DNA of 58,382 nucleotides from Bacteroidales bacterium. Lineage in GTDB: Bacteria > Bacteroidota > Bacteroidia > Bacteroidales > UBA932. Below are positions 1-58,382 of this stretch, piece after piece. How positions within the stretch are numbered: position 1 is the first letter of the stretch; every line of letters begins with the position of its first letter. The notes under the pieces were generated by a model. The model searched no databases. It was not told where the DNA came from and saw only the letters and a program-made list of their open reading frames with translations. The DNA lies in the NCBI GenBank assembly GCA_016290725.1, contig JAEEUZ010000001.1, positions 1-58,382 on the forward strand. Direction: 5' to 3'. A program made the translations under genes and the position numbers.

Positions 1-1262
1 CAATAAGTATCCCGGAAGGCGGTTCCCGTTACCGAAGGCGGCGTTGAACCTATCCAATAGCAATTAATATTGCCAGAATCTCTGAAAACGTTTCCGCTGA
101 AGCCGGTTACACTGGATGGGAAAACAATCGAGTTTAGTTTTGCTGCTGATCTTAATGCAGAATTACCAAAAGTGGCCAAGCCATCGTTCAGCACTATTGC
201 CTCAAGGCTACTACAGCCTTGGAACGCACTTGAATTGAGCGCAGTTATACCTCCGGGCAGTATAATCTGCTTCAACGAAGTATTGCCTGAGAATCCGACC
301 AGACCTCCGGTAAGGCCGAAGAATACACATTCATCGAAATAGGTGGCGCCACTCAATACAGAAGCATCAAGAGAAGTGATCGCGGCAGCCTGGGCTACGG
401 TAAATGAGTTGCCATAAGCGGTTTTAAGGACAGGGTCCCTGAAAGAAATCACATCGGATCCCTTTTTCAGCGTCGGAGTGTGAATATTCAGGATACTATT
501 CCTATTGAAGTCTGCAGATTTCGTGGTATAAGCCACGCCAATCGTATTGTCGGCATAAGTGAAGAGTAGCCAGAAACCATTGGTGAGCGTACCGGGGAAC
601 AACGCGATAAAATAGTCGGTATCGGTTGCGAAAGTATCAGAACCTGAAGGGGGAAGAAGAGTCACAACGTTAGCGCCGCTCTTGACATCCTGAATAATCG
701 GAACTCCGCTGGAAGACATTTTAATCTGAACTTTGCCCGCAATGTTTTCGTTGTTGGCTCCCTTTATGGTGACGCGCTTGATATTGGCCGCGGGGACCTG
801 GAATTTCAAGTAAGACGGGAAATTCTTGAAATCAAGGGTATTCGTGGTCGTTTTCGCAATGCTGATATTCAATTCGTCCGCGAACGAGCCGGCCTTTGCC
901 CTCTGAATTGCAGGCAGCGTAGTGGTGATATTACCGGATCCGCTTATTACGGCATTGGGATCATACGGATAGAGAGCATACCAAGGGCTTCCATTCTCAA
1001 GATCGACTTCAAATGTTGCGGATTCTCCGCTGTCTGTAGTTTCTACCCGCTCATTGGTGGTTCCGTCAAAGATCGAGATGGCGTCACCGCTCAACCAGTA
1101 AACTTTGTTACCAGCAACAAGTTCAGTCTTGGTTATATCGTTAGTAGCAACGAACACCTTGTGTTCTACTTTTCCTTCTTTTGAATCAATCTGATTCTCA
1201 AGTTTTTCGGTGCATGCGACCATGGCGGCGGCAGCAAGAATAATGCAATAAATCTTTTTCAT
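1..1262 (-). CDS. Surface lipoprotein with fimbrillin-like N-terminus and BspA-type leucine-rich repeats (runs off window edge; missing from ORF track)
   Basis: Manual translation from ATG at 1262: MKKIYCIILAAAAMVAC (lipobox), ITKT, YALYPY, then LRR_5-like SLKQIILPGGITALNSSAFQGCSSLEAIVL; no stop seen before position 1. Confidence 0.8.
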   Translation of the reverse strand, partial: MKKIYCIILAAAAMVACTEKLENQIDSKEGKVEHKVFVATNDITKTELVAGNKVYWLSGDAISIFDGTTNERVETTDSGESATFEVDLENGSPWYALYPYDPNAVISGSGNITTTLPAIQRAKAGSFADELNISIAKTTTNTLDFKNFPSYLKFQVPAANIKRVTIKGANNENIAGKVQIKMSSSGVPIIQDVKSGANVVTLLPPSGSDTFATDTDYFIALFPGTLTNGFWLLFTYADNTIGVAYTTKSADFNRNSILNIHTPTLKKGSDVISFRDPVLKTAYGNSFTVAQAAAITSLDASVLSGATYFDECVFFGLTGGLVGFSGNTSLKQIILPGGITALNSSAFQGCSSLEAIVLNDGLATFGNSALRSAAKLNSIVFPSSVTGFSGNVFRDSGNINCYWIGSTPPSVTGTAFRDTY

Positions 1263-1273
1263 AATTTCTCCTC

Positions 1274-1402
1274 CTACATTTCAAAATCTTCTTCATCCAT
1301 TTGCTCGATGCTGTTGTTTTTCCATTCGCTCGCACACACAAGCGATTCCAGCCTTATGCAGTATTCACTGCAATCTGGGCATTCATAAATCTTTTTTTTC
1401 AT
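1274..1402 (-). CDS. 42-aa peptide with YxxP motif (MKKKIYECPDCSEYCIRLESLVCASEWKNNSIEQMDEEDFEM)
   Basis: Manual translation; ends 11 nt before the lipoprotein ATG; similar to the peptide at 10393. Confidence 0.65.
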   Translation of the reverse strand: MKKKIYECPDCSEYCIRLESLVCASEWKNNSIEQMDEEDFEM

Positions 1403-1433
1403 TGTCTTAATGTTTTGTTATTAGTTATTATAA

Positions 1434-2423
1434 TTATTCATAAATATGTGTTTTTAAAAACTCCACGAACAGGTCCAGACACTCCTTGTTTTTGTCGGAA
1501 CTCCCTGTAAGGCCGTGCCCATACCAAGGATAGATATGACACTCAACCGTCTTCTGCCCGGCCTTTTCAAGGGCATCCGCAAATCTTTCTGCCTGCGAGT
1601 AGTGCACCGAAGCGTCACCTGTACCGTGAAAGAGTTGCACTGCCACCTGCCTGTCCTGCGGAATCAGATACACGGGAGAATAATCCTTTATCCTTTCGGG
1701 CTCCACATCAAAAAAATACTTTCGAACATGGGGTTTCTTCCCGTTTTTCCAGTAATCCAGATGGGGGGCCATGTCATATACTCCCGACCAGCCCGACAGC
1801 ACCTTGGCGCAGGGCTCGGTCATAGCCATCATCGCCGAAAGATGTCCTCCGGCGGAACTGCCGGCGAAAGCCAGGCGGGTAACGTCCAGATTGTATTCCT
1901 TCGCATGATCCGACAGATATTTCACGGCATCGTGAAGGTCCTGCATGGTAACATCTATGTCGACATTATCCTGACCTATCATAGAGTACTCCACGCTTAC
2001 GCCCGCAAACCCGCAATATCGGGCCACATATTTAGCATATTTCACAAAACTCCTGGCATTCCCGGCCGACCAGCCTCCGCCATGAATGAAAATCACAACG
2101 GGTACAGGACTCTCCGCTTTCTCCGCTGGAGCTATGAACATATTGAGTTCCCTGTCAGGATAGGCTTTGTAAAAAACCTCTTCGCACCGCACTTCCTTGA
2201 TGATGGACGAGGGGATGACAGGTTTCCTATCATAAGGCTCATATAAGCCCTCCGGCTCCGCACCGTCAAGGACACTCAGCGTCTTTGAATCCAGCGTATA
2301 GCTCCCATCTTCCTGCGGATCAAGCCTCATGGAATAGCGATTTATGATACGCTGATTCTGGGCGCCCAATCCAAAGGAGGGGGCCAAAAGCAAGGCAAGA
2401 CATATCAGGATAGCTCTTTTCAT
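1434..2423 (-). CDS. Secreted alpha/beta-hydrolase (carbohydrate esterase/lipase, HSL-like)
   Basis: Signal peptide, HGGGW oxyanion motif, GSSAG nucleophile, HGTGD and C-terminal GH. Confidence 0.85.
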   Translation of the reverse strand: MKRAILICLALLLAPSFGLGAQNQRIINRYSMRLDPQEDGSYTLDSKTLSVLDGAEPEGLYEPYDRKPVIPSSIIKEVRCEEVFYKAYPDRELNMFIAPAEKAESPVPVVIFIHGGGWSAGNARSFVKYAKYVARYCGFAGVSVEYSMIGQDNVDIDVTMQDLHDAVKYLSDHAKEYNLDVTRLAFAGSSAGGHLSAMMAMTEPCAKVLSGWSGVYDMAPHLDYWKNGKKPHVRKYFFDVEPERIKDYSPVYLIPQDRQVAVQLFHGTGDASVHYSQAERFADALEKAGQKTVECHIYPWYGHGLTGSSDKNKECLDLFVEFLKTHIYE

Positions 2424-2445
2424 ATCGGGAGCTCTTCAATTAAGC

Positions 2446-2853
2446 TTACGCGCAACCAACAGTAATTAGAAGATTCGCGAACGTACGCTTCTCGCCGGTG
2501 GCGATTGCCAGACGGAGCGAAGGCTTGCTGCATTCATCGTAGAACTCGAACCTGCCAAGGCGGCGGAGTTCCAGGCCTTCCAGCATGGAGTCGAATTCCG
2601 CGAAGATGTCGGGATCGGGCCCCTCGGAAGGTTGCATCACGGTAGCCTCTTCAACGTTGATAATAGACTGGAGGGCGTCCAGGACGTCCGTAACCGTGGG
2701 CAGGCCTGGGCTCAGGGAGACCCAGATCTTTTCGGCATCGGCCGTCTTGCTTGCAAGAGGATAATTACCGTCGGCGATAAGAATCCTGTCGCCGTGCCCC
2801 AGACGGCTCACAGCCGCCAGGATCACCGGATTGATACATTTACCTTTATTCAT
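2446..2853 (-). CDS. RbsD/FucU family sugar mutarotase/pyranase
   Basis: LGHGDRILIADGNYP, RFEFYD and IATGE motifs. Confidence 0.9.
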   Translation of the reverse strand: MNKGKCINPVILAAVSRLGHGDRILIADGNYPLASKTADAEKIWVSLSPGLPTVTDVLDALQSIINVEEATVMQPSEGPDPDIFAEFDSMLEGLELRRLGRFEFYDECSKPSLRLAIATGEKRTFANLLITVGCA

Positions 2854-2864
2854 ATTACCGTTGT

Positions 2865-3479
2865 TTATTTTTCATTCTCTCGTAATTCTCCCAACTTTCC
2901 ACCGGGATGGCACCGGACATACTTTTCCGGATTCCAGTCCTTCTCCACCTGGAGCATTACGCTCAGGGCTTCGAGGATGAGCATTTCCGCATTCACGGAA
3001 TTGCGCGGGGCCCTGTTCAGCGGGCCTCCTTCTTCAGCGACACCGGCAAGGAGCACAACTTCGGAATGCTTTGCCAGCCAGCTCTCCGGATTGCCGGTAA
3101 CACCAATTACCTTGCAGCCGTTCATATGCACGGCATTTACAGTGGCCTTGAGTTCGGACGTCTCGCCGGAATTGGAGATGGCTATCACCACGTCGCCCGC
3201 CACCAGCTGGCCGCAGGAGCCGTGAACAGCCTCAGTGCCGTGAAGGAAGGTGGCAGGATTTCCGGTCGACGACAGGAGCGATGCCGCGAATGCCGCCACG
3301 TGGCCGGGCTTGCCGATGCCGGTGACGTGCAACCTGCCGCCCGCGGCCTGCGAGGCGAGGATGAGTTCAGCGGCCTCGCTGCATGAGGCGAGGTCAATGC
3401 CGTCAATGTAAGAGCTGAAACTCTTCTTGGCCGAGGTGAGGAACAGTTCGACCGCCTTTATGCTTTTTTGCTGTATCAT
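2865..3479 (-). CDS. SIS-domain sugar-phosphate isomerase, KdsD/KpsF/GutQ-like, without CBS domains
   Basis: TGIGKPG, HGTEAVHG, ISNSGET, PLNRAP, HPGGKLG; start re-called at MIQQK (3479), overlapping the kinase stop. Confidence 0.85.
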   Translation of the reverse strand: MIQQKSIKAVELFLTSAKKSFSSYIDGIDLASCSEAAELILASQAAGGRLHVTGIGKPGHVAAFAASLLSSTGNPATFLHGTEAVHGSCGQLVAGDVVIAISNSGETSELKATVNAVHMNGCKVIGVTGNPESWLAKHSEVVLLAGVAEEGGPLNRAPRNSVNAEMLILEALSVMLQVEKDWNPEKYVRCHPGGKLGELRENEK

Positions 3480-4438
3480 ATCTTTGCCCCCCTTTCTTTC
3501 ATCAGAGCCTCCACCTTGTCCATCGAGGGCAGAGAAGGAATGGCGCCGAAACCGCAAACGGTAATGGCGGCCGTATGGACGGCGAGCACGAGCGCGTCTT
3601 CAATCGACAGCCCTCCGGCATAACCGACGCAGAACGCTCCCACAAAGGAGTCGCCCGCAGCCGTGGGGTCGACCACGTTTGTCATCTTCACGCACGGAAC
3701 CAGTTTGATGCCATCCGGCGTGCAGTGGGCCGCACCCCTGTCGCCCAGGGTGATTATCACATTCTCCACGCCTTTACCCATGAGCACCTTCGCGGCCTCC
3801 TTGAGGGCTTCGTCGGTAAGACGCCCTTCGGCATCCGTCTTCACGCCCGTGAGCATGGCCGCCTCCGTTTCGTTGGGGGTGAGGAAGGTGACGCAACGCA
3901 GGAGTCCTTCAGACAGCGGAGCCGCCGGAGCAGGATTCAGCATTACCGGCACGCCGGTGTCGTGTGCGATGTGGGCCACGTATTCGGTGACCTCCATCTT
4001 GAGCTCAAGCTGCATAACCACCAGGTCGTAGGCCTTGATGCCGTCCTTTAGCCAGGCAAGGTCCCCCGGAGCAAGGTCGTAGTTGGCGCCGGGATAAACG
4101 ATGATGCGGTTCTGCACCCCCGATGCGCCGTTCTGGATTTGGATATGACCTATTGCCGATGGGTGTTCTGCGCTTATCTTCACGTGGCTGGTATCCGCCC
4201 CGGAAGATTTGAGCGCTTCAAGCAGCTCCTTTCCGAAGGAATCGTTGCCCACGCAGCCGACCATATCCACGCTTGCGCCAAGCCTTGCGGCCTGAACAGC
4301 CTGGTTGGCGCCTTTCCCGCCGGGAGCCGTGCGGAAACCGTTGCCGATGACCGTTTCTCCAAGATTGGGGACCCTTTCTGCCAGGGCCACCAGATCCATC
4401 ACGAAACTGCCTACTACAAGTATCTTTGGTTTATTCAT
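3476..4438 (-). CDS. rbsK: Ribokinase-family (PfkB) pentose kinase
   Basis: GGKGANQAVQAARLG, NPAPA, PNETEA, DPTAAGDSF. Confidence 0.85.
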   Translation of the reverse strand: MNKPKILVVGSFVMDLVALAERVPNLGETVIGNGFRTAPGGKGANQAVQAARLGASVDMVGCVGNDSFGKELLEALKSSGADTSHVKISAEHPSAIGHIQIQNGASGVQNRIIVYPGANYDLAPGDLAWLKDGIKAYDLVVMQLELKMEVTEYVAHIAHDTGVPVMLNPAPAAPLSEGLLRCVTFLTPNETEAAMLTGVKTDAEGRLTDEALKEAAKVLMGKGVENVIITLGDRGAAHCTPDGIKLVPCVKMTNVVDPTAAGDSFVGAFCVGYAGGLSIEDALVLAVHTAAITVCGFGAIPSLPSMDKVEALMKERGAKI

Positions 4439-5891
4439 GTTCCACTTTTTTGCTTATCGTGGTTATTATGAGTCCGACGAGGAAGATTGTAGTCGTGCCG
4501 AACACTATGGTTAGATATGTATGGATGGGGCTCTTGAACACCGGCAGGCTCATCCATGCTATTACGCACAGGCCAAGGGCCACGCCCAGTATCGCCCCGA
4601 CGCGATTCGGATTCTTATGCACCAGCGCCAGGAGGAACAGGCCCAGCATGCCGCCGCTGAAGATGGACGAAAGTTTCCACCATGCGTCCAGCACGCCGTT
4701 TATGCTCATCATGGCCAGGCCGATGAGGATGCCCGCGACTCCAACCACTGCAGAAGCGGTGTATAGCACGGTCATATGCGCCTTCTTCTCATCGGCAATC
4801 GGCTTGCGGCGGATCTTCTTGTAGAAGTCCGTGAAGACGATGGTGGCTGATGAGTTGATGCTGGTGGCCACCGTGCTCATGCCGGCGGAGAAGAGGGATG
4901 CGATCACAAGGCCGGTGAGGCCGGTGGGCAGGCCGTGCACGATGAAGTACGGGAACACCTTGTCGCCGGCCGTTCCTGCGGGCAACAGGTCCGGCTGGGC
5001 GGTGTAGTAGGAATAGAGCGCAGTGCCGATGTACACGAACACCAGTGACACCGGGATGTAGAGCAGGCCTCCGAATAGCGTGGCCTTTACCGCTTCTCCA
5101 GTGCTCTTGGCGGTCATATAGCGCTGTACGTAGTTCTGGTCGATGCCGTAATTCTGCAGGTTTATGAAGATGCCGTATATGAGCACAACCCAAACCGTGG
5201 GTTCGCGAAGCGTTGCGCTGAGGCTGCCCAGGCTGAACTTCCCGTCGGCCGCGGCGATGCTGAACAACTGACCCGGGCCTTCGGGCATACCGAAGGTGAG
5301 TATGAGCGCACATATCACCGCTCCGGCGATAAGGATGAGACCCTGGATCGCATCGGTCCACACAACCGCGGAAATGCCACCCAGCACCGCGTAGATAAGT
5401 GTGAGTGCTCCGGTCACTATGATTATGGTGCCGATGTCCCAGCCGAACATGGTATTGATGGGAATGGCGAGCAGCAGGAGAATGGAGCCCACGCGGCAAA
5501 CCTGGGTGAGCAGGTAGCAGATGGCCACATAGCCGCGCGCCCAGTAGCCGTAGCGGTCTTCCAGGAACTGGTAGGCCGATACGCTGCCGATGCCGCGATA
5601 GAGCGGAATGAATATCTTTGCCGCCAGCCACGTGGCGATGGGGATGGTGAAACTGAAGATGAGCTGGTTCCAGTTGCCGGCGTAGGAGCCTCCGGGGAGG
5701 CCGAGGAATGAGATGCTGCTCACAAAGGTGGCGAAGATGGACATGCCCACCACCCAGGTGGGGATGGCACCTTCGGCCTTGGTAAAGGCATCCGTACCCT
5801 TGCTGCTCTTCTTTACGAAACTGCAGCCGAACAGGGCGACTCCTCCTACGAAGACAAAGAACACCAGGTAGTCTATCCAGGTAATCTCCAT
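4431..5891 (-). CDS. Sodium:solute symporter (SSS family)
   Basis: Many TM segments; MSIFATFVSSISFLG, GGISAVVWTDAIQ, DQNYVQRY. Confidence 0.92.
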   Translation of the reverse strand: MEITWIDYLVFFVFVGGVALFGCSFVKKSSKGTDAFTKAEGAIPTWVVGMSIFATFVSSISFLGLPGGSYAGNWNQLIFSFTIPIATWLAAKIFIPLYRGIGSVSAYQFLEDRYGYWARGYVAICYLLTQVCRVGSILLLLAIPINTMFGWDIGTIIIVTGALTLIYAVLGGISAVVWTDAIQGLILIAGAVICALILTFGMPEGPGQLFSIAAADGKFSLGSLSATLREPTVWVVLIYGIFINLQNYGIDQNYVQRYMTAKSTGEAVKATLFGGLLYIPVSLVFVYIGTALYSYYTAQPDLLPAGTAGDKVFPYFIVHGLPTGLTGLVIASLFSAGMSTVATSINSSATIVFTDFYKKIRRKPIADEKKAHMTVLYTASAVVGVAGILIGLAMMSINGVLDAWWKLSSIFSGGMLGLFLLALVHKNPNRVGAILGVALGLCVIAWMSLPVFKSPIHTYLTIVFGTTTIFLVGLIITTISKKVEHE

Positions 5892-6796
5892 TATCTGTAG
5901 TCTTTAAGGGTTTCAAGGATGGCGGCCACCTTTGCCTTCATCTCCGGGCCGAAGGCGGTATACGGCAGGGGCATGAAGCCCGAGCAGATGCCCTTCACCT
6001 CGAGGGCGCACTTGATGGCCTTCACAAAGCTGGCGTCACTGCCGGGCTCCAGGCCGTAGAGGCTGTCAGAGAGGAACATGATTCGCTTCTGAAGCCTGCG
6101 GGTCTCTTCCAAATCGCCCGCGGCGGCAGCCTTGTACGTCTTCACGAAGAGTTCCGGGAAAAGGTTCGCGCCGCCGCTCACACCTCCGTCGGCTCCGGAC
6201 AGCACGGCTGCAGCCATCTGCTCTTCCGGACCCATGTAAAGGGCGAAATCGGTGCCGCCGAAATGGAACAGCAGGCTCTGGAAGTAGCTCTGGTTGCCGG
6301 AGGAATCCTTGCAACCTACGATATTGGGGTGCTTGGAGAGCTCCACCACCGTGCCCACGTTTATGAAGGTTTTGACTTTGGACGGCATATTGTAGAGGAA
6401 TACCGGGAGAGGGCACCTGTCGGCAAGGGCCTTGTACCACGCAATCTGTTCCGCCTGATTGGCAGGGAAATAATACGGGGCGGCTGCAACCACTCCTGCG
6501 GCGCCGCACTTCTTAGCGTGTTCCGCGAGGGCAAGGCTGTCTTCCAGAGATGTCTCTGTCACGCCCACCAGCACCGGCACCCGGCCGGCGACATGCCGGG
6601 TAACGAGTTCCACATAATCGAAACGGAGCTTCATCGGAAGGCTCTGGCTCTCGCCTGTGGTACCGAGCACGAATATGCCTGCCACTCCGGCTTCGATCAT
6701 GCGGTCGGCAATACGATTTGCTCCCGCCTCGTCGATATGGGTCGCATCCAGCAGAGGAGTGATCATCGGCGGTATTATTCCCTGAATCTTTTTCAT
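5891..6796 (-). CDS. DHDPS/N-acetylneuraminate lyase family pyruvate-dependent aldolase
   Basis: GIIPPMITP, LGTTGE, LYNMP (Tyr), GCKDSSG (Schiff-base Lys). Confidence 0.9.
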   Translation of the reverse strand: MKKIQGIIPPMITPLLDATHIDEAGANRIADRMIEAGVAGIFVLGTTGESQSLPMKLRFDYVELVTRHVAGRVPVLVGVTETSLEDSLALAEHAKKCGAAGVVAAAPYYFPANQAEQIAWYKALADRCPLPVFLYNMPSKVKTFINVGTVVELSKHPNIVGCKDSSGNQSYFQSLLFHFGGTDFALYMGPEEQMAAAVLSGADGGVSGGANLFPELFVKTYKAAAAGDLEETRRLQKRIMFLSDSLYGLEPGSDASFVKAIKCALEVKGICSGFMPLPYTAFGPEMKAKVAAILETLKDYR

Positions 6797-6804
6797 ATTA
6801 TATA

Positions 6805-6892
6805 ATATGTAGTTAAATCGTTATAATTCCAAGTTGTGTTTTAAATTATATATATGTAGTTAAATCGTTATAATTCCAAGTTGTGTTTTAAA
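6805..6892. repeat. Tandem duplication of a 41-bp unit (period 47) upstream of the aldolase gene
   Basis: atatgtagttaaatcgttataattccaagttgtgttttaaa at 6805-6845 and 6852-6892. Confidence 0.95.
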
Positions 6893-6910
6893 CAGGATCG
6901 ACCAGGCGTT

Positions 6911-7921
6911 TTATTCAATTATTTCCGGGGATAGGACTATCTGCTCCCTCAAAGGCTTCTTGTGGGGGCTTGAGTTAATGTGGGCCATAATGGCTTCCAT
7001 AGCTTTGCTGGCGAAAGAATCGACCGGCTGGCTTACGTAGATGATGCCTGACCCGTAGATGTCGAAAAGGGGGTTGCGGTCGAAGCAGGCCGCCTTGAAG
7101 TCTTTCGGGATGCTGAGCCCGCATTTGTAGATTTCCGATATCACCATGACGGCGAGGGTATTGGTGGCCATCATGAATGCATCCACTCCTCTTTCGCGAG
7201 CCGAAGACAGGTAGGCCGACACGTTTCCGTACTCGTTGTGGGCGAAACGCTCAATGTGAATACTGTCCGACAGGCCGGCAGCCTTCATGGCGTCGACGTA
7301 GCCCTGCTCTCGGTCGCGGGTGTTGGAAATGCTCATCGAATAAGATACCATATCGATGTTCTTTGCCCCCTTGTCGATCAGCATACGGGTGATCGTGCGG
7401 GCAGCCTCGCGGTTGTCCAGCACCACGCTGCTCACGTCCAGCCCGGGCACCTGGCGGTCCAGAAGAACCACATTTATGCCAGCCCCGACGGTTTCGCGGA
7501 TAATGCCGTCAGCCCCGTCGCAGGGAACCAGGATGAGCCCGTCCACGCCTTTGTTCAGCAGCAGTTCCACGACACGGCGGAACTTGTCCGGATTCTCATC
7601 AGAACTGCCGAAGATTACATTATAATTATAGGCGTAGGCCTGGTCCTCCATGAAGCGTGCGATTTCCGCAAAGAAAGGATTGGCGATATCCGAGAGCACA
7701 ACCCCTATCGTATTGGTGCGGCCCGAGCGCAGTGCACGGGCCGATGTATTGGGCTTGTAATTGAGTCTGTCGGCAACCGCCAATACCCGCCTGGATGTCT
7801 CCTGGCCCACCCGGTAAATGTTCTTGCCGGAGGCGTAGTTGCTCATCACGAAGGATACCAAGGCCGTGGACACCCCGGCCTCGCGTGCTATGTCTTTAAT
7901 GGTTACCGCTCTAGTGCCCAT
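6911..7921 (-). CDS. LacI family transcriptional regulator
   Basis: TIKDIAREAGVSTALVS HTH, YKPN..ARAL, NPFF sugar-binding domain. Confidence 0.93.
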   Translation of the reverse strand: MGTRAVTIKDIAREAGVSTALVSFVMSNYASGKNIYRVGQETSRRVLAVADRLNYKPNTSARALRSGRTNTIGVVLSDIANPFFAEIARFMEDQAYAYNYNVIFGSSDENPDKFRRVVELLLNKGVDGLILVPCDGADGIIRETVGAGINVVLLDRQVPGLDVSSVVLDNREAARTITRMLIDKGAKNIDMVSYSMSISNTRDREQGYVDAMKAAGLSDSIHIERFAHNEYGNVSAYLSSARERGVDAFMMATNTLAVMVISEIYKCGLSIPKDFKAACFDRNPLFDIYGSGIIYVSQPVDSFASKAMEAIMAHINSSPHKKPLREQIVLSPEIIE

Positions 7922-7944
7922 ATCTGTGCGCGCTTATTACACGG

Positions 7945-7966
7945 CAAATATAGCTAAAACGATTTA
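7945..7966 (-). promoter_or_regulatory. lacI -7 box (TATATTTG) with adjacent candidate LacI operator TAAAACGATTTA
   Basis: Match to the Bacteroidetes TAnnTTTG -7 consensus; CG-centred quasi-palindrome also present at 6814-6825 and 6861-6872. Confidence 0.55.
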
Positions 7967-8160
7967 ATAATCCAAATAATTCTGAAAATTCTGGTTGTAT
8001 TGAGTATCTCTGAAAAAAAAGCATCGCAGGGAAGCGATTCTTTTTCGTGCCCCTAACCGTGATATTCTCGAACCTTTTGTTGGAGGGGATTGAGCGGTTG
8101 TGGTCAATGCACGAAATACTGCCTGAACCATCTAAATCGCATATTTCAAATGAGTAGTTG

Positions 8161-8182
8161 CCACCCTGCGGGGTGGTTTTTT
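8161..8182 (+). terminator. Intrinsic terminator-like hairpin
   Basis: ccaccc-tgcg-gggtgg followed by T6. Confidence 0.55.
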
Positions 8183-8377
8183 CGTGGCTGAAATGCCCCG
8201 ATTTAGTATTATCGAGCACTTGTATCCTTATTTGTGGAAAACCATTAAAACACCACAAGATGGACACAAGAGTTCACCTTCGGGTGCTGTTTTTTTGTTG
8301 GTTTAATCAGCAAGATTTACACGACCATCATTTTCGGACAAGACACAATAGAGCGCACTGCAAGGCCGATTCCAATT

Positions 8378-8425
8378 CGTATAGCGGGCTAAAAGCATCG
8401 AATTTTGATGTTTTTAGCCCATTAT
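8378..8425. repeat. Palindromic element, left copy flanking the ATPase gene
   Basis: cgtatagcgggctaaaa...tttttagccc; related to 9881-9931. Confidence 0.75.
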
Positions 8426-8468
8426 CCGATATATTTCAGTATATTTGCATCAAGTAAAGTTCGTCTAT

Positions 8469-9887
8469 ATGAAAATCATTGGTCGCGACGCAGAAAACGC
8501 AAAACTCAAGTCCTGGTACAGATCCGGCAAAGCCGAATTCATCGCCATTTACGGCAGACGCCGTGTAGGAAAAACGTACCTGGTGAATACCTTCTTCGAC
8601 AACCTGTTCACCTTTGACGCCACAGGCATCATCGGCGGCACCCGCACCGAAGAACTCGACGCCTTCTACTCCGCCCTTGTCGAGTACGGTTATTCCGGCC
8701 CCAAGCCCAAGAAGTGGATGGAAGCCTTCGAATCCCTGAAAGGCCTGCTGAAAGAGAAAATCGTCAAAGGAAAACGCGCCGTGGTCTTCATCGACGAACT
8801 CCCTTGCCTGGCCACGCCCAAATCAGACCTCGTCAAAGCCCTGGACTACTTCTGGAACAAATGGGGCTCCCGCCAGAAAGAACTGATGCTTATCGTCTGC
8901 GGCTCCGCCACCTCCTGGATTGTCCGCAACATCATCGACAACAAAGGCGGCCTCCACAACCGTATCACGCACGAAATGCACCTCTTCCCGTTCCACCTCA
9001 AAGAAACCAAGGAATTCCTGCAGGCGAACAAATTCAAGTGGAACGACATCACCGTCCTCCAGGCCTATATGATTCTGGGCGGTATACCGTACTATCTGGG
9101 CCTGCTGGATTCCGGAATGTCCCTTGCCGACAACATCGACGCCCTTTTCTTCGCCGAAGGTGCCCAGCTTCGCGGTGAGTATGAGCGCCTCTACAAGTCT
9201 CTCTTCAAGACCCCGGAGCGCTACAAAGCCATCATCAAACTCCTTTCCGACACCAAGAAAGGCCTCACCCGCAAGGAGATTGCCGAGAAACTCAAGGTCC
9301 CCAACAACGGCCACCTAAGCGACATGCTGGAAGACCTCGTAAACTGCGACTTCATCCGGCACTACAACGTCCTTGGCAAGAGCGTCCGTTCCAGCGGAGG
9401 CCTCTACCAGCTCGTGGACTTCTTCTCCCTCTTCCACGCATCCTTTATCAAGAGCAAGAATACAGACCCCCACTACTGGCAGCACACGCTGAACACCGCC
9501 ACCCAGAACAACTGGTACGGACTCAGCTACGAGAAAGTGGCCATGGCCCACATCCCGCAAATCCTTCGCGCCATTGGAATGGACCGCATCCTCACCGAAT
9601 ACTACTCCTGGCGCAGCCAGTCCTCAGACCCGGGTGCCCAGATCGACCTCATCATCGACCGGGCCGACGGTTTCCTGAACATCTGCGAAGTCAAATACTC
9701 TAAAGGTGACTATGCCCTCACCAAATCCGAAGCCGACAAAATAGACAACCGAGTGAGCGCATTCCAGCAAAAAACCGGCACCGACAAGAACATCCTCGTC
9801 ACCCTCATCACCGTCAAACCGGTCAAAGAAAACGCCTGGACCGACACCGTCAGCAGCTTCGTTTCCCTCCAAGACCTCCTCGTATAA
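8469..9887 (+). CDS. AAA-family ('archaeal-type') ATPase with winged HTH and C-terminal PD-(D/E)xK-like domain
   Basis: Walker A GRRRVGKT, Walker B VFIDE, GGIPYYL, QIDLIIDRAD..CEVK; TATATTTG at 8440-8447 supports the 8469 start. Confidence 0.88.
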   Translation: MKIIGRDAENAKLKSWYRSGKAEFIAIYGRRRVGKTYLVNTFFDNLFTFDATGIIGGTRTEELDAFYSALVEYGYSGPKPKKWMEAFESLKGLLKEKIVKGKRAVVFIDELPCLATPKSDLVKALDYFWNKWGSRQKELMLIVCGSATSWIVRNIIDNKGGLHNRITHEMHLFPFHLKETKEFLQANKFKWNDITVLQAYMILGGIPYYLGLLDSGMSLADNIDALFFAEGAQLRGEYERLYKSLFKTPERYKAIIKLLSDTKKGLTRKEIAEKLKVPNNGHLSDMLEDLVNCDFIRHYNVLGKSVRSSGGLYQLVDFFSLFHASFIKSKNTDPHYWQHTLNTATQNNWYGLSYEKVAMAHIPQILRAIGMDRILTEYYSWRSQSSDPGAQIDLIIDRADGFLNICEVKYSKGDYALTKSEADKIDNRVSAFQQKTGTDKNILVTLITVKPVKENAWTDTVSSFVSLQDLLV

Positions 9888-9931
9888 CGGGCTAAAAACC
9901 TCCTTTTTTCACCTTTTTAGCCCGCTATACG
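9881..9931. repeat. Palindromic element, right copy flanking the ATPase gene
   Basis: cgtataacgggctaaaaa...tttttagcccgctatacg hairpin. Confidence 0.8.
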
Positions 9932-10163
9932 TAGCATATTCAAAACCGCCGCCAGCGATGCCAGCCTTGCTCTTCTTCTTCGGGGGCCGTTGTGCGGGCG
10001 GCTGTGCCGCCTGTACGGGCTGCTCCGGTTGCACGGGAGGTTCTGGCTGAACTGGCTGAGCGGGCTGTTCCGGCAGGGCCTGCTCGGCTATGGGTTTGCC
10101 GCAGTTGGCGCAGAACTTGGCGTCTTCCCGGAGCGGAGCTCCGCAATTGTGACAGAAACTCAT
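9909..10163 (-). pseudogene. Zinc-ribbon domain protein, apparently 3'-truncated
   Basis: MSFCHNCG...FCANCG, Pro/Gln linker, KKKSK, then no TM segment; frame runs into and stops inside the 9881-9931 palindrome. Confidence 0.55.
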
Positions 10164-10392
10164 ATCGGTGTGTTGTTTTGTATGTGCGCGGCAGATGTTA
10201 TTAATTGCTAAAAGATAAATACTTATGCTCATAATTCCAAAAAACGTCGGCTCATTTATAATAAATGGGTATCTTTGTGCGTTATGAAAAAAGCCTTGCC
10301 GGGAATGCCAGATTTGGCCATGGCGATGTCATAGGGTAATTGTATTTACAAAATAATGATGTAAATTTGTAAAAATAAACAACTTATCAGCC

Positions 10393-10521
10393 ATGAACAA
10401 TAAGCCGGCCTACGAGATGCCCATTACCGAGCAGATTGAGATTCTTCTGGAATCCGCTTTCGCGAGCTTTAAGCCCAACCAGTCTTATCAAGAAGACGAG
10501 AATGAATTCAAGTTTGACTAA
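10393..10521 (+). CDS. 42-aa peptide with YxxP motif (MNNKPAYEMPITEQIEILLESAFASFKPNQSYQEDENEFKFD)
   Basis: Manual translation; TAAATTTG -7 box at 10362-10369; 16 nt upstream of the lipoprotein ATG. Confidence 0.65.
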   Translation: MNNKPAYEMPITEQIEILLESAFASFKPNQSYQEDENEFKFD

Positions 10522-10537
10522 AATTGTTCTCCGTACC

Positions 10538-12553
10538 ATGAAAAGAAGCATATTTATTTTCGCGGCCCTGATCCTTGCCGCCACATCATGCCAGAAAACA
10601 GAGATGGAGAACATTGAGCCGGCAAAGCATGTGCGCACCTTTACCGCCTCTTTCTCCGAGCTTACGAAAACAAGTCTTGATGGTCTTACTCCGGTTTGGG
10701 GCGACGGCGATGCCGTTTGGTTTTCCGATGGCGTGAACCAGGAAATTGTAGGTGTCCTGCCGGAAGATATCGGCAAGCCCACGGCTCAGTTCTCTACCTC
10801 ATCCTTGACTGGCGAGGTCATCTACGCCTGCTATCCGGCCTCTTATGCTATCGGCCACATCTCCGGGACCCACGTCATCTTAAACGTGCCGCAGTCAACG
10901 GACGGCTCTTTCAAGAATGCAAATATATGCGTGGCCACGACAAACGACAATAATCTGTCTTTCAAGAATGCCACCTCCATTATCCGCTTTACCAAGGCGA
11001 CGGCCGACGTAGTGTTGCTCTCCCTGATATGTCAGGGCGACAATTTCCTGGCCGGGTGGATGTCCTTCCGCCACTGGGACGAATCATATAATGGGTACAC
11101 CTATCATAGAGCAAGCAGTATCGAGATTGACATGAGCGGCCCCGGGCCATACTATGCCGCGGTGTTTCCGCGTACTATGCCTGCCGGGTCGAAGATTGTG
11201 ATGACCACCAGCACGGGCGCTCAATATGTCCGCAACATCAATGTAGAGAACACCTTTACCCTCAATAAGATAAAGACTATCTCGGTCGATGCCGCCTTCT
11301 CCGGCGCCACCCTTGTCTCCGAAGGCTGGGCCGGCTCCGGCACGGAGGATGATCCATACCTGATTGCTTGCGAGGCCGATCTTAAACTGCTGTCCGACAA
11401 TGTGAACAACCGGGTTAGTTATTACTCTGGAGTCTACTTCAGGCAGGTCGGTGATATCTCGGTTTCAAGTTTCCGCCCCATCGGCAGTACGAATGAAGGA
11501 AATGGATTCCAGGGCCATTATGACGGCGATTCCCACACGATTACCATCAACAGTTTCGACCTGAGTTATCTTTCAACGCAAAGCGCAAATGGTTACGAGG
11601 TGTATATGGGCCTCTTCGGATGGGTAAAGGGCACATCTGGTACTACACCGAAGTCGGTTATTCGCAATGTCCGTGTGGCGGGAACCATCGACACGGGAAA
11701 TAACTTTGTCCGGGGGCCTCACTACTACGGCTCCATCTGCGGTTATGCCACAGGAAACGTCTTATTCGAGCAGTGCGGCTCGTCTCTGGGGATGCGGCTT
11801 TTCGGCTATTATGCAAATTACGCCAGTCGGGCAAAACTGATGGCGGCGGGCGGACTTGTCGGTTATGCGGCTTCTACCGTACAGATCAACCGATGCTACA
11901 ATACCGGCAACCTTGCGGCTTATTCCAACGCCAATTCCGGCAACCGCTTTTATGTAGGCGGCATCTGCGGGAATCTGTACGGGGGATTGATCACCTTCTG
12001 CTGCAATACAGGCAACATTACCGGCCAGATTACACAGTCCGGTTATGGCGCTTTCGTTGCCGGAATTGCCGCATCCAATACGACTTCCGGCAGCGTGGAG
12101 GGCTGTTATAACCAGGGTAATATCATAGCTTACGGCGCCAATTCTACGTCGGCCAAAGCGGTGGGTATCACCTACAATGCCCAGGCGAGATCCTGCTACA
12201 ATTCAGGAACGGTCAAGTCATACTATGCCGGCAGTTCAACCACCGAAACCAGCTACAGCGCCGGCATTTCCTATCGGCAATCCGGCACTTACCAGAACTG
12301 CTACTATCTCCAGGGATGCGCATCCACAGATATGCTTGGTTCCGGCGGCACACTTACCAACTGCACCTACTTCATCAAAGGTGACGGGACAAATGGCGGC
12401 CTCATAGAAGGCGACACCACCAGAAGCCTCCTGGATGCGATGAACAGCTACCTGGCGGATGTCCATAACAGCGATCATTACTTCTACGCCAGCCCCGACG
12501 CGGATCATTTCCCCGTCCTGGACTACGTCTCCAGGAATATCCTGAACTATTAG
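10538..12553 (+). CDS. Surface lipoprotein with fimbrillin-like N-terminus and GLUG-like/beta-helical repeat C-terminus
   Basis: MKRSIFIFAALILAATSC lipobox, LTKT, YACYP, GSGTEDDPYLI, repeated GGxxG...CYNxG units. Confidence 0.8.
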   Translation: MKRSIFIFAALILAATSCQKTEMENIEPAKHVRTFTASFSELTKTSLDGLTPVWGDGDAVWFSDGVNQEIVGVLPEDIGKPTAQFSTSSLTGEVIYACYPASYAIGHISGTHVILNVPQSTDGSFKNANICVATTNDNNLSFKNATSIIRFTKATADVVLLSLICQGDNFLAGWMSFRHWDESYNGYTYHRASSIEIDMSGPGPYYAAVFPRTMPAGSKIVMTTSTGAQYVRNINVENTFTLNKIKTISVDAAFSGATLVSEGWAGSGTEDDPYLIACEADLKLLSDNVNNRVSYYSGVYFRQVGDISVSSFRPIGSTNEGNGFQGHYDGDSHTITINSFDLSYLSTQSANGYEVYMGLFGWVKGTSGTTPKSVIRNVRVAGTIDTGNNFVRGPHYYGSICGYATGNVLFEQCGSSLGMRLFGYYANYASRAKLMAAGGLVGYAASTVQINRCYNTGNLAAYSNANSGNRFYVGGICGNLYGGLITFCCNTGNITGQITQSGYGAFVAGIAASNTTSGSVEGCYNQGNIIAYGANSTSAKAVGITYNAQARSCYNSGTVKSYYAGSSTTETSYSAGISYRQSGTYQNCYYLQGCASTDMLGSGGTLTNCTYFIKGDGTNGGLIEGDTTRSLLDAMNSYLADVHNSDHYFYASPDADHFPVLDYVSRNILNY

Positions 12554-12583
12554 AAGTCACATCTTCCCCAGGAACGCACAAAG

Positions 12584-12611
12584 AAAGCATCGCTTTTCGG
12601 CGATGCTTTTT
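12584..12611. terminator. Bidirectional terminator hairpin between the lipoprotein gene and tRNA-Leu
   Basis: aaagcatcgc-ttttcg-gcgatgcttttt. Confidence 0.7.
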
Positions 12612-12612
12612 G

Positions 12613-12696
12613 TGCCCAGAGCGGGAATCGAACCCGCACGGTATTGCTACCACAGGATTTTGAGTCCAGCGCGTCTACCAATTCCGCCATCCGGGC
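12613..12696 (-). tRNA. tRNA-Leu(CAA)
   Basis: Reverse complement GCCCGGATGGCGGAATTGGTAGACGCGCTGGACTCAAAATCC...GGTTCGATTCCCGCTCTGGGCA; long variable arm. Confidence 0.95.
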
Positions 12697-12742
12697 AGGA
12701 TCAGGGGGCCGTGGTGCAGGGCCGCCCTTGAACTCAGGGCTG

Positions 12743-12789
12743 CAAATTTACCGTAAAAACGCCGAACTGCCAAATTTTTTGTAAATTTG
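12743..12789. promoter_or_regulatory. Divergent -7 boxes for tRNA-Leu (minus) and fabG (plus)
   Basis: TAAATTTG on both strands (12743-12750 minus, 12782-12789 plus). Confidence 0.55.
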
Positions 12790-12808
12790 CGCGTTAAACC
12801 TGAACACT

Positions 12809-13555
12809 ATGGGACTATTAGACGGCAAAGTGGCGCTCATCACCGGCGCGGCGCGCGGAATCGGCAAGGCAATCGCGCTTAAGTTCGCCTCAGAGGGCGC
12901 AGACGTGGCATTTACGGATCTGGTTATCAACGAAGCGGCGGAAGAAACCGTTAAGCAGATTGAGGCTTTCGGCCATAAGGTGAAGGCCTATGCCTCCAAC
13001 GCGGCGGATTTCGAAGCAACGCAGGAAGTGTGCGCGCTGATTGAGCAGGATTTCGGCCACATCGACATACTCGTGAATAATGCCGGCATCACCAAGGATG
13101 GCCTTGTGATGCGCATGAGCGAACAGCAGTGGGATGCGGTCATTGCCGTCAATATGAAATCGGCCTTCAATTTCATGCACGCAGTTGTGCCGATGATGGC
13201 CCGTCAGCGCAGCGGAAGCATCATCAACATGGCTTCCATCGCAGGCCAAACCGGAAATCCAGGCCAGGTGAACTATTCCGCCTCCAAGGCCGGCCTCATT
13301 GCCATGGCAAAGAGCGTGGCGAAGGAAATGGGTCCGCGCGGCATCCGTGCCAACGCCATCGCCCCCGGCTTCATCATCACTGAAATGACGGAAGCCCTGC
13401 CGGACGCAGTAAAGGAAGAGTATCTGAAACTCATTCCCCTCAAGCGCGGCGGCACCGTTGAGGACATCGCCAACACGGCCCTGTACCTCGCCTCAGACCT
13501 GTCGGCCTATGTCTCCGGCCAGGTTATCCCCGTAAACGGCGGCATGTACTGCTAA
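12809..13555 (+). CDS. fabG: 3-oxoacyl-ACP reductase
   Basis: TGAARGIG, NNAGITKD, YSASK, NAIAPGFI. Confidence 0.93.
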   Translation: MGLLDGKVALITGAARGIGKAIALKFASEGADVAFTDLVINEAAEETVKQIEAFGHKVKAYASNAADFEATQEVCALIEQDFGHIDILVNNAGITKDGLVMRMSEQQWDAVIAVNMKSAFNFMHAVVPMMARQRSGSIINMASIAGQTGNPGQVNYSASKAGLIAMAKSVAKEMGPRGIRANAIAPGFIITEMTEALPDAVKEEYLKLIPLKRGGTVEDIANTALYLASDLSAYVSGQVIPVNGGMYC

Positions 13556-13580
13556 CGATTTCCGCTCCGAACACAGAAAC

Positions 13581-13604
13581 AGAGACCTCGCCGGTCTCTT
13601 TTTT
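13581..13604 (+). terminator. Intrinsic terminator after fabG
   Basis: agagacc-tcgcc-ggtctct followed by T run. Confidence 0.7.
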
Positions 13605-13607
13605 CGT

Positions 13608-13698
13608 GGACTCAAGTGCAAAACAAGCCTTTCCTGCACCTGAACAGGCGAAAAACAGAGTCTCAGGTGCAAATAGAGGGTCTGGTGCACTTGAGTCC
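13608..13698. repeat. Nested inverted-repeat (REP-like) element
   Basis: ggactcaagtgca/tgcacttgagtcc outer arms; tgcacctga/tcaggtgca inner arms. Confidence 0.7.
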
Positions 13699-13724
13699 CG
13701 GGAACAGGGACGGGAGGGGGACGG

Positions 13725-15146
13725 TTATTGTTTGCAGGCGGCGGAGGCGTCGACGAGGCCGTGGCCGAGATAGTAGTCGGGGGCGTCAAGGGGGCGGGAG
13801 GTGGTTTCGAGGCGGCGGCGGAGGTCGGCGGAGGTGAAGCCGGGGCCGCCGCAGGTAGAGACGACCAGTGCGGCCACGCCGGAGACGTGAGGGCAGGCCA
13901 TGGAGGTGCCGTTCATCCAGCCGTATTTGTTGCCGGGGAGGGTGCTCAGCACCTTGTTGGGCTGGTCTCCGCCGGGGGCGGCCAAATCGGCAAATGAGCC
14001 CCAGTTGGAATAGGAGGCCTTGCGGAAACCGGCTCCCAGCGATGTTACAGTAAGTATTCCTTCGTAGGACGACGAACTGGCTTCGCGACGCTCGTTTCCG
14101 GCGGCGAAAACCACCAGGCCGCCAGCCATGGGGCCAACCTGGCGGCCATCGGCATCCAGGCCCGCGTATTTCACGAAATAATCCACGGCGGCCTTCACGG
14201 ATTCCGGGGTGCTGGCTAGATCCGGGTAACCCCAGCTGTTCTGGGAGATTACCGCGCCGTGGTCGGCCCCCCACTTGATTGCCGCGGCGGGGTTTCCGGC
14301 GCTTTCATTGCCGGTGAAGATCTGGCAAGACATTATTTTAACGCCGGGAAGCCCGTGGGCGAAGTCTCCGCCCGCTATTCCGCATACGCCTGTGCCGTTG
14401 TTGTTGACGGCGGCGATTGTGCCGGCAACGTGCGTGGCGTGCGAATCCGGGGTAATATGGTATGAGTCGGAGTAGAAATTGTAGCCGCAGTGGCCTTCGC
14501 TGTCGTACCAGATATTGCCAGCAAGATCCTCGTGGGTGTAATCCACGCCGCCATCTACAACGCAAACAATGACTTCCGGATTGCCGATGTACCCTGAAGA
14601 CCACGCCGGAACCACATTGATGTCGCACCCGGTCTCGGCGCCTTCATGGGAGCCGTCGTTGTAATAATGCCACTGCCGATAGAAGAGAGGATCGTCGAAG
14701 GGGCCTACGGACGCGCCAGGAGCCAGTTCGGCATAAGTGATATCCCCGTACAGGCGCCGTATAGGATCGCATTCCACAAGCGTAATCCCGGGATAAGCCT
14801 CCAGGAATGACTTTGCAAGGGAAGTGGGATAGTCCTCGTCGAAATCTATCTGATACCATAGATGCAGGCCCTCTTGGCGCGACCTCGGCTCAAACTCGCC
14901 GGCCGGTGCGAATACGCGCTTCATCCGTTTGATGTTCAATCTGTCATCGGCCCGGCGAAGCCCTTTCACATCGGAGACCACCACGTTTCCGCGGCCTCCG
15001 GTATGGCTTTCAAGCGCATCGGCAAACTCCGGTGTAACCCTAACCAAGATCTTCCCGGGCGCATACTGGCCATCGTTTTCCAGGATGACGTCATGGGAAC
15101 ACGCCACCAGCGCAAGAAGAATCAGTATCCGAGCTATCCTTTTCAT
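13725..15146 (-). CDS. S8 subtilisin-family serine protease lipoprotein
   Basis: LVAC lipobox, VVDGG (Asp), HATHVAG (His), GTSMACPHV (Ser); start re-called at MKRIA. Confidence 0.92.
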   Translation of the reverse strand: MKRIARILILLALVACSHDVILENDGQYAPGKILVRVTPEFADALESHTGGRGNVVVSDVKGLRRADDRLNIKRMKRVFAPAGEFEPRSRQEGLHLWYQIDFDEDYPTSLAKSFLEAYPGITLVECDPIRRLYGDITYAELAPGASVGPFDDPLFYRQWHYYNDGSHEGAETGCDINVVPAWSSGYIGNPEVIVCVVDGGVDYTHEDLAGNIWYDSEGHCGYNFYSDSYHITPDSHATHVAGTIAAVNNNGTGVCGIAGGDFAHGLPGVKIMSCQIFTGNESAGNPAAAIKWGADHGAVISQNSWGYPDLASTPESVKAAVDYFVKYAGLDADGRQVGPMAGGLVVFAAGNERREASSSSYEGILTVTSLGAGFRKASYSNWGSFADLAAPGGDQPNKVLSTLPGNKYGWMNGTSMACPHVSGVAALVVSTCGGPGFTSADLRRRLETTSRPLDAPDYYLGHGLVDASAACKQ

Positions 15147-16960
15147 CTTTCGCGCACTGGTCTTATCGGCATGCCGTAAAAGCGGCCGCAGGTCCATTCA
15201 TTAATGTTTTCCACGGTTCCCTCCGCCCCCAGGAAGTACGCTCCGGCGGGGCCGTTATCCACGCTCCTTGTGAGGCTGGAGGTCCAGTAGTAGCCGTATC
15301 GGCCAAATTGTTCCACCTTATTGCCAACGGCCCTGCCCGCGCAGGGGAAAAAGACGCTTTCGCCGGACGGCGCCGATATGCGGAAGCCCCTTGTGCCGTT
15401 CAGGGTTTCCAGATTCAGGCGGCCGCCTTCGTAACTTATGAAATCCCACAGTTCCCATAGCTCCCAACGGGTTGGCATGCGCCAGCCTCCGCCAAGATGG
15501 ACGCGCGCGGGGTCGTCGGACGGCTCGAGCTCGGCAAGGTTGTCCGGCGCACCGGGGCCTGTCCACCACTTCTGGTCGTAGCAGTATTTGCTGAATCCGG
15601 TGCCGGCGCCGTTGCTGAAGGAATAATCGGCCCAGTCAAAAAAAGCTTTCGGCCCGGTCTCTCCCCAGGCGAAATAATACCCGGTTTGCTTCTCATCGGA
15701 GGCACCCAGATTGAACGAACCCCAAAGCACGCTGAGTCCAAGGTCAATAGCCTCTGGAGCGGGGTAGGAAGGGGATGATGTATCAAAATCAAAAGGCGCG
15801 GGAGCCCCTGAAATAGATAGAAATCCGATGTATGAATCGAACCAGAGGATGCGACGATCCAGCCAGTCTTCGATGTACGGGAGCTCCGCTTCGTGATTGT
15901 CGTTAAGAGGCCACCTTTTGAAATTCGCAAAGCGCGCATCCTTCAAATCGGCGGCAAGGTTGTGCATCTTCTCCTGGAAAGCGGGGAGTTGCGGCTTTAT
16001 GTTTTCCCACTCGCGGGCGAGAGTGCCGATGAAATCGGCGGTCTTCAGTAAAAGTGGGAGATAGCTCTCCACCGAGCAAATGCAATAACCTGTTTGTTGG
16101 GAGCCGGGTGAGGGCACCGGATCCTGAGGAGTGCGGTTCATCATTCCAAGAATCGATTCCGCATCCCAAACGGGCCCCATCATCAGCTTTCCACCACGGG
16201 ATGGAAGCACGAAAAACTTATTCGGATCCACATTGCCAAGCACCTCGTTCACGATATACCACCGTGCAATACTCTCAAGATCCAAAAGGGAAGTGTCGCC
16301 CCTCTGAAGGCCGTCTTCCAGGTTTTCAATATACTCGGATATGAACTGCTTGTCGAGGGCCGATATGTTTTCGGGATATTTGAAAGTATAGTAATGTTCG
16401 AGGCCGCTTTCGAACCAGATCGGCTCTTCTTTCCAATAAGTGTCGTCTTCGATAATGAAGCCGTTCGTCGCTATCGGCCCCACGGATTGCTTCACCGTTT
16501 CCGTCAGAACGTAAACGCCAAGATAATCACCGTTTATATACAGTTCCACATACCTGTATTCAGGGGTGTAGGGCATGAGGGCCAGGCGCGAAAGCTCGAA
16601 AAGGTATGCCGTTCGCACCAGAGAAAGATCTTTATACTCCGCCAGAAGTATCCATTCCCTGGAAGGGTTCAAACCCAGAAGAGAAGCCTCCCTGTCCAGT
16701 TGTATTATGTAGGGCTTCTTCTCGTAATACCGCCAGGTGTAGTTTCCCCGCCCGCGGATACTTCCTTTAAAAGAGGCGCCATCCAGGCCGATGACGGCAT
16801 CGACATACTTTGTCTTGCTCTCGACGGGAGCGGCAGTGTTCACGGCAATGCGGGGAAGGGATGTCGTTGCCGGCGGGAGTTCCTCCAAGTGCGGTTTTTC
16901 CACGCATCCGGCAAGAATAGCCGCTCCCAGCAAAAACAGAATATGCAGATTCTTTCTCAT
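15143..16960 (-). CDS. CotH kinase-family lipoprotein with C-terminal DUF1566/Fib_succ-like domain
   Basis: LAGC lipobox, IRGRGNYT, KKPY, YLGVYVLTE, GPVWD; C-terminal AIDLGLSVLW...WRMPT...YWTSS. Confidence 0.82.
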   Translation of the reverse strand: MRKNLHILFLLGAAILAGCVEKPHLEELPPATTSLPRIAVNTAAPVESKTKYVDAVIGLDGASFKGSIRGRGNYTWRYYEKKPYIIQLDREASLLGLNPSREWILLAEYKDLSLVRTAYLFELSRLALMPYTPEYRYVELYINGDYLGVYVLTETVKQSVGPIATNGFIIEDDTYWKEEPIWFESGLEHYYTFKYPENISALDKQFISEYIENLEDGLQRGDTSLLDLESIARWYIVNEVLGNVDPNKFFVLPSRGGKLMMGPVWDAESILGMMNRTPQDPVPSPGSQQTGYCICSVESYLPLLLKTADFIGTLAREWENIKPQLPAFQEKMHNLAADLKDARFANFKRWPLNDNHEAELPYIEDWLDRRILWFDSYIGFLSISGAPAPFDFDTSSPSYPAPEAIDLGLSVLWGSFNLGASDEKQTGYYFAWGETGPKAFFDWADYSFSNGAGTGFSKYCYDQKWWTGPGAPDNLAELEPSDDPARVHLGGGWRMPTRWELWELWDFISYEGGRLNLETLNGTRGFRISAPSGESVFFPCAGRAVGNKVEQFGRYGYYWTSSLTRSVDNGPAGAYFLGAEGTVENINEWTCGRFYGMPIRPVRER

Positions 16961-16998
16961 AGACTTCCCCGTGACAAAGATATGAAATAAAAACCGTA

Positions 16999-17400
16999 AC
17001 TATCCGGCCGAAAAACAAGAATTGCCCGTTTCTGAATGAGTGACTATCCGGCCGAAAAACAAGAATTGCCCGTTTCTGAATGAGTGGGCCCTGCCGGATA
17101 TCCACGCAGACCCCTGTAGAATGGCGATTTGCCGGATATCCACGCGGAACACTGTCCGGGGCCGATTTTGTGGATATCCGGCAAGGAAAACGACCAAAAT
17201 GGCGAAAAACGTTGCCGGATATCCACACAGACATCCGTAGAATGGCGATTTACCGGATATCCGGCCACAGGACGAAGGACTGGCGGGCAAAAAGGGCCTC
17301 TGGTGCCCGTGAGCTGGGCGGAAACGATGGTTGGCGGGCAAAAAGGGCTTCTGGTGTGCCCGTGAGCTGGGCGGAAACGATGGTTGGCTGGCAAAACGGG
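16999..17400. repeat. Intergenic repeat mosaic
   Basis: Perfect 44-bp tandem pair 16999-17086; ~49-bp pair 17093-17141/17214-17262 with multiple CCGGATATCC; ~52-bp pair ~17281-17385. Confidence 0.85.
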
Positions 17401-17521
17401 GGTCTGGTGTCCGGGAGCGGGGCGAAAACGAGGCCGGCCGGGCAAAGGGCGGAGCCTAATGGGGCGACAAGTTTGTCTTTTCGGCAAATAATTGCTATAA
17501 TTGCAGAAAATGCTGTGTATC

Positions 17522-19867
17522 ATGAAATTAAAGTATTTCTCCCTGCTACTTGTGTGTGCATCGCTCTCGGCTGCGGCGGCTCCGAATGAGCCCAGGCCGC
17601 TTGCGCTCACGCCGGATACGAAATTTGTCGCCCTGCCGGATTATGCCACGGTGGGTAAGTATATCATCGACGGTGCGTGGACGGTGAAGTCGGGCCAGAA
17701 CTATGCGTTCTACAATGTGGAGGGCCGGTGCATCTTCGGCTACGAGTACACCGTTCAGGGCAACCGCTGGCCGCAGATGGTAGGCGGCGCCGTGATCATG
17801 TACGCCAAGGGCAACACCTACGACAATCCCCAGCAGTACATCCTGTATCTGGACGGCTCGGTGAAGGAGCTGCCCGCGGAATTGACGGCCCCGGCAACGA
17901 ATTTTGTCGATGGCGTAGCGCTCATCGGCCGAAATGCTGGATTCAAGAAGGAATACATCTACATCAACACCCAGGGAGAAAGGGTTTACGGAGAGCTCAC
18001 CTCCAAGCCCATGCAGTTCTGCGGGGAGAACTATACGCTTCCCCCGCTCAGGGACGGCCTCCGGGCGTGGTGCGACCCGTCATCGTCGTGGGGCGGGAAG
18101 TGGGGATTCATCGACAAGGATGGAAATCTGGTCATCCCAGCGAAATATGACGAATGCCGTTCGTTCAGCGAAGGATATGCCATCGTCAAGGAAAACGGTT
18201 CGGTCTATTTCATCGACAAAAAGGGAAACAAGGCCTTCGAGCCGCAGTGGAGCGGCGTTTCCGGCATCCAGTCGGTGAGCGACGTGCACGACGGAATCAT
18301 TTCCGTGAGCGGCTATTCCGTGATGACATATTATAATACGAAGGGGGAGAAAATCGGCGAAGTGGACGGCGGTAGCTCCTTCTATGGCGGCTATGCGTTC
18401 TACAACATAAGCTCCGACTATTACTCCGGCACAACCTGGGTGATGGATAAAACCCTGAAGCAGGTGGGGAAGGCCGATGCCATCTACCTGGAATGGAATT
18501 ACAACGGCCACACGCCTGATTTCAACGACCTTGGGGTAGCCACATCCAGCGGCAAAAAGGTGATTGCGCCGGACGGCACCGTCCTCATACAGCATCGTGG
18601 AGTGAACGGCAACAGGGCCAACGACTACGAGATTGGGGATTTCAGTGGCAGCGGCTATGCCAAGGCGGAGCTGAGGCACAACGGCGACAAATATTACGGC
18701 TTCATCGACCTGGAAGGAAAATTCGTGATTGTGTTCGACTGGAACCGAAGCGTGACGGAAATCACCAGGGACGATAACAATCCTTATCTGATAATTGATC
18801 CCCCGGGAGGTGATCCCATCGGAGATCCCATCATTTATCCCATCCCCATAAACCCCGAAAAGGAAGACCCCATCGGCCCCAGGAACACCTCCAGGCAGGC
18901 ATATACCGTTAGCGTGAGGGCGGAACCGGCCGAGGGCGGCAGCGTCTCCGGAGGCGGGCAGTATTACAAGGACGACAAGGTGAAACTTGCCGCTACCGCA
19001 AGCGACGGATGGAAATTCACGGGCTTCAAATGCGAAACCCAGGGCGTGAGAATTAGCGAGGCGGGAGAGTTCACCATCGACGGCAAGGACGTGTCGGTGG
19101 TGGCCAATTTCGTAAAGAAAGATGTAATAGAGGACGTGACCACCACCGGGGCCTTCTGCGCCCATCAGGACATTTCCGTGAACGACGGCGAATACCATCT
19201 TATCTATGATGCCTACATGGAGATGAGCGCCGGAAAAGACATCGATACGCCTTACGGAAACAACACATCAGGTTTCCTCACCTGCATGATCGACGGCGAC
19301 GAAGTGATAACCGTAAAACAGAAGGTGAACGGCAAGGAATCCACGCTTTCATGCAGGATGTTCTTTGTGCCGATGAAGATTTCCGGCATAATCAAGGCCG
19401 ATGGGAAGCAGTATCTGGTGCTCGACGGCGGCCAGATGCTCGTTGGAGGCATAACTTTGGGCAAGGAAGACCCCCTGGCCGCCCTGTTCATCGAACTGGT
19501 GGCGGGCCACGACACCTTCGGCACGGTATCCAAAGGCCGATATCGCCTCGAACTCACGCAGTTCGACCCCTCAACCGGCGAATGCACCTTCGGCAACCTG
19601 GAGCGTTTCCATCCGCGGATGGGATGGATCCTCTCGGACGACTATCCCTCCACCCACGAGGACCGTGGCTTCTTGTCGGTAAACGTGGACGCCAGCATCC
19701 CCGGCGAATTCTTCCGCGGCCTTCACATGAAGCCCTGCTCCAAACGGCAAGTCCAGTGGACTCCCCCGAAGAGCTGGAGCGAAGACGCCTACGACGCCCT
19801 CGTGAAAGACCTTCTCCAGCAGCTTGGCGCGCTCGAGACCGACTGGGATATGACGTTTGGGAAATAA
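17522..19867 (+). CDS. Secreted WG-repeat protein with InlB B-repeat-like domain
   Basis: Signal peptide; KWGFIDKDGNLVIPAKYD, FSEG, YGFIDLEG; YTVSVRAEPAEGGSVSGGG...GWKF. Confidence 0.78.
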   Translation: MKLKYFSLLLVCASLSAAAAPNEPRPLALTPDTKFVALPDYATVGKYIIDGAWTVKSGQNYAFYNVEGRCIFGYEYTVQGNRWPQMVGGAVIMYAKGNTYDNPQQYILYLDGSVKELPAELTAPATNFVDGVALIGRNAGFKKEYIYINTQGERVYGELTSKPMQFCGENYTLPPLRDGLRAWCDPSSSWGGKWGFIDKDGNLVIPAKYDECRSFSEGYAIVKENGSVYFIDKKGNKAFEPQWSGVSGIQSVSDVHDGIISVSGYSVMTYYNTKGEKIGEVDGGSSFYGGYAFYNISSDYYSGTTWVMDKTLKQVGKADAIYLEWNYNGHTPDFNDLGVATSSGKKVIAPDGTVLIQHRGVNGNRANDYEIGDFSGSGYAKAELRHNGDKYYGFIDLEGKFVIVFDWNRSVTEITRDDNNPYLIIDPPGGDPIGDPIIYPIPINPEKEDPIGPRNTSRQAYTVSVRAEPAEGGSVSGGGQYYKDDKVKLAATASDGWKFTGFKCETQGVRISEAGEFTIDGKDVSVVANFVKKDVIEDVTTTGAFCAHQDISVNDGEYHLIYDAYMEMSAGKDIDTPYGNNTSGFLTCMIDGDEVITVKQKVNGKESTLSCRMFFVPMKISGIIKADGKQYLVLDGGQMLVGGITLGKEDPLAALFIELVAGHDTFGTVSKGRYRLELTQFDPSTGECTFGNLERFHPRMGWILSDDYPSTHEDRGFLSVNVDASIPGEFFRGLHMKPCSKRQVQWTPPKSWSEDAYDALVKDLLQQLGALETDWDMTFGK

Positions 19868-19872
19868 GGTAA

Positions 19873-20865
19873 CTACTTCTTTTTGTAGATCTTGCCGAGG
19901 TCGAGGTCTTCGCCGATGGGCATTTGGGGGTCGGTCACCGATACGTCGATGATGCGGCCGCGGCGGAGCATGACCTCTTCCTCAAGGAAGCGGAGCTGCT
20001 CTTTCATGCAGTATAGCATGTTGGCGGCCATATCGTGGGAGTGGCCCGCGTAGCTGTAGAAGTGGTAGGTGTAGCCTTTGGGGGCGTAAATGTCCTTTAC
20101 AAGGGCGCTGGAGCCGTACATTCCGTATTTACCGAAGGTTCTTTTGCCGATCATCACGGCGCCGTCCTTGGTGCCGTGGACGAGCAGCTGCGGGGCCGGG
20201 GTTCGGGAGTATGTGGGCAGGCCGGTGAGCGTCATTAGCGCTCCGGCGAAAGACATCACGCCTTTGAAATGGAACCCTTCCGGGAGGCCCGCCGCCTCCG
20301 CCAGGGATGGCGCGCCGTTCCAGGCGTTGCACGCGTCAAGTTCCGCGGCCAGGCTTATCATCGCCCCTGCGGAATTACCCATCATCACGATGTTCTCCGG
20401 GTCTATGCCCTTCTTGTCGATGAGAAACTTAACCGCGGAGAAAACATCCTCTACGCCGATGTCCACGGCCCTTTTCGTGAGCCGGCAACTCTCGAACAGG
20501 TGGAACACGTCGAACTTCATGTCGATGCCCTTGAGCCCCAGGCGATAATCCACGGCCACCACGCGGTAGCCATGGTCCATATACTCCTGGAACCAGGGGA
20601 AGTAGAACGGGTCGTTGCGGAAGCCCCAGATGAAGCCGCTGCCGAAGGCGAAGACCAAAGTGGGCTTCTGGATGCCTTGGAACGTGGTTTCGGAGCCCGG
20701 GGTGGGTTCGTAGATGTCCAGGAACAGGTCGCAGGTATCCCGGTGGGCGAAGAGGCAGGTCTCCGAAGGGGTGAGCTTGGGGGTGTTGTCATCGGCCTGA
20801 GCCTGAACGCCAGGGACACCCATTGCAAGGGTTGATGCCATAAGAAGGAGTAGGATTCTTTTCAT
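19873..20865 (-). CDS. Secreted alpha/beta-hydrolase (esterase)
   Basis: Signal peptide, FGSGF, VDYRLG, GNSAG, HGTKD. Confidence 0.82.
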   Translation of the reverse strand: MKRILLLLMASTLAMGVPGVQAQADDNTPKLTPSETCLFAHRDTCDLFLDIYEPTPGSETTFQGIQKPTLVFAFGSGFIWGFRNDPFYFPWFQEYMDHGYRVVAVDYRLGLKGIDMKFDVFHLFESCRLTKRAVDIGVEDVFSAVKFLIDKKGIDPENIVMMGNSAGAMISLAAELDACNAWNGAPSLAEAAGLPEGFHFKGVMSFAGALMTLTGLPTYSRTPAPQLLVHGTKDGAVMIGKRTFGKYGMYGSSALVKDIYAPKGYTYHFYSYAGHSHDMAANMLYCMKEQLRFLEEEVMLRRGRIIDVSVTDPQMPIGEDLDLGKIYKKK

Positions 20866-20911
20866 AAGCACAAAAATAATCCTTATATTTGGAGAAACAA
20901 AATCACGTAAT

Positions 20912-22288
20912 ATGTTTTCAAAGGAAATTTACGCTAGGCGCAGGGAAACACTCCTGCGGAAAATGAGGGAAGCCGGCCAGAACGGCATGGTGCTGTTCGT
21001 GGGCAACGTGGAGGCCCCCGCCCAATATAAGGACAACTGCTATAAATGGCGTCAGGACAGCTCCTGGCTGTATTTCTTCGGCATCGATGAGCCGCATTAT
21101 GCAGCGCTCCTGGACATCAATACCGGGGCGGAATGCATTTATGCCGATGACGTCGATATCGACGATATCATCTGGATGGGCCCCCAGCCTTCGGTTCAGT
21201 CCAGGGCGGAGGGCGTTGGCGTGGCGAAATCGGCCCCCTATGCCGCTCTGGAGGAGGCTCTGAAGGGTGGACGCCCGGTGCATTTCCTGCCGCCGAGCCG
21301 GTACTACAACACGATGGAACTGGCGCGTTTGATGCCCGGAGCGGAGCCGTCGCTGCCGCTTATCAAGGCGGTTGTGTCGATGAGGCTCATCAAGGAGGAC
21401 ATCGAGATTGCGGCGCTGGACGCGGCCTGCGACCTGGGTTACGAGATGCACAGCATCGGCCGGGATAATATAAAGCTCGGCATCATCGAACAGGACATTG
21501 TGGGTAAGATGGAGGGCTTCTGCCTTGAAAAGGGCTGGGGCGTATCGTTCCCCACGATTCTCACCCAGCACGGAGAAACGCTGCATAACCACCTGCACGA
21601 CAAGATTATAGAGCCTGGAAAACTGATGGTGATAGACGCCGGCTGCGAGAGCAACGAGCACTATGCGTCGGACTTCACCCGCACATATCCCACTTCCGGG
21701 AAGTTCTCCACCAAACAGAGGGAGATTTACCAGATTGTGGCCGATTGCAACGAGCTGGCGTATTCAATCACACAGCCCGGAATCACATACCGCGAGGTGC
21801 ATCTAGCTGTTGCGCGCAAGATGCTGGAGGGGCTTTCCGCGCTTGGTCTTGTGAAGGGCGACCTGGACGAAATGGTTGCCGCCGGTATCGCCGGCCTGTT
21901 CCAGCCCCACGGCCTTGGCCACAACATGGGCCTGGACGTGCACGACATGGAGGATCTGGGCGAGAACTATGTGGGCTACGATGAAGGCCAGGTGCGCGCA
22001 AAGCAGCTGGGCCTCGGTTCGCTGCGCATGGCAAGGAAGCTTGTTCCCGGCCATGTAATCACCGATGAGCCGGGTATTTACTTCATCCCTGCACTCATCG
22101 AAAAGTTCAAGAAGGAAGGCCTTGGCGGCGACTTTGTGAATTACGCCGCGCTCGAAGGCTACTACGATTTCGGCGGCATCCGTCTGGAAGACGATGTGCT
22201 GGTAACGGCAGAAGGCGCCCGCCGCCTTGGCCATCACCGCCTCCCCATCGCCCCGGACGATGTTGAGGCCGCCATGAAATCGTGTTGA
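20912..22288 (+). CDS. pepP: Xaa-Pro aminopeptidase (M24B)
   Basis: LHNH, DAG, ASDFTRT, HGLGHNMGLDVHD, TDEPGIY, GIRLEDD. Confidence 0.9.
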   Translation: MFSKEIYARRRETLLRKMREAGQNGMVLFVGNVEAPAQYKDNCYKWRQDSSWLYFFGIDEPHYAALLDINTGAECIYADDVDIDDIIWMGPQPSVQSRAEGVGVAKSAPYAALEEALKGGRPVHFLPPSRYYNTMELARLMPGAEPSLPLIKAVVSMRLIKEDIEIAALDAACDLGYEMHSIGRDNIKLGIIEQDIVGKMEGFCLEKGWGVSFPTILTQHGETLHNHLHDKIIEPGKLMVIDAGCESNEHYASDFTRTYPTSGKFSTKQREIYQIVADCNELAYSITQPGITYREVHLAVARKMLEGLSALGLVKGDLDEMVAAGIAGLFQPHGLGHNMGLDVHDMEDLGENYVGYDEGQVRAKQLGLGSLRMARKLVPGHVITDEPGIYFIPALIEKFKKEGLGGDFVNYAALEGYYDFGGIRLEDDVLVTAEGARRLGHHRLPIAPDDVEAAMKSC

Positions 22289-22292
22289 AAAC

Positions 22293-22323
22293 TTTGTTAA
22301 TTAATTAAAAATTACTATCTTTG
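22293..22323 (+). promoter_or_regulatory. str operon promoter (-33 TTTG / -7 TATCTTTG)
   Basis: Consensus boxes with 19-nt spacing. Confidence 0.7.
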
Positions 22324-22396
22324 TCGCCCCAAAAAAGCGGGACATAAGACCCGCGGATTTGGGGCGTAACTATAACTTATTTATTAACAAACATTT

Positions 22397-22780
22397 ATGC
22401 CAACAATTCAACAACTTGTCCGCAAAGGACGCGAGCAACTTGAAGTAAAGAGCAAGTCTCGCGCGTTGGATGCTTGCCCTCAGAAGCGCGGCGTGTGCCT
22501 CCGTGTGTACACCACCACGCCTAAGAAACCTAACTCGGCTATGCGTAAGGTAGCCCGTGTGAGGCTTTCCAACACCAAAGAGGTCAACGCATACATCCCC
22601 GGAGAAGGCCACAACCTCCAGGAGCACAGCATCGTGCTTGTGCGCGGCGGCCGTGTAAAAGACCTCCCCGGTGTCCGTTACCACATCCTTCGTGGTGCCT
22701 TGGATACAGCTGGCGTAGACGGCAGGACCCAGTCCCGTTCCCTCTATGGCGCCAAACGTCCCAAGAAAGCCAAGAAGTAA
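22397..22780 (+). CDS. rpsL: 30S ribosomal protein S12
   Basis: [27 protein letters not shown]. Confidence 0.99.
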
Positions 22781-22808
22781 TTTACAAATCACCTAACAAT
22801 TTTTCAAA

Positions 22809-23285
22809 ATGAGAAAAGCGAAGCCTAAAAAGAGGATTCTACTTCCTGATCCTAAGTTTCACGACGTGGAGGTTACCCGTTTCGTGAACAATCTTATGCT
22901 CCAGGGGAAGAAGAGTATCGCGTATTCGATCTTTTATGATGCTATCGACATGGTAGGCGAGAAGATGAAAGATTCTGACAAGGCTCCTCTCGATATTTGG
23001 AAGTCCGCATTGGAGAACGTGACTCCTCAGATTGAGGTCAAGTCACGCCGTATCGGCGGTGCAAACTTCCAGGTGCCGACCGAGTTGCGTCCGGAACGCA
23101 AAGTCTCCGTAGCCATGAAGAACCTTATCCAGTTCGCACGCAAGCGCTCGGGACACTCGATGGCAGAAAAGCTCTGCGCGGAAATCGTAGCCGCCTACAA
23201 CAGCGAAGGTGGCGCCTTCAAGCGTAAGGAAGACATGCACAGAATGGCAGAGGCCAACAAGGCATTTGCACACTTCCGTTTCTAA
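22809..23285 (+). CDS. rpsG: 30S ribosomal protein S7
   Basis: [30 protein letters not shown]. Confidence 0.99.
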
Positions 23286-23299
23286 GATCTGTAAACTGA

Positions 23300-25429
23300 A
23301 TGGCCAAGAGAGATCTCAGGTACACACGTAACATCGGCATCATGGCGCACATCGATGCCGGTAAAACCACTACGTCCGAACGTATCCTTTATTACACCGG
23401 GAAAACCCACAAGATAGGAGAGGTACACGAAGGCGCGGCCACCATGGACTGGATGGTGCAGGAGCAGGAGAGGGGAATTACCATCACCTCCGCAGCAACT
23501 ACGGCATTCTGGCACTATGAGGGCGAAACCTTCCAGATCAACCTTATCGACACTCCCGGGCACGTGGACTTCACCGTGGAGGTGGAGCGCTCGCTGAGGG
23601 TTCTGGACGGAGCGGTTGCCACATTCTGCGCCGTCGGCCGGGTTCAGCCCCAGAGCGAAACCGTCTGGCGTCAGGCCGATAAATACAATGTGCCGAAGAT
23701 CGCGTATGTGAACAAGATGGACCGGGTAGGGGCCGATTTCCTCGCATGTGTGGAGGATATCAAGGTCAAACTCGGAGCCACCGCGGTTCCCGTCTGTCTC
23801 CCCATCGGTGCCGAAGACAAGTTCGAAGGCATCATCGACCTCATCGACATGAAGGCTATCTTCTACAATTCTTCCGAGGAGCTCGTGAATTATCACGAAG
23901 GCCCCATTCCGGAGGAACTCAAGGGAGAGGCCGCGCGCTGGAGGGATATCCTTCTGGAAGCGGCCGCGGAATGCGATGAGTCGCTTATGGAGAAGTTCTT
24001 CGAGGATCCGGATTCCCTTACCCGCGAGGAGATTATCGCCGCGCTGCGCAAAGGCTGCATCTCGATGCAGATCGTGCCGGCCTGCTGCGGTTCCTCCTTC
24101 AAGAACAAGGGCGTACAGTTCCTCCTGGATGCCGTTATGAGGTATCTGCCTTCTCCGCTGGACAAGGGGTCGGTAACAGGAACGCACCCCCGTACCGGAG
24201 ACGAACTTGAACGCAAACCTTCCGCAGACGAACCCTTCTGCGCTCTCGTATTCAAGATTGCGACGGATCCCTTCGTGGGCCGCCTCGCTTTCATGAGGGC
24301 GTATTCCGGACGTCTGGATGCCGGTTCCTACGTATATAATACGCGTACGGGCAAGAAGGAAAGGGTTGCACGCCTGTATCAGATGCACTCCAACCACCAG
24401 AACCCCATCGAGTTCGTGGAGGCGGGTGATATCTGCGCAGCCGTGGGCTTCAAGGAACTCCACACGGGCGACACGGTGTGCGATGAGAGCCATCCCATCA
24501 CTCTGGAATCCATGGATTTCCCGGATCCGGTTATCGGCATCGCGGTAGAGCCCAAGACCCAGCAGGATCTTGACAAGCTGGCCGTGGCGCTTGGTAAACT
24601 GGCGGAGGAAGACCCCACCTTCACGGTGAAGTCGGACAACGAAACCGGGCAAACCATCATCTCCGGCATGGGAGAGCTCCATCTGGACATCATCGTGGAC
24701 CGTCTGCGCCGCGAATTCGGCGTAGACATCAACCAGGGTGCTCCGCACGTCAACTACAAGGAAGCTATCACCACCAGCACTCAGCTGCGTGAGGTTTTCC
24801 GCAAGCAGACGGGCGGCCGTGGAAAGTTCGCAGACATCGTGGTCGAAATCGGTCCCGCGGACGAAGGCGTCCAGGGGCTCCAGTTCGACAATCAGGTCAA
24901 GGGTGGCAACATCCCCAAGGAATTCATCCCCTCCGTGGAGAAAGGATTCCAGGCCGCAATGGCAAACGGCGTCCTTGCCGGAAACGAGGTCCCGTCCCTG
25001 AAAGTTACCCTTCTGGACGGCAGCTTCCATCCGGTGGACTCAGACCAGCTCTCCTTTGAGCTGGCCGCCAGGATGGCTTTCCGCAATGCCTGCCCCAAGT
25101 GCCATCCGGTACTTCTCGAGCCCATCATGTCGCTCGAGGTAGTAACTCCGGAAGAGTACATGGGCGACATTGTGGGAGACCTCAACCGCCGCCGCGGCCA
25201 GATTGTCGCAATGGACTCCAGCGGGAGCGGAGCACGCATCGTCAAGGCGTTTGTTCCTCTTGCAGAACAGTTCGGTTATGTCACGGTGCTGCGTACGCTG
25301 TCCAGCGGACGTGCTACCAGCACCATGACATTTGACCACTATGCCGAAGTCCCCGCAACGCTCGCAAAGGGCATTGTGGAAAAGAGCGGCTACTCAACCA
25401 GGAACATGTTCCCTGACGACACACTTTAG
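23300..25429 (+). CDS. fusA: Elongation factor G
   Basis: [38 protein letters not shown]. Confidence 0.99.
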
Positions 25430-25452
25430 CAAAAATTTAAAAGTTTAGCAAT

Positions 25453-25758
25453 ATGAGCCAGAAAATCAGAATCAAACTGAAATCATTCGATCACATGCTG
25501 GTGGACAAGTCCGCAGCCAAGATCGTGGATACAGTGAAGGCAACGGGTGCAAAGGTTGTGGGTCCCATTCCTCTTCCTACAGGCAAGAAGATCTTCACTG
25601 TGAACCGCTCCACCTTCGTTAACAAGAAGAGCCGCGAGCAGTTCGAACTCGACTCCTATGTCCGTCTTCTGGACATCGACGACAGCAACGCAAAGACCGT
25701 CGATTCCCTGATGAAGCTGGAACTCCCTTCGGGTGTCGAGGTGGAAATCAAAGTGTGA
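25453..25758 (+). CDS. rpsJ: 30S ribosomal protein S10
   Basis: [25 protein letters not shown]. Confidence 0.99.
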
Positions 25759-25801
25759 TAGAGCACGCGATTTTTTGCTATCTTTGTATTAGATAGCACC
25801 C

Positions 25802-25875
25802 GGTCCCTTAGCTCAGTCGGTTAGAGCAGCGGACTCATAATCCGTGGGTCGTGGGTTCAAGTCCCCCAGGGACCA
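25802..25875 (+). tRNA. tRNA with CAT anticodon, most likely tRNA-Ile2 (lysidine)
   Basis: GGTCCCTTAGCTCAGTCGGTTAGAGCAGCGGACTCATAATCC...GGTTCAAGTCCCCCAGGGACCA; paired G1-C72 and no GGG/CCC anticodon stem, so not initiator; resembles ileX type; own TATCTTTG box at 25779-25786. Confidence 0.88.
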
Positions 25876-25912
25876 CAAATATGGCTTGCACAATTTGTGC
25901 AAGCCATATTTG
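25876..25912. terminator. Long perfect hairpin after the tRNA
   Basis: caaatatggcttgcaca-att-tgtgcaagccatatttg. Confidence 0.65.
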
Positions 25913-26000
25913 TAGTCCCTTCTTCTTCGAAGATACCGGGGGGCTAACCCCCCGAACCCCCTGTGTCGGCCAAGGCCTCCGATTTTGTGTCCCCTTCCAT

Positions 26001-26399
26001 TTAGATTTTTATTCCCAGTTGCTTGGCGGCGCTGTTGATCAGCTTGTCCAGCATGATGGGTTTGGTGATGAAGTCGTTGGCGCCGAGGTTGTAGGCCTTC
26101 ACGATGTCTTCGTTGGAGTTGAGGGCCGAGAGCACAACGACGCGAAGATCCGACAATTCGGGATTCTTGCGTATTTGCTCCAGAGTTTGGAAGCCGTCCA
26201 TGATGGGCATCATAATGTCCAAAAACACCAAATCAGGCTTGTCTGCGAGGATTTCCCGCATTGCTTCAAGTCCATTTTCCGCCTTGAGAATGCGAAATCC
26301 GAAGCGTGAAAGCATTTTCTCCACCAACATCACATTCAGGGGGACATCATCCACCACAAGGATGCTGTATTTGCTGAGGTCCAGTTTGAGGTCTTCCAT
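26001..26399 (-). CDS. Single-domain response regulator (receiver only)
   Basis: ILVVDD, LDIMMP, KP; start re-called at MEDLK with TAATG coupling to the upstream AraC gene. Confidence 0.9.
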   Translation of the reverse strand: MEDLKLDLSKYSILVVDDVPLNVMLVEKMLSRFGFRILKAENGLEAMREILADKPDLVFLDIMMPIMDGFQTLEQIRKNPELSDLRVVVLSALNSNEDIVKAYNLGANDFITKPIMLDKLINSAAKQLGIKI

Positions 26400-27757
26400 T
26401 ACTGCAGGTCGGGTTTGCCTTCGCGAATGCCTGCGATCCACACCTTGGGCGTTACGCCGGTAACTTTCTTGAAGATGCTGTTGAATGCCGATGCGCTGAG
26501 GAAGCCGCATGCCGCGGCTATTTCGTCCTGCTTGGCGCTGCGGTGATTGATGATATACTGCTCTGCATAGTCTATGCGCAAAGTGTTGAGCAGTTCCGGG
26601 AAGCCAAGGTTATAGGTGTTGTTCACCAGCTTGGATACATAGGTCTTGTTGGTTTTCAGGCGGTCTGCCACATCGCCCAGGGTGAGGCTTGGCTGCAGGA
26701 AGAGCTGCTCTTTCACCATAAGCGTCTGGAAGCGGGAGAGGAGGCTGTCGTCGTCCCAGGTTCTTGCCATGGAGGCGAAAAGATTCTCCTTGACAAGAGT
26801 GGATTTCGCTCCGCCTTGCTGCATGGCATCCGGATCCTCATGGATATGTTCGCCGATTTTCTCCCTCAGGCGTCGAAGGCCTTCTTCCTCCGCCTCGTCC
26901 AGAAGGTCGTCCAGCGTAAATTCAACTATAATCGACTTGATTTTGTCGTTGTAGTTGTACACCATCACGTGCCTCATATTCTCTAGTGTAACCTTTTCCC
27001 TTGCGCCGAATAGCGCCGTAAAGGCTACGTTGAAGACAGCTGCCGCCATCGCGAGCGAAATAATAATCAGCAGCCATGGATGTTGTTGAAGTATCCGGTT
27101 GCCGATAAGGATTTTTGCCAATACCAAAACAATAGGCAGGAACAGGTTCGAGAACTGAATCTGCATCACAGAGATTGGCTCGCCTTTTCTCCAGAAGTCG
27201 CGGAAATCTTTGATTTTGAACCTATTCTTCCGGGCATGGTACACAAGCATGATGAATCCCAGCAACAGTTCCGTTCCAATGACGACTCTGAAAAGTACAA
27301 AAGTCCACAGGTAATAGGCAAAAAGCACTTTATCCTCTCTTGGACGGCGAACCGGAAGGCCTTCGTTGTAGATGTCGTGCAGATAATTGGCAATAGGTTC
27401 CACTCCTTTAAGGTGTGTTATCAGTGCGCTGGCCGTGATAAATACAACCGGAATTATAGCCCAGGACCATTGCGCCGATGTGAATTTTGTCTTATGTTTG
27501 AGCTGGTACAGGTACATCCACATCAGAGGAATGAGGCATGGACCGGCGAATAGTTCCAGCAAGGTCATATAAACAAGTAATTCCGGATTCACATCCGGAT
27601 TTGCATAGCTTGAGTCTGTTACAAGGAATAGCCCAAGCATTATCAGAAAGAGTGCAAATATACCATATGTGCACGTTCTTCGGGATACGAAATAATTCAA
27701 CAATATCCACCCGAAGCAGGCCGCAGCCGGCAATAGTAGAAACAGTAGTCGTATCAT
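26399..27757 (-). CDS. Multi-TM membrane-anchored AraC-family regulator
   Basis: About 7 hydrophobic segments, then LFLQPSLTL...LRIDYA...CGF...FKKVTG.TP HTH_18. Confidence 0.9.
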   Translation of the reverse strand: MIRLLFLLLPAAACFGWILLNYFVSRRTCTYGIFALFLIMLGLFLVTDSSYANPDVNPELLVYMTLLELFAGPCLIPLMWMYLYQLKHKTKFTSAQWSWAIIPVVFITASALITHLKGVEPIANYLHDIYNEGLPVRRPREDKVLFAYYLWTFVLFRVVIGTELLLGFIMLVYHARKNRFKIKDFRDFWRKGEPISVMQIQFSNLFLPIVLVLAKILIGNRILQQHPWLLIIISLAMAAAVFNVAFTALFGAREKVTLENMRHVMVYNYNDKIKSIIVEFTLDDLLDEAEEEGLRRLREKIGEHIHEDPDAMQQGGAKSTLVKENLFASMARTWDDDSLLSRFQTLMVKEQLFLQPSLTLGDVADRLKTNKTYVSKLVNNTYNLGFPELLNTLRIDYAEQYIINHRSAKQDEIAAACGFLSASAFNSIFKKVTGVTPKVWIAGIREGKPDLQ

Positions 27758-27763
27758 AGCGGC

Positions 27764-28861
27764 CTAAAATACATTGTTGTCTTCATAAATATGGGTTTCC
27801 CAATCCGATACGCTGGCGGAGAAGGAGATTGACTGATAGATATCTCCGGTGTCCAGCCCAAGATGGAAAGTGTACTGCTTTCCATACTCGAACACGTTTC
27901 CGGGTATTACGTTGTACAGCATGAAGCGGGCAACCTGACCGGTAAGGGCGCTGTATGTGAAACCGCCGATGGTGAATGCCTCCACATCGTACTCCACGAG
28001 AACGCACTGTTTTCCCGGCCGGATTTCGTCCGGAACCGAATAGTAGCGGCTGCTCTCCGACATCCTGGGTACCAGGCGGTCCCTTCCGACGAAATTCTCT
28101 TCCATCTCCAGCTTCGCATCCCCTTCGAATACCACCACGTCCCTGAAATACCCCTGACGCCTCCAGAGGCCAAGATTAGCACCCATATTGTTAAGGAATA
28201 CGCCAGCAGACGCTACATTGGTAGCGGTAACCTTGCGAATATGGATAAGGCCTTGCAGCTGAGGATCCGACGTCACATCCTGCAGCGTAAAGCCGATGTC
28301 GTTGGTAATGTGCTGGAATTCGAAGGGAATGAGATTGATCCGGTCGATTGCCTGCTCTACAGTTTTTGATACAAGCGGACCTGCGTCCACATCGTTGATT
28401 GCAAATGGAATTGAATATGCGGAATTGTCGTCCTCGTACTTCACGCCTTCCACATAGGGATAATAAGCGCTCATTGCGATTTTGTCCCTTCCTTTCCACA
28501 TATCCGGATTGAACCAACCAGTATAAGTATCCCCGGTGCTTTGCGCGCGCTCATTGTCGATGAGCACTTCATGGGTATAGAAATCCATGCCCACGACGCC
28601 GATAGGCCTATCCGTATCCATGGTGGCATAATTGTCTCCCACGTCTACTCCACCCTTAGTGGCGATTTTGCTGCGGGGAATAACCTCGCCGTCCCTGGTG
28701 ACGGTGATTTCGAACTCCACCTTTTCTTTCTTCTCGTTGGAGCCGGGGAGCGCCGGACCGCCGGAATTGTTCAGCCCGATCTCGTCCACCTTCAGACAGG
28801 AGGACAGGCAGATGATCGCGGCCGAAGCGGCCAGGAGGGCGGGGTTCAGGTGCTTATACAT
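27764..28861 (-). CDS. Fimbrillin (type V pilin)-like lipoprotein
   Basis: LSSC lipobox, ATKG, AYYPY, FQH, GKQYTFHL, SVSDW. Confidence 0.8.
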   Translation of the reverse strand: MYKHLNPALLAASAAIICLSSCLKVDEIGLNNSGGPALPGSNEKKEKVEFEITVTRDGEVIPRSKIATKGGVDVGDNYATMDTDRPIGVVGMDFYTHEVLIDNERAQSTGDTYTGWFNPDMWKGRDKIAMSAYYPYVEGVKYEDDNSAYSIPFAINDVDAGPLVSKTVEQAIDRINLIPFEFQHITNDIGFTLQDVTSDPQLQGLIHIRKVTATNVASAGVFLNNMGANLGLWRRQGYFRDVVVFEGDAKLEMEENFVGRDRLVPRMSESSRYYSVPDEIRPGKQCVLVEYDVEAFTIGGFTYSALTGQVARFMLYNVIPGNVFEYGKQYTFHLGLDTGDIYQSISFSASVSDWETHIYEDNNVF

Positions 28862-28986
28862 AGTATAGTTTTGTTTTCAAGTGCAAAGATATGTAAAAAT
28901 TATTTTACAAACAAGAAATAATTGCAAATTCTTGACAATTTTGCCAAAAATTTGCAAAAAAGCATAAAAACCGTAAATGACGGGCT

Positions 28987-30342
28987 TCAGTCGGTTTTAT
29001 GATTCTTGTCGGTTAGGCTTTCAATCCACATCCGCGGAGGTATTCCTTTAACCTTTTTGAATATGTTATTGAATGATGAAGCGCTCAGAAATCCGCAAGC
29101 TTCGGCAATTTCAGCCTGTTTTGCACCTCTATGACTAAGAATGTATTGTTCTGCGTAATCTATCCTAAGAGCGTTCAAGAGTTCCGGGAACCCGATGTTA
29201 TAGGTGTTGTTCACCAGCTTTGACACATAAGTCTTGTTGGTATGCAGTTGCTCCGCCACTTCGGTTATAGACAGGCTTGGCTTGAGGAATAATTTGTCTT
29301 TAACCACAAGTTTCTGAAAGCGGGCAAGAAGATTTTCATCATCCCAGGTGCCAGCCATTGTTGCAAACAACCGCCCGGCAGTTGCCGATTCGCCCGTATC
29401 CGCTGCACTGTCCGTTGCTTTCTTGGGGTTCCGCTCATCGAGTTTCCTATGTAAACGTTCAAGGCTATTCTCGTCTGCATGGTCCAGAATCTCGTTCATT
29501 GAATACTCAAGGATGGCAGACTTGTTCTGTTTATTGTGGTTGTAGAACACAATAAAGCGCATGTTGTTTAATGAGATTTTGTCGATTGCGCCAAACAGAG
29601 AAGTAAAGGAGATGTTGAGAATGCATAAAGTGATTATAATCGCCAGGGTTATGTTCAGCCAAAGATGATCTCTCGGAGCACCGTTTTGCAGTATGACTTT
29701 TACGAAGACGATTATAATGGGAAGGATGAAATTGAAAAGTTGAAGCTCCAGCGGGGAACATTTTGCGCCTTTGCTTGCAAACCGGAGAAGGTCGCCTGGG
29801 GACAATTTTTCTTTAATCAGATACCAAACCAGATATCCGACAGCCCCGAACGCCTCAATTGTCACAATAACCCTGAAAACGACGGATGTGAAGACGTAGT
29901 ATAAATATTCCGCTTCGCCTTTATACTTTGAGACAACCCCTGTACCATTATTATTCAGCTCGTCCAGGAAAGAGGCTATAGCTTTTGATCCAGACAAGCC
30001 ATGCAGAATGGCACCGGTAGCCAGAAGGTACACCGGTATGGCAAGCCACAGGTATTGCCATGAGGCAAAGCGGGAATCGCTCTTTAGCTTACGCAGGTAC
30101 ATCCACGCCAGCGGAATAAGGCAGGAGGCGGCGACGATTTTTACAATATTTGCAACACCAAGCGCGTGAGGGTTAATCGCCGGGGCGGCATAGAGAGAAT
30201 CTGCCAGACAGAAAACACCGGTTGCCAGAAGAAGAATCTGAAATATGACGAATGTGCTTGTCCTGCGTGAGAATAAAAAACTCTGCACTGAACAGAACAG
30301 ACATGCAAAAGACGGCAAAATCAATATGAGGAAAGCCAACAT
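28987..30342 (-). CDS. Multi-TM membrane-anchored AraC-family regulator (paralog of 26399-27757)
   Basis: Shared TNKTYVSKLVNNTYN.GFPELLN.LRIDYAEQYI; TATCTTTG promoter box at 30380-30387 (minus); start codon uncertain. Confidence 0.88.
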   Translation of the reverse strand: MLAFLILILPSFACLFCSVQSFLFSRRTSTFVIFQILLLATGVFCLADSLYAAPAINPHALGVANIVKIVAASCLIPLAWMYLRKLKSDSRFASWQYLWLAIPVYLLATGAILHGLSGSKAIASFLDELNNNGTGVVSKYKGEAEYLYYVFTSVVFRVIVTIEAFGAVGYLVWYLIKEKLSPGDLLRFASKGAKCSPLELQLFNFILPIIIVFVKVILQNGAPRDHLWLNITLAIIITLCILNISFTSLFGAIDKISLNNMRFIVFYNHNKQNKSAILEYSMNEILDHADENSLERLHRKLDERNPKKATDSAADTGESATAGRLFATMAGTWDDENLLARFQKLVVKDKLFLKPSLSITEVAEQLHTNKTYVSKLVNNTYNIGFPELLNALRIDYAEQYILSHRGAKQAEIAEACGFLSASSFNNIFKKVKGIPPRMWIESLTDKNHKTD

Positions 30343-30687
30343 TGCAATCAATCCTTGCGCCAAATATAAATGCTACAGACAAAGATAAATAAAGTTAAAG
30401 TGAGTTCCAAAAGTAATTATAAATTCAAAAAATGTTTTTGAAATAGAAAAATTTTCAAGCGCGTAGTACGCGCGCACGCGCAATATATATAGGTATATGG
30501 GCGTCATGCATCAAGGGGCGTTCATGCTATACTCAAAAGTCGTAGGATAGGCTTTGTCCAGAGAGTAATCAACGAACTGTTAAATCCAGAAGGGTCATCA
30601 AAAACAGGTTCTATTCTCTATTTAACCATCAGGGGCAGGTTATGCTTTGGAATAGTTAAATGCCTCGCGTACGGTCGCCAATTGTCG

Positions 30688-30717
30688 ACATGTATCAATT
30701 TTGAAATTGATACATGT
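30688..30717. promoter_or_regulatory. 14-bp perfect inverted repeat, candidate regulator site
   Basis: acatgtatcaattt-tg-aaattgatacatgt; half-site variants GTATCAAAATT at 31078-31088 and 31370-31380. Confidence 0.45.
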
Positions 30718-31449
30718 TCCCGTTAGAATGCCGTACACGTAGTATTCTGCATCCCCGATAAGATAAAGAACCCCTTATGACCCTATATTGCAAAGGCGTC
30801 CAGAAATAGACAAACGCGCCGTCTTTTTGTTATACTCTTTGTTCAGGGAGCCATCTAAACGTTATCTCCTCCTTTTTTAATAAACCATAATCCCGATAGA
30901 TCGCACATTATTGGATATGGCGGTATACTTGATCTTATCGCCTTTCTCGTAACTTTCCGCCATGGACATCTTTTATTAATGACGTTTTAAACACTTCCGG
31001 AAACGGTTGATCTCACATTCTTGTATCCTCTTTTAATTTTAACGAAATAGCCATTCTACGCACGCCGATTTGTTTATGTATCAAAATTAAAAGCCTAATT
31101 ATGCACCTTCGGATGTCTGCCAGACGCTTTGTTTTTGGGTTAATTATACCGATCAAAATTCACCTTCTTTTCCAGAATATTATATTAATGTTCCCCGTCA
31201 GTAATCCGGTATCCGACTAATGGGTCTTGGTTCCTTTTGAGCCTTTATTACCGTTAACCATTAGAGTGCTTCCTGCAGAATCTTTTCCACTTAATTTGTA
31301 TTAGTTTTCCCTTTTCGGCGCCCATCATACCCAAATTCTGCTATTTCTAATTGATAAAATTTTGTTAAAGTATCAAAATTGTAAATTTGTAAATTCGCTC
31401 TTTTGATATTGTTGCACAAGTAGATGCTTTTTTTTAACTTAGTGCTGCA

Positions 31450-32673
31450 ATGAAAAATCGGCTTTACATATTGTTCTCTATTTTGCCTATAATTTTTATG
31501 TTATTATCGGCAAGTAACAATTTTGTTTCAGCCCAGAATTTCAGTCATTTTCTTCATTTTCGCATTTCAGATTCTCATCTTGATGAGAACTGGATGGATA
31601 ATCTTAAACAGATTAAAGCTATCCAGGAGTTATTTGATCATAATACCCCTTCTAAAATAGAAGTTTTTTCAGCCGCATCTCCTGATGGTCCTTATTCTTT
31701 GAATAAGAAGCTGTCAGTTGAGAGGTCGCATTCTACTGTAAACCTTATTAAAAGGATATGCCCCTCACTCCCGGATTCAATTTTTGTCGTCAATTCCTTA
31801 TCCGAAGATATTGATGGCGCTATTAAATTAATCCTCGAAAGTGGCCAACCATGGGCCCAGGAGGCCGTTTCTTTACTTCGTAAAGGCGGGAGCGATCCGG
31901 AAGAAGCGCTACGTCATTTTAAAGATGGTATTGTATGGCGTTATCTTGCCGATAATATTTATCCCATGCTTCGCCGTTCAGAGATTTCTATTATATATGA
32001 TAATAATGATCTTTCTGGTGGCGTGACCCCTGTTGTCTCCACATCGGAAGGTTCTAATAATCAGGCAAATAACTCCGTTGTTAATCCGCTTTCAACCACA
32101 TCCGCCAATTCGTCTGGTAAGGTTCCAGGGTGGGCCTATGCAGTAATGGCGTTATTTGCTTCAGCAGCTGTTGTTTTCGGTGCCCTCTACGCGCGCGAGC
32201 GCAAGCGCACACGCGACCTTATTAATAATAATATAGATAATCGGCCCGAAGAGCCTATTCAGCCACCTGTTGCGCCCGTAGAAGATTTAGAGATTCCCGA
32301 GTCCCCAGAGGAGCCGGTTATTTTCCCTTCAGAGGCGGCTGATTCAGCTGAAGATCTGTCGTTCCTGGGGCAGGTAAAGGCCAAAATCCAGGAAAATATC
32401 GCAGATTCAGGCTTTGGCGTTGAAGAATTGGCCACTGCGATGGGCATGAGCCGCATTCATCTCAATCGCAGGCTGAAATCAGAGGCAGACGCATCTCCTT
32501 CTGTGCTTCTTAAAGATGCCAGAATGGCGCTTGCGGCCCAACTTCTTAAGGAAGGCACTAAGAGTATTGCTGAAATATCTACCATGTGCGGCTTCTCAAC
32601 GCCCTCTTATTTCGCAACGGCATTCAAGGATTATTATAATATCTCCCCGTCTGAGTTTATTTCGCATAGTTAA
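31450..32673 (+). CDS. AraC regulator with N-terminal exported OmpA-like domain and one TM helix
   Basis: Signal-like N-terminus; SAASPDGPYSLNKKLSVERS; TM WAYAVMALFASAAVVFGALY; HTH_18 ...CGFSTPSYFATAFK. Confidence 0.8.
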   Translation: MKNRLYILFSILPIIFMLLSASNNFVSAQNFSHFLHFRISDSHLDENWMDNLKQIKAIQELFDHNTPSKIEVFSAASPDGPYSLNKKLSVERSHSTVNLIKRICPSLPDSIFVVNSLSEDIDGAIKLILESGQPWAQEAVSLLRKGGSDPEEALRHFKDGIVWRYLADNIYPMLRRSEISIIYDNNDLSGGVTPVVSTSEGSNNQANNSVVNPLSTTSANSSGKVPGWAYAVMALFASAAVVFGALYARERKRTRDLINNNIDNRPEEPIQPPVAPVEDLEIPESPEEPVIFPSEAADSAEDLSFLGQVKAKIQENIADSGFGVEELATAMGMSRIHLNRRLKSEADASPSVLLKDARMALAAQLLKEGTKSIAEISTMCGFSTPSYFATAFKDYYNISPSEFISHS

Positions 32674-32893
32674 AGGGCGATTTAGCGAAACATAACTGCA
32701 AAAACAATCGGCCAGGAAATGCGCAATCGGATGATAAATCCGTTGCGCATACTTGTTTTTCTGCAGAAATACGCAAACACTAGGGGCGAAACGCCGAATT
32801 ACCCACCAAAACGAAACATGCCGAAACGGTTTAAAACATCAAGAATCGACAAAAAATTCCAAAAATCAAAAACTTTTGTGAATTCATAAATGC

Positions 32894-32906
32894 GGGGGGG
32901 GGGGGG
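32894..32906. repeat. Poly-G tract (G13)
   Basis: Direct count; AT-rich context about 190 bp upstream of the pilus operon promoter. Confidence 0.9.
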
Positions 32907-33090
32907 CAATAATGGAACGCATTTTGCACCTCCTGTTGTTGATAATGTTGTTAATATCCGCCAAGGAATCAAAACCTCAAGTCGTGAAGAATCCACCACA
33001 GCGGTCTGGGTGCCATTTTTGCCCCGGTTTTTAATTTTTTTTAGGAACGACGTCAAGAATAAAAAAATTTGTAAAAATGTGAAAAAAAAT

Positions 33091-33121
33091 TTTGTATTCT
33101 AAAAATCTTGCCATATCTTTG
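33091..33121 (+). promoter_or_regulatory. Pilus operon promoter (-33 TTTG / -7 TATCTTTG)
   Basis: Consensus boxes with 19-nt spacing; implies the CDS starts at 33198 or 33222, not 33108. Confidence 0.7.
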
Positions 33122-33197
33122 CACCCAATTGGTTGTCAAAGTAACTCGAATGCTGGCGTGGAGCTTTGCAATCAAGGACGCTAATAACAGTGAATTA

Positions 33198-35363
33198 ATG
33201 TACACGAAAAGCTTAAAATCAATGCTTTATGGGATTACTCTGCGAGTAGTCCTGGCTTTCGTGTTATCACTCGCGGCGTCAATTTTTTCTTACGCGCAGG
33301 ACCGCACCGTACGTGTTTATTACCCGTACGACGACGCAACTTTGATGCGTGACTACATGGACAACGCCAATGCTTTTGCAGAAATCGCCGAAATTATAGC
33401 AAGCAACAGCGAAGTTGTCCCTTGCTTTGAAATCATTTCTTATTCCTCACCTGAAGGTGATTGGAATTATAACCTCCAGCTCTCTCGCAGAAGGGCAAAA
33501 TCCCTGAAGCGTTATCTCGAAAGAAAATATCCCGAGCTTGTCGGCAATATTACGATTAATCCCAATGCCGAAGCCTGGGAAGAACTACATAACCTCGTTT
33601 CTCGCGACAGGCGTCTTTCTGAAAGCTCCCGTGCTGAAATTCTTCGGATTGTCGACAGCGACAAAGCACCGGACGCCAAGGAAAGGGAACTCCGGGACAT
33701 GGAAGGCTACAAGAAATTCTACAGACATTTCTTCCGCAGCCTCCGTTATGCCCAGATCTCTGTCGTGGGAGAAACACCAAAGGTGGCAGCCAGCGGAACC
33801 GACGGAGTGGAATGTGCCGACGCGATAGTCGCCACAGATTCTACCTCAACTGTTATTAGCGACGTCTCCGAAAAACTCGAGGAATCCGTGTACAATACCG
33901 AAACTGCAGAACACGCCAGCAACGATACTACTGCCGTTTCCGGTTCCGCTGCCACTGCTTCCGATTCAACCTCGGTTGCATCTTCTGGCTCAGCTTCACA
34001 TTCCGGCTCCACTTCTTCTACTTCAAGTTCTACTTCAAGTAGCGCTTCCGCCGTTTCTTCTTCTAATAACGCGGGAGAACCCACGGTTGCAAGCGTCGCC
34101 GGCGTCCCTGTCGTATATTTCCGCTACAACGAAGACTTTATCCGCCCGGATTTCAAGCACAACGCCGAAAATCTTCAGGAAATCGTCCGCATGATCCAGG
34201 CTGGTGAGATCACCGACTTCACAATTGCCGGTTTCTCCTCACCTGAAGGTCCCGTAAGAACAAACGTGAGCCTGAGCCTCCGCCGCGCTAAGGCTTTGAA
34301 GAGATATCTGGTGAATCTGTTCCCCGAACTGGAAAACAAGATCACCATTGTAAATGGCGGTGAAAACTGGAGCGGTCTCCGCGAGCAGGTTGAAAACGGC
34401 ACCGCCCTCACTGATAGCGAGAAGGCAGAGATCCTGAATATCATCAACAGCGACGCCAATCCTGAAACCAAGGAGGCGCGCCTCCGCGGGACAACGTCCT
34501 ATCGCAGGATCATGCACAAGTACCTCCCGAACATCCGTTGCGCATCCTTCGTGACCGACATTGCGGGGCGTACTGGACAAACTGTAGCAGAGCCTCAGGG
34601 CGACAATGTCCCTGACGACCCCGCCACCCACCAGCTTGACACTGTCAGCACCCAGATCGACACCACGGGCGCCATCGGCAGCCAGGTGGTCACTCCGGTG
34701 GACACCACCGTCACCCCGGTCGACACCACCGGTGCCATCGGCAGCCAGGTGGTCACTCCGGTGGACACCACCGCCGTTCAGACAGATACCCTGGAGCACA
34801 ATACAACACCGGAGCCCCAGCGTTATCCCCTCTTTGCCGTTTCCACCAATTTGCTTTACGACGCCGTGGCCGCACCCAACTTCGCAATCGAAGTTCCCAT
34901 CGGCCAGAAGTGGAGCGTTTACGGGGAATACACCTTCCCCTGGTGGCTGCCTGCAAGCAACGAGTGGTGCTATGAAATGCTCAAGTGGGATATCGGCGCA
35001 CGCTATCGCCTTGGCAACAACTTCGACAAGAATGATCCGATGGATATCCTCAGCGGTCATTTTGTGGGAGTGGACCTCAGTGCCGGCTACTATGACTTCG
35101 AGCCTCTGCACAAGGGTTATCAGGGTGAGTTCCAGATGGCAAGCCTGGAATACGGCTATGCCTGGAAACTTGGCGACAACTGGAGGCTGGACGCCGTGAT
35201 CGGCGCCGGCTGGCTTGGTACGCACTATAGATATTATGAGGCGGATCCCACAGACCAGCACCTGATCTATAAGTACTCCGGTAAACTCAACTGGATGGGT
35301 CCCACCAAGCTGGGCGTATCCATCAAGTATATTTTCACAACAAACAGGAGGGGAGAGAGATGA
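33198..35363 (+). CDS. DUF3575 outer-membrane protein with two OmpA-like domains and Ser/Thr-rich linkers
   Basis: Two SSPEG..N..LS.RRA..L..YL domains; C-terminal FAVSTNLLYD...PNFAIE...GPTKLGVSI. Confidence 0.85.
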   Translation: MYTKSLKSMLYGITLRVVLAFVLSLAASIFSYAQDRTVRVYYPYDDATLMRDYMDNANAFAEIAEIIASNSEVVPCFEIISYSSPEGDWNYNLQLSRRRAKSLKRYLERKYPELVGNITINPNAEAWEELHNLVSRDRRLSESSRAEILRIVDSDKAPDAKERELRDMEGYKKFYRHFFRSLRYAQISVVGETPKVAASGTDGVECADAIVATDSTSTVISDVSEKLEESVYNTETAEHASNDTTAVSGSAATASDSTSVASSGSASHSGSTSSTSSSTSSSASAVSSSNNAGEPTVASVAGVPVVYFRYNEDFIRPDFKHNAENLQEIVRMIQAGEITDFTIAGFSSPEGPVRTNVSLSLRRAKALKRYLVNLFPELENKITIVNGGENWSGLREQVENGTALTDSEKAEILNIINSDANPETKEARLRGTTSYRRIMHKYLPNIRCASFVTDIAGRTGQTVAEPQGDNVPDDPATHQLDTVSTQIDTTGAIGSQVVTPVDTTVTPVDTTGAIGSQVVTPVDTTAVQTDTLEHNTTPEPQRYPLFAVSTNLLYDAVAAPNFAIEVPIGQKWSVYGEYTFPWWLPASNEWCYEMLKWDIGARYRLGNNFDKNDPMDILSGHFVGVDLSAGYYDFEPLHKGYQGEFQMASLEYGYAWKLGDNWRLDAVIGAGWLGTHYRYYEADPTDQHLIYKYSGKLNWMGPTKLGVSIKYIFTTNRRGER
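34659..34773 (+). repeat. 63-bp period intragenic repeat encoding DTTGAIGSQVVTPVDTT x2
   Basis: Seen in both DNA and protein. Confidence 0.85.
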
Positions 35364-36493
35364 GAAAGCGCAGACTGACCATATTCCTGCTTGTTGCAAT
35401 TCTGGCCACCCTGCTGATGGGCGGATGCCAGAGGCGTCCACTTGAACTTGTCTATCGCTCCTCCGTAAGGGTGATCGTCAAGTGCATCTGGAACATTTCC
35501 GTATATCCCGACGGCGTTAAGCCCTCCGGTATTACGCTCTACTTCTTCAGGGACGGCGAATTCTACACATCGATGACAACCGCAAACGTGGATTCCTGCG
35601 AAGTGCAGCTTCCTCAGGGTCAGTATCAGATGTATATGATCAGCCAGAGCCCGGAAGAGTTCTGGAAGATGGAATTCGAGAACATGACCGACTTCGATAA
35701 CGCCGCCACCACCCTGCGCACTTCAACAACGCCCAACTGGGTGTCCCGCGGCACAACAACCCCTTCACCTTCGGTTGTGGAGAATCCTGAGATCCTGTAT
35801 GCCGGCGTTTCCAACTTCTTCGAGATAACCGAGGAAATGACCGAGGAGTATCAGACCAATTACAGGAAGCTGAAGAATCTGAGGGCATCCGCCGCTGGCG
35901 CAAGGACAAAGGCAGAGGAGGATGAAATCTCTTACTACGAGGAGTTGGTTGAATACTATACTATAAGAATTCCTATATATCCTCAGAATGTGGTTTCCCA
36001 GTTCTGGGTATCAATATATGCGAAGAACGCAGATGTTCTCAAGTCCGTGAGGGCATCCACCAGCGGCATGGCCAAGACTTTCGAACTGACGCAGTTCACC
36101 ACCAACAATGAAACCGCGATTCAGATTATCGACGAATGGAAGCTTTCAATGGACGATGTCGATAACCGCATCGGCCATATCGACGGCCTCATCACCACAT
36201 TCGGTCTGCCGAACGGCGAGGTTCCCACTGTGCTGCGAGACTCCACGCTTAATGTAAGTACCCTTCTTATTGATAATACCACGGTGATGGACTATACCTT
36301 CGATGTGGGAGACAAGATTCAGGTGTTGCAGCCCAACAAGGGCTATAGGGCACTCTACCGGCTTATCTTCGGAGACAAGGATAATCCTATCATTGAGTTG
36401 CCGCCGGTCGGCCCCGCCCAGGGCAAGGAGAGTGGCATGGACGCCACGGTGAGCGACTGGGAAGAAGGCGAAACAGTAGAAATACCAATGTAA
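35360..36493 (+). CDS. DUF5119 / FimB-Mfa2-like anchor lipoprotein
   Basis: MGGC.RRPL lipobox, ITTFG, C-terminal GMDATVSDW; position directly after DUF3575. Confidence 0.75.
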   Translation: MRKRRLTIFLLVAILATLLMGGCQRRPLELVYRSSVRVIVKCIWNISVYPDGVKPSGITLYFFRDGEFYTSMTTANVDSCEVQLPQGQYQMYMISQSPEEFWKMEFENMTDFDNAATTLRTSTTPNWVSRGTTTPSPSVVENPEILYAGVSNFFEITEEMTEEYQTNYRKLKNLRASAAGARTKAEEDEISYYEELVEYYTIRIPIYPQNVVSQFWVSIYAKNADVLKSVRASTSGMAKTFELTQFTTNNETAIQIIDEWKLSMDDVDNRIGHIDGLITTFGLPNGEVPTVLRDSTLNVSTLLIDNTTVMDYTFDVGDKIQVLQPNKGYRALYRLIFGDKDNPIIELPPVGPAQGKESGMDATVSDWEEGETVEIPM

Positions 36494-36543
36494 CGAATTT
36501 GAAATTGAAACAAAAATAAACAAACAAATTAACTAAAAGCATT

Positions 36544-37788
36544 ATGAAAAAGATTTTCACCCTCGCTGCCGTTGCAGCCCTCGTTCTTGCCTCTTGCGCC
36601 AAGATCGAAACCATCGATCGGAATGTCGATGAGCCCATCGCATTTGCCGGTTACGCAGGAAACGCTCTCACCAAGGCCGGTGCCTACGGTGAGGAGACCA
36701 CAACCTCTCTCCAGACCAATGGTTTTGGTGTGTTCGCATACCAGACCACCGGTGACTACTCTGCAAGTGCTACTCCCAACTTCATGTACAACACGAAGGT
36801 GAGCACCTCTTCCTGGACCTACAGCCCCATCAAGTACTGGCCCAACCAGATCCAGTCCGGCAATACCGACAGCCAGCCCGCTACCGCTTTCCAGGCAGAC
36901 AAGGTTTCCTTCTTTGCTTATGCTCCCCATGTAGCAGCCACCGCTTCCACCGGTGCAGTTACAGGCGGCACTGACGAAGGCATTACCGCCCTCACCACCA
37001 ACGCAACTGCAGGCGACCCTAAGGTTACCTATAAGGTTTCCGCAGACCTTGACAAGCAGGTAGACCTCCTCTGGGCAGTTTCCAAGGGTGCAGCCTGGAC
37101 CAACGTTGCCGGTACCACCAACACTCCTACCAGCGGCAAGCCCTATCTGAATCTCCAGAAGCCCGCTATCGGCACCGCTATCCACTTCTACTTCAAGCAC
37201 GCCCTTGCACAGATTACCCTCAAGGCTGTCGCAGCTTACAACCAGGCCGCAGCCGGCGGTACCGCCCAGGATGGTGTCAAGATCACCATCAAGCAGGTTG
37301 AACTCAGCGTTCCCGGCATGACCCAGACCGCAGTCCTCAACCTCAACAACACCACTGCCGACACTCCCCTCTGGGAGAGCGCTTCCGGTTCTTCAGACCT
37401 TGCTCTTACCGTGAGCGGTTCCAACATCAACTCCGCCCTTCTTGACGGTGGTGACGTTGCTCCCGCAAGCCAGCCTGCAGGTGTTACCGCATCTGAGCAG
37501 AACGTGATTGTTGACGGCAAGTACTACACCGTCATCCCCAAGGCCACTTCCACCACAGTGAATGTTAAGGTTACCTATTACGTTTCCACTCCCGACTCCG
37601 ACCTTCTTAAGGGTTACAGCCGTGTAGAGAACGTTATCAGCAAGGACGTTGTCTTCTCCAGCGGTTTCGCAGCCGGCACCAAGAACACCATCAAGATGAT
37701 CCTTGGTATCTCCGAGGTTAAGTTCGAAGCTGAAGTTGAGGATTGGGCCGACGGCACCAGCGCCAATGTCAATCTCCCTCTCAACTAA
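36544..37788 (+). CDS. Fimbrillin-family type V pilin 1
   Basis: LASC, LTKA, FGVFAY, FMYN, YSPIKYWP, FAYAP, FKHAL, VEDW. Confidence 0.9.
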   Translation: MKKIFTLAAVAALVLASCAKIETIDRNVDEPIAFAGYAGNALTKAGAYGEETTTSLQTNGFGVFAYQTTGDYSASATPNFMYNTKVSTSSWTYSPIKYWPNQIQSGNTDSQPATAFQADKVSFFAYAPHVAATASTGAVTGGTDEGITALTTNATAGDPKVTYKVSADLDKQVDLLWAVSKGAAWTNVAGTTNTPTSGKPYLNLQKPAIGTAIHFYFKHALAQITLKAVAAYNQAAAGGTAQDGVKITIKQVELSVPGMTQTAVLNLNNTTADTPLWESASGSSDLALTVSGSNINSALLDGGDVAPASQPAGVTASEQNVIVDGKYYTVIPKATSTTVNVKVTYYVSTPDSDLLKGYSRVENVISKDVVFSSGFAAGTKNTIKMILGISEVKFEAEVEDWADGTSANVNLPLN

Positions 37789-37800
37789 TATGTATTATTA

Positions 37801-37834
37801 TCCGGGCGGGCCTGACCGCCGGCCCGGGTACCAA
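37801..37834 (+). repeat. Conserved intergenic GC hairpin, copy 1
   Basis: tccgggcgggcctgaccgccggcccgggtaccaa. Confidence 0.8.
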
Positions 37835-37886
37835 GTGATTAAAAATGAAAATGAAAAATATTAACAACAAACAAAACAAAAGCATT

Positions 37887-39140
37887 ATGAAAAAGTCAAT
37901 GATCCTCGCAGCAGCTGCTGCCCTCGCCCTTGCCGCATGCGCAAAGGTTGAGACCATCACCAACAACACCCCCGAGGCCATCGGCTTCAGCGTGTACACC
38001 GGCAAAGCCGCCACCAAGGCTGTTTCCGGTACAGACTTCAGCACCGTAACCACCGCAACCCTTCAGGCTTCCGCCAACGGCTTCGGTGTATTCGGTTACT
38101 ACACCGATGCTGCCGACTATGCAAGCAGCACCAAGGCTAACTTCATGTACAACCAGCAGGTTAAATACAGCGGCGGCAAATGGTCCTACAACCCTGTGAA
38201 ATACTGGCCCAACGAGCACGGCGCATCCGCAGTGAGCACCGACACCGACAAGCTCACCTTCCTTGCCTATGCTCCTTTCGTAGCCAATAACGCCATTGCA
38301 ACCGATAAGGGTGTTTCCATTACCGACAAGACCGGTTCCGCAGCAGCCGACGAAGGTATCATCGCCATGACCGCCAACAACGTTGCCGGCGACGCAACCC
38401 TCACCTTCAAGGTTCCCGCCTCTTCCGAAGAGCAGATCGACCTTCTCTACGGTGTTCTGGGTGCAACTTATGTCGACGTTGAAGGCAACACCATCGGCAC
38501 CGTTGGCAATCCTATGGAGAACCTCACCAAGCAGAAGACCGACGGCAAGATCAATATCCTGTTCAAGCACGCCCTCGCCAAGATCGCCATCGACATCAAG
38601 GAAGTTGTTGATGCAGAAGATCCTACCACCACCGTCAGCCCCGTTTCCGACGGTACCAAGGTTGTTGTCAAGAGCGTTAAGCTTAAGGGTACTGCAATCG
38701 GTTCCCAGGGCGACCTGAACCTTTACACTGGTGCCTGGGGCAATCTTACCACTGCTACCGAATTCACCGTAGCACCCCTTCCCGCCGCTATCTCCGTTGA
38801 CGCTGCACCCACCGCATATCCTTCAATCGCAGGTGTGGATGAGGACGGTCTTGACAAGACTGTGGACCTCATGCTCATCCCCGGTGCATCCAGCCAGATT
38901 ACCGGTGTGGAGATTGTCTACTATGTCTGCACTGAGGACCTCCAGCTCGACGGCGGCGTATCCGTGGTTGAGAACAAGATTTCCAAGGACTTCGCCACCG
39001 CTCTTTCAATCGAAAAGGGCAAGCAGTATGGCCTGAACCTCCTCCTTGGCATTACCTCCATCGACCTCACCGCAACTGTTGAGGCTTGGGATGTGATTAC
39101 TCCTGCAACCGATGTCGACCTTCCCCAGAACGTTGACTAA
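37887..39140 (+). CDS. Fimbrillin-family type V pilin 2
   Basis: LAAC, ATKA, FGVFGY, YNPVKYWP, FKHAL, VEAW; start re-called at MKKSM. Confidence 0.9.
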   Translation: MKKSMILAAAAALALAACAKVETITNNTPEAIGFSVYTGKAATKAVSGTDFSTVTTATLQASANGFGVFGYYTDAADYASSTKANFMYNQQVKYSGGKWSYNPVKYWPNEHGASAVSTDTDKLTFLAYAPFVANNAIATDKGVSITDKTGSAAADEGIIAMTANNVAGDATLTFKVPASSEEQIDLLYGVLGATYVDVEGNTIGTVGNPMENLTKQKTDGKINILFKHALAKIAIDIKEVVDAEDPTTTVSPVSDGTKVVVKSVKLKGTAIGSQGDLNLYTGAWGNLTTATEFTVAPLPAAISVDAAPTAYPSIAGVDEDGLDKTVDLMLIPGASSQITGVEIVYYVCTEDLQLDGGVSVVENKISKDFATALSIEKGKQYGLNLLLGITSIDLTATVEAWDVITPATDVDLPQNVD

Positions 39141-39151
39141 TCAATATCCTG

Positions 39152-39185
39152 CTCGGGCGGGTCTGACCGCCCGTCCGGGTGCCGA
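39152..39185 (+). repeat. Conserved intergenic GC hairpin, copy 2
   Basis: ctcgggcgggtctgaccgcccgtccgggtgccga. Confidence 0.8.
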
Positions 39186-39226
39186 TTTTTAAAATAGAAA
39201 CAAATTTATTATTTTCACAAAGCTTT

Positions 39227-40642
39227 ATGAAAAAGATCTTCACACTCGCTGCCATCGCAGCCCTCGTTCTTGCCTCTTGCGCCAAGAATGAAACTTATGT
39301 GATTGCGCCCGAACAGGATGCAATTTCCTTCGGCGCCTACAGCGGCAGGGTTCAGACCAAAGCCGGTTCCACCGACGACATGAACCTCGATGCTCTCAAG
39401 AAGGCCGACGCCGGTTTCGGCGTGTTCGCCACCTACTCCGCCACCACCGACTTCTCCGAGGCCAATGACAACTTCATGACCAATGAAAAGATCACCTGGG
39501 ACGGTTCCGCATGGTCCTACAGCCCCGTCAAGTACTGGCCTAATCCCACCAACGGCAAGGATGCAGACGCTCAGAAAGTGAGCTTCTTCGCCTATGCCCC
39601 TTATGCAAATCCCGGCGCCACCGAGACTGTGGGTATCACCGGTTTCTCCATCGACGGTACAACCAAGCACAACCTGGTTCACTACGGTTTCTCCAACGAT
39701 AAGAACACCCCTAACGTGGATCTTATGTGGGGTTACAAGACCGGCGCAGCCATTGCCACCTGGACTCTTGGCACCAACGATCCTGATTTCATCAACCTGA
39801 ACCTCACCCGCACCACCGACAAGGTTGCCTTCACTTTCAGGCACCTCCTTTCCAAGCTCGGCGGTTCCCAGGAAGGCGCAGTTACCGATCCTGAAGCTGC
39901 AGGTTATGTGGCAAACGGTCTCATCATCAAGGCAAATGCAGAGACCATCGCTCCCACCAACGGCTTCGGCGCAGATGACGGCACCAAGATCACCGTTTCC
40001 AAGCTCATCATCGAGAGTGCACCCCAGGAGGATCCCGCCGGAACCCCCGTGCTTGACGCAAACGGCAACCCCGTTGTTTACGCTACCGGCATCCAGACTG
40101 GTAAGCTGGACCTCTACACCGGCAAATTCACCCTTGATGCAGCCGCCAACCCCGTCCAGTTCAAGCAGACCATCACCAACGATCCTGCAGAGATTACCGC
40201 CGGCACTGCCGACAGCCAGCTTGCAGACCGTATCGCCGAGCCCGCTTCCTTCGCTTCCTTCGCAGCTCTTCCCAAGGGCGTGACCGCAACCGCAGTCAAC
40301 GTGTACAAGGACGAAAGCAGCCCCATCATCCTCGTTCCCGGCACCGCTCCCGTTGTCGACGTTACCATTACCTATATGGTGCGCACATACGACGCGAAGC
40401 TTCCCGGAACTTACACCGATGTTCCCCAGACCGTTTGGGGCCGCGTGAAATTCCCCACCATCGAGGAGAACAAGAAGTACAACCTTCTCATCATCCTTGG
40501 CCTGAACGATGTCAAGTTTGAGGCTTCCGTCCAGGATTGGGACACCGGTTCAACTTGGGTTGATGCCAACAACAACGGCGTTGTGGATCCCGGTGAGCTT
40601 ACCGGTTCCGATCAGCAGATTGGTCTCCCGAATAATCTTTAA
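39227..40642 (+). CDS. Fimbrillin-family type V pilin 3
   Basis: LASC, QTKA, YSPVKYWP, FAYAP, FRHLL, VQDW; start re-called at MKKIF. Confidence 0.9.
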   Translation: MKKIFTLAAIAALVLASCAKNETYVIAPEQDAISFGAYSGRVQTKAGSTDDMNLDALKKADAGFGVFATYSATTDFSEANDNFMTNEKITWDGSAWSYSPVKYWPNPTNGKDADAQKVSFFAYAPYANPGATETVGITGFSIDGTTKHNLVHYGFSNDKNTPNVDLMWGYKTGAAIATWTLGTNDPDFINLNLTRTTDKVAFTFRHLLSKLGGSQEGAVTDPEAAGYVANGLIIKANAETIAPTNGFGADDGTKITVSKLIIESAPQEDPAGTPVLDANGNPVVYATGIQTGKLDLYTGKFTLDAAANPVQFKQTITNDPAEITAGTADSQLADRIAEPASFASFAALPKGVTATAVNVYKDESSPIILVPGTAPVVDVTITYMVRTYDAKLPGTYTDVPQTVWGRVKFPTIEENKKYNLLIILGLNDVKFEASVQDWDTGSTWVDANNNGVVDPGELTGSDQQIGLPNNL

Positions 40643-40660
40643 TTTTCAATAATGCTTTTA

Positions 40661-40694
40661 TCCCGGCGGGCCTGACCGCCCACCGGGGTACCAA
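40661..40694 (+). repeat. Conserved intergenic GC hairpin, copy 3
   Basis: tcccggcgggcctgaccgcccaccggggtaccaa. Confidence 0.8.
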
Positions 40695-40714
40695 AAAACA
40701 ATAACGACACGATC

Positions 40715-41833
40715 ATGTTCGGCAAAGCGACATACAGGATACTTGCGGCGGCAGCACTGCTGCTGGCGGCAGCGTGCGCCAAGGTGGAAGTGAGCGTGCC
40801 TTCAGATAAGGTTCCCGTTCTGTTCTCCACCTACGGCCAGCGCGCCCTGACAAAGGCGGATACCAGTTACGTGGCTCCCGGTGCAGATTTCGCCGTCGGT
40901 TCCGTCGTTGGCGTGTACGGCTTCTACCACGACGCCTCTGACTGGGCCACGGAGAACGCCGCGGGCACCAACATCGCCGACTTCATGTACCACACCGCCC
41001 TCACCAAGCAGAGTAACGGTTCCTGGACATACAGCCCCATCAAGTATTGGCCCAACGAATACGGTACCGGAGCCAACAGCGTGGACGTGGATAAACTCAG
41101 CTTCTGGGGCTATTATCCCCGTAATGCCTCCGGCCTGAACCTTTACAAGAGCGGTACCACCACGGCCTACGACAACAACACCAACGGTCTTCCCAAGATA
41201 AGCTTTACACAGGCAACCGACCCGGCGAACCAGGTGGACCTCATGTTCACAACGCCCCTGCAAGACCTTTACAGGAACGATGCACAGAATCACGGGGCTA
41301 TCACCAATGGCGAAGTAACTCTTGTGTTCAAGCACGCCCTGGCACTGGTGGAATTCCAGCTTACGGAAGGTACCGGCGCCACGCTGAACACCCTGGACCT
41401 CACCAATATAAAGAAAACCGGCACCATAGAAGATCCCGGTACGGTTCCCTTCGTGTGGAGTAATGTCAGCACCGAATATACCACGCACATTGAGAACCTG
41501 AGCGTCAACGAGACCACCCTTCTCCGCCTCCTTGCGGTCCCCCAGACCATTAGCGCGGATGCTACGTTCACCCTCAACTACGACATCACCTTCGCCTCGT
41601 CGGATCCCACGCATCCGGATCCCATCGTCTACACCGGCGACTCCTTCTCGGTGAAGCTCTTCGACAACACCAACCCCGACACGTCCAAGCGTTACGGCGT
41701 AACGGAGTGGGAAGCCGGAAAGCACTACATCTACAAGATCACCGCCGGCCTGGACCGCATCGAGTTCGAAGAGATCGTTGAAGCCGGTGAGGACTGGACC
41801 GTGGGCAACGCCAACATATCAGTACCCGAGTAA
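40715..41833 (+). CDS. Fimbrillin-family type V pilin 4
   Basis: AAAC, LTKA, YSPIKYWP, FKHAL, WEAGKHYIY. Confidence 0.88.
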   Translation: MFGKATYRILAAAALLLAAACAKVEVSVPSDKVPVLFSTYGQRALTKADTSYVAPGADFAVGSVVGVYGFYHDASDWATENAAGTNIADFMYHTALTKQSNGSWTYSPIKYWPNEYGTGANSVDVDKLSFWGYYPRNASGLNLYKSGTTTAYDNNTNGLPKISFTQATDPANQVDLMFTTPLQDLYRNDAQNHGAITNGEVTLVFKHALALVEFQLTEGTGATLNTLDLTNIKKTGTIEDPGTVPFVWSNVSTEYTTHIENLSVNETTLLRLLAVPQTISADATFTLNYDITFASSDPTHPDPIVYTGDSFSVKLFDNTNPDTSKRYGVTEWEAGKHYIYKITAGLDRIEFEEIVEAGEDWTVGNANISVPE

Positions 41834-43071
41834 TGAAAAAGAGAGGAATCATACATATCTTTCCCTTGAAGGGGCTGCTGATCGCGGCCGCTGCGGTAGT
41901 CGTGGCCGCTTGCGTCAAGAACGAGATTATCGACGAGGGCAAGAAAGAGGCCATTGACTTTTCCTGGTATACCAACCGCGGCAACGCCGTAACGAAGGCG
42001 GATCCCACCTATTTCGTGGGGGATCCTACCACCACGGGAGTGGAAAGGCATCTGAACACCGGCACCAGCATGGGCGTGTTCGGATACTTCCACCCGCAGG
42101 ACCACGGCGCGGCAGGCACCTGGCAGACCGGAGCCGGCGCATACAACGCCCCGAACCTGTTCTATAACGAGCCGGTAAGCATCACCGAGAACTCCGGCAC
42201 CTATTCATACGATTACACCAACTCCCGTTTCTGGCCAAGGAACAAGCTGGACAAGATTTCCTTCATAGCCTATTACCCCTGGAACCAGCTGAACACCACC
42301 GGAGGCGCAACGGAGAACACCATCGTGGAACCCTTCCTGGACAGCCGCTCGGAGCGTCAGGGCATGGTGGGATTCTACTATGTGGTTCCGGAGGACTCCG
42401 GCGACCAGGTGGACTTCATGGTGTCCGACCTCTGCCTGGAGCAGAGCAAGGCCGTCTGGACGGACAACCACGCACAGGGCCTCACCGGCAACACCAACGG
42501 AAAGGTGAAATTCTTCTTCCACCACGCCCTCAGCCAGATCCGCGTGAAGAGCGTATTCTTTGACAAGGGCGGCAACGACGATGTGGACGTGAAGATCAAC
42601 TATATCGTCTTCAGGAACGTGGCGGTGTACGGCCAGTGCATACCCGTGCCTGATTTCAGCACCACCACCGCCACCGGACGCACCACCGTCAGGCCCACAT
42701 GGCCCGCCGGTTCGCTGGTGCCCAGGCGCCCCAACCTCACCTCCGGCGTAACCGCCGAGGTGTGCTACGATGAGGATACTCACCAGTGGAAAGTGGAGGA
42801 GTTCCTCCTGATGATCCCCCACCAGTTCTTCACCGGAGCCACCATCGAGGTGAACTTCGACGTCACCCGCAAGAAAGACGGGACAAGCGGCGAATACTAC
42901 TCGTATCTGGGCAACACCCTTTCCGCGCCCCTTACCACCACAAACGTGTACGAATGGGAGGCGGGGAAAATATATACCTATAATATTAATCTGAACCTCA
43001 GGCAGATCAAAGTCACGGCCGACGTGGTGGACTGGCTGGATGCGGGCGAAGACGTTATTATGGACAATTAA
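41833..43071 (+). CDS. Fimbrillin-family type V pilin 5
   Basis: VAAC, VTKA, RFWP, AYYP, FHHAL, WEAGKIYTY. Confidence 0.88.
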   Translation: MKKRGIIHIFPLKGLLIAAAAVVVAACVKNEIIDEGKKEAIDFSWYTNRGNAVTKADPTYFVGDPTTTGVERHLNTGTSMGVFGYFHPQDHGAAGTWQTGAGAYNAPNLFYNEPVSITENSGTYSYDYTNSRFWPRNKLDKISFIAYYPWNQLNTTGGATENTIVEPFLDSRSERQGMVGFYYVVPEDSGDQVDFMVSDLCLEQSKAVWTDNHAQGLTGNTNGKVKFFFHHALSQIRVKSVFFDKGGNDDVDVKINYIVFRNVAVYGQCIPVPDFSTTTATGRTTVRPTWPAGSLVPRRPNLTSGVTAEVCYDEDTHQWKVEEFLLMIPHQFFTGATIEVNFDVTRKKDGTSGEYYSYLGNTLSAPLTTTNVYEWEAGKIYTYNINLNLRQIKVTADVVDWLDAGEDVIMDN

Positions 43072-43083
43072 AGCGGAACACTT

Positions 43084-45231
43084 ATGAAGACTCTCAGAAT
43101 AATGACATTGCTGCTGCTGGCGGCGGCCGCCCTCTCCTGCAGGAGGGAGGAACTGCCGTACCTTGGGCTCAAGGGCTACTACAGGAGCGATGTTGAAGTA
43201 AGGGCCTCTGCGGTTCTTCCGGAGGACTGGCTTCCCATGACCAAGGCCGTGGGGGACATTACCGACATAAATAACGCGGAGCTGCAGTCCAGAGGATTCG
43301 GTGTTTACGCTTTCTATACCGGCAGCGAAGGATACTCCGCGGCCAAGGACTCGTCGGCATACAACAAGTTCGGCCTGGTTCTCAACAACCGCTGGTTCTC
43401 CTATTCCGGCGGTGCCTGGGGCAACTCCGGCAAGGCGGAGTTCTGGCCCACGGCCGACGACGACAACCTTTCCCTCTTCGCATACGCCCCGTGGGACACC
43501 TGGAACAGTGTTGTGGCATACGACGGCAAGGTTCCCACCATCCAGTACGACGCCTACGTGGCCCAGAACCTCTCCGTGAGCGAACTGTCCAAACAGAGGG
43601 ACATCCTCTGGGGAACCAACACCTCCGGCAACCCACACAAGGACATGCACAAGGACGACTACGCCACTGAGGGCACCGTGGACTTCCACTTCCGCCACGC
43701 TGTGGCCAAGGTGCGCCTGAACGTGAAGGGTTCACTGCCCGGAGAGGTGAGGAATATGACTTCGGCGGGAAGCACCAGTTCTTCCACAGGCGCGACTGGA
43801 GATGCTGAAAACGGGGCTACCACATCCTCTGTCGGTGATCCGGTGTTCGCCGTTGCGAATAATTCAACATATTACAGGCAAGGTAACAATAACAGAACAA
43901 GGTACTATCACGCAACCCAGACTCAGACAGAAACGGAAACCATAATCCAGACACGCTACCGTACAAGAACGGAGACGGCAACTGGCGTGAGATATTCTGT
44001 GAGCGGCCAGCGATATATGGTGGAAGAGGTAACGCTGAAAGGTTTCAACAAAACCGGAACGCTTGTTCTGGACAACTCCACGTCGTATTTGCCTTTGTGG
44101 ACCAATGTTACAAAATTTAACGGCTCAACTCCGGAATATGTCCTGAACAGTAGCAATGTACTTTCTCAGCCGCTTCAGTATGTATCGGCGGCTACGATTC
44201 AGAATAACTTTTCCACCTATACCGGCATTACCGAAAACCCTGCCGAAATGATGTCCGGGTACTTCCTTTATGCAATTCCAAGGGAATCTTCCTCAGGTGA
44301 CCGTATAGCCGTTACTATCGATTATCACAAGTTGAACGTTTCCGGCGCGCTCACCGCAAACCAGACCAGGCAGGTTGTTCAGAAACAGACCCGAACCATC
44401 ACCCGCACACGTACCAGATCCCGCAATTCCGAAGAGATTACGGTAACTGTGGACTACAATTATAATTACTACTGGACGAATGCATTTAATAATAATGCCA
44501 GCCATGAGTCCGACTATACCTTCTCTGCGGATTGGGGTGCATGGGGCGACTGGAGCGCCTGGAGCAATCCATCCTGGGGAGAGTGGACCGACGATTCCGC
44601 CACGGACTGGAACATCACCAGCGAATCTCTTACCGGAGCGACGGTAAACTATAATGATGACAACGCCCCGCATCTGAGCGGAGAAATCATTACCTCCCTG
44701 CAAGGCGGCCGCGTCTATGATATCAACCTGATTGTCGCGGGCGACAAGATAGAACTTGACGTGGTTCCCCGGCCGTGGGACCTCAAGGAATTCGACTTCG
44801 ACTACAACGCCAACATCAATGATGTAATCCAGGCGCTCACGTACGACTCTTCGTTTATTGATTATGCCGATGCCCATGGCAACGTTTACATCAACAACCG
44901 CATGGGCAAGTTCTACTTTAAGCTTGGCGCAGGAAAGTATGCCTCATGGCAGGCTTCACTGGTTGGCGATGCGGCATTCGGCTTCACCGACGAGAACGGC
45001 AACTTCCTTGTGGACGAGCACGGCAACCGTGTTGCATCCATCCGTAACGCCATCGACCCCGATGTGATGAATTACATTTACATCAAGCCCATCAACACGG
45101 AGGCAACCGTCACCAGCCACGCGAAGCTGAGAATCTACTACATTGACGCCACAGGCGATGCCGTGGTTGCCCTGAACCTGGTAAATATGGCCGGCGTTAC
45201 CGAATGGACCATCTGGCAGAATGCGAACTAA
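43084..45231 (+). CDS. Fimbrillin-family minor pilin 6 with Thr/Arg- and Trp-rich insertions
   Basis: ALSC, MTKA, FGVYAFY, EFWP, FAYAP, FRHAV. Confidence 0.82.
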   Translation: MKTLRIMTLLLLAAAALSCRREELPYLGLKGYYRSDVEVRASAVLPEDWLPMTKAVGDITDINNAELQSRGFGVYAFYTGSEGYSAAKDSSAYNKFGLVLNNRWFSYSGGAWGNSGKAEFWPTADDDNLSLFAYAPWDTWNSVVAYDGKVPTIQYDAYVAQNLSVSELSKQRDILWGTNTSGNPHKDMHKDDYATEGTVDFHFRHAVAKVRLNVKGSLPGEVRNMTSAGSTSSSTGATGDAENGATTSSVGDPVFAVANNSTYYRQGNNNRTRYYHATQTQTETETIIQTRYRTRTETATGVRYSVSGQRYMVEEVTLKGFNKTGTLVLDNSTSYLPLWTNVTKFNGSTPEYVLNSSNVLSQPLQYVSAATIQNNFSTYTGITENPAEMMSGYFLYAIPRESSSGDRIAVTIDYHKLNVSGALTANQTRQVVQKQTRTITRTRTRSRNSEEITVTVDYNYNYYWTNAFNNNASHESDYTFSADWGAWGDWSAWSNPSWGEWTDDSATDWNITSESLTGATVNYNDDNAPHLSGEIITSLQGGRVYDINLIVAGDKIELDVVPRPWDLKEFDFDYNANINDVIQALTYDSSFIDYADAHGNVYINNRMGKFYFKLGAGKYASWQASLVGDAAFGFTDENGNFLVDEHGNRVASIRNAIDPDVMNYIYIKPINTEATVTSHAKLRIYYIDATGDAVVALNLVNMAGVTEWTIWQNAN

Positions 45232-45232
45232 A

Positions 45233-47635
45233 ATGAAAGGAACGATGAAAAGCATATTCAAAGTAATGACAGCCCTGCTGCTCCCGCTCCTTTTCTGGAC
45301 TGGATGCGGAAGGGAATCCATACCTGAAGCGGGAATTCCGGACCATTGCATAGAGATAACCCTCAGCGGCCTGAATCCTGTGCTTTCCACCAAGGCCAGC
45401 AGCCGTGGTGACGATGCATACAATGAGAATCTCGTCAAAAGTGTCGACTGCTTCTTCTACCCTAACGGTGCAACCGGTTCCAACGCCGTATTCTCCGCCC
45501 TTGGCCGAGGCGCAGATCCTGTTGCCGAAGGAGACAGCACCGTCTATAAAGTAAAGGTCTTTTTCACTGACGCCGACGCCATGAGGATGTTCGGGGACAG
45601 AAATTCCGGTACTTGTGAGCTGTACGTTATCTGCAACGCGCCTCTGAGCTATGACCTTAATCATTCCTCCGTAAGTGAACTGAAGGAACTGGTGGTGGAA
45701 AACGATTTCACGGCCCAGACAGTTCAGGGCAGTTTTGTGATGTCTGCCGATGAAACGTCCACCGTTACCCTTACTACCGACGCAAACGACAACAGGACAG
45801 CCCGCGGGCGCATCAAGGTTTCCCGCGCCGCGGCAAAGATACAGTTCTTTCTTCTTATTCCGGACGAGTTTGTGGATGAATCAAACCAGATGTGGGAACC
45901 GGTACTGGATGCCGGTATAGGCATAAGCATGTCCAACGCCGTGAAGAAGGGAAAAGTTGATGGAGATTACACTGTGCAGGCGGCCGATTATATATCCTAT
46001 GGATCAAGGGCGTTGACTGCTCTGGGCGCAGGAGAGGTCGTTACCGGACATGAGGAATACAAATACACCCACGTACCGTTCTACTCTTACCCTTGTGCCT
46101 GGAGCGATCTGAGTGATTACGCCGCCACGGTTGTGTTCCGTATAGCATGGAGAATCCAGGGCGAACAGGACTACCAGTGGAAGAAGTATCAGCTCAGCCC
46201 CAATATCTCCACACTGGATCTTAAGCGAAACCAATACTACCGCACATTCGTGAATGTGCGCTCGCTGGGTGGTGCCGACAAGGAGAGCTTAATCATTATT
46301 CCTGACTGCGATTACGAGATCATTCCCTGGATGAACGAAGGAGCATCGGCCGGGCAGGGCCTGGTCCCGGGAGAACTGGTTAGGTACAAGTACCTTGTAA
46401 TAGACCACCCGGAGCAGACCATCAACAATGAGCCTAAAGTTTATTTTTCATACGTCAGCAGTTCCCCTATCGCTTCCGTCAGAATTAATACTATCAAGTA
46501 TTACGTAAACGCAAACGCCAATCCTGAGACTACACAGAATGTAAACAGGACTGTTACGGCGGATAGCCAGGATATCAGCACAAATGCCGGAACCATTACC
46601 GTAGATAAATCCAATCCCGGATATGTGACATTCCAGCATTCGCTGAACAATATGTACAGCGCCCTCACAATATATGCAACCATCACAAACGAAGATGGCT
46701 GCTCACAGGATGTGGAAGTTGAGCAGAATCCTTCCATCAGTCTTTATCGTAAGGCCAAATCCGGGGACGTCTTCGTGAACGGTTATTTTGCCCGTGTTGC
46801 CAATTCTCCTTTCGGTACCAGATTTAGTCAGGGAGGCAATTATTATTACAGGGATCCCAGGTCTACCTACAACAACTCCAATGCGGTTACTATGCCCAAC
46901 CCTTCAAGGGATTATGGCGCAACCATTTATGCTGGAGCAACCTCCGGTAGTCTGTCCACTTACTATACTACCGAAGTCCGCATCTCTTCATTCAATACGG
47001 GCAATAACAAGTACACATATACATACGGAGGCAGTGAGCATACGGAAGTGTACCGTATCGGAGATCCCCGCAAGACCACAGAAGAAGTCTACGGCTCTTC
47101 CTGGTCGCTGCATCCTTACCTGTATTACAATAACACGACCCAAGGCGCAAATGATGCCTGGCAGGAGCCTCTTAAGATTCTCACCACATCACAGAATGCG
47201 GAAGACCAGAATATAGTGGCTCCAAAGTTCCTGGTATCATCCTCTTTGAACGCTATGCTCACCTCTAATCTGCCTACATTCGACCAGGCAGTCTCCCGAG
47301 CCGCGGTTTATCAGGAAACAGGATATCCTGCAGGAAGATGGAGAATCCCGACCGAGGCAGAGATGGCTTTCATTGTGGCCCGGCAGCAGGATGGCACTAT
47401 CCCGGACCTCTATGTATCAGGTTCCGACTATTGGTCCGGCAGCGGAAGACTTATGAGTATTTCAAATTCCGGAACAAAAATCACCATGAAAGACGGAAAC
47501 GGAGACAAACAGTCTGTGCGTTTCGTCTACGACCTCTGGTATTGGGGTGACGATGCCTCTACCACCAATGTATATCATCCCAACGGCCATCTCTACGACT
47601 ACGATGCTACCGGCAATGCAACACTGATAAGATAA
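45233..47635 (+). CDS. Type V tip/minor pilin lipoprotein with C-terminal GRWRIPTEAE (DUF1566-like) domain
   Basis: WTGC, STKA, RAAAKI, FYSYP, LKRNQYY; start could be 45221, 45233 or 45245. Confidence 0.75.
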   Translation: MKGTMKSIFKVMTALLLPLLFWTGCGRESIPEAGIPDHCIEITLSGLNPVLSTKASSRGDDAYNENLVKSVDCFFYPNGATGSNAVFSALGRGADPVAEGDSTVYKVKVFFTDADAMRMFGDRNSGTCELYVICNAPLSYDLNHSSVSELKELVVENDFTAQTVQGSFVMSADETSTVTLTTDANDNRTARGRIKVSRAAAKIQFFLLIPDEFVDESNQMWEPVLDAGIGISMSNAVKKGKVDGDYTVQAADYISYGSRALTALGAGEVVTGHEEYKYTHVPFYSYPCAWSDLSDYAATVVFRIAWRIQGEQDYQWKKYQLSPNISTLDLKRNQYYRTFVNVRSLGGADKESLIIIPDCDYEIIPWMNEGASAGQGLVPGELVRYKYLVIDHPEQTINNEPKVYFSYVSSSPIASVRINTIKYYVNANANPETTQNVNRTVTADSQDISTNAGTITVDKSNPGYVTFQHSLNNMYSALTIYATITNEDGCSQDVEVEQNPSISLYRKAKSGDVFVNGYFARVANSPFGTRFSQGGNYYYRDPRSTYNNSNAVTMPNPSRDYGATIYAGATSGSLSTYYTTEVRISSFNTGNNKYTYTYGGSEHTEVYRIGDPRKTTEEVYGSSWSLHPYLYYNNTTQGANDAWQEPLKILTTSQNAEDQNIVAPKFLVSSSLNAMLTSNLPTFDQAVSRAAVYQETGYPAGRWRIPTEAEMAFIVARQQDGTIPDLYVSGSDYWSGSGRLMSISNSGTKITMKDGNGDKQSVRFVYDLWYWGDDASTTNVYHPNGHLYDYDATGNATLIR

Positions 47636-47641
47636 GAGCCC

Positions 47642-50600
47642 ATGAAAAAGATAACGACACATATTCTTGCCATAGTGGCTGCACTCACAGTGCTGCTTGC
47701 CCCCTCATGCATGCGCGAAGACGATATCTTCAGCGGCAGGCAGGCCGGGAAGGCCGATGACGGCAAGATTTCCCTGGACGGAACCATTGTCCTTCCCCTT
47801 GCGCAGGACCAGGGCGACTGGATTGGCACCAAGGCGGCAACGATGGGCGAGGAAGTCCCTACCGTCAAGTTCCTTTACCTTGCGGTTTTCAGCGCAGGTG
47901 ATATCCTTTACGAGATAGTCAAGGCCAAGCCCGGAACCCAGTCCCACCCCACAGCGGAAGAGGCCGGTTTCAACTGCGGTACGGCGCAGGAGAACTACCT
48001 TACCAAATTCCACGTGGAGGGGCTTACAAAAGTTCCTTCCGGCGACCGTTACATCCATTTCATCGCCACCACAAGGGCCATCCCCGAGTTCGAAAACACG
48101 GAGATGAACCTGATGGATGAAGGCACCTTCGTGCGCACCCTGGTCACGACAAACAGCGGTTTGGCATATTGGGGCAGGCGCCATTTCGGTTCAATCACCG
48201 AAACCACGGACATGAAGGGGATCAAGATGATCCGCAACTTCTCCAAGGTCAAGGTGAGCGTGGCCGACAATGTGACCAATTTCCGCATCCTTGGATTCAA
48301 GGTGTTCAACACTCCGGTATATGGTACTATTGCCCCCTTCAATACTAATACCGAAGACTACATAAACGTGGGCGGCGAAACACAGATCAATTTCGACCGT
48401 TTTGCCAGATACGAGCTGGCATCTGAACAGGAGACGCCGTACTCCTGGCTCACCAATACGGACATGTACTACGGCTTTATGCCACCGGTAATCCAGTATA
48501 ATTCCTGGAACACATATTACTCGTCTGACGGAACCGACACCATGGACGCCAACAATCTGTGGCTGGACCCCCAGGAGGCCGATTACATGTACGAGTGCTC
48601 CTACCGTCCGGATAAGAACCCGTTCATAATCCTAAAGGCGGAGTTTAACGACGGCAGCACATGGAAGACATACTACTACAAGGCCGATTTCGTGTATAAG
48701 GACCTGTTTGAAGATCCCGTTACCCATGCCGTCACTGGAACCGGCGACAATATCTACTACAACATCCTCCGCAATTTCTGCTATACGCTGAACATCACGG
48801 GCGTGGACGGAAAGGGAAGCAATTCCGTGTACGATGCCGTGAACAGCATCGCCCTCAATAACTTCGAGGGTTCCACCATGGCCCAGGAGCTTACAAACAT
48901 CGCCAACGACGACAGCCGTCTGTACGTGAGCCAGACCGATATCCTGGTGACATTCGGAACTTCGTTCAAGATGTATGTCAAGAGCGCTACGGGGGCAAGT
49001 TTCAACGTAAATGACAACAACAGCATAACGGCCGAGATTCGCGACGCCACCAGCGGAAACAATATCGTATCCTCCGCCAGCAAGATTTCCATCGCCTCTT
49101 CTGATGTAGGAAGCGGAATATACAGCGACTGGCGGGAAGTGACCATCTCCTGTGCGGATCCCGAGAGCCTGCAGCCCGGCGAAGTGTGGAAGCAGCCCAT
49201 TGTGTTCAAGAACGGCAACGGCCTCACGCGAACGGTCATCATCACGCTGCGAAGGCCTTTCTCCCTGTCTGTGGATGCGCAGGATTACGTGGTTCCCGTC
49301 AAGGGAACCGAGGTGACGGTGGACTTCAACGTTCCCGCCGGCCTTACCGTAGCGCGTTTCCCGCTGTACTTCTACATTGAACAGGAGGAGAATACAATGT
49401 ATCCCAAGCCTCTTGCTTCCGAAGCGAATGAAACGCTCACGGTTGAAAACGGCCCCAGCCTTATCCCCGGCCATACCGACAACAACTACTACTACCGCCG
49501 GTCCATCAGCTGGGATGAGTATGTGGCCACCCCTACGGATGTGAACGGTATCAAGACCTTCAGGAGCTATTTCCTGACGATGGTTCCAGAAAGCGCCACT
49601 ACCGTGTGGGTGGTAGCGTCTCCCGACAACGACTTCTACTATCCCGTGGATGCCACGCACAACTCCACCAACAGGGACACCTTCGCCAACATCCAGGAAG
49701 AAGGCAATCTCTACTTCGACTACTACGGGATGCAGCTGCGGGTGGGCGGCAGCGCCGTGAACAAGGCCACCTCCAACGCCAGCGCACCCATTACATACAC
49801 GTCCTCCGACACCTCGGTGGCAACCGTGGACCGTGAGGGCCGGGTTACCGGCGTGGGCGTGGGCTCCGCCACAATCACCGCCACCGCCGACGCATATAAG
49901 AACTACACTGCGGCAGACCCCGTCAGCTACACTGTTTCCGTTACGAACGACAACCTGAGCGGCCTTGCGGTGAAATGGCAGAGGGAACCCGTCTTTGTGG
50001 TAAAGGTGGGCTCGGACGTACAGACCCCTGGCACGTACACCGTGGACTCCGGATACACCGGAACCCCCGTGGTCACATACTCGTCGGCCGATACCGGCAT
50101 AGCCACCGTATCTTCCAACGGCACCGTGCACGGAGTATCCGCCGGATATGTCCTCATCACCTATACCGTGGAAATTCCTGCCGCTAACGGCTATGCGGCA
50201 ACCTCCCAGTCGGTGCATTACGAGATCCAGGTTGTAACGAACAAGGCCGCATCCGGCACCATCCACCACGAGGAAACCTTCCTTGGCCCCACCATGGGAG
50301 ACTATGAGATAGTCCGTGAAGTAATCACCGACGGTGAAACCTGGCAGACCGGAACCAACAGGACGGCCGATTTCGTACGTCTCACCTGGTTCAACGACGG
50401 CCGCTGCTACAGGCACATGTGGTATCCCTACTACAATCCCGGCACAGGCCTGTCCTACGGCGTGGCTCAGTCGGCCTGGGGTGCCATAGAGGAGCCTACC
50501 AGCCGCTGGAACGAGAGTGAAGGCTGGTGGGAGACGGACTACCACAACCAGCGCTTTGCGGGTTACGCGATGATATCGTCAAAGGACATCGACCTGTCCT

Positions 50601-51061
50601 GCTCCGCTGGGGCGACGATTACCTTTTACCACGCAGGCAACTATTTCTACAGCAGGGAGAACATGCGGTCCGACGCCCACATGCTGTTCAGCAAGGATGG
50701 CGGCAATACCTGGAGCGCCCCGGTGAACATCAACTATCCTCCGGGAAGCAACTGGATCTACATCAAGGCCCAGGCCCAGATCCCGTCGGACTATCTGGTG
50801 TCCAACTTCCGCGTGGCGTTCGAGTGCGAGAGCCACCCGGATCACTTCAGCCGGCTGTACTATACCGACAATACGTACACCGCCACAACCACTACGGCAA
50901 CCGCATACCCCGTGTACTACAAAGTAATCACTGTGGGCAGCGAAGAGCGCCAGACCACAACCTACACGCATGAGGTTACACCTTATCCCGTGAGGGTTAC
51001 CCTTGATGACGGCCGCGCCGGTACCTGGGAAATCAAGAACCTCACAATCACGGAGAACTAA
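47642..51061 (+). CDS. Large type V tip pilin/adhesin with two Big_2 Ig-like domains and a C-terminal beta-sandwich
   Basis: APSC, GTKA, MIRNFSKV, ILRNFCY; TYTSSDTSVATVD..G.VTGVG.G x2; IDLS...ITFYH...WEIKNLTITE. Confidence 0.78.
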   Translation: MKKITTHILAIVAALTVLLAPSCMREDDIFSGRQAGKADDGKISLDGTIVLPLAQDQGDWIGTKAATMGEEVPTVKFLYLAVFSAGDILYEIVKAKPGTQSHPTAEEAGFNCGTAQENYLTKFHVEGLTKVPSGDRYIHFIATTRAIPEFENTEMNLMDEGTFVRTLVTTNSGLAYWGRRHFGSITETTDMKGIKMIRNFSKVKVSVADNVTNFRILGFKVFNTPVYGTIAPFNTNTEDYINVGGETQINFDRFARYELASEQETPYSWLTNTDMYYGFMPPVIQYNSWNTYYSSDGTDTMDANNLWLDPQEADYMYECSYRPDKNPFIILKAEFNDGSTWKTYYYKADFVYKDLFEDPVTHAVTGTGDNIYYNILRNFCYTLNITGVDGKGSNSVYDAVNSIALNNFEGSTMAQELTNIANDDSRLYVSQTDILVTFGTSFKMYVKSATGASFNVNDNNSITAEIRDATSGNNIVSSASKISIASSDVGSGIYSDWREVTISCADPESLQPGEVWKQPIVFKNGNGLTRTVIITLRRPFSLSVDAQDYVVPVKGTEVTVDFNVPAGLTVARFPLYFYIEQEENTMYPKPLASEANETLTVENGPSLIPGHTDNNYYYRRSISWDEYVATPTDVNGIKTFRSYFLTMVPESATTVWVVASPDNDFYYPVDATHNSTNRDTFANIQEEGNLYFDYYGMQLRVGGSAVNKATSNASAPITYTSSDTSVATVDREGRVTGVGVGSATITATADAYKNYTAADPVSYTVSVTNDNLSGLAVKWQREPVFVVKVGSDVQTPGTYTVDSGYTGTPVVTYSSADTGIATVSSNGTVHGVSAGYVLITYTVEIPAANGYAATSQSVHYEIQVVTNKAASGTIHHEETFLGPTMGDYEIVREVITDGETWQTGTNRTADFVRLTWFNDGRCYRHMWYPYYNPGTGLSYGVAQSAWGAIEEPTSRWNESEGWWETDYHNQRFAGYAMISSKDIDLSCSAGATITFYHAGNYFYSRENMRSDAHMLFSKDGGNTWSAPVNINYPPGSNWIYIKAQAQIPSDYLVSNFRVAFECESHPDHFSRLYYTDNTYTATTTTATAYPVYYKVITVGSEERQTTTYTHEVTPYPVRVTLDDGRAGTWEIKNLTITEN

Positions 51062-51067
51062 TTACAG

Positions 51068-51094
51068 TAACACCCGCCTCGATGGCGGGTGTTA
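51068..51094. terminator. Hairpin between the converging pilus and two-component operons
   Basis: taacacccgcc-tcgat-ggcgggtgtta. Confidence 0.7.
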
Positions 51095-51099
51095 TAGTT

Positions 51100-51522
51100 T
51101 TAAATATGTCCTCCGCCCTCGGCGGCGATGGCATCGTCCACTTTTTTCTTCTCGGCCATCAGAAGGTCCAGGAGCCAGTCTTTCTGCTCGTCCACGAGGC
51201 CAAGGTCGCGGCAGGCGGATTCCCATCGGCCCAGGACGGCTTCCTGATAGCGGTGGTACACCATGGATTTGCGAATCTCGTCCTCGATGGTTTCGTGCTC
51301 GATTTCGTAGCTGTCCTTATAGTACTCCTTGTACACTTTCTCCGAGGTGTAGCGGATGCAGAAGAAAAACAGGCCCGAGGCCAGGATCACCACGCCCAAT
51401 ATGCCCACCACAAGGTGAACCTTCTGGATAAGACCCAGCATGGCAAGGGTTGAACCGGCGAGGAACAGCACCAGGGCCATTAGTTCGCTGCCGTGGCGCT
51501 TAATAATCGAGGTATTCTTCAT
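51100..51522 (-). CDS. Hypothetical 2-TM membrane protein
   Basis: Two hydrophobic segments; overlaps the upstream gene. Confidence 0.55.
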   Translation of the reverse strand: MKNTSIIKRHGSELMALVLFLAGSTLAMLGLIQKVHLVVGILGVVILASGLFFFCIRYTSEKVYKEYYKDSYEIEHETIEDEIRKSMVYHRYQEAVLGRWESACRDLGLVDEQKDWLLDLLMAEKKKVDDAIAAEGGGHI

Positions 51523-52840
51523 AGCCTGTAAGTACGTTGGTTGTGCGGTTTTGCAATAATTGAAGTTTGGAGTTCACTTCCGCCTCCTTGGCTTCCATGG
51601 CTTTCTGGAAGTTGCGGCGTGAGCGGAGCATCTCCGAGTTCTTGCGCCTCATCTCCTCCAGATTCTCGCGCAGTTGCCACTGGCTTAGCAGAATGGCCAT
51701 GAATGCGATGGCAAACATGACAAGGAAGCCGATGAATATGGTTGCCTGGTTCTGCGCCTTGAGCTTCTGGGCCTCTTCGCGAAGGCGGGCATTGTCCATT
51801 TCCTTGTCCAGAATGGCAAGGTCTTCGTTCTGAACGCGGATGTATGTGGAGTCCTTGTTCACCATGAGCCGTTCCAGTTCTCCATAGGCCGATGGATAAT
51901 CCCCCAGGGAGGCGTACAGGCCCTGCTTGAGGTCGTACCTCATGCGGTCGTTGCCAAGGGAATCCGCCACGGCGAGCGCTTCACGCAGCTGCCCTTTGGA
52001 GCGTAGATACAGTACTTCCAGTGCATGGCGGTCTTCCGCGTCAAGCTGGATGGCGTACATGGGATCCTGCGAGAGCTCTTCGTAACTCTGCCAGAATTCG
52101 GTGTTCCTGCCGCGGGCGTTGCACAGAAGAGTGCGCACGCGCATAGTCTTTATCGGCAAGGTTTTATTGTAAATCGATAAATATTGCTCTGCGAGTCGGC
52201 AATATTGTTCCGCGTTTCCGAACTGCTTCAGTTCGATGAATTCCTGCGCCAGAAGGATGTACAGGAAGGGGAGTTCGTGCTCTGCCCGGGCATCCCGGCA
52301 GAAGTTTGCGGCACTGAGGAAATTCTCCGCCGCAAGCGTGTGGTTTGTCCTCTCGCTCTGGATCAGGCCGATGATTTTATAAGCATAAAGCTTACCAAGG
52401 GCGCTCTTGTCTATCACCGCCTGCCGCTCCATCGCGCGGGCTTCCAGCATGGCTTCCGCGGCGTGGCCGGTGCGGATAAGGTCTATGCACCATTCCTGCT
52501 CCACCCCCAGCCAGAAAAAGCGCGCTTCCTTGCGCTCTCCAACCAGGGAGCGAATCTCCTCGAAGCACTCGTTCATGCCTTCCATGTCCCCATTCACATA
52601 GTCCAGGGCCATTCTGATATGGAGGGCGTAGGCTGTTATCCGGTAATCTCCGGCGGCGGTGCCAAGCGCATACAGCGAGTCTGCAATCTGGAGATTCTCT
52701 GCGCGGAAAGGGCGCATGCGGCAATCCGCGTAGGTGAGATAGGTGCTTCTGTCGGCCTTAAGATGGTTCACGATCTGGGCGCTGCCATCCAGGGAAAGCA
52801 GCGCAAACAGCAGGGCGATAACAAGCCGGCGGCGCATCAC
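51500..52840 (-). CDS. TPR-like periplasmic sensor with TM and short coiled coil, lacking kinase domains
   Basis: Signal peptide, helical repeats, TM IFIGFLVMFAIAFMAILL; no H-box or HATPase motifs. Confidence 0.65.
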   Translation of the reverse strand: MMRRRLVIALLFALLSLDGSAQIVNHLKADRSTYLTYADCRMRPFRAENLQIADSLYALGTAAGDYRITAYALHIRMALDYVNGDMEGMNECFEEIRSLVGERKEARFFWLGVEQEWCIDLIRTGHAAEAMLEARAMERQAVIDKSALGKLYAYKIIGLIQSERTNHTLAAENFLSAANFCRDARAEHELPFLYILLAQEFIELKQFGNAEQYCRLAEQYLSIYNKTLPIKTMRVRTLLCNARGRNTEFWQSYEELSQDPMYAIQLDAEDRHALEVLYLRSKGQLREALAVADSLGNDRMRYDLKQGLYASLGDYPSAYGELERLMVNKDSTYIRVQNEDLAILDKEMDNARLREEAQKLKAQNQATIFIGFLVMFAIAFMAILLSQWQLRENLEEMRRKNSEMLRSRRNFQKAMEAKEAEVNSKLQLLQNRTTNVLTGYEEYLDY

Positions 52841-53256
52841 TTCGTCTTGGCTTCCACCAGCTGCAGCTGGGTTATCACGCAGCTGAGCAGTTTCTCCATG
52901 ATGATGGGTTTCATGATGAAGTCGTTGGCTCCTACGTTGAAACCTTTGACCACGTCTTCATTGGAATTGAGGGCGCTCAGGATTACAATCTGGATGTCTG
53001 CGGTGGCGGGATCCTCGCGAAGCCTGCGGATAACCTCGAAGCCGTCAATCCCCGGCATCATGAGGTCCAGAAGGATAAGGTCCGGCTTCTTCTCGGCTAC
53101 GGCGTCCAAGGCCTGCTGCCCGCCGGAAGCGGTGCGGATGGTGAAGTTGAAACGCGACAGCATTTTCTGCACCAGAAGAAGGTTCAGGGGAATGTCGTCT
53201 ACCGCCAGCACGTTGAAGCGGGAATAGTCGTGGGACTGTGCGTATAAAGGTGTCAT
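52837..53256 (-). CDS. Single-domain response regulator (paralog of 26001-26399)
   Basis: VLAVDD, LDLMMP, LSALNSNED, KP; start re-called at MTPLY. Confidence 0.9.
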   Translation of the reverse strand: MTPLYAQSHDYSRFNVLAVDDIPLNLLLVQKMLSRFNFTIRTASGGQQALDAVAEKKPDLILLDLMMPGIDGFEVIRRLREDPATADIQIVILSALNSNEDVVKGFNVGANDFIMKPIIMEKLLSCVITQLQLVEAKTK

Positions 53257-53269
53257 ATGGTTAAAGGTT

Positions 53270-55231
53270 TTATTTGTCGATGTTTTCCGGAGGGACGATT
53301 GGAATTTCGAAGACAAAGCGCGCGCCGCCATCCGTGTATGTGGTGTCCAGGTATACCGATGCGCCCATGTGCTCTGCAATGTCCCTGCAGATGCTGAGGC
53401 CAAGGCCCGTGCCCTGGACATAATCGTTCAGTTTGGTAAAGCGGTCGAAGATGGCTTCCGCCTTGTCGGGGGGAACGCCGGGACCGGTGTCCGTGACCGT
53501 GTAAACCACGCGGCCGCGCTCCTCGTCCACTGTCCCGCGCAGGACGATACTGCCCTTCGAGGTGTGCTTGCAGGAGTTTGTGAGCAGGTTTATTAGGATC
53601 TGCTGCGAGCGGCGGGGGTCCGTTATGAAATTGAACGGCTCTTCCCGATCCGATTCATAAGTCATGGTAACTCCCGGCTGAAGCCTGTGCTCCGCGCTGG
53701 AGATTGCCGACCGGGCAATGAAATGCATCTCCCCGTCCTCCAGGGTTATATTGTATTTGCCGGAATCCATGGCCGATGCATTCAGGATGTCATCCAGCAG
53801 CATTGTGAGCATCTTGGTGTTGTTCACAATGTGATTGGCGAATTCCTCCTTTTCTTCCTCCGGGAAGCTGCCGTCCGGCAGGGAGAGCAGCTGGGAGAAG
53901 CCCACGATGGCGTTCAGCGGGGTGCGAACCTCGTGGCTCATGTTCTGGACGAAGCGCGTTTTGGCGGCATCGGCCAGCTTGACTTTCTCGTTGGCTTCCG
54001 TGAGGTCGGCAATCATCTTTTTGTCTTTGTCTCGGCGCTTGCGCATCGTGGCCATTTCAAAGAAGGCGAAGCCCAGGATAACCGCCATGATAACCACCGA
54101 GAGGATTGTTATGATATTTCTGGCAGTGTGTTCATGCCGGACGGTTTCTTCCAGGTCTTTGTTGAGCCGGGCCACGCCCATGTTTGCGTTCAGTTCCACA
54201 AGCCTCTGGTGGTTCACGTCGGTTAGTTTGCTTTCCAGCCACTGGACGATTTTTTTCTCCAGCTCAAAGGCCGATTGTTCATAGCCGTATGCCTCCGTTA
54301 CGTTGGCGATGAATTTCATGCCGCGGAAGGTCTCGATGCGGGACGTGATGGCCATGAGCGTGTCGATGGACTCTCCGGCGATAACCGCATCCATGGCATC
54401 AAAAGTGGTGGGGACACTTTTGCCGATGAAAAGAATCTTCGGGTCGCTCATGCAGTAATCCCGGTACTTTTTGTATGAGCGGGTATCCCTGTCCAGGGCG
54501 GCAAGGACGGCCAGATAGTAATTTGTCCGAAGGGTATCCATCTGCACGAGGGCCGCTTTCGCGCCGTTGGCAACGCACAGGCGCATCGAGTCGCTGTTCA
54601 CCGGATAGGAATCCGCCAGGTCGAACCAGGACCGGCACACCGACTGGCGCTTTATCAGTGGATCCTCCGTGTTGTTGTAAATCTTGATTACCTCCCGGCA
54701 GAAGCGGCGCACGGCTTGATAATCGTACATGTCCATGTACAGCGACACCAGGAACTTGAGGCTCATCCATCGGCCGTAATCATCCCCTCTTTCAAGAGCG
54801 ATACTTTGCATTTCCCTGGCAAGGGTTGTCGCTTTCTCGATCTGGTGGCAGTTGTAGCAGTAGGTCATGTACAAATTGTACGCATAGTAGAAGTACTGCA
54901 CATGGCCGAACTTTTCCGCCATCGTCTTGAGCTCTTCGTAGCCCTTCTTCACGTCTTCTTCGGTGATTCCGCTGCCTTCCTGCCGGCCAAGGTTGGACAG
55001 GTTCTTCAGGCGCATCACGTAATAGAGAGTCTGCGCCTTGGTGTCTCCGACCAGGATGGCCTGGGTGAGCAGGGAGTCGTTCACGGCCTGGAAGCCGGGC
55101 TTTCCCACAAGCACTTCAGTCCTTGTGTACAGCGGGTAGCAGGTATCGTCTATACCATAAGGATTGTTTTGCGAGGCCGATGTGAAACACACCGCCACAA
55201 GGGCTGCAAGGACCGAAAGGAAGCGCTTCAT
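53270..55231 (-). CDS. Sensor histidine kinase
   Basis: MSHEVRTPLN H-box, NLLTNSCK, DTGPG, GTGLGL. Confidence 0.93.
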   Translation of the reverse strand: MKRFLSVLAALVAVCFTSASQNNPYGIDDTCYPLYTRTEVLVGKPGFQAVNDSLLTQAILVGDTKAQTLYYVMRLKNLSNLGRQEGSGITEEDVKKGYEELKTMAEKFGHVQYFYYAYNLYMTYCYNCHQIEKATTLAREMQSIALERGDDYGRWMSLKFLVSLYMDMYDYQAVRRFCREVIKIYNNTEDPLIKRQSVCRSWFDLADSYPVNSDSMRLCVANGAKAALVQMDTLRTNYYLAVLAALDRDTRSYKKYRDYCMSDPKILFIGKSVPTTFDAMDAVIAGESIDTLMAITSRIETFRGMKFIANVTEAYGYEQSAFELEKKIVQWLESKLTDVNHQRLVELNANMGVARLNKDLEETVRHEHTARNIITILSVVIMAVILGFAFFEMATMRKRRDKDKKMIADLTEANEKVKLADAAKTRFVQNMSHEVRTPLNAIVGFSQLLSLPDGSFPEEEKEEFANHIVNNTKMLTMLLDDILNASAMDSGKYNITLEDGEMHFIARSAISSAEHRLQPGVTMTYESDREEPFNFITDPRRSQQILINLLTNSCKHTSKGSIVLRGTVDEERGRVVYTVTDTGPGVPPDKAEAIFDRFTKLNDYVQGTGLGLSICRDIAEHMGASVYLDTTYTDGGARFVFEIPIVPPENIDK

Positions 55232-55267
55232 GAATGTAAAGATACGTTATTTTTTGTTTTGTCGCAA

Positions 55268-56362
55268 CTAGCGGTACTTTTCGTAGTCCGGCATCGCCAT
55301 GCCGGCCATGAAGTCGTGGAAAACCTTCTCGTCCTTTGGGCATATCAGAAGGGCGTCCGGAGTGTCCACTACGATATAGTCCTTGAGGCCCTTAACCGCA
55401 AGAAGCTTGTCCTTGTGCTTGGAGATCACGATGCTGTCCGTGCAGTCGTCCAGGATATGGGCGTATGTGTTCACGGCATTGCGGGAGCTGTCTTTCTCCG
55501 GGATGAGGCGGTACAGTGCCTCCCAGCTGCCCACGTCCGTCCAGCCGAATTTGGCGGGATACAGCCAGGCATTGTCCGTGCGCTCCATCACGCCGTAGTC
55601 CAGGGAAACCTTGGGGCAGTCCCCATATGAGCGCTGGATGAAATCCGTCTCTTCCGGAGTGCCGATTGCCTGTTCCCAGCCGGCGAACTGCGAGGTAACC
55701 TCCGGCAGGAGGCGGTCCAGTTCACGGACGATGGCCTTTGCGCTCCACAGGAACACGCCGGAGTTCCAGAAGAACTCGCCGGTGCGGAAGAAGACTTTCG
55801 CCAGTTCCTCGTCGGGTTTTTCCGTGAAGGTTTTCACCTTCAGGGGCTTGTTGCTCAGATATGCATTCTTCCCTTCCTTCACCTGGATGTAGCCGAAGTT
55901 CACATCGGCACTCTTGGGGACGATGCCCAGCGTCATCAGGACGTCGTTCTGCTCCACGTAGGCGAAGGATTCGTTGATGGTGCGGGTGAAGAGGAAGTCG
56001 TCGCGGATCACCTGGTCCGACGGGGTGGCTACGATAACGGCATCGGGATTGCGCTTCAGAAGCTTGTATGCGGCATAGGTCATGCAGGGCGCCGTTCCGC
56101 GGCTGTAGGGCTCAAGGATGAGGTTTTCGGGCTTTAGGCGGGGGAGGATTTCGCGGGTGGCACCGGCATACTTTTCAAGGGTGACCACGATGATATTGTC
56201 TTCCGGGACGATTTTGGCGAAGCGCTCGAATGTCAGGTCCAGAAGGGTGCGGCCCATATCGGCCACATGGAGGAACTGGGTGGGGCGTTCCTCTCTGGAG
56301 ATGGGCCAGAAGCGGCGTCCGGAGCCGCCGGCCATGATTACGCAGTAGTGGTTATGGTTCAT
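55268..56362 (-). CDS. manC: Mannose-1-phosphate guanylyltransferase
   Basis: IMAGGSGRRFWPISR, FTEKP, WNSG, WTDVGSW. Confidence 0.9.
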   Translation of the reverse strand: MNHNHYCVIMAGGSGRRFWPISREERPTQFLHVADMGRTLLDLTFERFAKIVPEDNIIVVTLEKYAGATREILPRLKPENLILEPYSRGTAPCMTYAAYKLLKRNPDAVIVATPSDQVIRDDFLFTRTINESFAYVEQNDVLMTLGIVPKSADVNFGYIQVKEGKNAYLSNKPLKVKTFTEKPDEELAKVFFRTGEFFWNSGVFLWSAKAIVRELDRLLPEVTSQFAGWEQAIGTPEETDFIQRSYGDCPKVSLDYGVMERTDNAWLYPAKFGWTDVGSWEALYRLIPEKDSSRNAVNTYAHILDDCTDSIVISKHKDKLLAVKGLKDYIVVDTPDALLICPKDEKVFHDFMAGMAMPDYEKYR

Positions 56363-56366
56363 GGTT

Positions 56367-56744
56367 CTAAGTGTGCATTGGAATCCAGGCCTGGGGGAAG
56401 TATTTCAGCGAAATTTTTTCTTTGTCGAACACCACTGAAATCACGTCGAAGAATATCTCCTTGCCGTCCGGAGTGGGATGGGAGTTGATGTAGTCGTTCG
56501 CGGCGTCCGTGATGCGGTGACGCTTGATTGCGCCCACCTTGTCCTGGGGGAGGATGTCCATGGGCGAGAGGAGCGATTTCACCTCCACGAAATGGAGGCC
56601 GTCCTTCGCCTCGGAGATGATGTCCACCTCCAGATGGCCGCTGCGCCAGTTCTTTTCCACTATTCTCTGCCCCCTTGAAAGGAGGAAGTCGCAGGCCAGC
56701 TCTTCGCTTTTCTGGCCCATTGCCTTGCGTCCTCTGATCTTCAT
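56367..56744 (-). CDS. yraN: YraN family (UPF0102) endonuclease-like protein
   Basis: G..SE..A, NWR, EVDII, FVEVK, FDVI. Confidence 0.88.
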   Translation of the reverse strand: MKIRGRKAMGQKSEELACDFLLSRGQRIVEKNWRSGHLEVDIISEAKDGLHFVEVKSLLSPMDILPQDKVGAIKRHRITDAANDYINSHPTPDGKEIFFDVISVVFDKEKISLKYFPQAWIPMHT

Positions 56745-58382
56745 CTGAATTTAACTACGCTGACCCCGGAGCCGCCCAGCTGGATGTGTTCGTCCTGGAC
56801 GGAGACCACTCCGGGTATGGTTCTTACAAATTTCTGTATTTCTTCGCGGAGCGCGCCCGTGCCCTTGCCGTGCAGGATGCGCACCGATTCAACGTCCAGC
56901 ATAAGGGCGTCGTCCACGTATCTCACCACATTGTCCAGCGCTTCGGTAACCCGCTGGCCTCTCACGTCCAGTTCCGTGCGGAACTCCGCGCGGCGTTTGG
57001 CGATGGAGGCGTCCACCACCTGGCGGGGTTTGGGGGCCTTGCGCTGCGCTTCCCGGTATTCGTTGGAAGTTACCCTTTCCACGCGGTCCGGGGCCATTTT
57101 CGTGCTCACGTTGCCAATGATTACGGTGATTGCCTTGGCCGATACTTTCGCCACCTCGCCCATCATGCCGTTGCTCTTTACGCGCACCTTTTCGCCAACC
57201 TTCAGGGGGGCTTTGCGGAAGGCCTCGATGCGGGCCTGCTCCGCCTGGGCTTCCTGCATGCGTTTGAGCTCTTCCGGATCTGCGCGTCTGAGTTTGCGCT
57301 CCGTGGCCTTGTCTTTTCGCTGGCGCACGGTCTTGAGTTTGTCGTCCAGGTATTTGTCCCTCTCCCGGCGGCTTTCCTCCAGTGCGCCCAGAAAGCCCTG
57401 GAGCTGCCCGCGGGCGTCTTTGGTGGCTTCCTTATCGGCCCCGCTCTCCTTGATGGTGCGGATGGTGTTTTCCACCTGGGCGTTGGCGTCTTTCACGATG
57501 CGCTGGGCTTCTTCCTTGGCCTCGTCGATTATGCGGCGTCGGGTTTCCTTGATGTCCTGGAGCTCTTTCTCGTATTTGTCGGTGATGCTTTCCAGGGTTT
57601 TGTCCGTGGCGCGGATGCGGGTGAGTTTTTCGTCCAGGGCCTTGCGGCTGCGGACGATCTTGCGGAGATTCCTCTCTATGCCCACGAATTCCTGGCCTGC
57701 CTTTTCTTCCGCGTCTTTTACGATTTCCTCCGGGAGCCCCATCTTGCGGGCCAGTTCAAAGGCGAAGGAGTTGCCGGGAAGGCCTTCTTCCAGACGGAAG
57801 AGGGGAGCCATGTTCTGTGCGTCGAAGAGCATTGCGCCGTTGGCAACGCCGTTGTTGCCGCTTGAGGCGTATAGCTTGAGGTTGGTGTAGTGCGTGGTTA
57901 TCACGCCGTACGTGCCCCTGCGGTCCAGTTCCGCGAGTATGGATTCGGCGATGGCGCCCCCGGCGGCGGGTTCCGTGCCCGAGCCGAATTCGTCGATCAG
58001 GACGAGGGTGTCCTCATCGGCCTTGTCCAGGGCCGATTTCATATCGGCCAGGAAGGAGCTGTAGGTGGAGAGGTCGTTGTCGATGGACTGGTCGTCCCCG
58101 ATGGAAACCATTATGCGGCTGAAGACCGGGAGTTCCGATGTTTCGGAGGTTGGGATGAGCATGCCCCACTGGAACATGTACTGCAGAAGCCCAACGGTTT
58201 TGAGGCACACCGATTTGCCGCCCGCGTTGGGGCCGGAAATCATGAGGATGTGCTTCTCCGGAGTGAGGTTTATGGTGAGGGGGACGATTTGCTTGTGCTC
58301 CTTGCGGAGATTGCGCTCCAGAAGGGGATGGCGGGCTTTCCGGAGGCTCAGGCGGCCTTCTTCCGAGATGACGGGCATTCCG
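56741..58382 (-). CDS. mutS2: MutS2 (5' part outside window)
   Basis: SGPNAGGKS, DEFGSGTEP, TTHY, Smr domain LDVRG...HGKGTG. Confidence 0.95.
   Translation of the reverse strand, partial: GMPVISEEGRLSLRKARHPLLERNLRKEHKQIVPLTINLTPEKHILMISGPNAGGKSVCLKTVGLLQYMFQWGMLIPTSETSELPVFSRIMVSIGDDQSIDNDLSTYSSFLADMKSALDKADEDTLVLIDEFGSGTEPAAGGAIAESILAELDRRGTYGVITTHYTNLKLYASSGNNGVANGAMLFDAQNMAPLFRLEEGLPGNSFAFELARKMGLPEEIVKDAEEKAGQEFVGIERNLRKIVRSRKALDEKLTRIRATDKTLESITDKYEKELQDIKETRRRIIDEAKEEAQRIVKDANAQVENTIRTIKESGADKEATKDARGQLQGFLGALEESRRERDKYLDDKLKTVRQRKDKATERKLRRADPEELKRMQEAQAEQARIEAFRKAPLKVGEKVRVKSNGMMGEVAKVSAKAITVIIGNVSTKMAPDRVERVTSNEYREAQRKAPKPRQVVDASIAKRRAEFRTELDVRGQRVTEALDNVVRYVDDALMLDVESVRILHGKGTGALREEIQKFVRTIPGVVSVQDEHIQLGGSGVSVVKFR

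Follow-up and report, generated by a model that had tools for sequence, protein, structure and literature searches.

A candidate Kdo catabolic operon running through D-arabinose in a Bacteroidales genome

Organization and conservation of the locus

The window analyzed here is a stretch of 58,382 nucleotides from a Bacteroidales bacterium. It carries a run of seven co-oriented ORFs encoding a LacI-family regulator, an aldolase, an SSS transporter, a kinase, a SIS protein, an RbsD/FucU protein and an esterase, spanning positions 1434..7921 on the minus strand (Table 1). The first-pass annotation had described this set as co-oriented and partly overlapping, and coordinates, junctions and Pfam matches confirmed all the ORFs. 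Overlaps were found at the aldolase/SSS (1 nt), SSS/kinase (8 nt) and kinase/SIS (4 nt) junctions, with gaps of 114 nt between lacI and the aldolase gene, 11 nt between the SIS gene and rbsD, and 22 nt between rbsD and the esterase gene. The SIS gene starts at the ATG at 3479; the TTG listed at 3557 falls within the kinase gene.

Table 1. Features of the candidate operon, with positions in the window
Feature	Position	Strand	Evidence
LacI-family regulator, 336 aa	6911..7921	-	Pfam LacI + Peripla_BP
DHDPS/NanA-fold pyruvate aldolase, 301 aa, predicted Kdo aldolase	5891..6796	-	Pfam DHDPS 3e-57
SSS sodium/solute symporter, SiaT type, 486 aa, predicted ulosonic-acid importer	4431..5891	-	SSF 6e-48
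Ribokinase-like PfkB kinase, 320 aa, predicted D-arabinose 5-kinase	3476..4438	-	PfkB 8e-65
Single-domain SIS isomerase, 204 aa, predicted catabolic arabinose-5-phosphate isomerase	2865..3479	-	SIS 8e-19, CBS absent
RbsD/FucU-family mutarotase/pyranase, 135 aa	2446..2853	-	RbsD_FucU (PF05025) 2e-30
Alpha/beta-hydrolase esterase, 329 aa, N-terminal hydrophobic leader	1434..2423	-	BD-FAE 6e-31
Candidate LacI operator, CG-centred palindrome, upstream of lacI	7955..7966	.	1 mismatch vs idealised palindrome
lacI-aldolase spacer, perfect 41-nt direct repeat, 47-nt period, as assembled	6805..6892	.	Repeat + operator scan

A synteny survey, suggested with the first-pass annotation, found the order LacI-aldolase-SSS-kinase-SIS(-RbsD) kept in four relatives (L035, L038, L039 and L133) with proteins 68-92% identical, a recurrence that is more than chance. 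LacI orthologs (64-72% identical) head the same operon in relatives, and the regulator is predicted to repress the operon via a conserved palindrome. Operator-like palindromes were present in 10 of 11 aldolase-operon regions vs 2 of 9 other regions (background, 35 sites/2.4 Mb), and each copy of the 41-nt repeat holds another candidate operator (6814 and 6861). Scans for sigma-70 promoters and terminators gave chance-level counts (5 vs 5.1 and 7 vs 6.7).

The aldolase and the transporter

The aldolase contains TTGE (46-49, in GTTGE), Y135, K163 and GPEE (189-192); the Schiff-base Lys, the Tyr and the GxxGE pyruvate motif of NanA are all present, a set common to the whole superfamily. Its best PDB match is 4XKY (E 1.9e-79), which we take to be from B. 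thetaiotaomicron, and a PDB search with a CQSS-type aldolase as the query did not find a close structure. A housekeeping DapA identity was rejected on a score under the cut-off (TIGR00674, 185 vs 206) and on loss of the Arg of the YNxPxR motif, which presumably has a functional role in DapA; this Arg is replaced by Lys at 140, whereas a paralog on host contig C161 keeps it. NanA identity was likewise rejected, the scores being far under both cut-offs (TIGR00683, 95 vs 382; NF003164, 124 vs 281). NanA itself cleaves KDO weakly (PMC13220900).

The best PDB match of the transporter is SiaT (5NV9, E 4.9e-65). In the single pairwise alignment used to map the SiaT positions, the equivalents of Ser60, Arg135 and Asn247 are retained, Thr63 is a Ser, and those of Thr58, Phe78, Gly81, Gln82, Phe243 and Gln250 are altered. 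The carboxylate contacts Ser60, Thr63 and Arg135 are S, S (conservative) and R in 29/29 clade members. The glycerol-tail residues Thr58 and Gln82 and the N-acetyl-pocket residues Phe78, Gly81 and Phe243 are F, S, Q, F and G here, and none of these five is retained in any of the 29 members. B. thetaiotaomicron, which does not use Neu5Ac, has an uncharacterised SSS and NanA-like pair, BT_2813/BT_2814 (PMC8461474); BT_2813 is said to keep all the SiaT residues, unlike the transporter clade of this operon. BT2814 is called GH16 in bioRxiv 2026.03.26.714468, a mention that we set aside here. A homolog search started from L118, aimed at a named Bacteroides ortholog, yielded generic protein names.

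The kinase, SIS and RbsD/FucU proteins

In the kinase, the motif GSFVMD replaces the ribokinase GSxNxD, with V13 at the position of the Asn that contacts ribose in RbsK. This sugar-site column is V, M or I in all 74 homologs with a residue there (77 aligned), and the Asn is retained both by the PDB ribokinases compared and by the canonical ribokinase that the host encodes elsewhere (C166). The kinase scores above the ribokinase cut-off of TIGR02152 (304.9 vs 299.65) and below that of NF008353 (249.6 vs 341). D-arabinose 5-kinase activity (EC 2.7.1.54, Propionibacterium) is known from old enzymology.

The nearest sequences and folds to the SIS protein are the arabinose 5-phosphate (A5P) isomerases 5uqi (E. 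coli CFT073 c3406), 3etn (B. fragilis) and 2xhz (KdsD SIS domain), together with the Listeria protein 3fxa. With the three A5P isomerases it shares the fold (TM 0.73-0.81 by query length), 33-35% identity and the absence of a CBS pair, and it keeps the Lys/His/Glu/His/Glu/His set that presumably forms the active site as in E. coli KdsD. These residues (K57, H60, E83, H86, E150 and H191) align with 5uqi and 3etn and are invariant across the 78-79 homologs with a residue at the position. However, GKP (in GKPGH), HGSCG and APR replace GKS, HGDLG and APT of the three isomerases (APT(S/T/A)S in the full family motif). The subfamily has GKP or GKC, HGSCG and APR vs GKS and HGD(L/I/M)G in 24/24 KdsD, and in a quick tree it forms a long branch apart from the 24 KdsD domains. 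The score is also under the curated KdsD cut-off (TIGR00393, 130 vs 203.7), and a housekeeping KdsD reading was rejected on motifs, score and branch. The protein had been described as a CBS-less KdsD-like isomerase; the missing CBS domains, the fold and the active-site set bear this out. The SIS protein and the kinase are distinct subfamilies, and the former, judged by its sequence, is separate from KdsD proper, with A5P activity predicted. The fold does not fix its substrate, because the equally close match 3fxa is reportedly a glucose-6-phosphate isomerase. A Gram-positive A5P isomerase from C. tetani has reportedly been published. What sets the SIS protein apart from the three structures compared is its pairing with a kinase, in hosts that mostly do not make Kdo, and its predicted direction towards ribulose 5-phosphate.

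The RbsD/FucU protein is a member of PF05025, with RbsD- and FucU-specific scores under the respective cut-offs (51 vs 93 and 26 vs 141). Its gene follows the SIS gene in 53 of 80 SIS-anchored loci.

Genomic associations of the kinase-SIS pair

In 76 of the 80 loci the kinase gene lies beside the SIS gene (immediately upstream of it in 74; the two are fused in L109), a count that, like the others taken over these loci, overstates independent support because the loci are related. Related operons occur in cultured strains. Carriers of the SIS subfamily are mostly Oscillospiraceae and Lachnospiraceae, and it is missing from 87 of 90 genomes of the host genus.

DHDPS-family aldolases, from at least five separate branches, are present in 43/80 SIS loci, 36 of which also have a TRAP, TTT or SSS transporter; an aldolase is found in 22 of the 25 loci bearing YhcH, a protein that feeds a ulosonate aldolase (PMC8141875). 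GH172, GH183 or GH116 genes occur in 8/80 loci, with an aldolase in none of the eight and a FucP-type permease in three. The closest SIS protein found (90% identical, L033) lies within a D-arabinan locus. GH172 and GH183 liberate D-arabinose from D-arabinan (PMC10115798), and the position of the kinase and SIS genes beside such hydrolases points to D-arabinose as the substrate. Neither aldolase nor arabinanase is present in 29/80 loci, a point against the Kdo reading, and in two loci (L077 and L085) the SIS subfamily occurs alongside cytidine deaminase, uridine phosphorylase and phosphopentomutase. When loci were anchored on the aldolase, 20/34 had BNR or RG-II-type glycosidases, one of them (L149) having a GH78+BNR fusion that resembles the Rha/Kdo hydrolase BT1013; 28/34 had neither D-arabinose route within the fetched stretch, which likewise weighs against it.

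Sister operons provide a second line of evidence. In a genome of the same genus (L145), the order is LacI(64%)-aldolase(68%)-SSS(87%)-FucI-SusC-SusD, with FucI occupying the kinase-SIS-RbsD slot and a ribulokinase gene downstream on the same contig, and L116 and L129 have ribulokinase-LacI-aldolase-FucI. FucI was found in 0/80 SIS loci, the SIS subfamily in 0/5 FucI-locus genomes and FucI in 0/5 kinase-SIS genomes. The characterised D. gadei PUL (PUL42) has a predicted fucose isomerase (PMC10115798). The fuc-type route has the same predicted entry sugar and, in its FucI and ribulokinase form, the same product, but it isomerises first, whereas here phosphorylation would precede isomerisation, by unrelated enzymes. 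The link of kinase-SIS(-RbsD) to D-arabinan hydrolases and its exchange for FucI and ribulokinase make D-arabinose very likely as the aldose product, and we consider it highly probable that the lower module leads from D-arabinose to ribulose 5-phosphate.

These associations also bear on a reading in which a ribose-yielding acid is handled by a true ribokinase, with the SIS protein acting as a non-canonical isomerase of pentose or hexose phosphates (ribose 5-phosphate, for example). The TIGR02152 score, the RbsD-family gene, the altered SIS motifs and the nucleoside genes of L077 and L085 would all fit, but the sugar-site Asn is replaced in every aligned homolog, a canonical ribokinase and matches to RpiB-like motifs are present in the host, the D-arabinofuranosidase linkage and the FucI exchange indicate D-arabinose, and arabinonucleosides would suit the nucleoside loci just as well. 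We judge this reading quite improbable; a plain ribose operon was rejected on the Asn, the second ribokinase and the D-arabinose linkages.

Host gene content and the direction of the pathway

In the host genome, which is 96.7% complete, KdsA over cut-off, the KdsB family and WaaA were not found, nor were AGE/NanE-II (PF07221) and FucI. Transketolase (by HMM search) and LpxA are present, and the SIS gene is the sole KdsD-like gene. Searching with two BNR queries by tblastn gave no Kdo-hydrolase candidate in the host, a point against Kdo use. The operon contains no ManNAc kinase/epimerase or NagA/NagB. That KdsA, KdsB, WaaA and NanE-II were not found argues against Kdo synthesis or Neu5Ac use. 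The first-pass annotation had proposed that a normally biosynthetic isomerase runs catabolically, and a host without genes for Kdo synthesis or transfer is what that proposal needs.

A role in biosynthesis or salvage, in which the genes stand in for KdsD/KdsA and supply the cell envelope with A5P or Kdo, would account for the lone KdsD-like gene and for LpxA, and aldol reactions are reversible. We hold it to be very improbable: the KdsB and WaaA needed to activate or transfer Kdo were not found, nearly all genomes of the genus lack the SIS subfamily, most of its carriers belong to families without LPS, and the locus has the architecture of an importer under LacI.

Sialic acid operons (SiaT-NanA-NanK-NanE, YhcH) follow the same plan of importer, class I pyruvate aldolase, kinase, isomerase/epimerase, anomerase and regulator. 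They use a ROK kinase, NanE and NagA/B, whereas here there are a PfkB kinase, a SIS aldose-ketose isomerase and RbsD/FucU; the transporter is of the SiaT type in both, but the N-acetyl pocket is lost here. Catabolism of Neu5Ac or Kdn by unusual downstream enzymes would be in keeping with the NanA fold, the transporter type, and the occurrence of YhcH, BNR proteins and SASA esterases in the neighborhood of homologs. The aldolase, however, scores far below NanA, the glycerol-tail and N-acetyl-pocket residues are changed throughout the transporter clade, AGE/NanE-II was not found, and ManNAc or mannose needs no FucI and ribulokinase, making this reading extremely improbable. The earlier argument against sialic acid from missing nanE, nagA and nagB stands for the operon and, for NanE-II by the PF07221 search, extends to the host genome.

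Kdo as the predicted substrate

Pyruvate and D-arabinose together make Kdo. If the lower module is right, Kdo is very likely the imported acid, the choice among ulosonic acids being a prediction, and we favor a model in which the gene set is probably a catabolic operon for Kdo via D-arabinose, with all substrates predicted from sequence and gene context. Kdo would enter through the SiaT-type symporter and be split by the aldolase into pyruvate and D-arabinose. With the correct ring form of the sugar provided by the RbsD/FucU protein, the ribokinase-like enzyme would phosphorylate it to arabinose 5-phosphate, from which the SIS protein would form ribulose 5-phosphate, and this would feed the pentose phosphate pathway. 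This is the sequence of steps first proposed for the locus, and each has gained comparative support.

The same lower module could serve another acid, such as a C4 epimer or an O-acetyl or amino form of Kdo, or the aldolase could be a broad RG-II enzyme with Dha among its main substrates. Such a reading would explain the esterase within the operon, the SASA esterases downstream in relatives and, in L115, the presence close to the aldolase of a Dha-hydrolase domain resembling BT1020. D-Kdo is listed among the RG-II products secreted by B. thetaiotaomicron (bioRxiv 2026.03.13.711244). That this species reportedly secretes Kdo despite a related aldolase and the SSS/NanA-like pair counts against Kdo catabolism and favors another acid. 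We nevertheless find this unlikely, as Kdo is the common natural acid yielding D-arabinose, the four-carbon acid expected from Dha would be unfit for a pentose kinase and A5P isomerase, and the operon has no aminotransferase gene.

Kdo is a component of nearly all Gram-negative envelopes and of the plant pectin RG-II. A Kdo aldolase activity (EC 4.1.2.23) is named in PMC12199768, and a 2026 preprint describes D-Kdo pathways as unconfirmed in gut microbes, the RG-II degrader excepted (bioRxiv 2026.03.13.711244). Our literature search, with thin coverage of subscription journals, found no gene assignment for Kdo catabolism or for a D-arabinose kinase/A5P isomerase route. The operon supplies a transporter, an aldolase, a kinase and an isomerase as named candidates for Kdo use. 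On balance, though only somewhat so, we lean towards a broader model in which kinase-SIS-RbsD is an undescribed D-arabinose hub of gut Bacillota, Bacteroidota and Spirochaetota with plug-in front ends: Kdo aldolases of at least five branches with TRAP, TTT or SSS importers, D-arabinan hydrolases, and arabinonucleoside salvage. The aldolase versions would fill the place of the missing Kdo consumers in gut and rumen, using Kdo released from pectin RG-II and LPS, and would give genes to EC 4.1.2.23 and to D-arabinose 5-kinase. If true, this would be a second D-arabinose catabolic route, would call for re-annotation of a sizeable family at present labelled ribokinase, KdsD or DapA, estimated at about 710 stretches in the GTDB collection, and would make a Kdo-preferring aldolase and a D-arabinose kinase available to chemo-enzymatic synthesis.

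For the esterase, an accessory role is probable. Its proposed membership holds for its presence and orientation here but not for conservation: a close homolog was found at this position in 0/80 SIS-anchored loci, with one weak blast match in all, and L035, L039 and L133 have a SusC/SusD pair after rbsD in its place. A paralogous domain, 50% identical to the esterase, is encoded on G000 contig C224.

Composition and spread of the operon

The first-pass annotation had described seven co-oriented genes as a candidate operon for catabolism of Kdo via D-arabinose. All seven were recovered as ORFs of the claimed families on the minus strand (ORF and Pfam matches; see table), and the sugar isomerase (SIS) protein indeed carries no CBS domains. 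Four genes overlap by 1-8 bases, the remaining gaps are 11-114 bases, and ATG 3479 is the start codon of the SIS gene. We consider Kdo catabolism via D-arabinose the best explanation of this gene set and a fairly probable one. The operon would work similarly to the nan operon, with parts that lie near, but outside, NanA, SiaT, KdsD and (by a sugar-site Asn) RbsK. Kdo aldolase is named as an activity (PMC12199768) and NanA is described as cleaving Kdo weakly (PMC13220900), although no gene-level Kdo catabolic pathway was found in the literature searched.

The distribution of the operon is patchy: 3 of 90 genomes of the host genus have the SIS subfamily, and a search for the aldolase clade in 400 genomes each of the family and the order gave 9 and 26 carriers, respectively. 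Annotation places the closest SIS relatives in the Bacteroidales, and those with a name stem from ruminant gut MAGs. In our synteny survey the order of the six-gene core recurred in four loci from other genomes (L035, L038, L039 and L133, the L038 contig stopping after SIS), whereas the esterase did not recur; SusC/SusD come after rbsD in L035, L039 and L133. A BspA-like ORF at the contig end shares 36-38% identity with genes that L155 and L156 carry downstream of the operon, so that the transcribed unit here may extend past the contig.

Features of the window, the host genome (G000) and loci fetched from other genomes (L numbers)
Source	Position	Strand	Feature
Window	3-1262	-	BspA-type LRR lipoprotein-like ORF, runs off contig end
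Window	1434-2423	-	Esterase
Window	2446-2853	-	RbsD/FucU
Window	2865-3479	-	SIS
Window	3476-4438	-	Kinase
Window	4431-5891	-	SSS transporter
Window	5891-6796	-	Aldolase
Window	6805-6892		lacI-aldolase spacer, perfect 41-nt tandem duplication
Window	6911-7921	-	LacI
Window	8445-9887	+	Archaeal-type AAA ATPase (PF01637), divergent from operon, apparently unrelated
Window	10436-12553	+	705-aa ORF, lipoprotein-like start, no Pfam match
G000:C224	3062-20349		SusC/SusD locus
L060	8045-8971		CQSSE-type aldolase
L077	4966-10618		SIS with nucleoside genes
L085	5266-10627		SIS with nucleoside genes
L136	8395-9731		kdsA-like, ordinary kdsD-like
L137	5496-7951		kdsA-like, ordinary kdsD-like, kdsB-like
L147	2067-3761		MGH1-like glycoside hydrolase adjoining aldolase clade
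L149	10911-12479		MGH1-like glycoside hydrolase adjoining aldolase clade
L150	3954-6965		MGH1-like glycoside hydrolase adjoining aldolase clade

Aldolase and transporter

The aldolase keeps the Schiff-base Lys and Tyr and scores below the DapA cut-off (185 vs 206) and far below that of NanA (95 vs 382). The DapA-type Arg is found in the other DHDPS-family gene of the host. Its best solved relative in a PDB search, 4XKY, which we take to be a B. thetaiotaomicron protein, was deposited as a DHDPS. A divergent DHDPS-family clade with CQSSE replacing GTTGE occurs in L060 and some 30 further loci of Clostridia and Treponema, L063 among them, where its gene is almost always flanked by a TRAP transporter on one side and kinase-SIS-RbsD on the other; a PDB search gave no close structure for it (best E 1e-14).

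The SSS transporter is closest to SiaT, whose Neu5Ac-contacting residues are listed in PMC5931594. Each of the 29 clade members examined retains the residues that contact the carboxylate (S, S for T, R) and has others in place of those that contact the glycerol tail and the N-acetyl group, a pattern that fits transport of a ulosonic acid without an acetamido group. In L150 the MGH1-like hydrolase and the SSS transporter share a single 1003-aa frame.

Among 34 loci anchored on the aldolase (every one of the 26 order-level matches, plus 8 more from the family level), 24 encode an SSS of this clade and 20 BNR or RG-II-type glycosidases (GH78, GH141, GH140, GH95, GH127, GH106, GH105, GH28 and BT1020-like were counted). 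L149 encodes a fusion of GH78 and BNR domains, as in BT1013, an enzyme that takes Rha and Kdo off RG-II chain C (PMC13501991). FucI is present in five loci and kinase-SIS in one; the other 28 show no linked D-arabinose route within the fetched stretch, which speaks against Kdo use. So does B. thetaiotaomicron: an SSS+NanA-like pair, still uncharacterised, is encoded in this species (PMC8461474), but the RG-II products listed as secreted by it include D-Kdo (bioRxiv 2026.03.13.711244).

The strongest case for a link between aldolase and D-arabinose is L145, from the host genus (LacI, aldolase and SSS 64%, 68% and 87% identical to those of the operon). There, FucI occupies the exact slot of kinase-SIS-RbsD, SusC-SusD-DUF5017 come next, as in L035 and L039, and a ribulokinase over its cut-off lies farther along the contig; L116 and L129 have the order ribulokinase-LacI-aldolase-FucI. 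FucI and ribulokinase convert D-arabinose to D-ribulose 5-phosphate, the same end product as predicted for the kinase with an arabinose-5-phosphate (A5P) isomerase. None of five FucI-locus genomes had the SIS subfamily and none of five kinase-SIS genomes had FucI, so the two routes excluded each other across these ten genomes, three of them just 80-85% complete. If the aldolase products are pyruvate and D-arabinose, its substrate would be Kdo or its C4 epimer.

Kinase and isomerase

The kinase is narrowly over one ribokinase model and under another. At the Asn position of the RbsK motif GSxNxD this kinase has V13, and all 74 homologs having a residue there (77 aligned) carry V, M or I; the second host kinase retains the Asn. 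The SIS protein resembles A5P isomerases in fold and retains their Lys/His/Glu set. Unlike KdsD, its subfamily has the motifs GKP, HGSCG and APR, and in a quick tree its 79 members formed one branch (SH-aLRT 100) against 24 KdsD domains chosen by motif. A Gram-positive A5P isomerase has reportedly been described. The Listeria protein 3fxa, presumably a glucose-6-phosphate isomerase, is equally close in fold, which weakens the Kdo reading. In the same quick tree, the 11 Bacteroidales SIS proteins formed one branch (99) among Bacillota sequences, a nesting that suggests a transfer in which FucI was replaced.

A GTDB scan with the SIS alignment (about 710 stretches estimated) gave 531 confirmed loci. 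The best 80 come mostly from Oscillospiraceae and Lachnospiraceae, also from Bacteroidales and spirochaetes. Carriers of the module in culture include Oscillibacter ruminantium GH1, Anaerotruncus colihominis DSM 17241, Caproiciproducens sp. R1 and Pseudoflavonifractor phocaeensis An858. Within these 80 loci, a kinase accompanies SIS in 76 (immediately upstream in 74, and as a fusion in L109), RbsD/FucU in 53, YhcH in 25 and a DHDPS-family aldolase in 43. The chance of such an aldolase gene in a random 20 kb is about 2% (the host has two in 2.4 Mb); the SIS loci are related to each other, but their aldolases belong to five or more distinct branches. YhcH is described as an anomerase serving NanA (PMC8141875).

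Eight of the same 80 loci, all without aldolase and three with a FucP-type permease, hold arabinanase-type genes: GH172 (6), GH183 (5) and GH116 (3), the last family including a D-arabinofuranosidase. Enzymes of GH172 and GH183 free D-arabinose from D-arabinan, and the D-arabinan PUL of D. gadei includes a predicted fucose isomerase (PMC10115798). As FucI was found in none of the 80, kinase and SIS would occupy the place of the D-arabinose route. Neither aldolase nor arabinanase was found in 29 of the 80, short contigs explaining some.

In L077 and L085, SIS without the kinase follows genes for cytidine deaminase, uridine phosphorylase and an SSS transporter, and a divergent phosphopentomutase is also encoded. 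These genes make up a candidate arabinonucleoside (or ribonucleoside) route into ribulose 5-phosphate. Such neighbours suit ribose and arabinose alike, a point against the D-arabinose reading.

Host metabolism and regulation

Searches of the host genome (2.4 Mb, 96.7% complete) gave no KdsA above cut-off and no WaaA, KdsB-family gene, FucI or ribulokinase; LpxA and a transketolase domain are present. A5P is therefore not obviously usable for Kdo synthesis, while ribulose 5-phosphate could be used. AGE/NanE-II was likewise not found in the genome, in agreement with the earlier non-sialic reading. WaaA was found in only 13 of 120 well-assembled genomes of the genus, most of which may therefore produce a Kdo-free lipid A (the host, the sole genome checked for LpxA, has this gene); the kdsA-like genes of two genus genomes (L136, L137), each beside an ordinary kdsD-like gene, contrast with this pattern.

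Two BNR queries matched no Kdo hydrolase in the host, a further point against Kdo use; the host would thus cross-feed or rely on weakly BNR-like proteins encoded on contig C224. A C224 locus, possibly the partner PUL, has SusC/SusD 44-48% identical to the pair after the operon in relatives, YhcH, an esterase paralog and an FG-GAP protein that shares 70% identity with a counterpart in the region of the FucI-type operon.

A CG-centred palindrome, a candidate operator, is present once upstream of lacI and, doubled by the tandem duplication, two more times between lacI and the aldolase gene; relatives have shorter spacers there (21-85 nt). The motif was derived from the host sites, with relatives as the test set. 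Against a background of 35 sites per 2.4 Mb, 10 of 11 regions with an aldolase operon have it (two being the same DNA), FucI-type L145 and L116 included. Of 9 other regions 2 have it, and in these, the D-arabinan loci L033 and L040, it precedes the kinase gene. L037 has no site despite a 70% identical LacI. The shared palindrome fits common control by a D-arabinose-related effector.
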